64,000 bases of DNA from Tubulanus polymorphus. Taxonomy: Eukaryota > Animalia > Nemertea. The position numbers and the translations under genes are program-made. Shown in pieces: positions 1 through 64,000 of this stretch. The notes beneath the pieces are model-generated. The model saw only the letters and a program-made list of their open reading frames with translations. It had not been told where the DNA came from and did no database searches. How positions within the stretch are numbered: position 1 is the stretch's first letter; each line of letters opens with the position of its first letter. The stretch covers positions 7,948,962 through 8,012,961 of the forward strand of contig NC_134034.1 in the NCBI RefSeq assembly GCF_964204645.1, written 5' to 3'.

Positions 1-66
1 AGTAACGAGATATGATAAATCAGAACAAATTTAATACATTCAATTTTCACATTTAGATAAATACAT

Positions 67-2040
67 TTATGACCGTTTATATGTATCGTCTTTCTGATTT
101 AAACCATATGGTTGTAGGGTTCCTAGGTTTTCAATGAGCTGGGATTCTTTAATTCTTCGTTTATGTGTGTTATCAATTGTTATTAGAGCCATTACTGTTA
201 TATCATTAATATCATGACCGTTGGAGTTGAAATGTTTACTAATGGGTTTAGAGGAAATTTTTTCCGAATAAGACGCAAATGTTCTCTGAAACGATCACAT
301 AGTCGACGGGATGTTTCACCGATGTATTTCATGTTACATCGAAGGCAAAGAATGCAGTAAATTAAATTATCACTAGTGCATGTGAATGAACGACGAATTT
401 GAAATTCAAAATTGTTACCATAATGTGACTTGAATTGCATACATAAGGGCATGTAAAACATCTAGTTCTTTGACAGGTAAAAGTACCAGGTACTTAATCG
501 TCAGATTGGTTTATTTTCGCGCGAACTAATTTGTTTCATATATTCTGATCGTTTTTGAAAGTGGTTATTATGTTGTTATCAAATAGTTGACCTATATGTT
601 CATCATTCGTTAGTATGTTTTTAAGTTATCGCGGATGAATTTAGCTACCTTCACATTATATTCATTATATGTGAGAATAAGGGGTATACAGGCTTTGTCG
701 ATATCTTTAATTTTGGGTCTAAGGGCGTCTTCTCGTGAAATATTCTCGCATTTTTTTAATGCTGAATTGATTATTCGTCGTGGATAATTGTGTTGTTCAA
801 AAAACGATTTCATTTCTTCGGCTTTAGCTAGAAAGTCGTGATGATTTGAGCATACTCGTTTTAACCTAAGAAATTGCCCGAAAGGAATATTGTCCTTGAT
901 TTTGTGGGTGTGATTCGATTGATAGTTTAGGTATGAATGAGAATCCGTATCCTTATAATGTACGGTTGTTATAATGTGTGAAGACACAATAGATACCGTA
1001 ATGTCTAGAAAGTTGGATGGATTGCTTATAGCGGAGGTGACTTTGATGGCAGGGTGAAAAGAATCAAAACTTTCTAGTTCGTTAATGGGCATGTTTGTTA
1101 TGCCAAAAATTTCGTCAATAAAACGTTTGTAGATATAAGGGACGCTCCCTACATAATTGTTTAAGAATCTTTCTTCTAAGTGTCCCATGAAAAGGCAGGC
1201 TATGGAAGGACCAAATTTGGTTCCCATACAAATACCTGATGTTTGGCGGTAAAATGAGCCATTGAATTCAAAGCAGTTGGGTTTTAGGACTAGTTCAGCA
1301 AGTCTTAATAAGGTGGTTGGGGGGGGGGTATGGTATATTAGTATTTTTCTCAATATAATACTTTAAGGCGACAAGGGCATCGTTATGTGGTATTACGGTG
1401 TACAATGATTTGACATCCATAGTGAACAATAGGCTCTCATGGTAAACAGGTAGATCTTCGATTTGATTCAAAAAATTGGTGCTGTCTTTTATATATGAGG
1501 GTAATGTGCGTACGATGGGTTTGCAGATGTCATCTAAAAATTCTGAAATATGTTCAGTGGGGCAATTATATGCTGATACAATTGGTCGTCCGGGGTTGTC
1601 TATTTTATGGATTTTAGGTAATAGATAAAATACACTAGTTCTAGGTTTTTTATTAATTAGAGATACTGCGGATTCAGGGAGGTTGCCTTTTTTTATTTCA
1701 TCAGATACTACCTTATCAACATGTTTATTATTAGACACAGTTGTATCTCCGTTTAGACGTTCATAATATAGTTCATTAGAGAGCTGTTGGTTAGCTTCAT
1801 TGAGATAAAGGTCATTTTGCCATACCACAATCGCTCCTCCCTTGTCGGCTGGTTTGATGACAATGTCAGTTCTTTTTTGAAGTGAACGTAGCGCTTCAAT
1901 CTCGTCTCTGGATATGTTCTTTCTGTTGGTCGATTCACATTGTATGCTGTCAACTTTGGCTTTACAGCAGCTAATGAATTTGTTTACAGCTTCAGACGAT
2001 TCATCAGGCGTCCATAAACTTTGTTTTGGAGGAATGTATT
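67..2040 (-). mobile_element. Penelope-like retroelement (Neptune-type), 5'-truncated, frameshifted RT + GIY-YIG
   Basis: FYLLPKIHK..PGRPIVS, LFTMDVKSLYT, YRQTSGICMGT, RFIDEIF (DD changed to DE), and FTCTSDNLIYCILCLRCNMKYIGET GIY-YIG; C-terminal LGTLQPYGLN with stop at 67-69. Confidence 0.9.
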
Positions 2041-2431
2041 TTCTTAAAAATAAAGTTAAGGTTTACTTCGTCAGAATACAGTCTCTTTAAGTAGCTATTC
2101 ACGGTCGAAGTTATTTGGTTAAGTGAATAAACCATTTTTAAATTATGGATGAAAACGCGCAAGGAGAGCATGCGCGACAAACTAGTTCATGCAACTGTCA
2201 CCAGGAGACTTTGAAAGAACCAAATCTTCGGTTAAGCCATTTTGGTACATCGATACTTTTTACGTAGTAAGCTGGATCCATATATCCAGCATATTGTTGA
2301 CCCAGGTTGCGCTTCTTGGAAATAAGTCATATGTTATGAACTGTAGAATTATTTCGATGACGCTTCCCAGTGCGATATATTCCAGTTAGGCAGAACCTGT
2401 TATCGCTGCTATGCAGCTATATAAATTATCA

Positions 2432-5400
2432 TACGATTACGATTACGATTTTAATTACACTCCAACCATTTCCATGGTATATATATAGTTTATTAAAGTG
2501 TCATCTTTACAAGTAAAGCCAGCCTATAAAAGGCTTACAAGACACAAATTTTCATACAATTATAACATATTCATGGAATGTTACCGTTACGTCGTAAGGA
2601 CGCCCTTTCAATATAGTTACAAACATATTCAATTATTTTGCAATTCGATAGAATTTGAATTAATACCTCGGTACTTGAAAGGGAAGTTATATCAAGAGTT
2701 AGTACATCTTCAATTTTTTGGTATAGGTCATTTCTTAAATCATGATATGCGTTACACTCACAAAGAAAATGTAGTTCGGATTATATTTCATTTTTATTAC
2801 ACATACTACAGACACGCAATACTAGGGGCAAACTTCTATACCTTCCTAATTCTATATTAAGAGGGTAAGTACCTTTTCTCATTCTAGCGATTAAAGAGCG
2901 TCTACTCAGGTTGAATTTGACATAGTCTTCAGTACCAAACGTGTTTTTAAGTAATCTATAAGTTCTTAGTTTCTCCTGGGAACCTATGTTTCTCGACCAG
3001 GCAATGGAATAATTTCTGAACATAATTTTCTTTGCATCTAAAAGAACCTTTTTATAGCCATGTCGTTTAAAGAGCCTAATTCGGGATGTAAATAAAAATA
3101 TTCTATCTGACATTCCGTGAAAATCAACTTAACATGATTACACCAGTTTTCATAACCACTTATCGAGTTTTGATAGTCATGTAAAAATATTTTTTTGGTT
3201 ATCCTATCATCAAGCATGTTACATAGACGAAACCATAATCTTAACGTTTCTACTCGATGCCTAATAAATACAGGAGTCCAGCCCATATCACCTTCGATAC
3301 TCAATAACGACGAGTGTTTTCCTGTTCCCAGGAATGAGCGCATGGCTCTAAATTGAACTTTTTTACAGCACTCATAGTTCTTGAGTCCCCATACAGCACT
3401 TCCATAATCCATAATTGGGACCGTAGTTGCATTATATATTTTACTGTAGGTTTTATGTGAAAGTCCACTTGAATTAAAATGTTTACATAGGAGGCTACCT
3501 AGTGCTTTGCTAGAAGCTTTAGCAAGGGCATCAGCCGTATAACGAAAATCTAAATATTCATTGAATTCTACACCTAAGTATCTATATACATTTACAATTT
3601 CAATAGTTTTGTCCTCCAGTTTGAATTGAAAGTTGGTAAGTGGAGCAGATTTCTTTCTAAAGTGCATTATTTTGGACTTTTCAAGATTTACAGTCAGTTT
3701 CCATTTTTTGCACCATTCCATTAGTTCATTTATAAGTACTTGTAATGAGTGTTCATCTTCTGCTATTAGGACAATATCATCGGCAAAAAGAAGGATTGAC
3801 AACCTAATACCATTGACCTACACGCCAAGTCCGAGAGATTTAATTTTTAAGGCTAACTCATCTAGGTACAACGAAAAAAGTGTTGGTGATAGGCAGTCCC
3901 CTGTCTTACACCTGATGTACTCGGAAAACTATCTGACAGGTGGCCATTTATTCTGACCCGTACATCATTATTCATATACATAGTTTTAATAATTCTAAGA
4001 AAATTTCTATTCATACCGATTTCATAAAGTTTATACAGAAGGTACGAGCGATCCACACAATCGAATGCTTTAGCAAAATCGACATAACAAACAAACGTAG
4101 GACGATTTTCCAAACGCCTGTTTTTTACAATGGATATAAGGCTATAGATATGATCAAGGCATGATCGCCCTTTCCGAAATCCATTTTGTTCGTCGCTCAA
4201 TTTACCGTTCAAATTTACATAAAGCGTCAGACGATTATTCAAAATTGAACTGAAAAGCTTTCCCACGTTTGAGTTAAGACTAATACCTCTATCTCCAAGT
4301 GGTGTAAGTTCGTCTTTACCTTGTTTATGAATAGGATGCAAAATACTCTGGTTCCATATTGATGGGACTTTACCGGCACTGAGAATCTTATTGAACAGGA
4401 TGCACAGAATTTTACAAAGATTAGGGCTTTTTAACACTTCATTTGGAATCTTATCCAGCCCAGTTGCTTTATTGGTTTTTAATTTGTTCGTGGCTTGAAT
4501 AACTTCGGCTTGTGTTATTGGATTATTCAGAGTATAATTTCTATCATAAATTTCTTGCATATTATCAATATGATCCCAAAAGGAGTTTATTTCTTGTTCA
4601 TCCGAATTAAAGGGCTTATCATTAGCAACTGGATTGTATAATTTTTCAAAATCATATTTCCATTTTTTCATGATATCGTTTTTGTTTTCTGAAATTGTGC
4701 CGTTTTCCGTTCTTACTGCTCTTATAGCGTTATCTCTATTCCCCGGCCCTAGCTTTTAAATATGGTTCCAAAATTCGTTTGGGTTACTGGTCTGCAAGTG
4801 GTCTATTTCATTCAATTTTTGAAGCATAAATTGACGTTTGGAATTTCGATAATGCTTGTCAAATTGCTTTTGAATAGTTTTAAACTCATTTCGAAGTTTT
4901 GATTTTTCACTCGAATTGCCTTTACATTTAATGAATCGTTTTTCTGATCTGCCTGTACACATGATTTTCGAATTTGAGAGAGTTCGTCGTTCCACCACGG
5001 CTTTTTACTTCGAAATGTGTCTTTTTTGTTGAACGATATCTTAACATCTCTATGCGGTAGGATCTCGTTCATTTCGTCAAGGCAGTAGTTTGTGAACTTT
5101 GTGTAAGTATTGTCAATTTCCTCATGAGTGGCCATTGTGTCCGTTAATCGATCGCATATACGGATTAGTGCTGATCGCCTGCGTTCGTTTGCGAGGAAGT
5201 CTATTGGAACTCCATTTACGAGATATCTTCTGTCGACAATTACATCATCGACAAACGAGTTTTTCGCAGCTTTACTGGGCGGGTTCGTTTTATACATAAT
5301 AGCGTAATCGGAGACAGTTAATGTGAATTTTATAAACGAGTGATCCGGTTTACGACACTCCGGATCATACCGAGCAACGTCGATTAATTCATTTACAGTT

Positions 5401-7925
5401 AATACCGCAAAATCACTTGTTTTTTCGAAATCAGCGCTTGGCACCAGAAAGTAGTCAACTACCGAGCGACCTTTGCTAGATATACAAGTAAAATTATCGT
5501 CATTCGTATTTCTCCCATTAAGTATGCACTTATTTGCATCCTGAACGGAATCGATCAAGTATCCACCGAACTTATTTGCACATTCATCGATAGATAAACG
5601 AGGAGGAATGTATTTATCGGGAGTGTCGATTTTATTACCAATTCGACCGTTAAAATCGCCACCTATGACAACTGGTTCATTATTCCAGTGCATGTATAAC
5701 TGTGATAATAAATTATCGTAAAACTCTTGGGCTGAATTTCCACGGGATGATCTTTCTGGCGGCAGATATACAGTGCAAATAAGAATTGTTAGCGTTTCAT
5801 CCAGAATCGATGTTAGTCTTACCCACAATATTCCGTCATATGAGCGTTCGATTATTTCAGCGCGGTAATTTTGTAGCACTTTGTTTTTTATAAGGATTCC
5901 TACACCCCCAGAGCCACGCACCGCACGTTTATGAATGTCTTTTCTATTGAAGCCTAGCCACTGGTAACCGGGAACTGATAAACCATTTCCATGCAATAGA
6001 TGTGATTCACAGATGACAGTAACATCACAGTTAATTTTCAAAACAGCGTTTTCACGTAGTGTACTGGCGTCATTTTTATTTCTGTCAGCCCATCTATTTA
6101 CATTCCATTGACCAAACGTAAGCTTAGCATAAGACTGGCTTATTTCCTATTCTCCAGGGTCAATATGGTTTAAAACACCTGTGTCCATGTCCAGGATGTT
6201 TCTGATTTCTGGGATACCCTCAGTAGTTGGTTTTTTCTTTTTCTGTGGTTTTGCTTTGGAGTTTTTTGCTCAGGGGAGTCGTCAGTGACAGAGTTATCCG
6301 ATGGTACCCTGGCCCGTTTTCCGTTTACACTCTCCCGCGTGTCAGATTCTCGATGGATCTGTTCTGATCCTTGTTTGGGATCACTCTTCGTCTTTTCTAT
6401 TAGCCGACCATTGCTGGATATTCTGAGATTGTCACCTCCTGGGACCATAGAAAGTAACTTGTGTGTAGTTAATTCATGTAGCCTCTCAATGTGGAACTTG
6501 CTTCCACGAATCCAAACCTCACCAAAGTCTTGGTCACCCTTCAGTTTTGTTTTGGCTCTTAGAATATTGACCTTGATGTCTCTGTCTTTGACGGCCAGTT
6601 TCACCAACGGTGGCTTTCCTATCTTTCTTGCTTTAAGCCTAATACATTTGATGACTTCTGGTTTGGGATTTAATTGGAGCCTGGATATCATTTTAGAGCA
6701 CAATTCATTTAGGTTTTCGTCGGGGGTATGTGGTAGGATGTAGATGATCAGACAGTTTTCATGATTTTCAAGTGGATCTCTTGGGTTATCAGCGTTGAAT
6801 TTACATTGTAAGTTGATGCATAGGTCTTCCAGTTGTTTTACAGAGGCCTGCGATTCTTTCAGTTGTTTCTCTAGTTCCATTATTTTTTCCCACATGTTTT
6901 CAGTTCTGTGAAATGTTTTCCACTGTCGCTTTTTACGTGTGTGACTGACTTCTCGTTGAATTCAACCGTGGTAATCAAATCACCAATTTTTTCCTCGTTT
7001 AACTTAACTGTTGACTTCAGCGCTGATATCTCGGTTTTATTTGTCAAAACCTTTTCACAGAGCTCTCTTAATTTTGAGGAGTCTTGTTGTTGGCCTTCTT
7101 TTAGCTCGTTAATGGAAATTTTTAAATCGCCAATTGCCTTGCCCATAAAGTCTTCAAAGTTTGTTTTGCCGCCCATGGTTGACTTATTGTAGTAGTCCCA
7201 CGCTCAATATCAGATTACATTACCATTGACCATACGTACAGCTACTGGTAGCGGTTCCCACGAAAGTCATTCAACCGAGACGTGCGTCCGTGTGTGTTTG
7301 GACGTATATGCGACGTATATGCGAGAACAGAAATAAATTATCTATATTGACCGAGATACAGAATTTTAAACATACAGTTTCAGCGTCAAAGTTTTAAGAC
7401 CAGAATAATGACGTCTTGAGCGGAACAAATTCATAGAATCGCCATCCACTTACAGTTTCGCTATCTTTCCGAGTTCCGATGAATTTAGCAACTATATATC
7501 GGAGCGTCGTTCAACGCTGTCTGCGCTGTCCGCCATGTTTATGTACAGTTCTGTACAGTAGTGTATATGGAGGAAAACTATTACACATGTATATACAAAT
7601 ATTTACAAAACAACACTGAAGTGATTAAAATTTAGAGAATGAAAACGTAACAAAATATATATACATCAACTATTTACAATACTATATATACTATTGGAGG
7701 GATCTATATACATCTAAGCCGGTCTTAATGAATTTAGCTAATTTGACCGTTGGGTTTTTCAGAATATCAAGGGTATTAAAGGTATTCAAATTCAAATAGT
7801 TTTTGCGGGGTTCGTTAAGTAAGGTACAGTCAAACAGAAAATGGGATTCGTCACCTAAAGTATTACAAGTGGGGCATATTATATCGGCCCTGTCTAAATG
7901 AAGGTTTAAAAATTTGTTCACAGGT
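2432..7925 (-). mobile_element. 3' fragment of a second LINE family (2432-2482 + 7563-7925), split by the full-length LINE
   Basis: (ATCGTA)n tail at 2432-2449 and CPTCNTLGDESHFLFDC at 7691-7921. The rejoined halves match the uninterrupted copy at 9554-9940. Confidence 0.8.
2483..7562 (-). mobile_element. Full-length degraded non-LTR retrotransposon (RTE-X-like): ORF1 ~7176-6170, ORF2 APE-RT ~6170-2700
   Basis: APE motifs (ESHL, GGDFN, VDYF, PDH), RT motifs (DFAKAFD, GVRQG, LLFADD, YRYLG), C-terminal LNIELGRY..RVCSMC. AATAAA at 2489-2494 (minus strand); GTATAT direct repeats at 2477-2482 and 7563-7568. Clade assigned by motif only. Confidence 0.88.
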
Positions 7926-8005
7926 AAAATAGGCCTATAGGACTAGTTCCTAAGTCATCACCAAGTTCTATTATATACTTCTCTAACCTAATGTCATTCT
8001 TATAT

Positions 8006-9372
8006 CGCCCCTACTAAATACCGACTGGAGCCGACCGGAACCGACTGGAAACCGACTGGAAACCGACCGGAGTCGACTGGGGAACCGACTGGAACTCACT
8101 GGAGCTCTAGATCTAATATACTTAGCTCTAGATCTAATATATTTAGCGACGTGACTCGCATTAAAAAAAAATAGAATGAATGTATATGATATTTTCAGTT
8201 CGCTGTACGTTTCAATAAAGGATACGATGATTTGTTAAAACCTTTTCCGATGTTCAGGCCCCTAGTTGTCAATGTCCAGAGTCAAAGATGACCAGAGTTG
8301 AATTTTTTTATTCGTCCAATTAAGATACTACTGGTTATCTTTCAGCTATGATCAAGGAGAAGTAGCGGGAATTGATTAAAGGACAATGAGAGCTTAACCA
8401 AATTGCGAAATTTAGAAATGCAACACAACACACAAACTAAACGAATTAAGTCAAACTGGGGGATCGTAAGTTAAGACAATAACGAATATAAAGTTTAATC
8501 AAAAGATAATGAGCTTAACAAGACAATAGTGAATATTAAAGTTTAATCAAAGGACAAGAGCGTAGAGAAATTTAGAAATACAATACAAAGACAGTTACAA
8601 ACATTTTTTATTATAGTGTTGGATACATATATAGTAATAAAATAAATATGATAGAATATGATAGAAATGTATAGATAATAATATGAAGACAGTTACAAAC
8701 TAAACGAATTAAGGCATGGCCAACTAGGGGATCTTAACAAGACACTAGTGAATATTGTTTAATCAAAGTACATGAGCGTAGAGAAATTTAGAAATACAAT
8801 ACAAAGACAGTTACAAACATTTTTTATTATAGCGTTGGATACATATATAGTAATAAAATAAATATGATAGAATATGATAGAAATGTATAGATAATAATAT
8901 GAATATTATGATGATAAGAAAATAATTGTTATTGATGAGAATGTATTGTAATAAAATGAAATATCCCTGAAATACATGTAGTAATGAAATAAATATATAA
9001 TGGTAGAATATGAGAGATGTATGAAATATCCTTGAAGTAAATATATAATGATAGAAAATGATAGAAATGAAAAAACAATCATGATGTGAATGTTATAATG
9101 ATAAGAAAACAATTTTCGTTATTGATGAGAATGTATAGAAATAATATTAATAATGATGGGAATAATATTATTGATAAGAAAATAATTGATATTGTCTATT
9201 AGCTTGAAAAAAAATTAAAAGTTTCATCGTAGTGTATAGAAATAATACTAATAAAATGACTATGTTATTGATGAACATTATTGTCTTTATTTATTCACGA
9301 TTGGAGCTCCAGTTGGTTTCCAGTCGGCGCCGGTCGGTTTCAGTCGGCTCCAGTCGGTATTTAGTAGGAGCC
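8006..9372. mobile_element. Non-autonomous DNA transposon with modular TIRs
   Basis: Ends cctactaaataccgactggagccgac and its reverse complement, with 10-11-bp ccgactggaa subrepeats; AT-rich interior with an internal duplication (~8559-8685 vs ~8776-8903). Confidence 0.75.
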
Positions 9373-9553
9373 TTTTTATATTGCTTTAAGTTAGTGTATA
9401 CCGGGATATCGGATTAGTATTTAAAGCAGATACGATTTCTTGAAGGTGCTGGTCACGGAGTATCTGTTTTATTCGTTTTGGAAAAGATTTATTGTTAGTC
9501 ATGAATTGCTGCGTCCAAATGCAGGACAAACCACAGTCATCAAAGGTTTTCTT

Positions 9554-9940
9554 TACGAATACGAATACGAATATACGAATACGAATATTTATTTACACTC
9601 CAACCATTTCCATGGTATATGGAGGAAAAACAGTATTTACAATAATTACATAAACAGTAATAAAAACTACAAAACTTAATTAACTGGTTTCACACTTATG
9701 TACATAATATACTATTTATTATTTACAATACATCTATTTACAATACATATACTACCGGAGGGATTTATATAAATCTAGACCTATTTTGATGAATTGAGCC
9801 ATATTTAAAGTTGGATTTTTTAAATACATCTAAGTTCCGAAAGGTATTTATATCTAAGTGGTTTTCACGGAGTTCGGTTAGCAAATAACAATCGAAAATA
9901 AAATGTACTTCGTCTCCTAAAACGTTGCAGGCGGGGCATA
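9554..9940 (-). mobile_element. 5'-truncated LINE 3' end, same family as 2432-7925
   Basis: (TTCGTA)n tail; CPACNVLGDEVHFIFDC on the minus strand; shared 3' UTR ttacactccaaccatttccatggtatatggagg. Confidence 0.8.
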
Positions 9941-9989
9941 GCTACCGGTAGCTAGCGCTACCTAGGGATCGGTTGACATACTAAAAGTT

Positions 9990-10300
9990 TCTTACCTACT
10001 TTCCCCGTGGTATTTTTGGACGAGTCTAGTGCGCGTGGTTGGGAAAAGCGGTTCTGCGTGTGTTTAAATCGAGCGTCTGCAGTTGGGAACAAAGCTAGAA
10101 ACAGTGTATTAACGGATTAACATTTGTAGCAGGATATTCACCTATAGAACGATGGTGAGTGCTTGTGTATTTCGCGGGACGGTATATAGGCCTTGATAAG
10201 GGATGGGTTATTACTGCAGAGATTTTCAAACGATCATGAATTCTCTTAACAGGCCGCCACCGCGCGCGGGGCCAGGACTTAGGCCGTAGGCTGGTAGGGC
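9990..10300 (+). promoter_or_regulatory. CpG-rich candidate boule promoter / first-exon region
   Basis: Local GC/CpG enrichment (gtgcgcgtgg, ccgcgcgcggggcc) around the ATG|GT exon in an AT-rich background. Confidence 0.5.
10152..10154 (+). CDS. boule: boule coding exon 1 (ATG only)
   Basis: gaacgATG|GTGAGT: ATG followed directly by a strong donor, in a CpG-rich segment. Phase 0 matches exon 2, which has no Met of its own. Confidence 0.72.
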
Positions 10301-13300
10301 GATCTATTAAGTGTTACGCCCGTTTAGTTTTTATTTGTTTCGTTCGTCCCATTAAATTAGTTAATAGTTCCTACGAAAAGATAAACCTCTGGCATGGCTA
10401 TGAAACAAATTATCTCTGGTCGATCTCCACTCCAGTTATGATACTCGGGATGTGTCAGGCGCGGATCCCACAAAAGGACCATCAGTCACAGTTAGTCTAA
10501 TGTCTATTTCAACCTGACTTGAGAGCATTCCGGGTGGCCTAGCTCGCTCATTTTTGGTAGTAGTATACCTCCGTAAATACGTAAGATAAACTCATGAAAT
10601 TTCTACCACAACAATTTATTCATAAATTAAGAATAGCCTACTGTGCAAGTTTGGCTTCAATCGGGTGTAAAACGAGCTTTGAATGAATGAATAAAAATTT
10701 GAAGCGATGAAAAACGCGAATATGACACATTTTGATCACGTGACCTGAAATCCCTAGTAAAGGTCTTAGTAGGACCAGAAAGGACATGCGATGCAGTCGA
10801 CCTAAATCATCATTTTTTAATCCATTTGAAACTATATTGAAGCACAGGGGTTTGGCGATGGGCTTGGATTTTATTTCCAGGTTGTTGATAATCTCGCGAG
10901 AATGGCGCTAAATATGAACTGCGAATAAATTCAAAATATCACGGAAATACCTTGTGTTTATATTGTTTATTTATCCGCTATAAAGTTCCGATAAACAATT
11001 GGTCGTTAAGGATCATTATCAGACGGTCGTCACGCTACTATATAAAATAACAAGGGATGAAACGCCTTCAGAGTTGTGCCAGCCAGAAAGTTGGGACAGT
11101 CACGTGACTTAACGCTTCTTATTTGACTGAACGCGAACCTGAAGCATATAAGATGGAAACTATGATATGAAAAATATTTGAGAATAACTTACATTCAAAT
11201 GCATTTTTTGACTATGAATTATATATTTCATCATAATTTATTCTTTATAAGTTAGTTATTTCATATGAATCATAATCTGACAATTGATATTGGTCTGTGA
11301 ATATGTTAACTTTTCGTGTTGAAGTTTTAAATGCGATGACGTCATCAGAATGTCACGTGACTGTCCCAACTTTCTGGCTGAAAATTTAAGTACAGCGGAG
11401 GCCTGGCGTTTCATCCCTTGTGATTTTATATAGTAAAGCGTGACGACCGTCTGATAATGATTCTTAACGACCGATTGTTTATCGAAACTTTATAGCGGAT
11501 AAATAAACAATATAAACACAAGGTATTTCCGTGATATTTTGAATTTATTCACAGTTCATATTTAGCGCCATTCTCGCGAGATTATCAACAACTCGGAAAA
11601 TCCAAGCCCATCGCCAAACCCCTGTGTATTGAAGGATATGCAATAAGTCTTCACTGAAAGGGGTTAAATGAAGAGAAGTGATTCCATGATTTGAAAGTTT
11701 AACAATATATTTCCATGCCTACATACCAAACTTCAGTTGGTAGGCATGGAGACATATTGTTAAACTTTCAAATCATGGAGTCTCTTTTCTCCCATGAACC
11801 CCTTTCAATGAAGACTTTTTGGATATCCTTCAATTCAGTTTTAAGTGGATTAAAATACGATGCTTGAGGTCAACTGCCTGTCCTTTCTGGTCCTACTAAG
11901 ACCTTTATCAGGTATGTACTACCAAAACTGATTGAGCTAGGCCACCTGATGTGCTCTCAAGTCAGGTTGAAATAGACATTAGTACTTAGCCGTTGTTCCT
12001 GAAACAACGTCTAGGGCGAAAGTGCTCATATAAGGTTAATTTTCGTCCCTCATTTTGAGGGACGAGGCTTTAAGCGTCTATTTCACCCCTTTAAACACCA
12101 TCAACTTACCTCAAACTGACTGTTCTGTAATCAGACGGAAGTTAACTATTGTTTGTGCATAAATTTGTAATCCTAAGAAGCTTTTGACGATCATAGTAGC
12201 TCAAAAATTTTGACTAGTCGCCTCAAAAAATAGTTGAAGTGAAGCAACATAACAAATATGGCGGCTTTTCGTGGTGCATGATGGGAGTGTAAATTACGGA
12301 TTTGAACTTAAACTTGATTGACATTGATACCAATGCAGATATTATTTTTGTTTCAAATTTTTAAGGTTAAAATTGACCAAAATTTATGCGTTTTATTAAC
12401 AAAAGGTAACATTTAGAGTAATTTTAGAGAGACATATTGAATTTTCACATTTTATTATTTAGTCCGTATTGGAAATCCCGATAGTGGCAATCAATTCAAA
12501 TCAAATCAATAAATTCTCCGATTCGTGATTTAAATCATTAAATATTTTATTATAAAACACGTTTTCAAAGTCAACAAGGTAACTAATTTATTTATTTTAG
12601 TACAAAGGTTTGATTTGACACTAAAATCATTTGTTGCATTGCAATTAACAGGAGTTAACCGCTAGGCTATATGATACTTTAGCATCAGACGTTGTACGGA
12701 ACCGTAACAACGACTGGTATTCAGACTAAGTCACAGTGACTACAGCACAGTGAAAAAAGGTGGCCCAAGTCCGTCATAAGTCGAAATTAGTGCCCAATGG
12801 TAAAGTAATATATATAGTTAGTCAGTAACCTGACTGTGGTTTAGTTTCACGATCGGATATTTTCACAAACCACAGTCAGGAATGGGAAGGTCATTTTTCA
12901 ATGAAATTTTCGTGAGTCAAATTGACTCACGAGTAATTTGCCTGTCATTTCATTGTCTCTTAAGATATCTGTCTAATTTTGTTGTTGTAATCAACGCACA
13001 ACAGATTCGCAGTTTGTTTGATCCCCATAAAACCTCACCTGACGATCTTAATCCATGTTCAAATCGGCCGTAAAGTGAGAGTAAATTTCTGTCGATTAGA
13101 CGGCGGCCATTTTTAAAACGTGTGGAGGGTGCTGGCACCTGTGGACTGAGGACAGGACCACAACACAAACTAACGAAACGAAACAACGAAATTGAAAAAA
13201 TTTAGAAATCAACACTTATTCACATTTTCTTCAACCAGAATTTATTTTTTCGTCATTTATTGTGGAAAACACGAAGATTTGAAATATAAGTTGGAAAACT

Positions 13301-16300
13301 ATCAAAAATAAAAATTGTCGTTTCGTTTTGAGAGTTTTATATAAATCCTTGTAGGTCACCTAGTCAATCATGCCACATGTATGCAATACAGAGAAATGGC
13401 GAAATTTGTGGAGGAATTAATTAATTTCTCAAAAATAATGTTGATTAATCGCTCGAAACATACATAAAATTGGATTATTTCAAAAGGTACCTGTGTTAGT
13501 TTGTGATTTAGGCCTAAGCCATTAATTGTGGACTGAAGTGAATAGAAATTTTAGAGTATATTTTTGAAGTGTTACTTTTTTCAACCGTGTTTTGGCCCTT
13601 GTCATCCCTAACGTTGGTATAAGCTCATCCGATAATAAAAAGCTTACCACCAACGATTAGGTATCTAACTAATATATAGTAGGCCTATAAGAGAAGGAGA
13701 GAGATAGAGAGATGTAGGAGACAGGTAAACAGGCAGACAGTTGAGGGAGAGAGAGAGGGAGAGCTATGTGGCGAGACAGACACAGACAGGTAAACAGGCA
13801 GACAGTTGTGGAGGGAGGGAGAGAGGGAAGGCGACAGCCACAGACAGGTAAATAGGGTGTACAGGTAGACAGTTGACTGTATATCTGTATGTGATCAGAT
13901 CAGTTATATTTAAGTTGACAAGGTAGACAGGTAGAATGATAGATATATCGCGGCCCCCACACCAACGGTTTTTATGGTTTAGGCGCTCTATAAAAGGTCG
14001 AGCGGGTCCCCGAAATGTGGTTGCGCGGAGGCCCCGGACCCCTGGAATGGCCGCGCGACAAACAGTCGGGTTCTGCAAACATGGGTCTATGGTCCATTTT
14101 TAAGTACCGTACACTTAGATAAGGCCCTACCCTTGAGAAGGTTCAGAGCCCTAAGGACTATTAAGGGTCGCCCGACAAGTTTTCAGGAGGTCGCTTTTCA
14201 GGTGTATTTTCGCGTATATTTGACACTCACTTTGGCGGTCTGGGCAGGACCCGTCCAGACCCACCGGACACCCGCGCGCAGGGTTTTAATGGCTTTACAC
14301 TTACTATAGGGTCGCTTCTAAATACCCGACAAGTTTCAGAATCCTAGGCCCTCACTAAAGGGTCCTCCGAACCCCGAAAGTTTGTTGCGCGACAAAGTTT
14401 CTCGCTCCACAACCAAGGGTCTAGGGCCCTTTTTAAGCTTTGTACACCAGACTAGACCCTCCCCAAGAAATTTCAGAGCCCTAGGGCCACTATTAAGGTC
14501 GCACGAGAAGTAGGCGTAAGAAGTGGGTCACTTTTCAGGTCTCGACTTAAGTGCATTTTCGCGTATATTAGATGCTCATTTTCACGGTCTGGGCAAGGCC
14601 CGCCCAGACCTAACAGGCCCCCCGGTGTTATGCCACACTGAACGCCCAGAGCTTTAATGGTGCTACACGTACTATAGGACCCCTTCTAAATACACGAGAA
14701 GTTTCAGAGCCTTAGGCCCTCTCTAAAGGGTCCTCCGATCCCCCTCGAAAAGTGGTATGGCCGCGTGGTAATTATTCTCGCTAGCCTCCGCGACCAAGGG
14801 TCTAGGGCCCTTTTTTCTACGATGTAATACATTTTTGGTTCGAAGAATGAGAACCTAAGCTATCGTCAAGTTGCAGTCATGAAGTCACGAGACAGGATCG
14901 GAAGATTTTTTTTTCAGGTTGAGTGATACGCCTCAATGAAATAGGTCCACATACGTAATTCGCTTGTCTTAAGAATATCATAATTATCATGATAGATATA
15001 TTCAAATACTCTGAATAATATCATTTTCTAAAATCATGCATAATGAATGCCGATTTAGCGGGTGGTTAAAACAAATCATTACATCTACTCGCGCATAAAT
15101 ACACCATCAATGCTGAGCGCCAGTACTCGTACGTACAGCCATACACACGTTGATGCCGACACCGGGTTCCACTTCAAAAGAACAAAATATTAGAAATATT
15201 TGTGATCCGATTTACACCAAATAAACCTTTAAAGTAAGGTATTTAGCATCGGATATTGTGCCAAAAATTCTAGATTGATACACAACATAATTTTTCAAGT
15301 AAGCGCATTTTTAGTGTAAACCAATTATGTTGATTGACAGGCAGGCTCAGCTGCGCGCCTCACTTTATCGATATCGTCAGATGTAAACAATAACATTACC
15401 ACGTGCGCAATGCAAATGGATAACAAATTGAATTTTTTTTAACAAACTTCTCTAATGGAATATCAATTTCTTTTCATAATTTGCCTTTCTTTTATGTGAT
15501 TTATAATTTGTACATCAGACTTTGCTTCTTCAAACCCCAGGACTTTGAAGTCCTCTTGTTCGACATTATAATTAACTACTGTTTTTAAATCGCGACTTCT
15601 GAACTTTTTCGTATAGGCCTATTTCACGCTCATTTTTTCGATTTGGACAGAGGGCGCTGCTGTCCACTGGAACACCGTGTTTAGGGTTTCAATAGTTCAA
15701 TCTCGAATCTATAAGGCCCCGTCTATAAACCCAAGGAGTTTCAGAGCTCCAGATATACTGTTAAGGGTCGGGCGGACCCCTGAAAATGGTTCCAAAGAGG
15801 TCTGGACTTTTCACGGATTCTTGACTTGGTCAATTTCGCTAAAATCGGTTATCCTTAAACTAAGTCTACCACAGTTTTGACCATCTCAATACATTCCCCT
15901 GAGATGAAAACAACCTCTCAAGGGTTCTGGGCACTTCGCCCCGGATAAGGGGGTCACTAGGGGGCGGGTTAGTCGATTTTGGGACCTAGGCCAAGACTTT
16001 GGGCTTGCAATGTGGCTCTGTTTCAAGGACTAAACAAGTTCTGATACTTGGAAAGGATAGAGGAAGACTCGCCCCATAAAAGTGCCTAATAACACTTGCA
16101 ACGTCATTAATGATAATCTTAATAATCATGTTTTAAACTTGGTACTAGAGGCCACACAATGGTACTAGAGGCTATAGGTACCAAAGGCCACAGCTAAAGG
16201 CCATTGGTACCTTTGAGTGTTGGCCTGTGGTGCCCATGATGGCTTTTAGTACCAGTCGGATGGCCTCTGGTACCTCGAGTACATTACCCTAACCCTAACC

Positions 16301-19300
16301 CAGGTCCCATTATATGAAATGGGATCTCGGGACCAATAGCTTATATTTATATTAGTTAATTCCGTAAATTTTGGGATTCGAATCCGAAATATTTTTGTTT
16401 CATTATTAACAATGAACAAGTATTGTGACTATACGGTAGACACATGCAATTTGTGTTTTATATTCCGTACACTCTGGGATTCGAACAAAATATATTTATA
16501 TTTGTTAATTCCGTAAATTGATAATTCCGATCTCATATGGGATTTGAACCGAATTTCATTATTAACAATGAAAAAGTATTGTGACTAAACGACAGGTAGA
16601 CACATGCTATTTATGTGTTTACTGTAAAACTATTGTCAGCCTGTCTACCATTCGGTAAAGAGGATGACCGAATTACCGCCATAAACATGCGCCAGCTGCA
16701 CTATTTCGACTTATATCGGACTTGGGCCAAAAAGGGCATCAACTTTGAAAAGGGCGAGCGAGTTTGAGTTAGAGTGCCATTCATCGACATGCCACTAAAT
16801 TTGCCTTCACATTCAATTTGCTTGTGCTCTTTTAGATTTTTGGCGAAATTTGCCCTTTTTTATTAAATTTATAGAGCAACAATAATATCTCTTTTAGAAT
16901 AGTGCCTTTTGAGTAAGAAAAAATTGCCTTAGATTGCATTCTATGATTTTGGGCAATTTATTTCATTCACATTTGCTTTAGGCCTAATGTCTATTTCAAC
17001 TTGACTAGAGAGCATTCCGGGTGGCCTAGCTCGGCTCATTTTTGGTAGTACATACCAAGCCCGTTGCGAGCAGTAAAATAGTGTAGCGGCCATTGGACCA
17101 GATAGATGCCTTTTAATAAGAAAAGCTAAATTATAATCTAACTTTTTGTTTGCATATCACATGTAGGCCTAGCCTAATATTCTTCATATAGGTATGATAT
17201 GATATGTACAAGTGCGCACCATAGAAGAATTTTTAGTTCATTTTGGGAATAATCCTGTCATGTGGCAAATTCAATCTGATTGAATTTTTACACTATAAAC
17301 TCTTCAGAGTCTGATTACCTTTAGTTATCCAGGGGCGTAGCCACCTAAAATTCAATGGTGCGACAGTCCGGAGCGCCAAAGGCGCGGGCGGTGTCTAGAA
17401 GGGGGGTTTGGAACATTAAAACACCTGAGATGCGTTCAGATGGCTATTAGAGCTCATATTTGGTTAATTTTTCTGTAGATAATATAATGCCTCTAAGGTT
17501 ATCTTTGGTCTAGGGACGCATCCAGATGTTTCACCATCCCAGAGTGGTTTCTGAGTCCTGCTGAACTGGAAGGGCAACTATATCATAGCACAAAACGGTG
17601 GACCTGGGGGCATTCCCCCAGAAAATTTTGATTTTTCAAGGCTCTGAGATGCAATCATTAAGCATATTTGGGGCATAAAGTCTATCCCCCTTGAAGTTAA
17701 ATATTATCGTTTAAATTCATTTAGACCATTTTCTATACTACTTCCAGAATACTTGCCCGGAATAAAACATTCATGTTAGTACAAGAGCCTGTCAAAATCA
17801 TGAACTAGAAAAATAGAAGTGCAAACATGATTACCCCTCAATACAAGTGGTAGGCTAGATCTGCCCTTGACCATTCATTGATGAATAGTAAACTTATGTT
17901 AGCTTATTGTACATCAATACCGGTACTCTCTCGATTTTCTCGGTTATCATGTCTCGGCACTTGAGCAGAATTTTTTTGGTCAAATCCCTTATTATGGTCC
18001 ATTTTTCATGAACAAAAAACACGAAATCTACCTTCAGAAATTATCTTGATTGGCCAAAAAAGTGTAGAGGCCATGGCCGGAATCAAGGGACTGGGTATGT
18101 ACGTGGGATACCCTTGTATAAAGTGGCTGGGATTGAGGGGCTGACTGGTGCATGGATTACCCAAGTATACACAGTGGCTGAGATCGAGGGGCTGTGCGTG
18201 GATTACCCTTATACAAAGTGGCTGGTATCGAGGGGGCTGGGTATGTGCGTGGATTACCCTTAAACAAAGTGGCTGGGATCGAGGGGCTGGGTGTGCGTGG
18301 ATTACCATTATATAAAGTGGTTAGGATTGAGGGACAGGGTTTTTCGAATCCCGCTTTATGCTTATATTTTCTCTAACTCGATTATCCACACTTTCCTTGA
18401 TGCGTGGCGTCAATGAGCCAATCAGAACGCGCCATTGGCAAAATGGCATTAACAGGAATTACGCGCATTGGCAAAATATCACCTGCCTAAAATTAACTCT
18501 ACTTTGATTAGAGGCTTAGCTTCTGCTACTAACCTACTGTTGAAGTGTTTGACAAATTCTTCTCACCTGGTTGTCTCTGCATGGCGCCAAACTGTCTGAG
18601 ATCCTTTCCTCATAGTAGCCTAAGTGACAATGTCAATCATTCTCATACAGACACTCGCGATCACCTAAGTAATGTCTCCATTTATTGGACATTTCTCTTA
18701 ATCTTTTGAACCATTTGCACCATTTGGTTGACCAACCAGTGAAACTGCTTCTTAATAAATAAACCATTGTTTTGATATCCATTTTAAAATGTATAGAAGC
18801 CACAGGGGCGGATTCAAGGGGAGCAGGGGAGCACTCCCCTCACAATTTCAAGGCACCCCTAAAAAAACCTTTTCAAAATTTCAAAATACTTTTTTAAGTT
18901 TATTTTTAGCTCCGCTGTGACAAGGTCAGCGGAGCTAATGGGTTAGGGGGTGAAAAACGTCGTTCGTCCGTCCGTCCATCCGTTGGTTCGTTCATGCGTC
19001 TGTCAACTTTTCCTTCAAATCGCTACTAGTCCTACAGTTATAATCGGATCAATTCCAAATTTGGTATGAATGTTCTATGGACCAAGGCCTATAAAGTTAC
19101 AGAGCCATTTTTTTGATTCGTCCCCCATGTGCATTTTAAAATCGAAGTAGGGGCCTATACACACTGTATTGCAAGAAGACCCATAGACATTGAGTAATGG
19201 AGGAATTTTTGTCATAACTTCTGTCATATTTGTCATAACTTCTGTGTCCGGTCCTACCTCAGAAAAATTGTTTTGGTCCCATGAGATCTGAGGTAAGCGA

Positions 19301-22300
19301 GTTCTACATGAAATTACATTTATTAGGACTATAGACCAAAACAGTTATTTCAAATATATAATAGACACTGGATTAACAGAGTATCGTTTTTACGCTACCA
19401 TCAACTCTGATGCCCCTGTGATAGAATTTAATTCAAAATGGCGGCACTGATAGATTGTTTGTCGGGTCGCTCTACAAACTCGGACCATTTTTAGTATAAT
19501 TTGGAAGCTATGAAAAACTTCATTACAAGTGGTATAAAGATCAGAGATCGTCAAATTAAAGCGTGCAAAGTTGACGAATTGATTGATATAACGAACATAA
19601 CTATTAAAGACGCACCGGTTGAGCTTTCGGATATGTTCATTATTAATCAGCTACAAAAGTATGGCAACGTAGTAACCGGTTCACTGCGAAGAGGCAAAAT
19701 TAAAGACACGGAAATTTTAACGGATCTATCTATGCGAAACTGTCAAACGTAAAAAAACATTATACCCGTGGAGACTAAGTTTGGAAGATTTGAAGTAAGA
19801 CTTTTTTGCGACAATAACAAAACACAGTGCAAACATTGCGGTGACACTGATCACCCATATTTCAGACGTTTACTGAAAACTAGAAAACTTTGTTTCAAGT
19901 GTTAATCAGCTGATCATATGGCTAATGATTGTCTGTATGGCATAATTTGTTACCATTGTCGTGAAGATGGTAAAAAAAAATCTGAATGCCGAAAAATTCG
20001 AAAAATTCAATAACGATTGAATTACGATATAGACGAAAATAGTATCAGTGATCACCAGTCAGACACAATTCAAAACTCAGCGCAAGTTGAATTTACAACA
20101 ACGCCTCTTGTTGACAATCCGACCGTGGATTACCTGATCATAGGAGACTCTAACTGCAGGCGCCTTATATTCACTGACCTGCCCAGTATTATTCATGTTG
20201 ACAGTTTGCCAGGCGCAACCGCTCATGGTATTGATCAACAATTACTCAAGCTTAACCCGAAATTAGACAGTAGCCTTGTAAAACGTGTTATTTGTCATTT
20301 AGGAACAAATGACATTTTTTTAAACAAGGACGATAATGATCAAACTATTCTCGACTTATCCAAAGCTACAAATACACTACTTACTAGATTTCCAAATTCT
20401 GAAATTCATGTATCCAGTATCCTCCCCCGTAGAGGACGGAGCAAGACAATAATGGCACTTAATGAATCTGCCACGGCCATCAATAACTATTTAAAAAAAC
20501 TGTGTAATAGCGACGAAAGACTATTTTATATCGACAATGATGAAAAGTTCCGCCCTAACCAAGCTGGTGTTACACGAGCCCTCTTCGATTCCATGGATAA
20601 GAGTGGAGTTCATTTAGGAATAGACGGAGCCAAAGAACTGACAGCCACATTTCTGAATGCATTTGCTTTACTGTCGGGTAGAAACAAGAAAAGATCTCAT
20701 AGTCAGACGTCACCTGCTATCATCAGTCCCAGTTGTAGCCAACTGACTAAAAAGGACAGGATTATTTCTGGTGACTCACCTGTTACTGCAGTTTGAGGTC
20801 TATTCTTATCTATCAGTCTATGACTAACAATCCATCTAATAATTGTCAGTATTTTGATGAAAATAACTTTGAATTCGATAAAAGTCAATTTTCAATTTGC
20901 ACTTTTAATATCCGAAGATGCAACAAAAATTTTGATTCTTTCACTGACTACATCAATTGTATAAAATCCGATTTTTCTATCATAGGACTTACTGAGACTT
21001 GGAGTAATGATAATGCCCATAACAATAATCTTTATAAACTACCTGGCTACAATAGTATTTTTAAAAGCCGCTCGAATGATGTAAAGGGTGGTGGCGTTGC
21101 CCTTTATTTCAAAGATGATTACCAATCTATAATACGCCCAGATCTTGCTGGTAAGAATGAGGTATTTGAATCTCTCTTTTTTGAAATTATTTGTAAGAGT
21201 AAAAAGAATAAGATTATTGGTATTATATACAGACCTCCGGGGCTAAATCTACTTTTTTAGTTGAATTTAATTTACTATTAGACAAGCTAAATAGGGAAAG
21301 AAAAGATTGTTATTTGATTGGTGATTTTAACATTGATTTACTTCAATCAGAAGTTCATAAACCTACTGAATCATTTCTAGATAATCTGATAGCTTCATCC
21401 TTTTACCCACTTATTGATAAACCAACCAGGGTGACCAATAATTCATCCAGTCTAATTGACAATATTTTTTGTAATAATGTTGAAAATGTATTTAACTCGG
21501 GCATATTATGTACAGATATTTCTGATCATTTTCCAATTTTCACAATGTTTGATCAACGTATACGTGTCTGCAATAATTGTACTTACTCAACTAGAAACTT
21601 TAGTGATCATAATATTGATAGATTCTATAGGAGCCTAATAGCGTGTGATTGGTCGGCTATTTATAATGAAAATGACCCACAAAGGTCTTATACTGTATTT
21701 ATTTCTAAATTTACTCATTTATATGATACATGCTTTCCATTTATCAAACGCATGAACGCAAAAACCAATAAGTCTTAACCCTGGTTAACTACGGGCTTGT
21801 TAAACTCTATTAAATATAAAAATCACTTATATAGGAAAACACTTTATAATTCAGATATTGCTTTTAAATCCCGTTATTTAGAATATAAGCGATTATTATC
21901 ACGTTTATTAAAAACTGTTGAAAAAGGTTACTATGATACTCAGTTATTTGGTGTAAAGAATGATATGAAAGCTACGTGGAAAATCTTAACGACAGTTATT
22001 GGAAGTAACTCCGTCAAAGAACAACAATTAGCTTCCTTTAAGCTAAACAACGTAACTGTCAGTGGTAGTTTAAACATTGCAAATGAGTTTAATACTTTTT
22101 TTGTTAACATCGGACATCGTTTAGAAAATATGATCCCCGAGTCTGAAAAACATTTCAGTTTTTAGCTCGGCTGTGACCGAAGGTCAGCGGAGCTGATGGG
22201 TTAGGGGGTTCGTCGTCGTCCGTCCGTCCGTCCGTCCGTCCGTCCGTCCGGTGTTCGGTGTCCGGCGTCAACTTTTTCTTTATATCCCTACTAGTCCTAC

Positions 22301-25300
22301 AGTTCTGATGGGATCTTGATGAAACTTGGTATGAATGATCTATGGGGGAGTGCCTACAAAAGTACAGAGCCATAATTTTGATTTTGCATAAATTATGCAA
22401 ATTAGGGCTATTTTTAGATTTTCACTAAAATCGCTACTCCTCCATCGATTTTCAGCGGATTTCAATCAAACTTAGTATGAATGATCTATGGGGGAGTGCC
22501 TACAAAAGTACAGAGCCATATTTTTGATTTTGCATAAATTATGCAAATTAGGGCTATTTTTAGATTTTCACTTAAATCGCTACTTCTACTTCAGTTTTCA
22601 GTAGATATCAACCAAACTTGGTACGAATGATGTATGGGGGAGTGCCTACAAAAGTATAGAGCCATACTTTTGATTTTGCATAAATTATGCAAATTAGGGC
22701 TATTTTTAGATTTTCACTTAAATTGCTACTTCTACTCCAGTTTTCAGTAGATTTCAACCAAACTTCATATGAATGATCTATTGGGGAGTGCCTACAAAAG
22801 TATAGAGCCATATTTTTGATTTTGCATAAATTATGCAAATTAGGCCTTTTTTAGATTTTCCTTTCAATCGCTACTCCTCCAATTTTCAGCGGATTTCAAA
22901 CTTAGTATGAATGTTTTTATAGGGGATTGTCTAAACCAGTATAGAGCCATATTCTAGATTATGCATAAATCTTGCAAATTAGGGATAATTTTTTTAGATT
23001 TTCACTTAAATCGCTACACCTTCTTCAGTTTTTATCAAATTTGAATTAAACTTTTTATGAATGATCTATGGGATGATGCCTACATAAGTATAGAGGATGT
23101 TTTGCAAATTAGTTCTATTTATAGATTTATCTTGTTAAATGACTGCTTCTTTGGTTTTCAAACCGAACTTGGTATAAATGAACAATGGATGGGAGAGCCA
23201 TATACTATAGCCTACTTCATTTGCAATAGTTTTTCAATTTCTAAAACTTTTGTGCTATAATATCGGTATAATTAAATTCAAATGCCTTTTATCGTAAGTA
23301 AGGATACAAGATGGACTGCAAGTTGGACCATTCAGCATTGCCATTATTTGAAGTAAGTTTCTGAAGTTGTCCTGAGAGCGTATTAAGCCTACACTAGTTT
23401 TATTCTTCCTCCAGGGGGCGCCCCTGGGGGTGGAGTTTCTATTTCTTCAAATTGCTATTAGTCCTACAGTTTTAATCAGATCAAGTCGAAATTTGGTATG
23501 AATGTTCTATGGACCAATACCTACTAAGTACAGAGCCCTTTTTGGATTTGGCCAAAAGCGGGCACCCCTAGGTATGCAGGTTCCATTTCTTCAAATCACA
23601 CAGCGGAGCTATATAAGCCGATAGGCTCCTTGTTATTTAAATCGTCCTAATAATGAGAACTTCTTTTTCTTCCCAACAAACTCGCTAGAAATTGATGAAA
23701 TAGTACATAAATTCTCTGGAAATAAAGGTATTGGCATTGACGGGATCTCTATGAAAATAGTTAAAAGAATTATTGATGTTATTAAATATCCACTTACTCA
23801 TATATTCAACAATAGCCTTCATTCTGGAGTGGTCCCTGCTGAACTCAAAATTGCTCGGGTGTGCCCTCTGTATAAAAAAGGTGAATGCGATTCCTTTGAC
23901 AATTATCGACCCTTATCTGTTTTACCATGTTTTTCTAAGATACTAGAAAAACTCGTTCATAAACGTTTAGTCGCTTTTTGTGATAAATTTGAAATTATTG
24001 ATCATAACCAATTTGGATTTAGGAAAAATTACTCAACATCAATGGCATTAACTCGTATATCTGATGAAATAGCAGCCAATATTGACGAAAGAAAAACAAC
24101 GATTGGAATATTTTTGGATTTGTCTAAAGCTTTCGACACAGTAAATAACCATATTCTTTTGCATAAACTTAATCATTAGGGTATTAAAGGCACAGCGCTT
24201 AATTGGTTTCAAAATTACTTAGAAGGTCGCAAACAAATAGTCCAGATTAAAGATACCAATTCTACCGCTTTAGATATTGATTTTGGAGTACCACAGGGCT
24301 CCATTTTAGGTCCATTACTATTTATACTATATATAAACGACTGTACTCGTGCATCTGATATCCTAAAGTTAATTTTATTTGCTGATGATACGAATGCTTT
24401 CTATAGTAATCATCTCGTTGACCGCCTGATAAAAACGATCAATACTGAACTTTCGAAACTAGTTGTTTGGTTTTGTGCCAACAAGTTATCAATTAATATT
24501 AGTAAAACTTACTATATTATATTTAGTAAAACTTTTGTTGGTAATACAAAGATTTATATCGATGATCGTGAAATTGAACGTGTCCACACTACCAATTTTT
24601 TGGGGGTTTTAATAGATGAAAAACTGTCATGGGATGATCACATAAAATCTGTATGTAAAAAAGTGTCACGTTGTGTTGGCGTTCTTCATCGTGTTAAACA
24701 GATGTTGTCTTCCAATTCTTTACGTACCTTGTATTTATCCTTAATAGACCCATATCTTCAATATTGTAACATTGTTTGGGGAAGAACTTCTGATTATAAA
24801 CTGCATCCATTAACAATTCTACAAAAACGTGCTGTCCGTTTGGTCAGCAAATCCCATTATTTAGACCACACTGATCCAATTATTGCTCGGTTAAATATTC
24901 TTAAAATTAAGAATATTAACAAACTCCAACAAGCTATTTTTGTACATAAATTCGTCAATTCAAAATTGCCTAGGACCTTTCACAACTATTGGAACTTCAA
25001 TTATCAAATTCATAGTAAACCTACGCGTAATAGATTTAGAATTAGATTGCCTTATTTTAGAACTGTAACTAGAAAATCTTCTGTCAAAATATCCGGTCCC
25101 CTATTATGAAATACTCTATCTGAATCAATTCAAACTATTCAAAGCGAACCTGCCTTTAAGTGTACCTACATTAAATCATTATTCAACACTTTGTAAATTT
25201 TCATTCTATACAAACCTATGTTAATGTGTAATATGTAAAACTTTTTTTTTCTTTTCGCCTGTTAATTACTTGTGTGCATGATGTGTGAGTGTGATGAATG

Positions 25301-28300
25301 TGGTGTGGATGCTTCTGGGTGATACGGCTTAGATAGACTGTTTCAGTCTCTCCGTGTAGCCCCATTATCCTGTTACATTTTTCTTTGTCTAATCATACTT
25401 ATTATAACGTTCAATAATGTAACATCATAATGAAAATAAATTTCAATTTCAATAGCAGCATTCCAAAAACTCCTTATTTTCCCAAGATGAAAAGTGAAAA
25501 GATCAGCCTTTTTTTAAACTTTAAAGCATTTTGTTTCCTGTGACTGTGTTGTTTCAAACTGATTTGAAAAAAATTTTAAATGGTAGGCATGAAAACATAT
25601 TGTTGAAATTGATTTCGTCCATAATGGAGTCTCTTTAAATCTCTGATTCAAATGAGTTGAGTAGATTACTTCTTATGCTTCTTAATCTAGGATGTTATGA
25701 CAGTTTTTGGTTTACCTTTGTCAGCAGTATGAGGTTGGCATTGAGCCAATTCATGTAAAATCGCTGTACGTTTTTTTTATGTGAGCATTTTTTTCATTGG
25801 TTCTCGGGTTAAGCGACGTATAATCGATGCGATTGAAGACATGACGAACCTCCGTCGATGACATGGTCAACTTTGTTTAAATTCGACGAAAAACTGTTTT
25901 TGGCGGGAAAATTCTTAGCTCTTGCGTATAAAATTGCAATGACCTCGATTGGGAGGCGTCGTCTCTACGAGCGAATGTGATTGGCTGTTTTTGGGATATA
26001 CGGGGAATTCCGGCGCTACTAAAATAATTATGGGAAAGCCATTGATGGCGAACGTTTCATTGGACTAGGTGCCTTATATGTGCGAATTTCAAGTGCTCAT
26101 TGCTGGTGAGAATATAATCATTTCACATATCGCCATAGGTATTGTTTTATTTTAATACCTGGTGAATGTGTTGATTGAGATTGAAGTGAAGCGGAAGTTC
26201 ACTTTACGTCAAGGCCTCCACGTGCGCATAAGTAATAACATTAGATTGTTGCGCACACAAACACACGCTCATACAGACTAACTTCTATATGGTAACTTCT
26301 ATATGGTGATGCTGTAGCGCTGCTTGGCACGTGCATGTTTGGTATGATAACAGGCTGAATAATTGTCGTAGCAGATGAGCGCTGTGTTTTCTGTTTGATA
26401 GAATTTGTAATAAATTCCAATTTCTTGTGACCTGAAAATACTAAGCAGCAAACTATAGGTATAGGCCGAGGTCTGAATATTGTAGTGGTAAATTCCAGGA
26501 TTTAAAACGATCTAATACTACGCCCCGGTTTTAGCTTCCGCGGCCATACATTTGAAAAGGTTTCGTTTCCAAGACTCAATATCCAGCCACCCTCTGTGAC
26601 ATCATATGAATTTTATTTGAATATTTTTTCATATTGTGAAAAATATTTCTTTGAAAATATAAAATAGTTTCCAATGCCTCGCCTATCTGTACCCTACAAA
26701 ATTTTGGACGTAGACCATAAACAAATGTTTATCTTTGGTCTAATTTGACTACAAAATAATAAGATACAATATAAACTTCTAGAACTTTGAAGTCACGAAT
26801 TGAAAAGATTTATCAAGCAATGCCCTTACTCCAAACAACCTCTAGCTTTCAAGGTAAACCGCACATTGCCCATGGGCAATTTATTAGTATTTAAAAGCCC
26901 TTTTGTTATTCCCTTCTTGATTCATTATTAGGTTTATCCCAGTGAACGGCTCATCTGGTATTCATTAAAGGGCAAAATGCTATGAAAATTGTACTCTCCG
27001 CGATTTCTTAACCAGAAGAAGGTAACTAACGACCTGATATCTGTCTGCTCGAAAAAAATATCTCTAATAAGCGGTGAATTAGTCATTTGTTTAACCTTCA
27101 CTGTGCGTATAGTTCACATAGCAGTGCTGTTTATGATGTTATGTAGGCCTATGACAATCAAAGACAGGCACTTTAGCGCCCTATGCATTAGCCTAGATGT
27201 AAAATCGATGATATAAACATTGGGTGTTCACTGTATTCACAGACTAACGGATTTTCTCACCCTGGTAGAGCAGGCTGGCATTCACTTTGATTTTAAGCAA
27301 AATCGTGCGCCAGCTCTTTTGCCTCAGCGCTCTGCAAATAACATGCATAGCTATAATTGGGTATAGGTCCAGGGATGAAACCTATCAACAATTAGCTTTC
27401 TGGCTCATCGGACATCTTAAATTTTTAATACACTCTCAAACCTGCCAACCTATCTGGTTTTTTCATATGGGTGTGACATTGGCTTTCGTGTGCGGCATTA
27501 TGGTAACTCTCTATTTAGTAAAGTCTTGAATAGAATTCTGAGCCACAATAAAGTATTTGACTCAATAGTGGGCCTACAGCAGTGGAATGCCATTGCTGCT
27601 ATTCATCTTATCAACAGTTTTTATCAACAGCATTGTGTTCATTATTTTGTCATAGTTTTGTCTTTCAACACCTCTTTTCTGAGTTCACTCAAGGATTTCA
27701 GTACTGTGTACTCACACAAGGATTTCAGTACAGTACTAAGCGTTCATACTTGGAAATTTTTCGAGGCCTATTTGGGGCTTATTCAGTCCTGTACTGATAC
27801 GCGGCTTAAGCGCGGAATGTGATTCGGCGCCGAAAACCCGATCTTGGTACGAAACTTAGCTGGCCGCATATTTTCTGTAGTGAACGCAGACTCGGCCCTC
27901 CTCTCTGTCTGCACACCGGGTGACTGACTACTATACGAGCATCTTCATAGTGAGTGCCAAATTGCAGACTATTTTGATGAATTCGGCACCAGCGAAGTAT
28001 GGTACGTCAAAAGTGCCGAATCTAGTGTGAACGCGGCTTATTCTATTATTTTACACAGCACTGAGCACTCAATAATTTGTAATTGCTGTGAATAGTCTAC
28101 ACACAGTAAGCTAGGCCCTATGTCACGTTGAATTTGTATGGGGTGGTAGCCGGGAACTAGTCAGGTAGAACGATCTAAAATAATAACACAAGTATATGGG
28201 CACAATATGATTTCTGGATGACGAACTGCTTTATTTTGCGACCAAGTCGAGAATCTTTCATAAAATACAATATCATAATACTATTAAATCGTACACCTTA

Positions 28301-31300
28301 AACGTAGTTATACGTGTTGCATCAGCGCAACAACATTACAACTATTAATCGTATCTTCATATCATAATATCATTAAATCATACATCTACATACTATTTAC
28401 AAATCCAGTACGTAACTTTAGGCCTTGAGGTGAGAAAATACAAAATATCTGACTTACCTAAAATAATAACACAAGTAGGCCTATAAGGCACAAGATGATT
28501 TCTGGATGACGAATTGCTTTATTTGCCGACCAAGTCGAGAATGACCAGTAGGACTGAAACGGTTTATGTCCCCTGGTCATTCCAGACTTGGACCCATCCA
28601 GAAATCCCTTGTCCTGATTGATACATGTCAAGTCCTAGCAAAAGTCAGGGGTTAGAAGGTCCACATAGAAACGCGCTAATTAAAAATTCCCGTGAAAACA
28701 GAGAGGTGGCAGTCAGTTTGCCAACTCAGCAACAGGTGTCAAATTATTGTCAAAACAGTGACAAACACTATCAATTTGGATGCTCAGTCAAGCAAAGGCA
28801 CACTGTCTCCAGTTTATGACAAGAACGAACAAGAATATTTTATATGTTTAAATCATAAATGCGTGAAGATACATGAAAAAGATGATAATTTTGAAATTAA
28901 TAATAATCGTATAATATTATTTGAAATTAATAATAATCGTATAACATTACTTGAAATTAATACTAATCGTATAGTAACAATAATTGATATCTGGGACCAA
29001 CTACGCTATACTACTACAGCAGGAAATCCCTCTGTACTAGGGATCAATAGAGACGCTTGCTGTATTGTAACACCACAAGATGGCCTGACACGCGCATAGT
29101 TTAATTTAATTCTAGTATAACAGAATCTTGAAATTATATTATTAGTATGATATCTTTGTTAATAAATTGTAAAGAGGTTATTAGATTTAGAATTAAAAAG
29201 TTCGCTATCTATTGAAGAGTTTATTCAGCATCTTCAATTGTTAGTTTTAATTCGGTAACACATTTTGAATTGACAAAATTGCTTAAGAATTATACTTTTC
29301 ACATAAATACAGATGTAAAATTATTATATTTATTTTTAGAAATTTAGTATTATTATGCATTAACATTGATAATTATTTAGTTCCAATACGATAGCATTGA
29401 TTCTTACAATGTTTTAGTCATTTATTTGGTTAGAAATTCTTTTGTTGACCAGAACTGGTAGCTTTTTTCGGGTCGCATTACTCATGAAAAAATACTAACT
29501 CAAAAATTTGTACTGTCATCATCGTACATGGCACTTTGAACCGATGAAATCAGGCTGATCCAATGATAACTGGGACCTATCTAATGAGAATTTCTTTCTT
29601 GTTTTTTCATTCCAACAGTCTTCCTCAGGCGAAGTATCACCGTCCAGTACGCCAGCACAAAATGCACCAAAATTTGGTACATTGATTCCAAACAGAATAT
29701 TTGTGGGAGGAATTGCTGCTAATGTGAGTAGTCAACATAAGAATTCTGGTTGAATTGGACCATCAAATTTGTATTGAAATTTCAGCGAAATGTATCATCA
29801 TTATTTTCAGACGAATGAGACTGAACTAAAAAACTTTTTTGCTTCCTATGGAAAAGTGAAAGATTCAAAGATTATATCAGACAGAGCTGGTGTATCAAAA
29901 GGGTAAGGTTTTAATGACTTTGATTCTTGAAGGTGGGGTTAGAGTTAAGTATCAACGACCAGTAACAAATGTTGACATGATTTCCATCCATGCTCTGTGC
30001 CTAAACTGGTAGTTCGTAATGGCCCTTCACCTACTAGGCCTACTGTATTTTGCAATTAACTATCAATGTTGGTGTTTCATATTAGGCCCTGTTACTATTA
30101 TTGCGCATACTCGACCTTAATGGCCATAGCCATGAGTGAACCAAAACTGAGGATAGTGCTCCGGAATTAAAGAAACGTAAAAACAATGTCAAGTCTAAGG
30201 ACTTCTTCCGTTGGTAACTGCCTTTATATTTGGTAGAAAAGATGATGGTCCCAACTACTGGTCTGCTAGTTTGAATCCTGAATTTCCCCCTAACAATAGC
30301 ACTTCCTTTCCGGTCCTGCCTTAGCCTATATTGACCCAGTTCCATAGAACGTGAGTAAGAGTTAAAGTTAGAGTTAGTTCATTTTCAATGAGTTAACTCA
30401 GAGTTAAATCTTAATTCGGAACTGTGGAACTTGACCCATCGTGTTAAGTTTTTGGGATGGGTGCTCAATTCTGTATTTTGAAATTGTCCAAGATGACCTG
30501 TGGATATTTGCAAGTGTTATCTGGGTATCGCATTATTAAAACAAATGAGTTGTAAAGCCTGTTTTTTGACATTGTCGTATTATGGCAAAGTCTTTCTGAT
30601 GGGTGGGGAACTGCCCAGAAACCACCGCACAAAATGCTGTGTATCAATACTCGTCTTTTGTCCCGTACACTTTCGATGTGTGATTAGTGCCATTTAAAGC
30701 TTTACCAAAAAAGGGAATTCGATGAGAAGAGAATTCTCTAAAGCGCTCCAGTTATGTAATCAATTAACAATGAATGTTTGGTATATTTTTCGTGAAAATC
30801 TGTTCCATCCAGAAAATAGTTAACTGTAGTTCCCTAGACTCAGCTCTCTGTACCTTACTTGGACAGTGTGTGTGTCAATAATAGATTTTTATACAATGTG
30901 ACTCAATTACTTTTATGTCGCACTGTGAATGGTTTTTCCGGGCATAATTTGGCACGGGTCAAAAAGTCTTGATGATGGCGATATAGACCTATGAAAAAAT
31001 GTAAACCTCAATCATTTAACACCCACCAGATATCCCTAGGCTAATAAAGAGGTGTATTCATATTTTAGTTACGGATTTATTACATTTGAGACACCTGAAG
31101 ATGCAGAAAAAATTATAGAAAAAGAGGTAAAGTTTGATTGAACCATTTTAATCGATACTATTGAATCAAAGATTGGTCACTTTTTACTTTCATGTTTTTG
31201 ATCATAAATTAATTTCCTTGAGTTAGAAAGGTTTGAATAGTTCTAAGTAATGTACACTTTGCGAAATATTATGTACCTACTAACTTCGGTGAAATCGATT

Positions 31301-34300
31301 GTAGTTCGTATTAATGCTAAATTCAAAATGTCTTGTCTTCTTTCTTCCAGGCAAATAATCTTGTATTCAAAGATAGAAAATTGAACATTGGGAAAGCCAT
31401 TCGGAAACAGGTCTGTTTTTTTCTCATGATTATCTAAGACAGGGCTGTGATACGCTTCAGTGATTAGTCAAGCTACAATAAAGATCCATGATACAAGCTT
31501 AACTAGGATCATCTACTAGCCAGATTTAGTAAAGCACATGATTTTGGGGTCTGGGACCTTAGTGGTTTGTCGACATAAAAATCTGAAGTGGGTGTGTCCC
31601 TATCAGAGGTTTTTTCATTGTTAAACAATTGGGGGCCATTTTAGTCTCATCAGTCATTGTTGTTCTTAACCTTGTCTTCGGAGCAACGTTCAGTAACACA
31701 TGTGTACCGGACTTCCAGCATTGAGGAAGTCATAAACTGCTGTTTCTTTTCTCAATGGTTCTGCCGTCCGTTTTCCATCCAAAGAAAATGGTGTTAGGGT
31801 TCCCCAATAGAACTAGGTTCATACAAAGGAACCTTGTGAACGAAGTTCTCGGGTACAACGATTCATCAGATAACAAATAGAATTTCGTCCCAAGTTAGTA
31901 AATTCAATTAATTTCACAAGGATATAACAAACTGTCGTTATAACGAACAGATTTTCTGGTACCGGGAATTTCGCTAACAAGGGTCCACTGTCATGGTTTG
32001 AAATGGCATTATTTTTGGTGATATCTGGAAAAAAACAAATGAATAACAATGTTCATGCTAAATAATCATTCAAATTATGACAATGATACCCATACCTGAA
32101 ATGAATACATGGAAAAAAATGCAATGGGAATGATTACTTTTACAGGATGTACACTTTTTTCTGGGGATTGGGGAGGGCTATCAAGAAACAATAACAATGA
32201 TACAGTCTAAAAAAGGAAGGTTATTCTAAGAAATGAAACAAAACTATTAGGCATGCACTCTATGCAACGTTTGATGCATAGGCTATTGTTAATGATCGGT
32301 TGATCTACCTATTATGCATCAGTAAGGGTTTTGCATTCACAAAAATCGTTCTATATTTGATTTAATTAATCAGCAATATGGCCTAATCAATGGTATGAAT
32401 TCATGCATGAAAAACCGCAGTCAGTCGAGATGACCCTTATAGTTGTACGTCGTTCATACTTAATTTTTTAGGTGATAGTGCCAAAATTGTTGTAATAAAT
32501 GGGTTTTCGTATTATATCCAAATCTTGATTCGTATAAACATCTTTGCTCGGACATGCTGGTGAACATCGGACAGACAAATTTGGTCTTCAAAAGAATCAA
32601 ATGAGGTTTAGCAATATGATTATAGTCGGCGAAATCGTTCAGCAGAAAAATGAAATTCATTTTTTGAAAATCGTACGATAAGACAAATTGACCTTAAGGC
32701 TGTGGTCCTCCAAAACAACATTGTCGTTAAACATTTGCCGGCAGATGTAAAACATTAACCACTTGGATATATACCACAGTATAATCTACAATGCTTCAAA
32801 GCCCATGAGCCTCTTGTCTTTGCTAGTGATGTCTAATACGCCATACAAATAAGTTTTGAACTGCATCGATAGGGGATGACCCCAAAAGAAAAATATTTTC
32901 TAACCCATCCCCTTCAAAGTATCCGGCAATAATTTTCTTTGGGTATGTGCAAGGATTTTGGTCTGTATGAACACAATAAACCCCTGACCAGAAATATCAA
33001 TTGCTTAGAAGATATATTACTGGTGTTGGATGCTGACTGGAAAATAGTTCAGCCTTCACCTGTAGTTTGTACTGATGTTAGAGCTTTGCATGTTTGACCT
33101 GTTGTAACCTGCTAAGCAGATGCATGTAATCTTAAAAGTTGAAGTTGCATTATCCACTCTGGCAAGTAGGAAATGCAGTGCGCAATACTATTATGTAATT
33201 TGTTAAGTGATGCTGCTGAGTAACTGAGGTATACACATTCCCAGTACTACACATAAGTATGTACCTGGTAGGCCTTTATATATATGTATATGTGTATATA
33301 TATACCAGGTAGCTGATGCGTGGGGTATACATGCAGTATACCTCTTGCTGCTTCTCCTTGAGAATGAAATCTTTGCAGCTGCACTTTTGCTATGTGAGAA
33401 GACACCTTTGGGAAAATGAGTACTATGTGGAATATTAAAAGCCCTGGAAGCTCACATCGCTCTGAACCTTAATCGAACTCTTAGTTGGTTCCGCTGCACT
33501 TTTTATGGCCCCCTTGGAGCAAAGACCGAGCGGGCTATTGCATTCACTTAAATATTGTCCATCATCCGGCTGTAGATGAGACTAAGTAATTTTTGGGAGT
33601 TATCAAGAAGCTTCGATGGATTGTGATATCTTAATACTTGGTTTATGAATGTATCTACCCCAGGCCTATCTGTAGCCGAAAAGCTCGCTGATTATTTATC
33701 AGTTCTCTGACTGTGGGCCACTTTCGGCGCAGCAATTTTTACACAACTTAAGGCCCATCAGAAGAAGAAAAATTTGGTTGATTGGACTTAAGATTGCCAT
33801 CCTGTGACCTTTTTTATGGTCTTAATTCCGAGGCCTGGCATTTTTGTTTGTTTGTTTTTTTTGGCTTTACGTCACTTGGATCTTGGTTTCCCATGACTAA
33901 CCCTACTGGATTATTCATTTAACCTCGCGACGGGACTGCCTTTTTTAAGTGTTGTCTGCACACTGTAAGCAGTCAGCAGGACTGGAGCCCACTTGTCACT
34001 CAGCACTAATAGTGGATGCAACAGCATCACGTCTTATCTTACTGAGCTACCAAGGCTGCTCAACTTTGTCGCATTTCATTATGGCTCCGGAGACCTGTTC
34101 AGAAATAAATAACTTGCTCACATTCTGTGCATTCTGGTACTCGTCTTTTGTAGCTCAGTTGATTGTGCAATTAGTGCCATTTAAAACTTAACAAATCAAA
34201 GATGAAAAGAGTATTCTGGATATGTTCGAGTTAACTAACATTTTAAGTTAGTAGTAGGTATTTTTTCTCGAAGATTTATTCCATCCGAAAGATTCTATTA

Positions 34301-37300
34301 TTTGCACACACTGTTACTATTGTTTAAGTTCAAATTAAGAAGCGAAGCCCTGAAATGGATATGGACGAATGGCAGACATTTTTGTTCTGGTTTCTTTGTC
34401 ATTAGTAAAGTACGTGAATCATACTTATTCGCTGTACTTAAAATAATTATAGAGTTATTTTGCAACAACTCGCAGGTTAAATTCTGATATTAGCAAAGCG
34501 CACACGGCAAAGAAAAAAAAGTTTTTTCCTTGTGAAAAATCTATTTGATGTTTACTAAAATAGATCGAAAGTCGTAGTCGAAAAAAGTAGCACCAACATT
34601 TCTCATTTTCATGGTAAATTCAAATTGAAACTCATTCACGTTAAAGATTAGAGTAGCTGAAGATGACTATAATAATCTGTCAATTAATCCCTACAATATG
34701 GAGTCACTAGATTTTAGATGGTCCACAAAGTTATTCTATCCCATTTTTGCTTGTTAGTTATGTGGTAGATGAGAGGGGGTTAGGCAATCGCGTAGTGATA
34801 TGTCCGCATTGACATTGGCAGAAACGAGTGAAGGATGGCCTCAGGATAGAAAAAATAAATATGTACCCCGGTATATGAATATCATTTTGGTTTGAATATC
34901 ATTGTTATTTGTCCTATCAAAATCAATGCGATTAAATCCCAGCGGCAGATATCATATTGACAGTTTATCTCAGATTTGACCAGTCAAAAAGTATAGAACC
35001 AATCCAGAGTATATTGTTATAAATTTCTATGCCTATAATTTTCTATGCTTATTTCAGTACTAACTGGGACCTAAATCGCCCCCCCCCCCCCCCCCCTAAC
35101 CAAATAGATTGTCCCTTTCCACTTTTTCTTTTGATTTGCCATGATATTGTCGTGCGTGAAAACTGCCCCTTGAAAAATAAATTGCCGTGGTAAAAAAAAT
35201 GTTCGTTTTGTATTTTTTTTTCAATGATTTTATGCCAGAACTCCTGCTCATAGCAATTTTATGGCTTTTTGGAGTTTACAAAAAAGTTTTACATATGTAT
35301 TTTCATTTTTTTTAGCTCACTGTGACCGAAGGTCAGCAGAGCTGATGGGTTAGGGGGTGAGTCGTTCGTTCGTTCGTTCGTTCGTTCGTTCGTTCGTTCG
35401 TTCGTTCGTTCGTTCGTTCGTTCGTTCGTTCGTTCGTTCGTTCGTCTGTCAACTTTTTCTTCAAATTGCTACTAGTCCTACACTTATAATCAATTCCAAA
35501 TTTGGTATGAATGTTCTATGGACCACAGCCTACGAGGTACTGAGCCATTTTTTGGATTCGTCCACCAGGGGGTGCCCCTTGGGGTGGAGTTTACATATCT
35601 TCAAATTGTAATTAGTCCTTCATTAATGAAGAAACTTAATGTTTGTTGGCAAACTATTATTTTAGAATGTCGTTCCTGTGTCAATATATCGTTGAAGCTT
35701 TTACTTCCATGCCATGTTCCTAATACCTATCGCAATGAAGAGCTCTTTACATTTTAAATGTTTTTTTAATGATTCAATGCTTTTGATATATATTTGTCTG
35801 AAACAGTAATGCACAAGTTAAATATCATCATTTTACTTCAAACACAGGTTTCCTTTCGACCTTCATTAGAGCACTTAATCACTGTTTGTATACTTAAAGT
35901 TTCACCATTTGTTTATGAATTTTTGTTCCCCAAGTTTAAATCCTGCCATTTATTACTAAGTTCAGTTGAGATCAAAGGCTAGCAATAGCTCTGAATAATT
36001 GTAAACATAGGTTCATTGCCAAATCCATCATCATGATTTTAACTTAATTCTTATCTTTGCAGCCTGCATTCGCTAGACCAGGTGAGATATGCTATATTTT
36101 TTCAGTCACAGCAAAAAATAGCCTACATTTTTTTCGGGCGTACAAGTCGACCCAGTGTATAAAGCTAAGCTCAGGTCGACGTATGACCCATTCATCTCGT
36201 CGTAAATATCTGCAATATTTTCATCCGGGAACTATTTTGACCTGAGTGTGCTCATGACCCGATCATCTCGTCGTAAGGATCTGCGATATTTTCATCGGGA
36301 AATGTTCAACCTAAGTGTGCTTTCGACCATGACGAATTGATTGCAGACCCGTTAGAACGAGTTCTATTTCTACTACCCGATCAAATGGTTGTAGCCAAAC
36401 AGCAATGAGATGGTCACATGATTGATAGAGGAAGACTACTTAGTGTTGTCGACCTGAGCGCTCTTACGATGATGCGACAAATCGATTGGCAACCAGTGGC
36501 CACGTGTTAAAAACCCCTGTTCTTACGATGAGATGATCGGATTATAAGTCAACCTGAGCTCAGCTCAAGTCGTTGTCAAATTTTCAGTGTAAAAATTGTG
36601 CTGATGCTGTAGTTGGTGTATCAGTCAAGTCGCTTCTCCATGTGTTTACAATAAGTCACTTCGAAAAGAGTGCTAGGCCATTTGTTTTAATGATAAATTG
36701 GATTACGATTCGATTGACTTCAAATGACCTGTAAATTTGGCCCGGAACAACTGTTCACATGGGTGCCAATTAGGCCCGAGCCTGTTTGGCCAGAAAACCA
36801 GGCCCGCGCCAAATTTTAGCACAAGACAAATGATTGCTTGTGAATTGCAATTGGTACCGGAAATGACCTACATCGCTTTGTTTAAGCATCGTTTAGTATC
36901 GAATGAGTGGTTTTCGTGTTGCACGCTCTAATTAGGCATGGGCAAAATTTGGCCTGGACCAAATCGTCTCTGTGTGATGGTGGCTATAGAAGTTGAGAGT
37001 CCTAACCACTTGCAATTAATCATTGGTATTTATTGTTTCTAACATAAAATTACTGGATAAGTGATCATAGTTTTATCCACGTGTTGAAAATATTGTGTAT
37101 ACATTGAATGCCATGCACCTGTATTGGCTAGTATTTTACTGCCTTGATTATCGGCACGCTGCCACAGCAGTGTGGCTTATATGAATACTGTACAATGAAT
37201 ACACATGGCTTTCTTTGCTTTTGATTTGAAACATTTCCAAACTAAGAAACTATTTTATCAACATCCTAAATTCTAATTGATTTATAATGATATTGATATT

Positions 37301-40300
37301 TGAGTGTAGCCTAACATAAGTTAATATTCCATTTCATCATGACGACCTTGAACTCTAAACATTGTAAGTTTTAAACGATATTGAAAGCGTAGCTAGTGTA
37401 TTACGTAAATCGACCTATTAGAAATGATTTTTGGTCTCAAACCTTGACTTCCACACTAGGAAATGCGGTAAAGTTTTTGGCATTAGAGCATTGATATTTA
37501 GGACTATAGCTCATTTTTCAATTATGGTTGATTTCAGAAGCGTCTTTTTCACCGGTGTTATTCACAAATGGAATTCAATATTCATATCATAATGGCTTAG
37601 CAATATTCCAAGGACAAGATGGCAGCCAGTTTCCAGTTGCTCAACCCACTGTAAGTATGGTGATTGAGACATTTATAAGTTTTATTAGGACATATCCTAA
37701 TAATTCTTTGCAAGTCAGCCGTTGATGTTTGGATCTGGAATATCGATGTGCTGCCTAATATTGAGTTTTTCTTCAAAATGATTGAAGTATCGTGCTAATG
37801 GAGGGCAGCACTGACAAAGATTTTGACATAAATTCAAAGACCCCTGATGTCCTTAGACCCCAAGTAAATACTTGAGGTCTAGGGACATCATAGGAACGAT
37901 GTCGCGTTGAAAAAATGGACCGGACACCCTGCTATTATGTAAACACTGCTCAATGAGTCCAAGCTGTAAAAATTATGCATCGCCAGGCCTAATGCACTTT
38001 TGTTCTATTTCAGCCTCAGTATCCAGCTGTGATGGTTCCACAGCCTATGTATGTAACTCAACCTCAATATTCAACTTATCAGACACAAGCGGTAAGTATT
38101 CTTTCTTCGAACTGAGAAAGTTTCGGCGAACCCCGTTATGGGCCTGTAAAAGGAATCAAGTTTTGAACAAACAACCTTATCAAACAACCTAACTTGTCTT
38201 CACCCTGAGTTTTCTATGTCTCCATCGTCCAAAAAGTACCTTTTTAGTTGGAAAATTGTTACCTATTTTTGTTCACCAGAGAATACTGAAAAAATTTGAT
38301 ACATTACAGAAAAAGTTGATAATTTTTATGGCAAATTGCATTGTTCTCTCTCAAATCTCTCAGAATCATACTTATCAACTCTAATTGTACAGTTCTTGAT
38401 AGGTTTTGATGAAAATAGACAATTTTTGGTCATTAATTATGGCCGCCATGTTGAACTATTTGTTAGTGCTATACAGCCTATAATTCTATACATTGATTTT
38501 CATGAAATTTAGTGGATGGGTTTCAAACTGCTTACCCCTGGGAGACATACGTGGCTTTGCCACATTCTAGTTTCAAGATGAGATGATCCTTGGAGCTTTA
38601 CCTGGGGAGTATCTCAAAATTTCAATAGTTCTATCAATTAGAATAACTGTCTAATTGGTTTTAATCCCCCCCCCCCCTTTGATAAGACACATGCCAAAGT
38701 TGAAACTATTGATTTTCTAAAGAGAGACCACAGACAAAGATAAGACATTCTCACGAGTGTATTTCGAACACAACTTTTAATTGAAAAATAAATTGGCAAA
38801 TTACAAGTGGAAAACCTATTAAACTCTAATAGACTTAACGAACAAAAACAAATATATCTAAAAAAAACCAACAGCAACTAAGACGGTTAATATATGAATT
38901 TGAAACTGCAATTCAATTCAATGTTATCTTTATTGCACCGCAATAAATCGATAGTTCAGCAGTCGTGATGAATCCGTGGGAGGCCTCCACCCCCCACCCC
39001 CTTCCACGAGTTATTCTTATTGAAGTAACTATCGGAATTTTGAGATGCTCCCTTATTGCAGAGCAGAGATCAGGCCCCCCATTAAGTAACACGTGTAGTT
39101 CACCAATTGACCGAAGCAGTTAATCCTGTACATAAAGGAAAATCTATTGTTAAAACGATTTTCTTGAAAATATTTGGCTTTCTTAATTTCTGGGCCACGG
39201 TGATCTTGATGAAAAAAAAAACCATTTCTATCAATATGCGGACGAATTTTAGCCAATACTAATTTGCATTAGCCTACAAAACTCCAGGTGGAGCAATATT
39301 TGTAGGATCTAATTGAATTCAGATTATGATATAATGAATGATAATCCGTAAGGGAGCTTGTGGATTGTATCGACGGCATATTTATCATGCTGTGCGAGGT
39401 TGCTCTTCAGTAGACTTTTTATGAAGGTTGACCGGCCCGTTCATGTACAATAATGATTAGTAAGTCTATTGCCTGTCCAATCTTATATAGAAATGTTATT
39501 TTAAGGCGCAAAAGTTGAAGTCTACCAATTCAGAGCAAATATCACTGTCTATGTTTTCTCATATAGTCACTCTGTATTAAATTCTTAGGTTAGATTTTAA
39601 ATTCTATGATTGCTTAATTCTTATTTATTTTTTGAACTGGTAGAATTAGGTAGTTAGCTGCAAATCGAATTTGATAAGATTTCATTGATCAATTTTATCG
39701 CGCTTGTTGCTAACACGACCATATAGAAAATTCTTTTTTGTTTAATGATGCGGAAATGATGCAAGTTTATGTTGAGATATTTACTAACAGATTTTCCTGG
39801 ATGGTACCTTGGATACTGGGAGTAAATCAAAATGGTGTCAGGCCCCTGTGGTGGTAATGTGTACAACTATAGCATCAAAAGGCTAATTCTCTTTATAAAT
39901 ACATTTTGATATTTTAGGCAACAGCTGTGCAACAGAATTGGACAACAGCAGCAGCGGCAGCAGCTGCAGCAGCTAATCAGTGGAGATGGACTCCTCAGGT
40001 GAGAATTTAACGTGGTTGACAAGTTTTTTACAGTCCACATCACAAGCCTGGCAATGGGTAGTCAGTCAGTCATGAACTGACTGAATTGTTAGAAAATCCC
40101 AGAACCCAAGTATGATAGACAGTAGAGTTGAAGTACTATGACACTGATTGACTGGCTGATGCAATCATTCACTCAGTTCTAACTTTAATGGCAGCAGCAA
40201 GGTAACAAGTTTTCAATCTGATACAAAATAATTTTTTGTATATAGGCCCTAGCACCCTCCCCCCCTCTGTGGGGCTATGTACCTTCAGGGCTTGAATTTT

Positions 40301-43300
40301 CTGAGTAATAGACACTAACCTAGTGAAATTCATGAATGCTCAGTTTTAAGAAAATGGCCCTGTTGAAAACCAATTCAACAACATGGAAATGTGAAATAAG
40401 ATTCATGGTGCATAGACCTTTTTTCCTGGCGCTCATGTGCATTAGGCTATTGAATCAACAAGGTGCTTGTACAATGGCAAAAAGGGGTAGCCCGGCAAAT
40501 TTCTCCATGAAAGATTAACCGTTCATCCTATTCCCATGAGTGAGGCCTACCCAGTAACTTTATTTTTCTAGAGATGTATGCAGCCAGATACCGCTGTTTC
40601 CTCGCTCACTGTTACAATGCTGATAATGTTATGATTATCTTGCATATGGTAGGTAGATACTGTGTAGTCGTACTGTATTAAGATTGGAATTCTACTTTTA
40701 TCGTCAAGAATTAGATTACCTTCTTTTGCTCTGAAGTCTCCCTAACTGATTGGCAGTGCTATACATTATATGAACTCTGATTATAATTGCAAACATATCT
40801 AGTTGGAAATTATTTTGCATGACATTAACGTTGGTGAAATAGTTGGTTTATTTTTTTTAATTATTCAATAAACTCATGACTGTATTTAATTAACATAGTT
40901 TCAGAAGAAACAAACACAGTATTTTCCAGGCACCACCTTGGACTATTTTAATATATATCTAAAAATCTGCATAGTAACCAGGGCAATTGGTGGCAACTGG
41001 CGTTGAAAGTCTTGTTTTTAGTTTGAAAGAAAAGCGCAGAACCGTGAATTGTGCTGAAATTAATTTTGCAAGGTGGCAGCACAGTGCAGTACTTTGTTAG
41101 TTTAAGACAACAGCCACTGGAACTTTCGATTTTGTGACAAACATTACAATCAGGGATGAAAATCTTCCGGGGAAACGCAGATTTCCGCAGTTGGAGGTCC
41201 ATTTTTATTAGCCCACTTGGGACTTTAGTCCCAGCGGGCTATTGCGTTCACTTTTCGTCCGTCCGTCCGTAGACGGAATCCAGTTATTTTGGGAAGTTTT
41301 GAAGACGCTTCAAGGTAACGTCTTGATATTTGGGTTACACATGTATCTACCCTAGACACATCTTAAACCCAAAAACTGGCCCTGTCAGAATCAAGATGGC
41401 CGACTGGCAGCCATTGTTGTTCGCCAAAATCAGCACTTTTTACACATTTTTGAACTTTTTTAGGGAAATTTTGAAGACGCTTTGATCAATTACCTTGATC
41501 TTTCGGATATATGTGAATCCCCCCAGGGCCCATCAACATAACAAAAATTGGGTCGGTCGGACTCAAGATGGCCGTCCTATGACCTTTTTAGTGCCCAAAA
41601 ATGTTAATTTTGGCCCGAATTCTGAGTCCTGTAGCTTCCTACTGGTTTGCCATTTCTCATTACGATTTGTGATGGGTGTTCTTTGGAAAGGGATGTTTTA
41701 TACCTGAGACAGGTATTTTTCATCAGCCAATTATGACGCAATTGGTGGCCATCTTGGTGTAACCAGTACTCATTCGTAAGTGGGAAAAAGTTTTTCCACA
41801 TTATATTGATACCTAAGCATATTTTGCTACCACAATCAATTAGAAAGTTGTAGCTCATAACGTGTTCTATGATTGTGGTGAGTTTCAAGGTAATTGGATT
41901 TCGTATATGGCCACCAGGGGGCGTTGAATAATACAATAGCTTAGCATTTCTTTATTATATTCGTACCTATGAATATTTTGTAACCACAATCAATTGGAAA
42001 GTTGTAGCTCATGACATCATCTATGATTGTTGCGAGTTTTAAGGACATAAGTTTTTTTATATGGTCACCAGGGGGCGTTGAATAGTAGAATAACTTAGTA
42101 TTTCCTTATTATATTGGTACCTAGGCATATTTTGTTACCATGATCAATTGCAAAGTTGTAGTTCATGACATGTTCTATGATTGTGGTGAGTCTCAAGGTC
42201 ATTGGGTTTTGAATATGGTCACCAGGGGGCGTTGAATAGTAGAATGACTTAGTATTTCCTTATTATTATATTGGTACCTAGGCATATTTTGTTACCATGA
42301 TCAATTGCAAAGTTGTAGTTCATGACATGTTCTATGATTGTGGTGAGTTTCGAGGTCATTGGGTTTTGAATATGGTCACCAGGGGGCGTTGAATAGTAGA
42401 ATGACTTAGTATTTCCATATTAAATTGGTAACGAGGCATATTTTGTTATCACAATCAATTACAAAATCGTAGCTGCTGACATGTTCTATGATTGTGGTGA
42501 TTTGTAAGGTCATTGGTTTTTGTAAATGGTCACCAGGGGACGTTGAATATTGTTATTGTTAGATTGTTGAGCATTTGAAACCACTTCCCAAGTGGGCATG
42601 GTGTCCCTGGACCCCTAGTCATTCTTGAGATTGATGTAGATCCGTTGAGAAAATGATGGGGAAGGTAGGGTCTCGGGGGAGGGAAAAGTGGAGAGTTAGA
42701 TTGTAGCATACTTAAAGAACAGACCGTCTCAAAATGCAGGTGTCAATGAATGACCTGAACCCCCCGGATGAGGCATTCGATTATTTCTATTTTCAATACG
42801 ACAGGCATACGCAGATTCACAGACAGGGCTTACTGGTCAGACAGGCATACTATCACAATAAGACTTTAAGTCAGTGTTTGTGTTCCAAGGAATATAATGT
42901 CAACTGCCAACATGGATATAAAAGGCATTCGATGTTCTCACAATCAGTCACATTATTTATTGACAAGTTCATTTAAGTATGAACATGTTCTAGTGATTTG
43001 TATATCATCAGAGCCATCCTTTTATGAACTCTAGATATAAACAACGAACGATCAACCTCGTGGTAGCAGTCTTATTTTGTCATTGGAAAATGGGCGTCAG
43101 ATGCGCCAAAAACTCCTTGAAATTTTCTTGGGGAGGTCACCCAAATCCCCCTTCGGTGCTCGCTGGCTAGCCAGCAGTACTTAGCCTAATACTTTTATTT
43201 CAAATTTTTCCGCATTTTTCAAACGCCTCTGTTTTCATCCCTGTACAATAATAATAATAATTTTTCTTCTTATAGCCATCAGTATAAAAAATATGAGCTG

Positions 43301-46300
43301 GTAAGATTATAATTTAAAACGCTTGGAGAATAAATATTAAGGTAAAATTTACAGGTGACTAAGATTAATTGCAGTCATAAACTTTTCTAAAAGAGTAATT
43401 TTTCAAGTAAGTTACACAATTGTTATTCAATTATACAGGAAAAATATATCAACGCCCTGGTCCTGTTCATTGAAGTTCTAAATGAAAAATTGATTTAATA
43501 AATTCAAATGGATTAGGCTGTGCAATATTTGTTCTAAATTAAGTGTTAGTCATTTATGAGATATGAACTGCTCACTTAAAGTTTAAGTGTCAAGTATTCG
43601 AATGTAGGTAAAAATCCCATTATTGGTAAGAATCCCCAAATCTTCATAGTAGGTAAAAATCCCCGCCTAGTTATCTTTTTAAAAAACATTTCAAAGCAAT
43701 ATGTTTCTACATTCATTTGCAATGAGACGGCATTGTAATTGAACTATGCAATGGATTTTTTCATTGTAATAAATTCTGTAGTAAATTGTTCGAATTGAAG
43801 GAATTTGCAGAATTTATAAGAATGATGAATTTTTCAATCATCTAACAATCGAACTGGATTATTTTTGAACTGTGTACTCTTTTTAACTTATATATTTGGT
43901 GGTATAAGCTGGTATATTTCACTGTGCAATGCCATGAATTATATTAGAAATAGAGAACTTTTAATTTGAAACATTTTAGATTCATGCGTAATATTTCCGA
44001 AATGGGAAATGAACTGTTTCATTAAGCTTCACGAAGTTCTAATTGAGTATTAATGAACTGTTAATTTGTAGTATGTTTTAATTCAAATAGTGTACACAGT
44101 AGAACTCACTCACCTCGGAATTGATCATCTCGGAATTTTGCTTGCATCGGAAAAAAAAAATCATTTTTCATTTGTAACTGTTTTTCAATGAAAAATATGT
44201 GTCTTGCTCGGAATTGCCCTCCTCAAAAACTTGTTTACCTCGGACTGACTACCGTGGGTCATTTTTCTTTGCTCACCTCGGAAAACTTTAGAGACCTTCC
44301 GTGTTTTTTATCCATTGAGACATTTGACTGACGATCTATGCAATATATATATCCCGGCAGTTTATTGATTTTGAAGAGTGTTACCTCTGAAATGAGTTCC
44401 CAAATGATTATCGTGACAAATGGCGCCATCTATTGGAGAAAAAGAAAGTATGTATAACCAGGAAATCAAATCATGTGCGTTTAAAAGGAACTTGGCTGGA
44501 TTAACGTCAAGAAAAGACAAAAAAGTTTTCATTGGTCATTTGTTTTAATATGCCTGATGACATCGGAGTTTATTGCAACGAGACATACTTACATTGAAGC
44601 ATAGAGGAAATTATGTCTTTGAAAATATTCATTTCTGTTTCTGCTCCTACCTCGGAATTCGCCTACCTCGGAAAACATTTTATGGCCTCGAGATCCGAGG
44701 TTAACAAGTTTTACTGTACTATAGTTTGTATGCTCATGATATCCTTATGTTGTCCACAGTAAATAATGATGTATCAATGATATGAATTGATGGACCCTAA
44801 GATTTTATCTACTTAGACCCCATTCATAAGGAGGGTGATTTTTACATACTTTGAAGAATTGGGGACTTTTGCCTACTTCGAAAAATTGGGGGTTTTTGCC
44901 AAGGGGATTTTTACCAATAACCCAAGTATTCACTACCAGGGTTCCTAGCAGGTCTCCCAAGTCGGTATTTATTTTTATATTAAATAAGAAATAGCAAGTA
45001 TTACTTTTGATGTCTATGAAATAAACAAAAAGTCAGTATATTTTTGTATTTTTTTTACATTTTGTGGATGGGTGGATTATCCTCATACATCGTCAATTAA
45101 GACAAACTAACTGACAAGTCAGTGAATTAAAATCTCCTGATGAAGGGCCTCGGCTTATTGGGCGAAGCTTAATAAAAATGAACTTTATATGGGACTCAAA
45201 TTTCGGCGCGACAGTTGTTGTTGGTTTGGCATTTGATTCATTAAAAAAGTCTTGATTTTCACCTTTCAAAGGTTATGATAAGTCTTGATTTTAACCAAGG
45301 CCTGACTATGAACCCTGACTACATTCATCCATTGATAGGTGAAATAACTGCATTGGTTAATACTTAACACTAAATGTCTAAACTGACGAGGCTGATTGAT
45401 AATTAAGAGTTCAATTAGATGCATGAACGACATCTATACAACCTTAGGTTCAGCCAGGACAATGGAATTGTATCTGGAATTTCGTATAGATGATCATATC
45501 TGGTTTTGATGCTTATGGTTATCTTAAGATACAACTTGTTATCAGCATCAATGTTTTTATTGCTCATATTACACTGGAGTAATACCTGTGCCAGTATAAC
45601 AACCTAACCTGAAAGTGGAAGAAGAGTTACCATCCATGTTTTACTGGTATCACGTAAAGAAAATTTGCTCATCATTTTGCATTATTATTCTTATCAATAT
45701 TTCAGCCCACTCACTGTTTCAGGGATTTTCTCTATCGCAGAATTTGTTGATAATAGACAACAAACATAGGAGAACGATGACCACACTCAAACGTGGTGAA
45801 TGGATAATAAGATAAAATCCCACTATTTACAGATTAAAAGAATTTAAAAACCAGAATTTATTTATTAAATCTAAAATATATAAAAGACACGACGTTTCGA
45901 TCTCACCCTAGAGATCATCGTCAGGTGTGAGAAATAGACTAAAAACAGGGGTATATATACATACAGAGGAGGACAAGTTAATTGAGTAAATAATTAGTGT
46001 TTGGCAAGGCATGAAGTAATATACTTAGAAAGAAGGGAATTATGCGGAGAAAAGCCATTATTTAAATTGGTACTAATATCTGAGTGACGAGTAATTAGGG
46101 CAGACTCAACTATGTGGCGTTTAGTTTTGCTGGAAGTATAAATAATTTCGGCTTTATCAAAATTAAAACGATGACCAGTGTTCCAAACGTAATTGGCTAC
46201 GCCACTAGCCGGTTTTTGATTTATTATATCCGAAATTCGAGTTTTTAAATCACGACCAGTTTCGCCAAAGTAAATTTTATCACAGCCAAAACAAGGAATT

Positions 46301-48343
46301 TTGTAAACTCCGCAGTCCAAAGGTTTAGATTGATTGTTTTAACCAAAGTCTTACTAATTTTGTTTTCATACGTGAAAACTGCAAAAGAAGAAATAAAATT
46401 GAGGAGGATTTTCATTTACTGTGCTGAAAATTGTAAGTCGATGTGCGGCATAGTTCGGAGCTGTGATGATAGCGCCCTCGTTTTAGTAACACATGAAGCT
46501 CACCAAAATCAACGAAACTGTTAATCTTTAGATGAAGGATATTCTCTTAATAAAAAAAGATTTGTTTGAAAATATTTGAACTAAAACTAATCATACATAC
46601 GCCCGGGATTATCTTGACGAAAAAAAACGTTTGTATCGTTATGCACATAAATTTTGAACAATTCTAATTCGCATTAAAAACACCATACAGGTCGATTAAT
46701 ATTGCGTAGTATATAGTTGAATTCAAACACTTCATTAGCTGCGGCTTACTTGCTACGATCCTGCTTGTACGTGGGACACTTCTTGTTGACCTCTGCACCT
46801 TTTTAGCGCTACTGCTTGACGCTAAGGTTAATGATGAGATGGTTACATAGTAGGGTAGCAATACGCCGCAGGCTTTCTCATACAGTGTGGTTCATGTTCA
46901 TGTTCAAATTTATTTCACGGAAAGCATGACAGGCTATTTACACAGGTAGAGAGAAAAAACAAACAATAAAATTTAGAATTTTTAAAAAAGCACAATTAAA
47001 AAAAGAGACAAGCTTTCTGTGTAGGCCAAGTAAAGCCTTCTACAGTGCGGTTAGAATAATACTACAAGGGAACGCGGACTGTCGCGTCTGTCCGGCGAAT
47101 GAATATTGCTCACACGCACATATTGTCATGTCGAAGTGACCTTCTGTAGATTGAGAAAAGATAGAGAATTCATTGAAATGTCAAACTTATTGCTTACCGC
47201 CACGCAGAAAGAATCTTTTTAGTTGTAAAATGTTATCTATATCTGTTCATTTCTAAAACTGTCGGGTCTGATATAGTAAAATGTCTTTGTTCATGGTTGA
47301 AAAAAGTAATGTACAGGGTAGATAGGTGGCCGGCTACAACTTTTAAGCTCAGCAATGAGTGGAGAGACAAGGTATCAATTTTTTAGCCTTAGATCTTAGC
47401 TTTTAATCCTGAAAATCCGGACAGAGTTTGTATGGAACTTAGAATACTTTCTCATCTCCCGATACAGCTAGATTTGATTTTAGCTTCAGCAACAAAAATA
47501 TAAATATGACATCTGAGATGCTTTTGATTTAATGAAACCTTATAATTTAGTAGGTGGCTTATAATTTATAATGATTGTATGTATTTGATTTCAAAATCTT
47601 TTAGGCCTACTTAAAATGTGTTACGTTCCTTCTCTTCCTTGTATAAACATCTGTTTGTTATTTAAAATGTAATTACCTTATACTTTTATGACATGCAATT
47701 CCTTTTATGTCAAGTATAAGCTGATAGAGCACCTTACTACCAATGTATGGTCTAGTATGGTGGATATGATTAACTCCTTCAATTCACTAACTTCAAAAAA
47801 TTCACTAATATAACTTTTCATCAAAAGTCCCGCTTTTTTTCATAATCCCTGGTTTTCATCCCTGATACCCATTACCATAGACGCCGTCTATCTGCTGAAA
47901 TCGAATTTAAAACATTTTAGCGATAAATGAGTCAAATTGTTATACAAACATATTGATTTTGCATTCATATGGGAGAGGCGGTGTTAAGGTAGGATAAGGA
48001 TAATAAGCAAGTCTATAAAAACAAATTGCAACAGTCAATTGAAATATTGCCTAGTTGCAGCTGTGTGTACAATTTCGAGGTCATAGCTAAGGCAAACATT
48101 ATTTCCATTTAGTATTATCAAATCCGATCATTTCTTTATCATCTTTTATCAATTTTCATACAATTTATTGTGTATTTATTACAGGGTCCAACGCCAACCA
48201 TTGCGACAACTCCTGCGAGCAGTTACTTATACCATCAGTCCATACAGCCTGGTTTATCTCCAGAGCAGTTAATGTATGCCCAACCACCACCCCAAGCCTA
48301 CCAGCCATCAGACCTCAGCGAAGCAGCTCTCATGGATACTGAG
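10152..48343 (+). CDS. boule: Boule (DAZ-family RRM RNA-binding protein), spliced CDS, 3' incomplete: join(10152..10154,29619..29723,29811..29902,31069..31126,31351..31410,36063..36081,37538..37650,38014..38091,39918..39998,48185..48343)
   Basis: Joined exons give 768 nt in one open frame: MSSSGEVSPSSTPAQNAPKFGTLIPNRIFVGGIAANTNETELKNFFASYGKVKDSKIISDRAGVSKGYGFITFETPEDAEKIIEKEANNLVFKDRKLNIGKAIRKQ... It shows the Boule signature PNRIFVGG (RNP2), DRAGVSKGYGFITF (RNP1) and KLNIGxAIRKQ. All introns are GT-AG with compatible phases. Confidence 0.93.
10497..11982. mobile_element. Foldback/MITE-like palindromic element (outer)
   Basis: ctaatgtctatttcaacctgacttgagagca at 10497 is mirrored ending at 11982. 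Further mirrored arms at 10758-10832/11836-11907 and a central hairpin at 11627-11835. A solo copy of the end lies at 16984-17056. Confidence 0.8.
10843..11626. mobile_element. MITE with ~265-bp TIRs and 8-bp TSD (P- or hAT-like)
   Basis: CACAGGGG...CCCCTGTG termini; arms 10843-11108 and 11353-11626; TATTGAAG duplicated at 10835-10842 and 11627-11634. Confidence 0.88.
13690..13935. repeat. Degenerate (GA)n/(GACA)n simple repeat
   Basis: gagaga and gacaggtaaacaggcagacag units. Confidence 0.7.
14050..14815. repeat. GC-rich tandem repeat, ~340-380-bp period, about 2 units
   Basis: gggtcta(g/t)gg(c/t)cc..ttt at ~14083, ~14418 and ~14798; tttcagagccctagg-like subunits recur, also near 15740. Confidence 0.65.
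18085..18338. repeat. Minisatellite, ~50-54-bp unit x5
   Basis: Repeated gggctgggt(at)gtgcgtggattaccct..atacaaagtggctgggatcgag. Confidence 0.85.
18903..19130 (+). mobile_element. HINE/Helentron-like family A, 5' fragment
   Basis: ttttagctccgctgtgacaaggtcagcggagct hairpin plus (cgtc)n, matching the element starting at 22161. Confidence 0.75.
19250..25453 (+). mobile_element. CR1-group LINE (Crack/Daphne-like), near full length and degraded, in sense orientation within boule intron 1
   Basis: ORF1 remnants with three CCHC-like knuckles (19828-19990) and an SGNH esterase (GDSN, GTND, DxxGVH; 20017-20796). ORF2 APE (LTETW, GDFN, SDH) and RT (NYRPLS, DLSKAFD, GVPQGSILGP, LFADDTN). AATAAA at 25435 with a TTTCAA repeat tail. 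The 5' boundary is approximate. Confidence 0.9.
22161..23634 (+). mobile_element. HINE/Helentron-like family A, complete, inserted in LINE ORF2
   Basis: Subterminal IR agctcggctgtg/cacagcggagct, (cgtc)n, about six ~146-bp tandem units, 3' hairpin agccgataggct. Removing it restores ...EKHFS-YLNRPNN... at a TT site. Confidence 0.88.
25707..26885 (+). mobile_element. HINE-like family C, copy 1
   Basis: Subterminal IR ggtttacctt/aaggtaaacc, then the 3' palindrome ttgcccatgggcaa; collinear with 61417-62521. Confidence 0.8.
28487..28614. repeat. Short palindromic element; left arm duplicated at ~28177-28255
   Basis: ccaagtcgagaatgaccagtaggac pairs with gtcccctggtcattccagacttgg; outer gatttctggatg pairs with catccagaaatc. 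Confidence 0.7.
29619..29723 (+). CDS. boule: boule exon 2 (SSSGEVSP...PNRIFVGGIAAN)
   Basis: Pyrimidine tract + CAG acceptor, GTGAGT donor, RNP2 motif. Confidence 0.95.
29811..29902 (+). CDS. boule: boule exon 3 (TNETELKNFF...DRAGVSKG)
   Basis: ttttcag acceptor, GTAAGG donor, 92 nt, RRM core. Confidence 0.95.
31069..31126 (+). CDS. boule: boule exon 4 (YGFITFETPEDAEKIIEKE)
   Basis: ttttag acceptor, GTAAAG donor; completes RNP1 across a phase-2 intron. Confidence 0.95.
31351..31410 (+). CDS. boule: boule exon 5 (ANNLVFKDRKLNIGKAIRKQ)
   Basis: Strong pyrimidine tract + CAG, GT donor; RRM C-terminal motif. Confidence 0.95.
35309..35620 (+). mobile_element. HINE family A fragment with expanded (TTCG)n microsatellite (35362-35444)
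   Basis: Same 5' hairpin and core as 18903 and 22161. Confidence 0.8.
36063..36081 (+). CDS. boule: boule exon 6, 19-nt micro-exon (PAFARP)
   Basis: ttcttatctttgcag acceptor and GTGAGA donor; supplies the phase 0 to phase 1 change needed for exon 7. Confidence 0.8.
36140..36575. repeat. Degenerate palindromic MITE just downstream of the micro-exon
   Basis: agctcaggtcgac/gtcaacctgagct and ccgatcatctcgtcgtaag/cttacgatgagatgatcgg mirrored arms. Confidence 0.55.
37538..37650 (+). CDS. boule: boule exon 7 (EASFSPVLFTNGIQYSYHNGLAIFQ...AQPT)
   Basis: atttcag acceptor, GTAAGT donor; YSYHNGLAIF resembles the YTYHNGVAYF motif of Boule proteins. Confidence 0.9.
38014..38091 (+). CDS. boule: boule exon 8 (PQYPAVMVPQPMYVTQPQYSTYQTQA), DAZ-repeat-like
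   Basis: Pyrimidine tract + CAG, GTAAGT donor; P/Q/Y-rich, phase 0-0. Confidence 0.88.
39918..39998 (+). CDS. boule: boule exon 9 (ATAVQQNWTT-A9-NQWRWTPQ)
   Basis: ttttag acceptor, GTGAGA donor, phase 0-0, polyalanine tract. Confidence 0.82.
41151..43243. mobile_element. hAT-like MITE (CAGGGATGAAAA TIR) interrupted by HINE B
   Basis: TIRs at 41151 and 43232-43243; sister copy at 54000-54636; additional ends at ~47853-47864 and 54827. Confidence 0.75.
41208..42619 (+). mobile_element. HINE/Helentron-like family B, copy 1
   Basis: Subterminal IR gcccacttggga/tcccaagtgggc, (cgtc)n, about five ~154-bp tandem units, 3' hairpin ggtgtccctggaccc; collinear with 48930-50356. Confidence 0.88.
43605..44923. 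mobile_element. MITE with repetitive ggtaaaaatcccc TIRs
   Basis: Left subrepeats at 43605-43665 are mirrored at 44860-44923. Confidence 0.6.
44097..44716. mobile_element. Tc1/mariner(pogo)-like MITE nested in the previous element
   Basis: CAGTAGAACTC...cctcgga / tccgagg...GTTTTACTG termini, TA on the right flank, internal cctcgga subrepeats. Confidence 0.65.
45840..46397 (-). mobile_element. Penelope-like element 3' fragment (Penelope/Poseidon-type GIY-YIG + 3' pLTR)
   Basis: CGVYKIPCFGCDKIYFGETGRDLKTRI...HRFNF...RHIVES..NLNNG, followed by a hammerhead motif and AATAAA. Confidence 0.88.
45887..45928 (-). ncRNA. Minimal type I hammerhead ribozyme
   Basis: Minus strand reads ACAC-CUGACGA-U-GAUCUC-UAGGGU-GAGAUC-GAAAC-GUC-GUGU: complete core, 6-bp stem II, 4-bp stem I, palindromic ACGU stem III, GUC cleavage triplet. 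Confidence 0.88.
46398..47795 (+). mobile_element. HINE-like family D, internal copy lacking termini
   Basis: Collinear with ~56540-57820. Confidence 0.8.
46893..47040 (-). mobile_element. Short 5'-truncated retroposon end inside the family D copy
   Basis: (TGAACA)n tail plus AATAAA on the minus strand; flanked by 12-bp direct repeats tacagtg(t/c)ggtt (46881 and 47041); absent from the 57-kb copy. Confidence 0.7.
48185..48343 (+). CDS. boule: boule exon 10 (GPTPTIATTPASSYLYHQ...AALMDTE)
   Basis: tttattacag acceptor, GTACGA donor; P/Q/Y-rich, in frame. Confidence 0.82.
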
Positions 48344-48929
48344 GTACGATCCTACATTTAATCTCACACCCTACTGACTAACTGAAGGTAACAATCTTAA
48401 CAGTTTGATATTTCAATTTTAAATGACTTTTAAACAATTCAACATTTACCCCCGTATATAACATGGTACTGAGATTCTAAAGTGGCCATGAAATCTGATG
48501 CAGATAATCGTATGACACAGAATTAAAGAAAAAAGTTGTCTATATTCTAAATAGGGTAATAGATAAAAACGGCGTTCACACAAGTATTTCAGTACAGTAC
48601 TAAGTGTTCACATAATTAGATTATTCAAGGCTTATTTGTGACTTCAGGATGGTGCCAAAATAGTATTGGCAAGTGTGGAAAGGGATTCTGTGCTGATAAC
48701 TTGATATGGCACTTGTTATGGCCTTGTACAAAACAATGAAGATGAACTTTTGGCCACTTGATTTGATACTCAAATCAATAGATAGTATAGCTAAGTGTAC
48801 ACAAAATTGACATTTCAAACTCGACAGTAGAGCAAGATAGCAGAAATTTGCATAGCATGGAAATCCCATATTCATATATAAAATGACTAATGTGCAGACA
48901 ACGATGTATTGTAAATAGCCATTGATATA

Positions 48930-50356
48930 TTTTTAGCCCACTTGGGACTTTAGTCCCAGCGGGCTATTGCGTTCACTTTTCGTCCGTCGTCCGTCCGTTC
49001 GTCCGTCCATAGACGGAATCCAGTTATTTTGGGAAGTTTTGAAGACGCTTCAAGTTAATGTCTTGATATTTGGTTTATAAATGTATCTACACTAGACACA
49101 TCTTCAGCCCAAAAACTGGCCCTGTCAGATTCAAGATGGCTGACTGGCAGCCATTATTGTTCGCCAAAATCAACACTTTTTACACATTTTCAAAGTTTTC
49201 GAGGGAAATTTTGAAGACGCTTTGATCAATTACCTTGATCTTTCGTTTATATTTGAATCTACCAAGGGCCCATCAGCATAAGAAAAATTGGGTCGATCTG
49301 ACTCAAGATGGCCGTCCTATGACCTTTTAGTGCCCAAAAATGTCGATTTTTGCCAGATTTCTAGGTCCTGTAGCTTCCTACTGGTTTGCCATTTCTCATT
49401 GCAATTTGTGATGGGTATTCTTTGGAAAGGGATGTTTTATACCTGAGACAGGTATTTTTGATCAGCCAATAATGACGCAATTGGCGGCCATCTTAGTGAC
49501 ATCAGTACTCATTCGTAGGTGGGAAAAAGTTTTTCCACATTAAATTGATACCTTAGCATATTGTGTTACTAAATTCGATTACAAAGTTGTAGCCCATAAC
49601 GTGTTCTATAATTTTGGTGAGTTTCAAGGCCATTGGTTTTTGTATGTGGCCACCAAGGGGCGTTGAATAATACAATAACCTAGTATTTCTATATTATATT
49701 TGTACCTATGCATATTTTGTTACCACAATCAATTGCAAAGTTGAAGCTCATGACATCTTCCATGATTTTGGTGAGTTTTAAGGACATTAGTTATTCTATT
49801 TGGTCACCAGGGGGCATTGAATAGTAGAATAACTTTGTATTTCCTTATTAGATTGGTACCTAGGCATATTTTGTTACCATGATCAATTGCAAAGTTGTAG
49901 TTCATGACATCGTCTTTGATTGTGGTGAGTTTTTAATAACATTAGTTGTTCCATATAGTCACCAGGGGGAGTTGAATAGTAGAATAGCTTACTATTTCCT
50001 TATTAGGTTGGTACCTAGGCATATTTTGTTACCATGATCAATTGCAAAGTTGTATTTCATGACATGTACTACGATTGTGGTGAGTTTTAAGGGCATTGGG
50101 TTTTGCATATGGTCACCAGGGGGCGTTGAATAGTGGAATAACTTAGTATTTCCATATTTAATTGGTAACGAGGCATATTTTGTTATCACAATCAATTACA
50201 AAACTATAGCTGCTGACATATTCTATGATTTTGGTGGGTTTCAAGGTCATTGGTTTTGTATATGGTCACTTGGGGGCGTTATGTATTGAAATTGTTAGAT
50301 TGTTGAGCATTTGAAACCACTTCCCAAGTGGGCATGGTGTCCCTGGACCCCTAGTT
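48930..50356 (+). mobile_element. HINE/Helentron-like family B, copy 2
   Basis: Collinear with 41208-42619, with the same termini. Confidence 0.88.
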
Positions 50357-53060
50357 GTAATGACCGCTACTTTAGCTCAGAATCTTGTGTGAACGCCACT
50401 ACAAATGATTTGGAATCGTCTTCAATTAAAGACACTTGGTGACTAACTACTGTCTCCAATGGAATACCGGCTAGGCTACTGAGGGAAGCGAGGATTCAGT
50501 GATTATCCGTTAGGATCGCTAGTGGCACTTGGTTACTTTGCTTCAATTTCTTGTACATTTCAATTGAATTCCAATTACTAAATCAATTTTCAGTGAAATC
50601 AATACCATACACTGAATGAGCAAGGGAATCTTATATCTATTCGATGACTCATTTGATAATTATCGGATTTTGAAGCCAAAGAAATCAAGTTCAAACTTCA
50701 TTAAAAATGAACTGATTTTCACCGCGAATAACCCATACACGGTCTCTACCTGGGCAAGCGGTCCTTCGAGAGCTGCACCTACTATTGTATGTTTTTATCG
50801 ATGTGGAGGTCTGTTCCACTACTGAAAAAGCACCACCAGTCACTAATCATATACACAGGATTCAACCATGATTTAGAAAATTCCAATATTTTGGGAAAAC
50901 ATGAATTGATGTTTGGATAATTTGAACAAGAGGGTTTGTCTCACACTAAACATGGAGGTAATAGGGTTGCCACAAAATGTTCAGCATGGTATGTTTCAAC
51001 GTGTAAAAATGGTAGTAAGAATGGATGAAAATTGAATCAAATCCCAAAACATCTATGCCAATAAGTGCAAGTGATTTTGATGTGGTTCTTTCCAAATATT
51101 CAGACCTTGAAAATAGGAATAATTTTTGGAACTTTAGAACACTTACTCATTAAATTCATTTGATAATCAAAGCTAGAATTTACAGTGCCCAACACTATCC
51201 TCTTAATTCCACTGATTTGAAATGCACAAGGTTAGTGTATGTTTTTTTTAAATCTGCATTTTGTAATAATCACAAATTGTTCTCCATGAATTTGGCTATA
51301 CTCATGATACTTATGATATTGAATTTACTTATTGAAATAAAGAACAATAGATAAAAGTTAAGTTTTATTTGGCGGTCAAAACATGCTCTTCTTTCCTCAG
51401 TTAGAGACCGAGGGGTGTTCAATTGTGAAGATTTATAAATTGAAAGATATTTAAGTAAATCTTTGCTTGCATTCTTCCAGATATCATTCTCTTAAGATCA
51501 ACACTGGTGCGAGACTTTCTGAAACATTGTATACCTTTGTGAATTTCAGTGCTATAAACAACGCAGGTAACAGAGGCAGGTAGCATTGTTGGCCTCTGTT
51601 GTTGTAATTGGAAACATAGAACATAAAACAATCACCACTTCCTCACCCGAAATCTGTGGCGGGTAAATACTCTACAGTCAGTCAGTCAGTCACTGTTAAA
51701 TTCAAAAGTGTTTTGTTTTCTTTTACGTTTATGACCAATATTTCTCCTTTTCCGTAATAAAATGCATGCTGTTCTTGTTATACACATTTCTGTCTGACAA
51801 AGTAGAGGAAACAGTGTGTTACTATTTTTATGAATGATTTTTGTATAATACAATTAACCATAGATTTGATTTATGAATTAAAATTATTTTAGAGTTGCAA
51901 TTTTTCAATTTAATTGTAATATGATTAATGTTATATCACAAACAATGCACGCAGACACCACCAGTTAGTATCATATGAATTTTTTGGATTTTAAGCAAGA
52001 TAAAAGTATGTCCTTGAATAGTTGCTATTTTCATGCCATCTGTATTGATAGTCTTAGTATATATAGCTTTAATGATAGAGTATTACTCGAGAGCGGGAAT
52101 ATGTGGAAGAACCTTCCTCGAAAATGCAGGCATGGGAATCATTGGCCTCCTGTGGCTGATTTTAGTTCATTCCTGATTCATTCCTAGATACAAATTTGCA
52201 AAATATGGATCTGTTAGTGTAAGTTTGATCGTCAGACTCGCTTGTGCACCACAAATGTATAGTTCTCTTGTTTACACTTAACGTTTATCAGCGAATGAGC
52301 TAGCAGTGTTAGGTGATCATTTTTAGAATGGTTCTGGACTTATTATTACTTAACATAGAAAATTCATAAATGACAGGATACCTCTCAATTCCAACCTTGT
52401 TCAGGTTTTTAGTAACATTAGTATTTTGTTTGAGATAGATTTCTGGTTATCTTGGGCAGCTAAATTACAAAATGCTGCAAAATTCCCTAGGCCGAGCTTA
52501 TTACTATTCAAATGGAGCAAATTTAAATGACATTGTTTCCAGAGGAAAGGTCCTTTCACTCTGCAACTGATCATATATTTATATACAAATCATTCATTTT
52601 GAAAAATTTACATGAGTTTTTTCGCGAAAATCTGAACGCAAAAATATCAGTTTTAAAAAGGCAATCAGTAAGCAATTTCTCCTCTATGATTGGCTTAGCC
52701 GCAGAAATCAGCAGGTGTTCACGTGAACCAACGGTTTCATCTACTGTTTTACTTCTGGGTTTTATATTAAGATTAATATTGTATTTCAAAGATCAATTTC
52801 TGTGAAATCGTAAGTTGATTTGGGTTTTGGGAGGGATATTTTTATGTCGGAAAAAATAGCTTTTTCTCAAATTCGATGGATAACCTTGATTAGCCATGTA
52901 CTCCCAAATTTTATTCTTAAAAAACCAAATCCAATGCAATATTATTTTATTTAACAAACATCAAATCAAATTTAATTCTATTCCGCATTTAAATCGATAA
53001 GTCCATGGGAAAAGATAGATTTCAGGAATTTGTCCCTGCCATCTCTATCTGTGCTACTTA

Positions 53061-53466
53061 TGTAACAGGAAGAAACATCTGTCCTTCCCGAGACTCTCGA
53101 TGCCTGGCGTCCAAGGCAGATGCTCTACCGCTGAGCCAGAAGGAATATTCCCGCTAGCTGAGCTAGTAGAAGCGCTTTTATACACCCTGTCACACTCACC
53201 CCCTTCTTGGAAAGACACGTCGTCGTGTTGTGATTCACTTAGGTGATTGACATTACCACTCATGACGACTGTGGGACGACATGAACTTGGACCCAGGGAT
53301 ATCACAGAGACGGACGAGCCCCCAAATGTAACAGGAAGAAACATCTGTCCTTCCCGAGATTCGAACTCTTGATGCCTGGCGTCCAAGGCAGACGCTCTAC
53401 CGCTGAGCCAAAGGAAATATTCCCGCTAGCTGAGCTAGTAAGGACGCTTTTATACACCCTGTCACA
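53061..53466 (-). mobile_element. TRIM (miniature LTR retrotransposon) with tRNA-like LTRs, Helenus-type
   Basis: Two TG...CA LTRs (53327-53466 and 53061-53194), PBS TGGGGGCTCGTCCG (53311-53324), PPT AAGAAGGGGGTGAG (53195-53208), CTTA TSD (53057-53060 and 53467-53470), A/B boxes in the LTR. Confidence 0.92.
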
Positions 53467-53999
53467 CTTATGAAACATGATTATGTAAATTATATTGAGG
53501 GGGGAGAGTATTTTGACAAATATAACCTTCTGATTGCATCACTTGCCATTTATGAAAAGCTGACGCCTTGGGGCTCTTGTTTGTAGGTCTTTTTCTGATG
53601 TTTATAGGTTTTGATTCCATTCCCCCCTTAACCTAATAACGATAGCAAATAGTTACACCATTATCATGCCCATAATTGCATAGTTTTGTCATAGGTCTAG
53701 AACACAATTATTTCATTTGGCCCTGATACAGAGAAAGTTTTCATGATCGTTCAGGCCTCAAGTAGATAGTTGTAATGATTTTGGTTGATTTTGATCCTGT
53801 ATTAACATGACACTATTTTTCAGTTAAATCTACCAACTTGATTAAGATTTACTGTAAAAGTATGAGACATTTCTAATTGCTAATGGACTATTGATATAAT
53901 GGTCCAAAAAGTTATTTCATTGTACTTTTGCTCATTAGTTATGTGGTCGATGAGAAAGGGCTCAGCAATCCCGTAGTGATACATACCCACTTACATTAG

Positions 54000-54636
54000 C
54001 AGGGATGAAAATCTTACACGGAAATCCGCGGTTGGAAATCTATTTTTATCATTCTTGTGATTCGTGTAAATCCGTTGAGAAAATGTGGGGTACCTGGGTG
54101 TGGAGTTTTGAGGAAAAGTTGTTAGTTGAGATCATAGCACACCTACGATCGTCGTAGGTGCTAAGATCACTAAATCTCTCATATATAAAGCCACCTGTCA
54201 GTGCGAGTTGCAAGAAATCAATAATTGTATATAATAGTGCTGGCAGCAAATTTATAATTAGAATTTACGGTTGGGTTCAACACAGAATACATGTGATCAA
54301 TAAAATTAGTTATTGTTTCAATCCATGCACTTTGAGGGAATTACTATAATAATATCCAAAACATGCAACTTCGGATTCAAACCTAACTGGTATCACTATA
54401 TATATCTAAGATTTGGATATTGTCGGAGCCATCTTTTTCATTGACATAAAAAACAAATGATCGACCGCGTGTGGCAGCAGTCTTATTTGTTGTCATTAGT
54501 CAATGCTGGAAAATGGGCCTCAGATACGCAAAAACCCCTTGAAATTTTGAAATTTTCATGGGGGAGGGCCCGGGGCGTCGCACCTTCAGTTTCTTTTTTG
54601 ATTTCCGTTTTTCAAACTACTCCGTTTTCATCCCTG
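54000..54636. mobile_element. hAT-like MITE (CAGGGATGAAAA TIR), copy without the HINE insertion
   Basis: 12-bp TIRs; shows the empty site tatttttat|cattctt. Confidence 0.75.
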
Positions 54637-54689
54637 TAAGCAGAAGGAATGAAATTAATAGACCAGCCTATTCCAGATCAAGAAAGAAT

Positions 54690-54826
54690 CCCTTTATTCC
54701 ACCCAAGAACATCCTCCCCCGGCAGGGATTCAAACCTGATAGCATCGAGACTTGCCACGGTACGAAACCCTGCCACACTAGACCATGTGTGCAACTGCAC
54801 GGGCGGCTTAGATGATGTCATTATTA
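54690..54826 (-). repeat. Repeat family with a tRNA-like (A/B-box-like) module, copy 1
   Basis: tggtctagtgtgg...ggtttgaatccc on the minus strand; related copies at ~55355-55441 (+) and ~62806-62922 (+). Confidence 0.55.
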
Positions 54827-55469
54827 CAGGGATGAAAATCTTCCGACCATAGACGGATTGCCAACCTTTTCTAAAATTTTCTTTATTCCTGAGATCAGTT
54901 CAAATCGCCTCAATCGCGCCTGTCACATTGGAGCCCTCTGTAGTTAGGAGTGCTCCTTAAGACGGTTTTTGGAGGTAGTTAGCACAACTGTGGAGTCGGA
55001 GAAACCAATATGGTTTATATGAGACCATCATGGTCTCATTCAAAAAGTGACTCTTAATTCAGGCCCTATTAACATTTTGACCAAAAGAAAGTGAGTTTTT
55101 TGGCTAAATATTACTGATTTTTATTCCCACTAAAGATTCTTTTTTTTAAAGACATTTTCCGACTTTTTCAATATGGGCCGTTTTAATGTTATTATAATAA
55201 CATAATATTATGTTATTATAATAACATAATATTATGTTATTATCAGATATCCTGTTTTATTTTAGCCTGGTTTTTCCCATTTATAGTTCCCTTGAAATAC
55301 TACCAGCTATTTGTTGGTGCCGCAAGTTTTCATGTGGTAAACCTGCACATGTACCTGCGCACCCAGTCTAGTGTGGCTGGGGTTGGTGCCGTGGCTGAGT
55401 GTAGCGATACCGTCGGGTTAAAATCCCTGCCAAGGGAGGATAGCTAAGTCAGGCGTGGTGACATTCTAT

Positions 55470-56045
55470 TTTTCTCAGCATGTGCGATGCGCTTTTCTCT
55501 CATTGGTGCTCTACACACTTCAAATTACATGTGATTTCTTTTAAACTTGGTATGTGTAATGAAGTCAGTCTATGGATGAAACCTTTTGAAATTAGCTTTC
55601 TTGCTCTTCCAATGGTGAATATGGCCACTACGGCGGACATCTTGAATCACTTGTAAGCACTCTACATACGCCAAATAATGTGCGATTTCTTTTAAGCTCG
55701 CTATGTGTAATGAAGTCGGTCCATGGATGAAACTTATCGATAATGAGCTTTCTCGCTCTTCCAATATGGCCGCTATGGCGGACATCTTGAATTTTTTGTT
55801 AATGCTCTACACACGTCAAATAATGTGTGCGGTCTTTTAAAATTGGTATGAGTAATGTGGTAGGTCCATGGATGAAAACTGTCAAAAATTCCCATTCAGC
55901 CAATATGGCCACAATGTACGGACATTTTGAATCTCTTGTTCCTGTTGACACATGTAGAATTGATTACGGTTAAGTAACATGAATCAGTTCATACATTATC
56001 TTATAAAATAGAGATATTTATGGTGGTGGCTAGGTCAACCTTCTT
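55470..56045 (+). repeat. Degenerate repeat with ~3 x 150-bp tandem units, probably HINE-like
   Basis: ctctacac...tgtaatgaagtcggtccatggatgaaac...aatatggcc..ggacatcttgaa recurs three times. Confidence 0.6.
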
Positions 56046-56171
56046 CCGTCTTAAGTGATATGCATACATGCCAACCCGTACGATTAGTCCGTATTCGTTT
56101 TTATTATTTGTTTTTTTTTCATTAAAAATGATTGTCGGTACAGCAATACGGTCAATGATGATAAAGTACGT

Positions 56172-57855
56172 TTTTTAGATTCAGCGCCGCTGAATCTAGT
56201 AGTATTAAACGGAGTGTTGAATTTGTGTTGACCGCTATCTCCTCCGAGTGTGAAATGATTCACGGGCTAAGGTTTGCATTAAGTTGGCTGTTATAATGGC
56301 AGCTAAGTGGCGACTGCTTTTGAAGGCTATTGATGAAGCCTAAATTGGGTAAATTGGCAATTTGATACCGTTTTTGGGGGTTTTTAACGATGTAGTGTGA
56401 CATCATCTTGATCTACTAACGTAAACACGACGAGCAGAATTGTACAACATTTGCTGTCGAATTTACAAGTAGGCTTTTTATATATTACTGATACAACTTA
56501 TAAAATTCTTCAATAAGAAAACTACAAATGAATAAGATAAAATTGACGAGGATTTTTCATTTACTGTGCTGAAAATTGCATGTCAATGCACGGCGTAGTT
56601 TGGAGTATTTACTGCGGAGCTGTGATGATAGCGCCCTCATTTTAGTAACACGTGACGCTTACCAAAATCAACGAAGCCGTTAATCTTTAGATAAACAATA
56701 TTCTCTTAATAAAAATTTGTTTGTAAATACTCAAACTAAAATTGATTATGCATACGCCCAGTTTTATCTCGACAGAAAAAAAATGTTTGTATCGATATGC
56801 AGATGAACTTTAAACAATTCTAATTTTCATTTCATTTCAAAAAACACCATACAGGCAGCCAATATTGTGTAGTATGTAGTTGAATTCGAGCCCTACTAAC
56901 CACAGCTCACTCGCTATGGTCCTGCCGATGCGTGGGATACGTCTTGTTGACCTCTGCTTCTCTTTTGCGCTACTGCATTTGATACCAAGGTCTATAATGA
57001 GATGGTTATGTGGAAGTGTCGCCGCGATCCGTGCGCGTTCTCATGCGGCGTTATTTAAAACTGCATAGCCGTTTGAACGATACTACGAGAGAATGTGAAT
57101 TGTTGCTTTTGTTCGAAGAATTAAAATCGCTCTCACGTACATATTGTTCATGTCGAACTGATCTATAGTTAGAGAATAGATAGAGAATTCATTAGAATGT
57201 TGAACTTGTTGCTAACCCGACCACACAGAAAGAATCTTTTTAGTTGTAAAATGTTATTAACTCTATCGGTCCATTTCTAAAACTCTGATATAGTAAAATA
57301 TCATTGATCTGATGGTTTAAGAAAGGAACGTACAGGGTAGATAGGTGGCCAGCTGTGTCAACTTTTAAGGTCAGCAATAATTGAAGAGACAAGGTATCAA
57401 TTTTTTAGCCTTAGGTCTTGGCTTTGAATCCTGAAAAGCGGACAGTTCGTATGGAACTTAGTACTTTCTCATCTCCCGATAGACCTACAGCTAGATTTGA
57501 TTTCAGCTTCAGCAACATAAATATAAATAGGCCTATGACATCTGAGATGCTTTTGATTTAACGAAACCTTATAATTTATTAGGAGGCTTATAATTTATAA
57601 TGATTATATGTATTTCATTTCAAGATCTATAAGGCCTACTTAAAATGTGTTACGTTCCTTCTCTTCCTTGTATAAACAACTGTTTGTCATTTAAAATCTA
57701 ATTACCTTATACTGTTATAACATGCAATTGTATGTCAAGTATAAGCTGATAGAGCACCTTACTAAACCAATATATGGTCTAGTATGGTGGATATGATAAA
57801 CTCCTTCGATTCACTAACTTCTGCGCTGAATCTAACAGTGCCCATGGGCACCTTG
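56172..57855 (+). mobile_element. HINE-like family D, complete
   Basis: Subterminal IR ttagattcagcgc/gcgctgaatctaa, then the palindrome gtgcccatgggcac. Confidence 0.8.
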
Positions 57856-60800
57856 TCTCATTAAATCAGCAAAATACATATTTTTCACCAAAGAATCTCT
57901 GGAAATTTAAAAACTACGTGTACGATTTTTTATTCATGAATACGATAGCTAGATTTATTGATGATATTTTGGTTGCATTTGACTAATATCGGCCGAGGTT
58001 TGAGAAAAATTGCATTGCGTTCAAATCAAAATTTACTGTTGGTGAAGTCATGTTCGTAGTCCCTATTTGAACATGTCCAATCCATTAGTTCCATGCAGCT
58101 TTGATGGCGCTTTTTAAGATTGTGAAAGTAAAAATTATGTGAATTTAACTTAAATATGTCAAGAAACCACAAGGGTGGGGATTCAGACATGCAGTTCCAC
58201 TAAAGATCTGTGTGTTAAGAGTCATAAAGGCGATTACAGCCAGCTATTTCCGCATGTTTATTCATTTTCAAAAAAGGATGCCAACCCTAACCCTAGCTGT
58301 CCAGACCATTCTACTCTTTTTACGAAATGCTACTGATCTAATGAACTGAGTACTGATGATTCTTAAGGTAAAAATAAGAAAATACTGACTGAGATATTAG
58401 AATACTAAAATGTTGCTTAAGAAAATGTTACTGAAAAGGGGTATAAAATACTGAAAAAAACGGAACTTTCAACCAAAAATACTGAATGTGGTAATCCCAA
58501 TGTTGGCATGTATTGATATGTCAAATAAAAGCACAATAGAACAGGCACAAATCACTGCACATTATCTTAGGCCTATATGGACTAGAGTGCTGACGTATTT
58601 TGAAATAAGTTTATTATAAGGACTGAAACCTTTGTTGAGGTTGACAGAGCGATCGGAATGAATAAAAAAATCAAAATGGATTCAACTATATTATTATATT
58701 TACATTTATTTTTGCGAAATTGCTATTAGGAGAAATTTTGTTAGCTCTTGAATCAAAATTGTGTCCAGCTTCCAAAAATTGGAGGACTACCCCACTTTCT
58801 AGTTTGACTCCATTAAAAACATCATGTTTATGTTCCTTAATTCAATCCTTCTGCTGTAATTGTAGAATTATAATTATAGCATAGGCTCGTTGGAAGCAGA
58901 AAGTTGTTTGTATTAAAGTTTACTTGAAGTGAAGCAGTTAAGAATTGAGAAAGCTATTGACATCTTCAAATGGGAGCTCTTCAAATAGGTTTTAGGCTTA
59001 TTTAATGACATGTTGCTGGATTTTGGATAGGCCTACAGTGTCATTAGGCCAGCTGTAAGCAGTATAAATATAGGCGCAACACAAAAAGGAGTGAATCTAA
59101 ATCCTGCGGTATGCAGATGAAAGACTTTCACTGTGCAACTGAGCATGTATTCATACAAATCTTGCATATAAGCATAATCCATTGTCCAATTCCTAGGAAG
59201 CCAAATTTTGAAAAAGGGCCTTGTTTGAATTTACAGAGGGGTTTTAGCAAAAATCTTACTGCAAAAATATATTTTTCAAAAAGCCAACCAGAGAGGGAAG
59301 TCTCCACTCAGGGTTCAAAGGGTTTAATCTTGAAGTGAAAGGTGTGCACATAATATAATACAATTAGCCCCAGGCTAAGTCGTTCAGTAGAAAATGAAAT
59401 TCACTGACAACATGAAAGAGGGACATTAAAGACTTATTGACCTGTCTGTAGTACTACCAACAGCGATCTGAACATTTGCTTCTTGATTCCATACCACAGT
59501 ATAATTTGCCAATGCTTCATGGCCCATGGGCCTCTTGTTTCCTGGAGCAACTGGTTGAATGAATCGATCAAGTTATAAGCACATTGTGTTTGTGTTGTTT
59601 ATGAGTTTAATGTTGAGTATTTGTTTATTGTTGTTGTCGTTTGCATGTTGTGTGTTTGCCGCATGGTCGATCATTCTCTTTGTGATCAATGTCTTGGTTA
59701 ATATGGTCCCTCGGTTTCCGAAAACGAATGATATTCAAGAGGAGCAAAGGGCCTACATGTCGTGGTCAATGGTGTGTAGTGAACGGTTAAACATGGGGGG
59801 CTTAGAATGTATGGATACAGTGTACTCAGCCAGTATTTCTTAAAAATTCATATCAATGTTAGGGAGCATTCAAATATACTTTTCTGATTGGAGGTCTCTT
59901 GGGAAAATGTACGTACTTAGTGGACAAGAGATATCCCAATATCATCCCACTCTAAATATCCCTAGATTTACACAATTTTATATAATAGACACATCGTCGC
60001 CATTAAATTCTAGTGACTATCTCAGCGGCATTTTTCAATTAAAGGTAGGTCAACTGGTTAAGCATGGCATATTGCTATTCGTTGGTTGAGGGGGTCTTTC
60101 AAAATGTAACTACAGGTGCGGGTTTGATAGAATAAGTACCGAGATCATACAAGGGGAGGGGTTCTTAAAAACGGCAAATTAACGGTAGGCACTATTTGAA
60201 CGCTCCCTTATTCCAGCTATCGGCTTCTAATTCTGTCAGATTCCATCAGCTTTTGGCCAGTAGAGATGTGGATCTATGCATATATCGATATATAAGACAA
60301 TATCAGTAATGATCCCTTCAATCCAATTAATATGCAGATATTATAAATTTAACCAGTTGAAATTTTATCTGCATTGATTCAAGATTGTTCGCTAGTCAAC
60401 TGCTAAATCTTGGTGTTTAATTATCAGTTATGTTGATTTTGGTCAGGAAATATTTGCGGAGGCGGATTTAGGGAATCTTGAAGTGGTGGACCAGTCCACA
60501 AAAGTTTTTGAAGGGGGCGGACCAGTCCACCCCTTGAAAATTCGAATGTTCCCTACAAAAAGGCTGAAAAAACTTTTTGCAAAGGAAATTTAAGAAAGGT
60601 GAAAGAAAATAAATCCAAATGGGTCCTGATAAGGACAAAAAAAGCTTCTGATTGTCCTAAATGTTCTGTGGGGGCCACCAGAACCCCTACCAACGTTTCG
60701 CTTGCAGCCTTGCATTGCCAAATCTGCCCTTTCAAATTAAGTGCCCATTCTAATTCCACCCCTTTCAAAGGATCCTAGATCTGCCCTTGATTTGGTCAGG

Positions 60801-61416
60801 ATAAGTTTCTTTGTTCAACAACACTAATTCAGGGATCAGTTTCATATAAAAAAATGAATATTCATTTTGGAATCCATACGAAAAAAAAATGCATTATGTC
60901 TTCGAGAATATTTTTACATTGTTATGTCATGGTGAATGTAAAGGTTCATAAATTTATAAGTATTAGCAGGCCCGTAGGCTGGGGTTGCGACGTGCAGTGC
61001 TTCCCCATCACAGCATCGAGTTCCCGGAATAGTGAAATAAAAAGTTAACTACAAAATTTACGGTACTCGCACTGCCATTTACAAATTTGTAAGACATTAT
61101 GCCGATTTGTCCATACTGATAACTAGACTAGGTGTTTAAAGTGAAGAAAACTCCTTTTACAAGCTGGATGAAATACACAGTGCCTACAGAATGGTTTTGA
61201 CTGAAGGAAAAAACATTTTCAAACTTGTTCAGCTTTTTTAGCATCAACTGTGTTGATCCTTCTTATAGAATGGTCCTGAGATTTTTTCATGAGAAGATTA
61301 GGTGTTGGAATTAATATGGAGAGTTTCATCCATCAGCTCTAAGCCGTTTTGAAGTGATGGGAGGAAATGTGCGAAATTTCAATGAATTTTTACCCATTTT
61401 ACTAGCTTGACCTTGT

Positions 61417-62521
61417 TGGTTTACCTTTGTCAGCAGTATGAGGTTGGCATTGAGCCAATTCATGTAAAATCGCGGTTCGTTTTTTTATGTGAGCATTTTT
61501 TTCATTAGTTCTCGAGTTAAACAACGTATAATCGATGCGATTGAAGACATGATGAACCTCCGTCGATGACATGGTCAACTTAGTTTAAATTCGACGAAAA
61601 ACTGTTTTTGGCGGGAAAATTCTTAGCTCTTGCGTATAAAATTGCAATGACCTCGATTGGGGGGCGTCGTCTCTACGAGCGAATGTGATTGGCTGTTTTT
61701 GGGATATACGGGGAATTCCGGCACTACTAAGATAATTATGGGAAAGCGTTAATGGTGAACGTTTCATTGGACAAGGTGCCGTATATGTGCAAATTTTAAA
61801 TGCTCATTGCTGGTGAGAATATGATTATTTCACATATCGCCATAGGTATTGTTTCATTTTTATACCCGGTGATTGTGTTGATTGAGATTGAAGTGAAGGG
61901 AACGTTCACTGCACAAGGCCTCCACGTGGGAGTGCTAGTGCACACAAACACACGCTCACAGACTTCTATATGGTGATGCTGTAACGCTGCTTGGCGCGTG
62001 CACGTTTGGTATGATAACAGGCTGAATAATCGTCGTAGGATGAGCGCTGTGTTTTCTGTTCGATAGAATTTGTAATTTCTTGTGACCTGAAAATACTAAG
62101 CAGCAAACTATAGGCATAGGTCGAGGTCTGAATATTGTGTAGTGGTAAATTCCAGGATTTAAAACGATCTAATGCTACGCCCCGGTGTATTACTCAATAT
62201 TCAGCCACCCTCTGACATGTGACTTCATATGTATTTTATTTGAATATTTTTTCATATTGTTAAAAATATTTTTTTGAAAATATAAAATAGTTTCCCTGCC
62301 GCGCCTACCTGTACCCTACAAAATTTTGGACGTAGACCGTAAACAAATGTATATCTTTGGTCTTATTTGACTACAAAATAATTCTCTAAGAAAGATAAAA
62401 TACAATATAAACTTGTGGAACTTTGAAGTCACGAATTAAAAAGATTTTTCAAGCAATGTCCTTACTCCAAACAACCTCTAGCTTTCAAGGTAAACCATAC
62501 TTTGCCCATGGACAATTTATT
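61417..62521 (+). mobile_element. HINE-like family C, copy 2
   Basis: ~1.1-kb high-identity copy of 25707-26885 with the same ends. Confidence 0.8.
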
Positions 62522-64000
62522 TCATATCGTGAAAAATATTTTTTGATATGACATCACAGGGAAAGCCCTTCAGAAAAAACACTTACTTTGAAAGCACTTT
62601 AGTAGGGCTTTTCCAGTGACATCATTATCAAGAAAATAGTATTGATTGTTCAGCCATGTGCTGGTAAGTCATAGGGCAAACCTATTACCATGTATTTCAT
62701 CTAAGTTGAACATGCTTACTTTACAGTGCACCACGATTTCATCTTATCGGTTGTTAATACCTTATTGCAAACCTGGGCTAAAATAAATCCGGATTTCTGA
62801 TTGGCTAATAATGACATCATCTAAGCTGCGTATGTAACTGCGCACTCGGTCCACTGTGGCACGGTTTTGTACCGTGACAAACTCGATGCCATCAGGTTCG
62901 AATCACTGCTGGGAAGTTGAGGAAACTTTCTGTTTCCAAGTAATCGTGAGAAAGTTGCATCGCGAGATCGACAGCCGAGTAGTGAGATTGGCGGGACACC
63001 TCTCTGTCAACAACCTCGCCGCTAATAATTTTTTTTAATTTTTTGGTTTCTCCTTCACCCTTCCACATTAGTATATAAAATAGGAATAAAAAATGATTTT
63101 TTGATTTTATTTTTTTCCCATTCACCCTTCCACATTTTAGTTATATGAAATACCAATTTTTTTTTTTTTTCTTCACCCTTCCAAAATTTTCCTTAAAAAA
63201 TCTGTGCTCCAACTAATTTAAAAAAAAGGCCTTAGGTAAAGATTATACATTTTGAACAAACCTAACATGTTACTTTGTCACACAATAGGCTTCCAGAAGC
63301 CTGAGAATGTATTTCTGAGTGTGTAGATTCAAAAAATTATCTTACTAAATCTTACATAGGGGATTTGCGCCTCCAGTCCTTGCACTGCAACTATTTGCCA
63401 TATTTAAACCCTTTCAGCGTTTCTACACTGCAGTGCTGATGAGTACATCTGTGATAGACTTTGCAAGTACACTGCACTGGTGTATTGATGTAACTAGTAA
63501 TTAGATTTTTATCTTCAAACACAATTCAAATATTAGTAACTAACAATACACCACAGAGCAGTGTAAACGCACTATAGCGGTATGCCTGAATGTTATTTAA
63601 TGCATTGGGGTGGACTTATTTTTAATTCAAATAATCACCAGCACTTAAGTGTATTCCATGTAATTCGTCAGCACTGAAAATTCCACTCATTGGAAATGAT
63701 CACCCTCCTCCAAAAAAAAATTAGAGCACGCCATGATCCTGGCTGGCCTCTTATTGAATGTTTATCTAGAAATCGGGACCATGCAATTGGGTATGTGAGA
63801 GATTTGTTTTTTCATATTTCAAGTTTTGTTCAAGCATAAGGTCAGTTCATGTGAATCGTCTAGATCTGTTGAGAAAGGTTGGGGGTAAAGTGATGTGTGT
63901 TGGCATCAGGCAAATGCTAGACATTGCTTTACTCCTACATTCATGAAGTTTGTCTTCACATTAGCTAAGTAGTCACTATTTTTGAGACCCAATTTCTGTA

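Follow-up and report, generated by a model that had tools for sequence, protein, structure and literature searches.

Structure of the element

The window analysed here is a stretch of 64,000 nucleotides from the nemertean Tubulanus polymorphus (contig NC_134034.1, positions 7,948,962 to 8,012,961), and coordinates given without a prefix refer to positions within it. Its minus strand carries an element of 406 bp at 53061-53466, which consists of a 5' LTR of 140 bp (53327-53466, TGTGACAGG...CCTGTTACA), a non-coding internal region of 132 bp (53195-53326) and a 3' LTR of 134 bp (53061-53194). Both LTRs start with TG and end with CA, and have imperfect inverted ends of 9 nt. The two flanks carry an identical 4-bp target-site duplication (TSD), which reads CTTA on the plus strand and TAAG on the minus strand, at 53467-53470 on the element's 5' side and at 53057-53060 on its 3' side. 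The 406 bp contain no open reading frame of note.

The primer-binding site (PBS) is a 14-nt sequence, TGGGGGCTCGTCCG, at 53311-53324, 2 nt past the 5' LTR. It is complementary to the 3' end of tRNA-Pro plus CCA: in the host genome, at least 13 loci end in ...TCCCGGACGAGCCC after a T-loop. The 3' end of the Aplysia tRNA-Pro-AGG (Kojima 2024, Fig. S2C, PMC10886601) agrees with this assignment, and also with the tRNA-Pro PBS of murine leukaemia virus that had been named in an earlier note on this DNA. The polypurine tract (PPT), AAGAAGGGGGTGAG, lies at 53195-53208 and adjoins the 3' LTR. The earlier note had described a miniature LTR element of 406 bp, with TG...CA repeats of ~140 bp, a CTTA TSD, a PBS, a PPT and an interior of 132 bp, and all of its coordinates are confirmed here.

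Between the two LTRs there are nine substitutions, all of them transitions, and one 6-bp deletion (K2P 0.072). Through this deletion the 3' LTR has lost the core of the B box, described below. Because the LTRs are approximately 7% apart, and because the B box is missing from the 3' LTR, this copy is old and dead, and no longer able to act as a source.

The tRNA-derived part of the LTR and its putative promoter

Within the 5' LTR, the segment at 53349-53417 (minus strand) matches the Rfam tRNA model over its full span of 1-71 with a score of 19.0 bits (E 1.4), and has TGG at the anticodon position. The equivalent segment of the 3' LTR, at 53080-53145, scores 17.8 bits (E 2.9); it has kept the A box and lost the B box. 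The gathering score of the model is 29 bits. Across the family the tRNA-like parts score 17.8-24.5 bits, compared to 65-72 bits for real tRNAs in the same genome. ARAGORN called no tRNA in the window or at 38 loci, and none in any copy. Free-energy folding of the tRNA-like part gave no cloverleaf and a stability equal to that of shuffled sequences (z = 0.18), the corresponding value for whole LTRs being about -2, and the T stem has only three good pairs; the weak fold and the poor T stem count against the explanation preferred here. The cloverleaf-like fold that had been suggested for the LTR is thus not borne out, and a functional tRNA gene is rejected. What the LTR holds is a decayed tRNA-derived sequence with A- and B-box motifs.

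The A box, TGGCTCAGCGG, is at 53400-53410; of 29 LTRs that were aligned, 23 retain an intact motif. The B box, GAGTTCGAATC, is at 53358-53368; it reads AGTTCGAATC, that is GGTTC with one mismatch, and its core is intact in 21 of the 29. Both boxes lie exactly where the earlier note had placed them, with the qualification that in this copy the B box is found in the 5' LTR alone, TTCGAA having gone from the 3' LTR. The TATAAAA motif at 53448-53454 is likewise correctly positioned, but it is a variant specific to this copy or subfamily and not a family feature: it is carried by three LTRs only (the two of this copy and one solo LTR), whereas most of the other 26 have TATAACA and a few have further changes. 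Also upstream of the tRNA-like part is a hairpin, CTAGC-TCA-GCTAG, at 53426-53438, which is among the least variable blocks of the LTR (0.04). A palindrome at 53413-53424, GGGAATATTTCC in this copy and GGGAATATTCCC in most others, shares bases with the 5' strand of the acceptor stem in the tRNA-like part.

We suggest that RNA polymerase III uses the A and B boxes as an internal promoter, and transcription would therefore begin inside the 5' LTR, close to the start of the tRNA-like part. The sense strand of the full-length copies contains no run of four or more T, and Pol III would therefore be expected to read through interior and 3' LTR alike before halting in the flanking DNA, which for this copy would be 48 nt downstream. 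The tRNA-like part is followed by TTTCTT in nearly all of the 29 LTRs, by TTTCTA in three copies of a diverged type (L021-L023, see below) and by T5 in one rearranged copy. In contrast, the published Helenus LTRs that were compared have a run of T4-T6 at this position (PMC10886601), a difference that counts against the explanation preferred here. Pol III transcription of the present family is proposed from its motifs, and for the published Helenus elements it is likewise putative (Kojima 2024, PMC10886601).

The family in the genome and a candidate Gypsy partner

The same LTR is found at about 35 loci in the genome. These include at least five full-length copies, of which one, on C4, is an LTR-int-LTR-int-LTR array of 680 bp, together with some 25 LTRs that are solo or truncated. 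The independent loci have a common interior, 89-95% conserved in the other full-length copies, and an identical PBS and PPT. The solo units end exactly at TG...CA, and have no A-rich or LINE-derived tail. An exact 4-bp TSD is present in 16 of the 21 copies with complete ends, the failures being the more diverged copies. The terminal repeat is far beyond chance. The earlier note had proposed that TSDs and arrays be tabulated, and the outcome agrees with its reading: the LTR-PBS-PPT-LTR layout and the 4-bp TSDs recur in other copies, together with solo LTRs and the one array. The genome yielded no free SINE with this tRNA-like head, every match being an LTR or a fragment that reaches the LTR end.

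A diverged variant of the LTR is present in three copies on C6 (L021-L023), each followed by TTCGGCGCCTGTCCGGG; compared to the complement of the 3' end of another tRNA found in the genome, this sequence has mismatches at 2 of 16 positions. No second LTR was found within 1.5 kb of these copies. One further locus, L045, was considered as a tandem element and rejected, its repeats being unrelated to the LTR.

The element was integrated by an integrase that duplicates 4 bp of the target site. We propose that an autonomous Ty3/Gypsy element would supply the proteins for every step from packaging of the RNA and its reverse transcription, with tRNA-Pro as the primer, to integration of the cDNA. Ty3/Gypsy elements that have this tRNA-Pro PBS too do occur in the genome, and gag-PNMA, protease, RT, RNase H, H2C2 and rve integrase domains are identified in them. 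The best candidate for the helper is likely to be a family with a PNMA-like gag, exemplified by C7:13404107-13410288. Its LTRs start with TGTCACAGGGTGT and end with CCGTGACA, compared to TGTGACAGGGTGT and CCTGTTACA in the TRIM. Alignment of the PPT/LTR junctions of the two gives a score of 39, against 17.1 +/- 3.3 for shuffled sequences, none of 2000 reaching 39; the same junction ranks first among 7,948 real windows of 90 nt, the next-best background score being 35, and the whole link between the TRIM and this partner spans about 60 nt. A BLAST search of the TRIM parts against all Gypsy loci recovered the PBS only, and the likeness at the junction surfaced only in targeted local alignment. 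The mobilisation in trans by a Gypsy-type element that had been put forward from the sequence is therefore supported by elements with the same PBS, and the search for autonomous elements that also have the same termini yielded one family, which matches at the PPT junction as well.

The only complete copy of this candidate has a TSD that matches at three of four positions (ATGA/ATCA). No intact helper was seen among the four Gypsy loci examined, three of which belong to the candidate family, because at all four pol is either incomplete or broken up into several separate ORFs. A different Gypsy family with a tRNA-Pro PBS, at C6:12224571-12231319, was rejected as the helper, having unrelated LTR ends and an apparent TSD of 5 bp. 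For a further such family, on C4, the 3' LTR was not found.

Relation to Helenus and to other systems

Helenus (TRIMp3) comprises tRNA-bearing TRIMs that make 4-bp TSDs in animals, ribbon worms and bivalves included (Kojima 2024, PMC10886601), as the earlier note had correctly stated. These elements are 311-1263 bp long in total, and are defined by an LTR with a box A of the form TRGCY..YGG and a box B of GGTTC type, and by a PBS and a PPT that adjoin the 5' and the 3' LTR, respectively (Kojima 2024, PMC10886601). The 406-bp element has the same TRIM layout, a tRNA-derived part of the LTR with both boxes, a PBS, a PPT and a 4-bp TSD. The reading that we favour, and to which we assign a probability of roughly 85%, is that 53061-53466 is an old and inactive TRIM copy of Helenus/TRIMp3 type, of a kind that would be transcribed by Pol III and mobilised in trans by a Gypsy element. 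The earlier proposal of a new family thus holds at the level of the family, which is new, but not as a new group, since Helenus had already been described in 2024.

The main alternative is an ordinary TRIM driven by Pol II, in which the tRNA-like block is what remains of a SINE insertion into the LTR, or has some other role, such as directing RNase P/RNase Z cuts that define the RNA ends, or acting as a packaging or dimerisation signal. This would fit with the TATA-like motif (mostly TATAACA, here TATAAAA) that precedes the tRNA-like start by approximately 35-40 nt, with the absence of a Pol III terminator from the LTR, and with the hairpin module, which is conserved upstream of the tRNA-like part and for which a type-2 Pol III promoter does not account. 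However, the closest published relative, Helenus-1_LiLo, has no TATA-like motif as judged by eye, decay of the acceptor and T stems has gone too far for confident recognition by RNase P/Z, and it is precisely the A and B boxes that form the blocks common to Helenus families of different phyla (Kojima 2024, Fig. 2, PMC10886601). We therefore regard this alternative as unlikely.

The two remaining alternatives have much less to recommend them. An origin by recent internal deletion from the candidate Gypsy family, as opposed to an independent and long-lived Helenus lineage, would explain why the LTR termini, the PBS and the PPT junction are common to both, but there is no similarity outside these short functional sites, and the body of the LTR resembles, by eye, those of published nemertean and bivalve Helenus instead; we consider this very improbable. 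That a tRNA-derived SINE was duplicated in tandem by chance, with the solo LTRs being SINE copies spread by a LINE, is less credible still. The repeat unit is of SINE size with A and B boxes, and LINEs do occur in the window; nevertheless, this origin is refuted by the LTR-int-LTR copies and by the TSD tabulation, the precise ends and tail-less solo units and the recurrence of one interior, PBS and PPT at independent loci also standing against it, as does the array on C4, which is of a type typical of TRIMs.

Among published elements, the Helenus/TRIMp3 copy described here is closest to Helenus-1_LiLo of Lineus longissimus and Helenus-1_NGe of Notospermus geniculatus (PMC10886601). These have LTRs of 137-138 bp, interiors of 123-133 bp, total lengths of 399-407 bp and 4-bp TSDs, compared to 140, 132 and 406 bp, and the same TSD length, here. 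By eye, the LTRs have a common order of blocks: a TGT... start, an extended hairpin TTCC-TA-CTAGC ... GCTAG-NG-GGAA, a GGGAA..TTCCC palindrome, an A-box region TTT-RGCTCAG-(Y)CGGTAGAG, a GTTCRA B box and an LTR end ...CTGTTACA. The end of the PPT is also similar by eye (CTTTCC..GAA.AGGGGG.G). A motif pattern written to fit both these elements and the present LTR matched 11 copies in the genome, and in a pattern search able to match the form found in Helenus-1_LiLo (A after TTT, TC before GGTAGAG) that form was absent. The published pair differ in having a PBS of tRNA-Lys type (TTTGGCGCCCAACG) rather than tRNA-Pro, a T5 run after the tRNA-like part where the present family has TTTCTT, and an otherwise unrelated interior. 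Helenus-1_LiLo is also more numerous, with 226 LTRs. The resemblance of the LTRs, judged by eye, suggests that the primer site may have switched from the tRNA-Lys type to tRNA-Pro within a ribbon-worm-like lineage. Helenus-1_TeGr of the ark clam Tegillarca granosa (PMC10886601) has the same start of the interior, TTTGGGGGCTCGTCC (a tRNA-Pro PBS with a TT spacer), the same 4-bp TSD and the same LTR end, but comes from a different phylum and has another LTR body, which lacks the upstream hairpin module and has a terminator-like T6 run.

The hairpin module is carried by the present family, by published ribbon-worm families and by several scallop and oyster families; by eye, it is seen in Helenus-1_LiLo, -1_NGe, -2_NGe, -4/-5_PeMa and -3_SaGl. 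There are apparently compensatory changes in the hairpin, CCAG/CTGG in Helenus-2_NGe and GGGTTAACCC in Helenus-3_SaGl. It is conceivable, though on balance we doubt it, that two things hold together: that the module (the extended CTAGC/GCTAG stem plus GGGAA..TTCCC) is a functional non-tRNA element of one ancient lophotrochozoan Helenus lineage, or has been transferred between phyla, rather than having arisen by repeated independent births, and that this is the first animal Helenus with a Gypsy helper pinned not by the PBS alone but by the PPT and the ends of the LTR too.

The element adds one genome and one family to a recently defined set of LTR elements that apparently borrow a Pol III promoter. 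It is largely an expected find, and leaves the general picture unchanged. The terminator-less LTR and the candidate Gypsy partner do provide handles on a Pol III transcript as a retroviral-type genome, and there is a risk in annotation that the LTRs of such elements are mistaken for SINEs or tRNA pseudogenes.

Murine leukaemia virus uses tRNA-Pro as its primer as well, and its 18-nt PBS is identical over the first 14 nt; no relation beyond the primer tRNA was found. The tRNA-derived SINEs (SINE2) are also short and non-coding, with a tRNA-derived head bearing A and B boxes, and rely on a foreign reverse transcriptase. They differ from the present element in lacking LTR, PBS and PPT and in having a LINE-derived or A-rich tail and variable TSDs, and membership of SINE2 is rejected on the LTR-PBS-PPT layout and the fixed 4-bp TSDs. 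Cassandra of plants and Ajax of nemerteans are likewise TRIMs whose LTRs carry an internal Pol III promoter derived from a small RNA, as the present LTR putatively does. There is no match to 5S rRNA in the region and the TSDs are of 4 bp, and membership of this group is also rejected: Cassandra and Ajax are derived from 5S rRNA and make 5-bp TSDs, whereas the present family is derived from a tRNA and makes TSDs of 4 bp.

The element in the window and its copies

The element is read on the minus strand, where it is flanked on both sides by the target duplication TAAG. The 5′ LTR (140 bp) runs from 53466 down to 53327, beginning TGTGACAGG and finishing CCTGTTACA. It is followed by a TT spacer, a primer-binding site (PBS), TGGGGGCTCGTCCG, at 53324-53311, about 100 nt of non-coding sequence, a purine tract (PPT), AAGAAGGGGGTGAG, at 53208-53195, and a 3′ LTR of 134 bp at 53194-53061. 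This reading bears out the 406-bp length and 132-bp interior given in the earlier note, whose observation is confirmed with three corrections, to the status of the TATA box and of the cloverleaf and to the B box, which is found in one LTR only. Between the LTRs, a repeat search finds 91% identity over 104 nt and 97% over 37 nt, the two stretches being separated by a 6-bp gap.

In the window's own 268-Mb assembly (G000), 37 matches were found. When parts of the element were compared with fetched loci by BLAST, four LTR-interior-LTR structures were found besides the window copy, together with about 25 LTRs that are solo or truncated. Full-length copies lie at C9:12501940-12502352 (412 bp) and G000:C2:8921011-8921767 (locus L005), and one of the four structures is an LTR-interior-LTR-interior-LTR array of 680 bp on C4. 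L005 measures 756 bp in all because about 340 bp have been inserted into its 5′ LTR. A duplicate of LTR positions 56-65 stands at either edge of the insert, which suggests the later arrival of another element with a target site duplication (TSD) of about 10 bp.

Every copy was oriented and its flanks read. Both ends were present in 21 copies, and 16 of these have an identical 4-bp duplication (TAAG, TATC, CTTG, AATG, TTCA, CCAG, TAAG, TATA, TCTA, CTGA, TATA, TTAA, TACT, CAAA, TACC, TTTA); the five without an exact 4-bp TSD are among the more diverged. The solo units stop precisely at TG...CA, without a tail. These ends and duplications exclude a SINE driven by a LINE. The earlier note had weighed its LTR element against a chance tandem duplication of a SINE, and had suggested the search and tabulation reported here; the family that they found, with its further LTR-interior-LTR copies and 4-bp TSDs, upholds the LTR element.

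The LTRs of the window copy differ by nine transitions, no transversions and a 6-bp deletion (K2P 0.072). Other LTR pairs have K2P values of 0.014-0.052, and the mean difference among copies is 9.5%. No LTR pair is identical among the elements compared, and therefore nothing points to current activity of the family.

The window also contains pieces of a non-LTR (LINE) retrotransposon at 3041-6041 (minus strand), where an ORF for an APE-type endonuclease is in line with two fragments of reverse-transcriptase ORF, all broken up into separate frames. An open frame of 259 aa at 20017-20793 (plus strand) has a GDSL/SGNH lipase-esterase domain, its nearest protein-atlas clusters being animal proteins. 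There are two tandem repeats, a perfect 24-bp AT-rich one at 55186-55243 and one with a 145-bp unit at 55507-55877 (2.5 copies, 77% matches).

The tRNA-like part and proposed transcription

The earlier note placed TATAAAA at 53448-53454, an A box at 53400-53410 and a B box at 53358-53368 in the 5′ LTR, and all three are exactly there. The B box is absent from the 3′ LTR, where TTCGAA is deleted. TATAAAA is not a family feature: in an alignment of 29 LTRs it is limited to both window-copy LTRs and one solo LTR (C10:2111800), most others having TATAACA. Its presence in both LTRs of the window copy fits a single RNA template as their source.

The cloverleaf-like fold is not supported. The Rfam tRNA model spans the full length on both LTRs, scoring 19.0 and 17.8 bits where the cut-off is 29; the highest score among genome copies of the LTR is 24.5 bits, and real tRNA genes in the same genome score 65-72 bits. 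Aligned to the model, the sequence has a perfect D arm, a bulged anticodon stem with TGG at the anticodon position, and a T stem with three pairs left. ARAGORN, run on the window and 38 loci, called no tRNA, and free-energy folding found no cloverleaf and a stability no better than that of shuffles. The tRNA-like part is therefore a decayed tRNA relic, and what it retains is the promoter motifs, the A-box pattern in 23 and the B-box core in 21 of the 29 LTRs.

In the published Helenus LTRs compared, a T4-T6 run, resembling a Pol III terminator, directly follows the tRNA-like part. The window family, unlike these, has TTTCTT at this site in nearly all 29 LTRs, the exceptions being TTTCTA in three copies of the L021 type (a diverged variant, described below) and T5 in one rearranged copy. 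No full-length copy has a run of four or more T on the sense strand, and so Pol III, if it transcribes the element, would be expected to read through into flanking DNA, by 48 nt in the window copy. Such an RNA would keep the repeated region at both ends, as strand transfer requires.

The primer and a candidate Gypsy helper

The assignment of the PBS to tRNA-Pro holds. At least 13 genomic loci read GGTTCGA(T/C)TCCCGGACGAGCCC, a T loop followed by the acceptor strand, and every one of the 14 nt of the PBS has its complement in this tRNA-Pro-type 3′ end plus CCA. The same sequence is shown for the tRNA-Pro 3′ end of Aplysia (Kojima 2024, Fig. S2C; PMC10886601). Besides this end (...CCCGGACGAGCCC), at least 15 loci have a T loop followed by ...CCCGGACAGGCCC, which is perhaps another tRNA 3′ end, able to prime a variant PBS. 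The variant is found in L021-L023 (G000:C6:18675733, 18710486 and 18790618), three near-identical copies of an LTR about 84% identical to that of the window, with the A box destroyed and TTCGGCGCCTGTCCGGG in place of the tRNA-Pro PBS. Their spacing of 35-80 kb makes a segmental duplication probable.

A pattern of LTR end plus tRNA-Pro PBS matched 14 genome sites, seven of them not TRIM copies. Ty3/Gypsy genes lie downstream of four of these seven: a PNMA-like gag comes first, then protease, RT and RNase H, and last the H2C2 and rve integrase domains; pol is split over several ORFs or incomplete in every Gypsy locus examined. By BLAST, the PBS is the only similarity between TRIM and Gypsy loci.

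The best candidate partner, for which we would give about even odds, is the family at C7:13404107-13410288, which has relatives at C5:12833927 and C7:10780586. The LTRs of this family start TGTCACAGGGTGT (TRIM, TGTGACAGGGTGT) and end CCGTGACA (TRIM, CCTGTTACA), a TT or TA spacer precedes the PBS in both, and its PPT is GAAGTGGGGGAGGA (TRIM, AAGAAGGGGGTGAG). Alignment of the 90-nt PPT/LTR junctions scores 39, against 17.1 ± 3.3 for shuffles, none of 2000 reaching 39; the junction ranks first among 7,948 real windows, the runners-up scoring 35. The single complete copy is flanked by ATGA/ATCA, so that a 4-bp TSD is likely. Another Ty3/Gypsy family, represented by a 6.75-kb element (L047 and L033; G000:C6:12224571-12231319, minus strand) with 220-bp LTRs at 97.7% identity, also has a tRNA-Pro PBS and PNMA-like gag, but was rejected on its unrelated LTR ends and the apparent 5-bp TSD (TAGAT) in its flanks.

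Relation to Helenus

Helenus was defined as TRIMs that have a PBS and a PPT and whose LTRs include tRNA-derived sequence, with 4-bp TSDs in animals and probable mobilisation by Gypsy elements (Kojima 2024; PMC10886601). Its range covers six animal phyla, with Nemertea (Lineus longissimus, Notospermus geniculatus) and pteriomorph bivalves among them; solo LTRs and tandem arrays are on record, and bivalve primers include tRNA-Pro (PMC10886601). We found no use of the TRIMp3 concept in literature other than Kojima 2024.

The published supplementary sequences (PMC10886601) were compared with the window LTR by eye. In block order it agrees with the LTRs of Helenus-1_LiLo (137/133/407 bp) and Helenus-1_NGe: an extended CTAGC...GCTAG hairpin, then a palindrome of the form GGGAA..TTCCC, then TTT-RGCTCAG-(Y)CGGTAGAG, then the B box (GTTCRA) and last the end ...CTGTTACA. 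The PPT end of these two elements also resembles that of the window family, and the upstream hairpin module is seen in the scallop and oyster elements Helenus-4_PeMa, -5_PeMa and -3_SaGl. The interior begins TTTGGCGCCCAACG in the published nemertean elements, whereas in the window family it begins TTTGGGGGCTCGTCC. A motif pattern fitting both the LiLo and window forms matched 11 genome copies, all of the window-family form, and the LiLo form was not found in the genome by this pattern.

The interpretation of the earlier note is supported, and its suggestion of a new family applies at the family level, the group having already been described by Kojima (2024). From the LTRs compared by eye, we conclude that the element appears to represent a new family of the known group Helenus, its novelty being at the family level only. 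The start of its interior, TTTGGGGGCTCGTCC, is shared with Helenus-1_TeGr of an ark clam.
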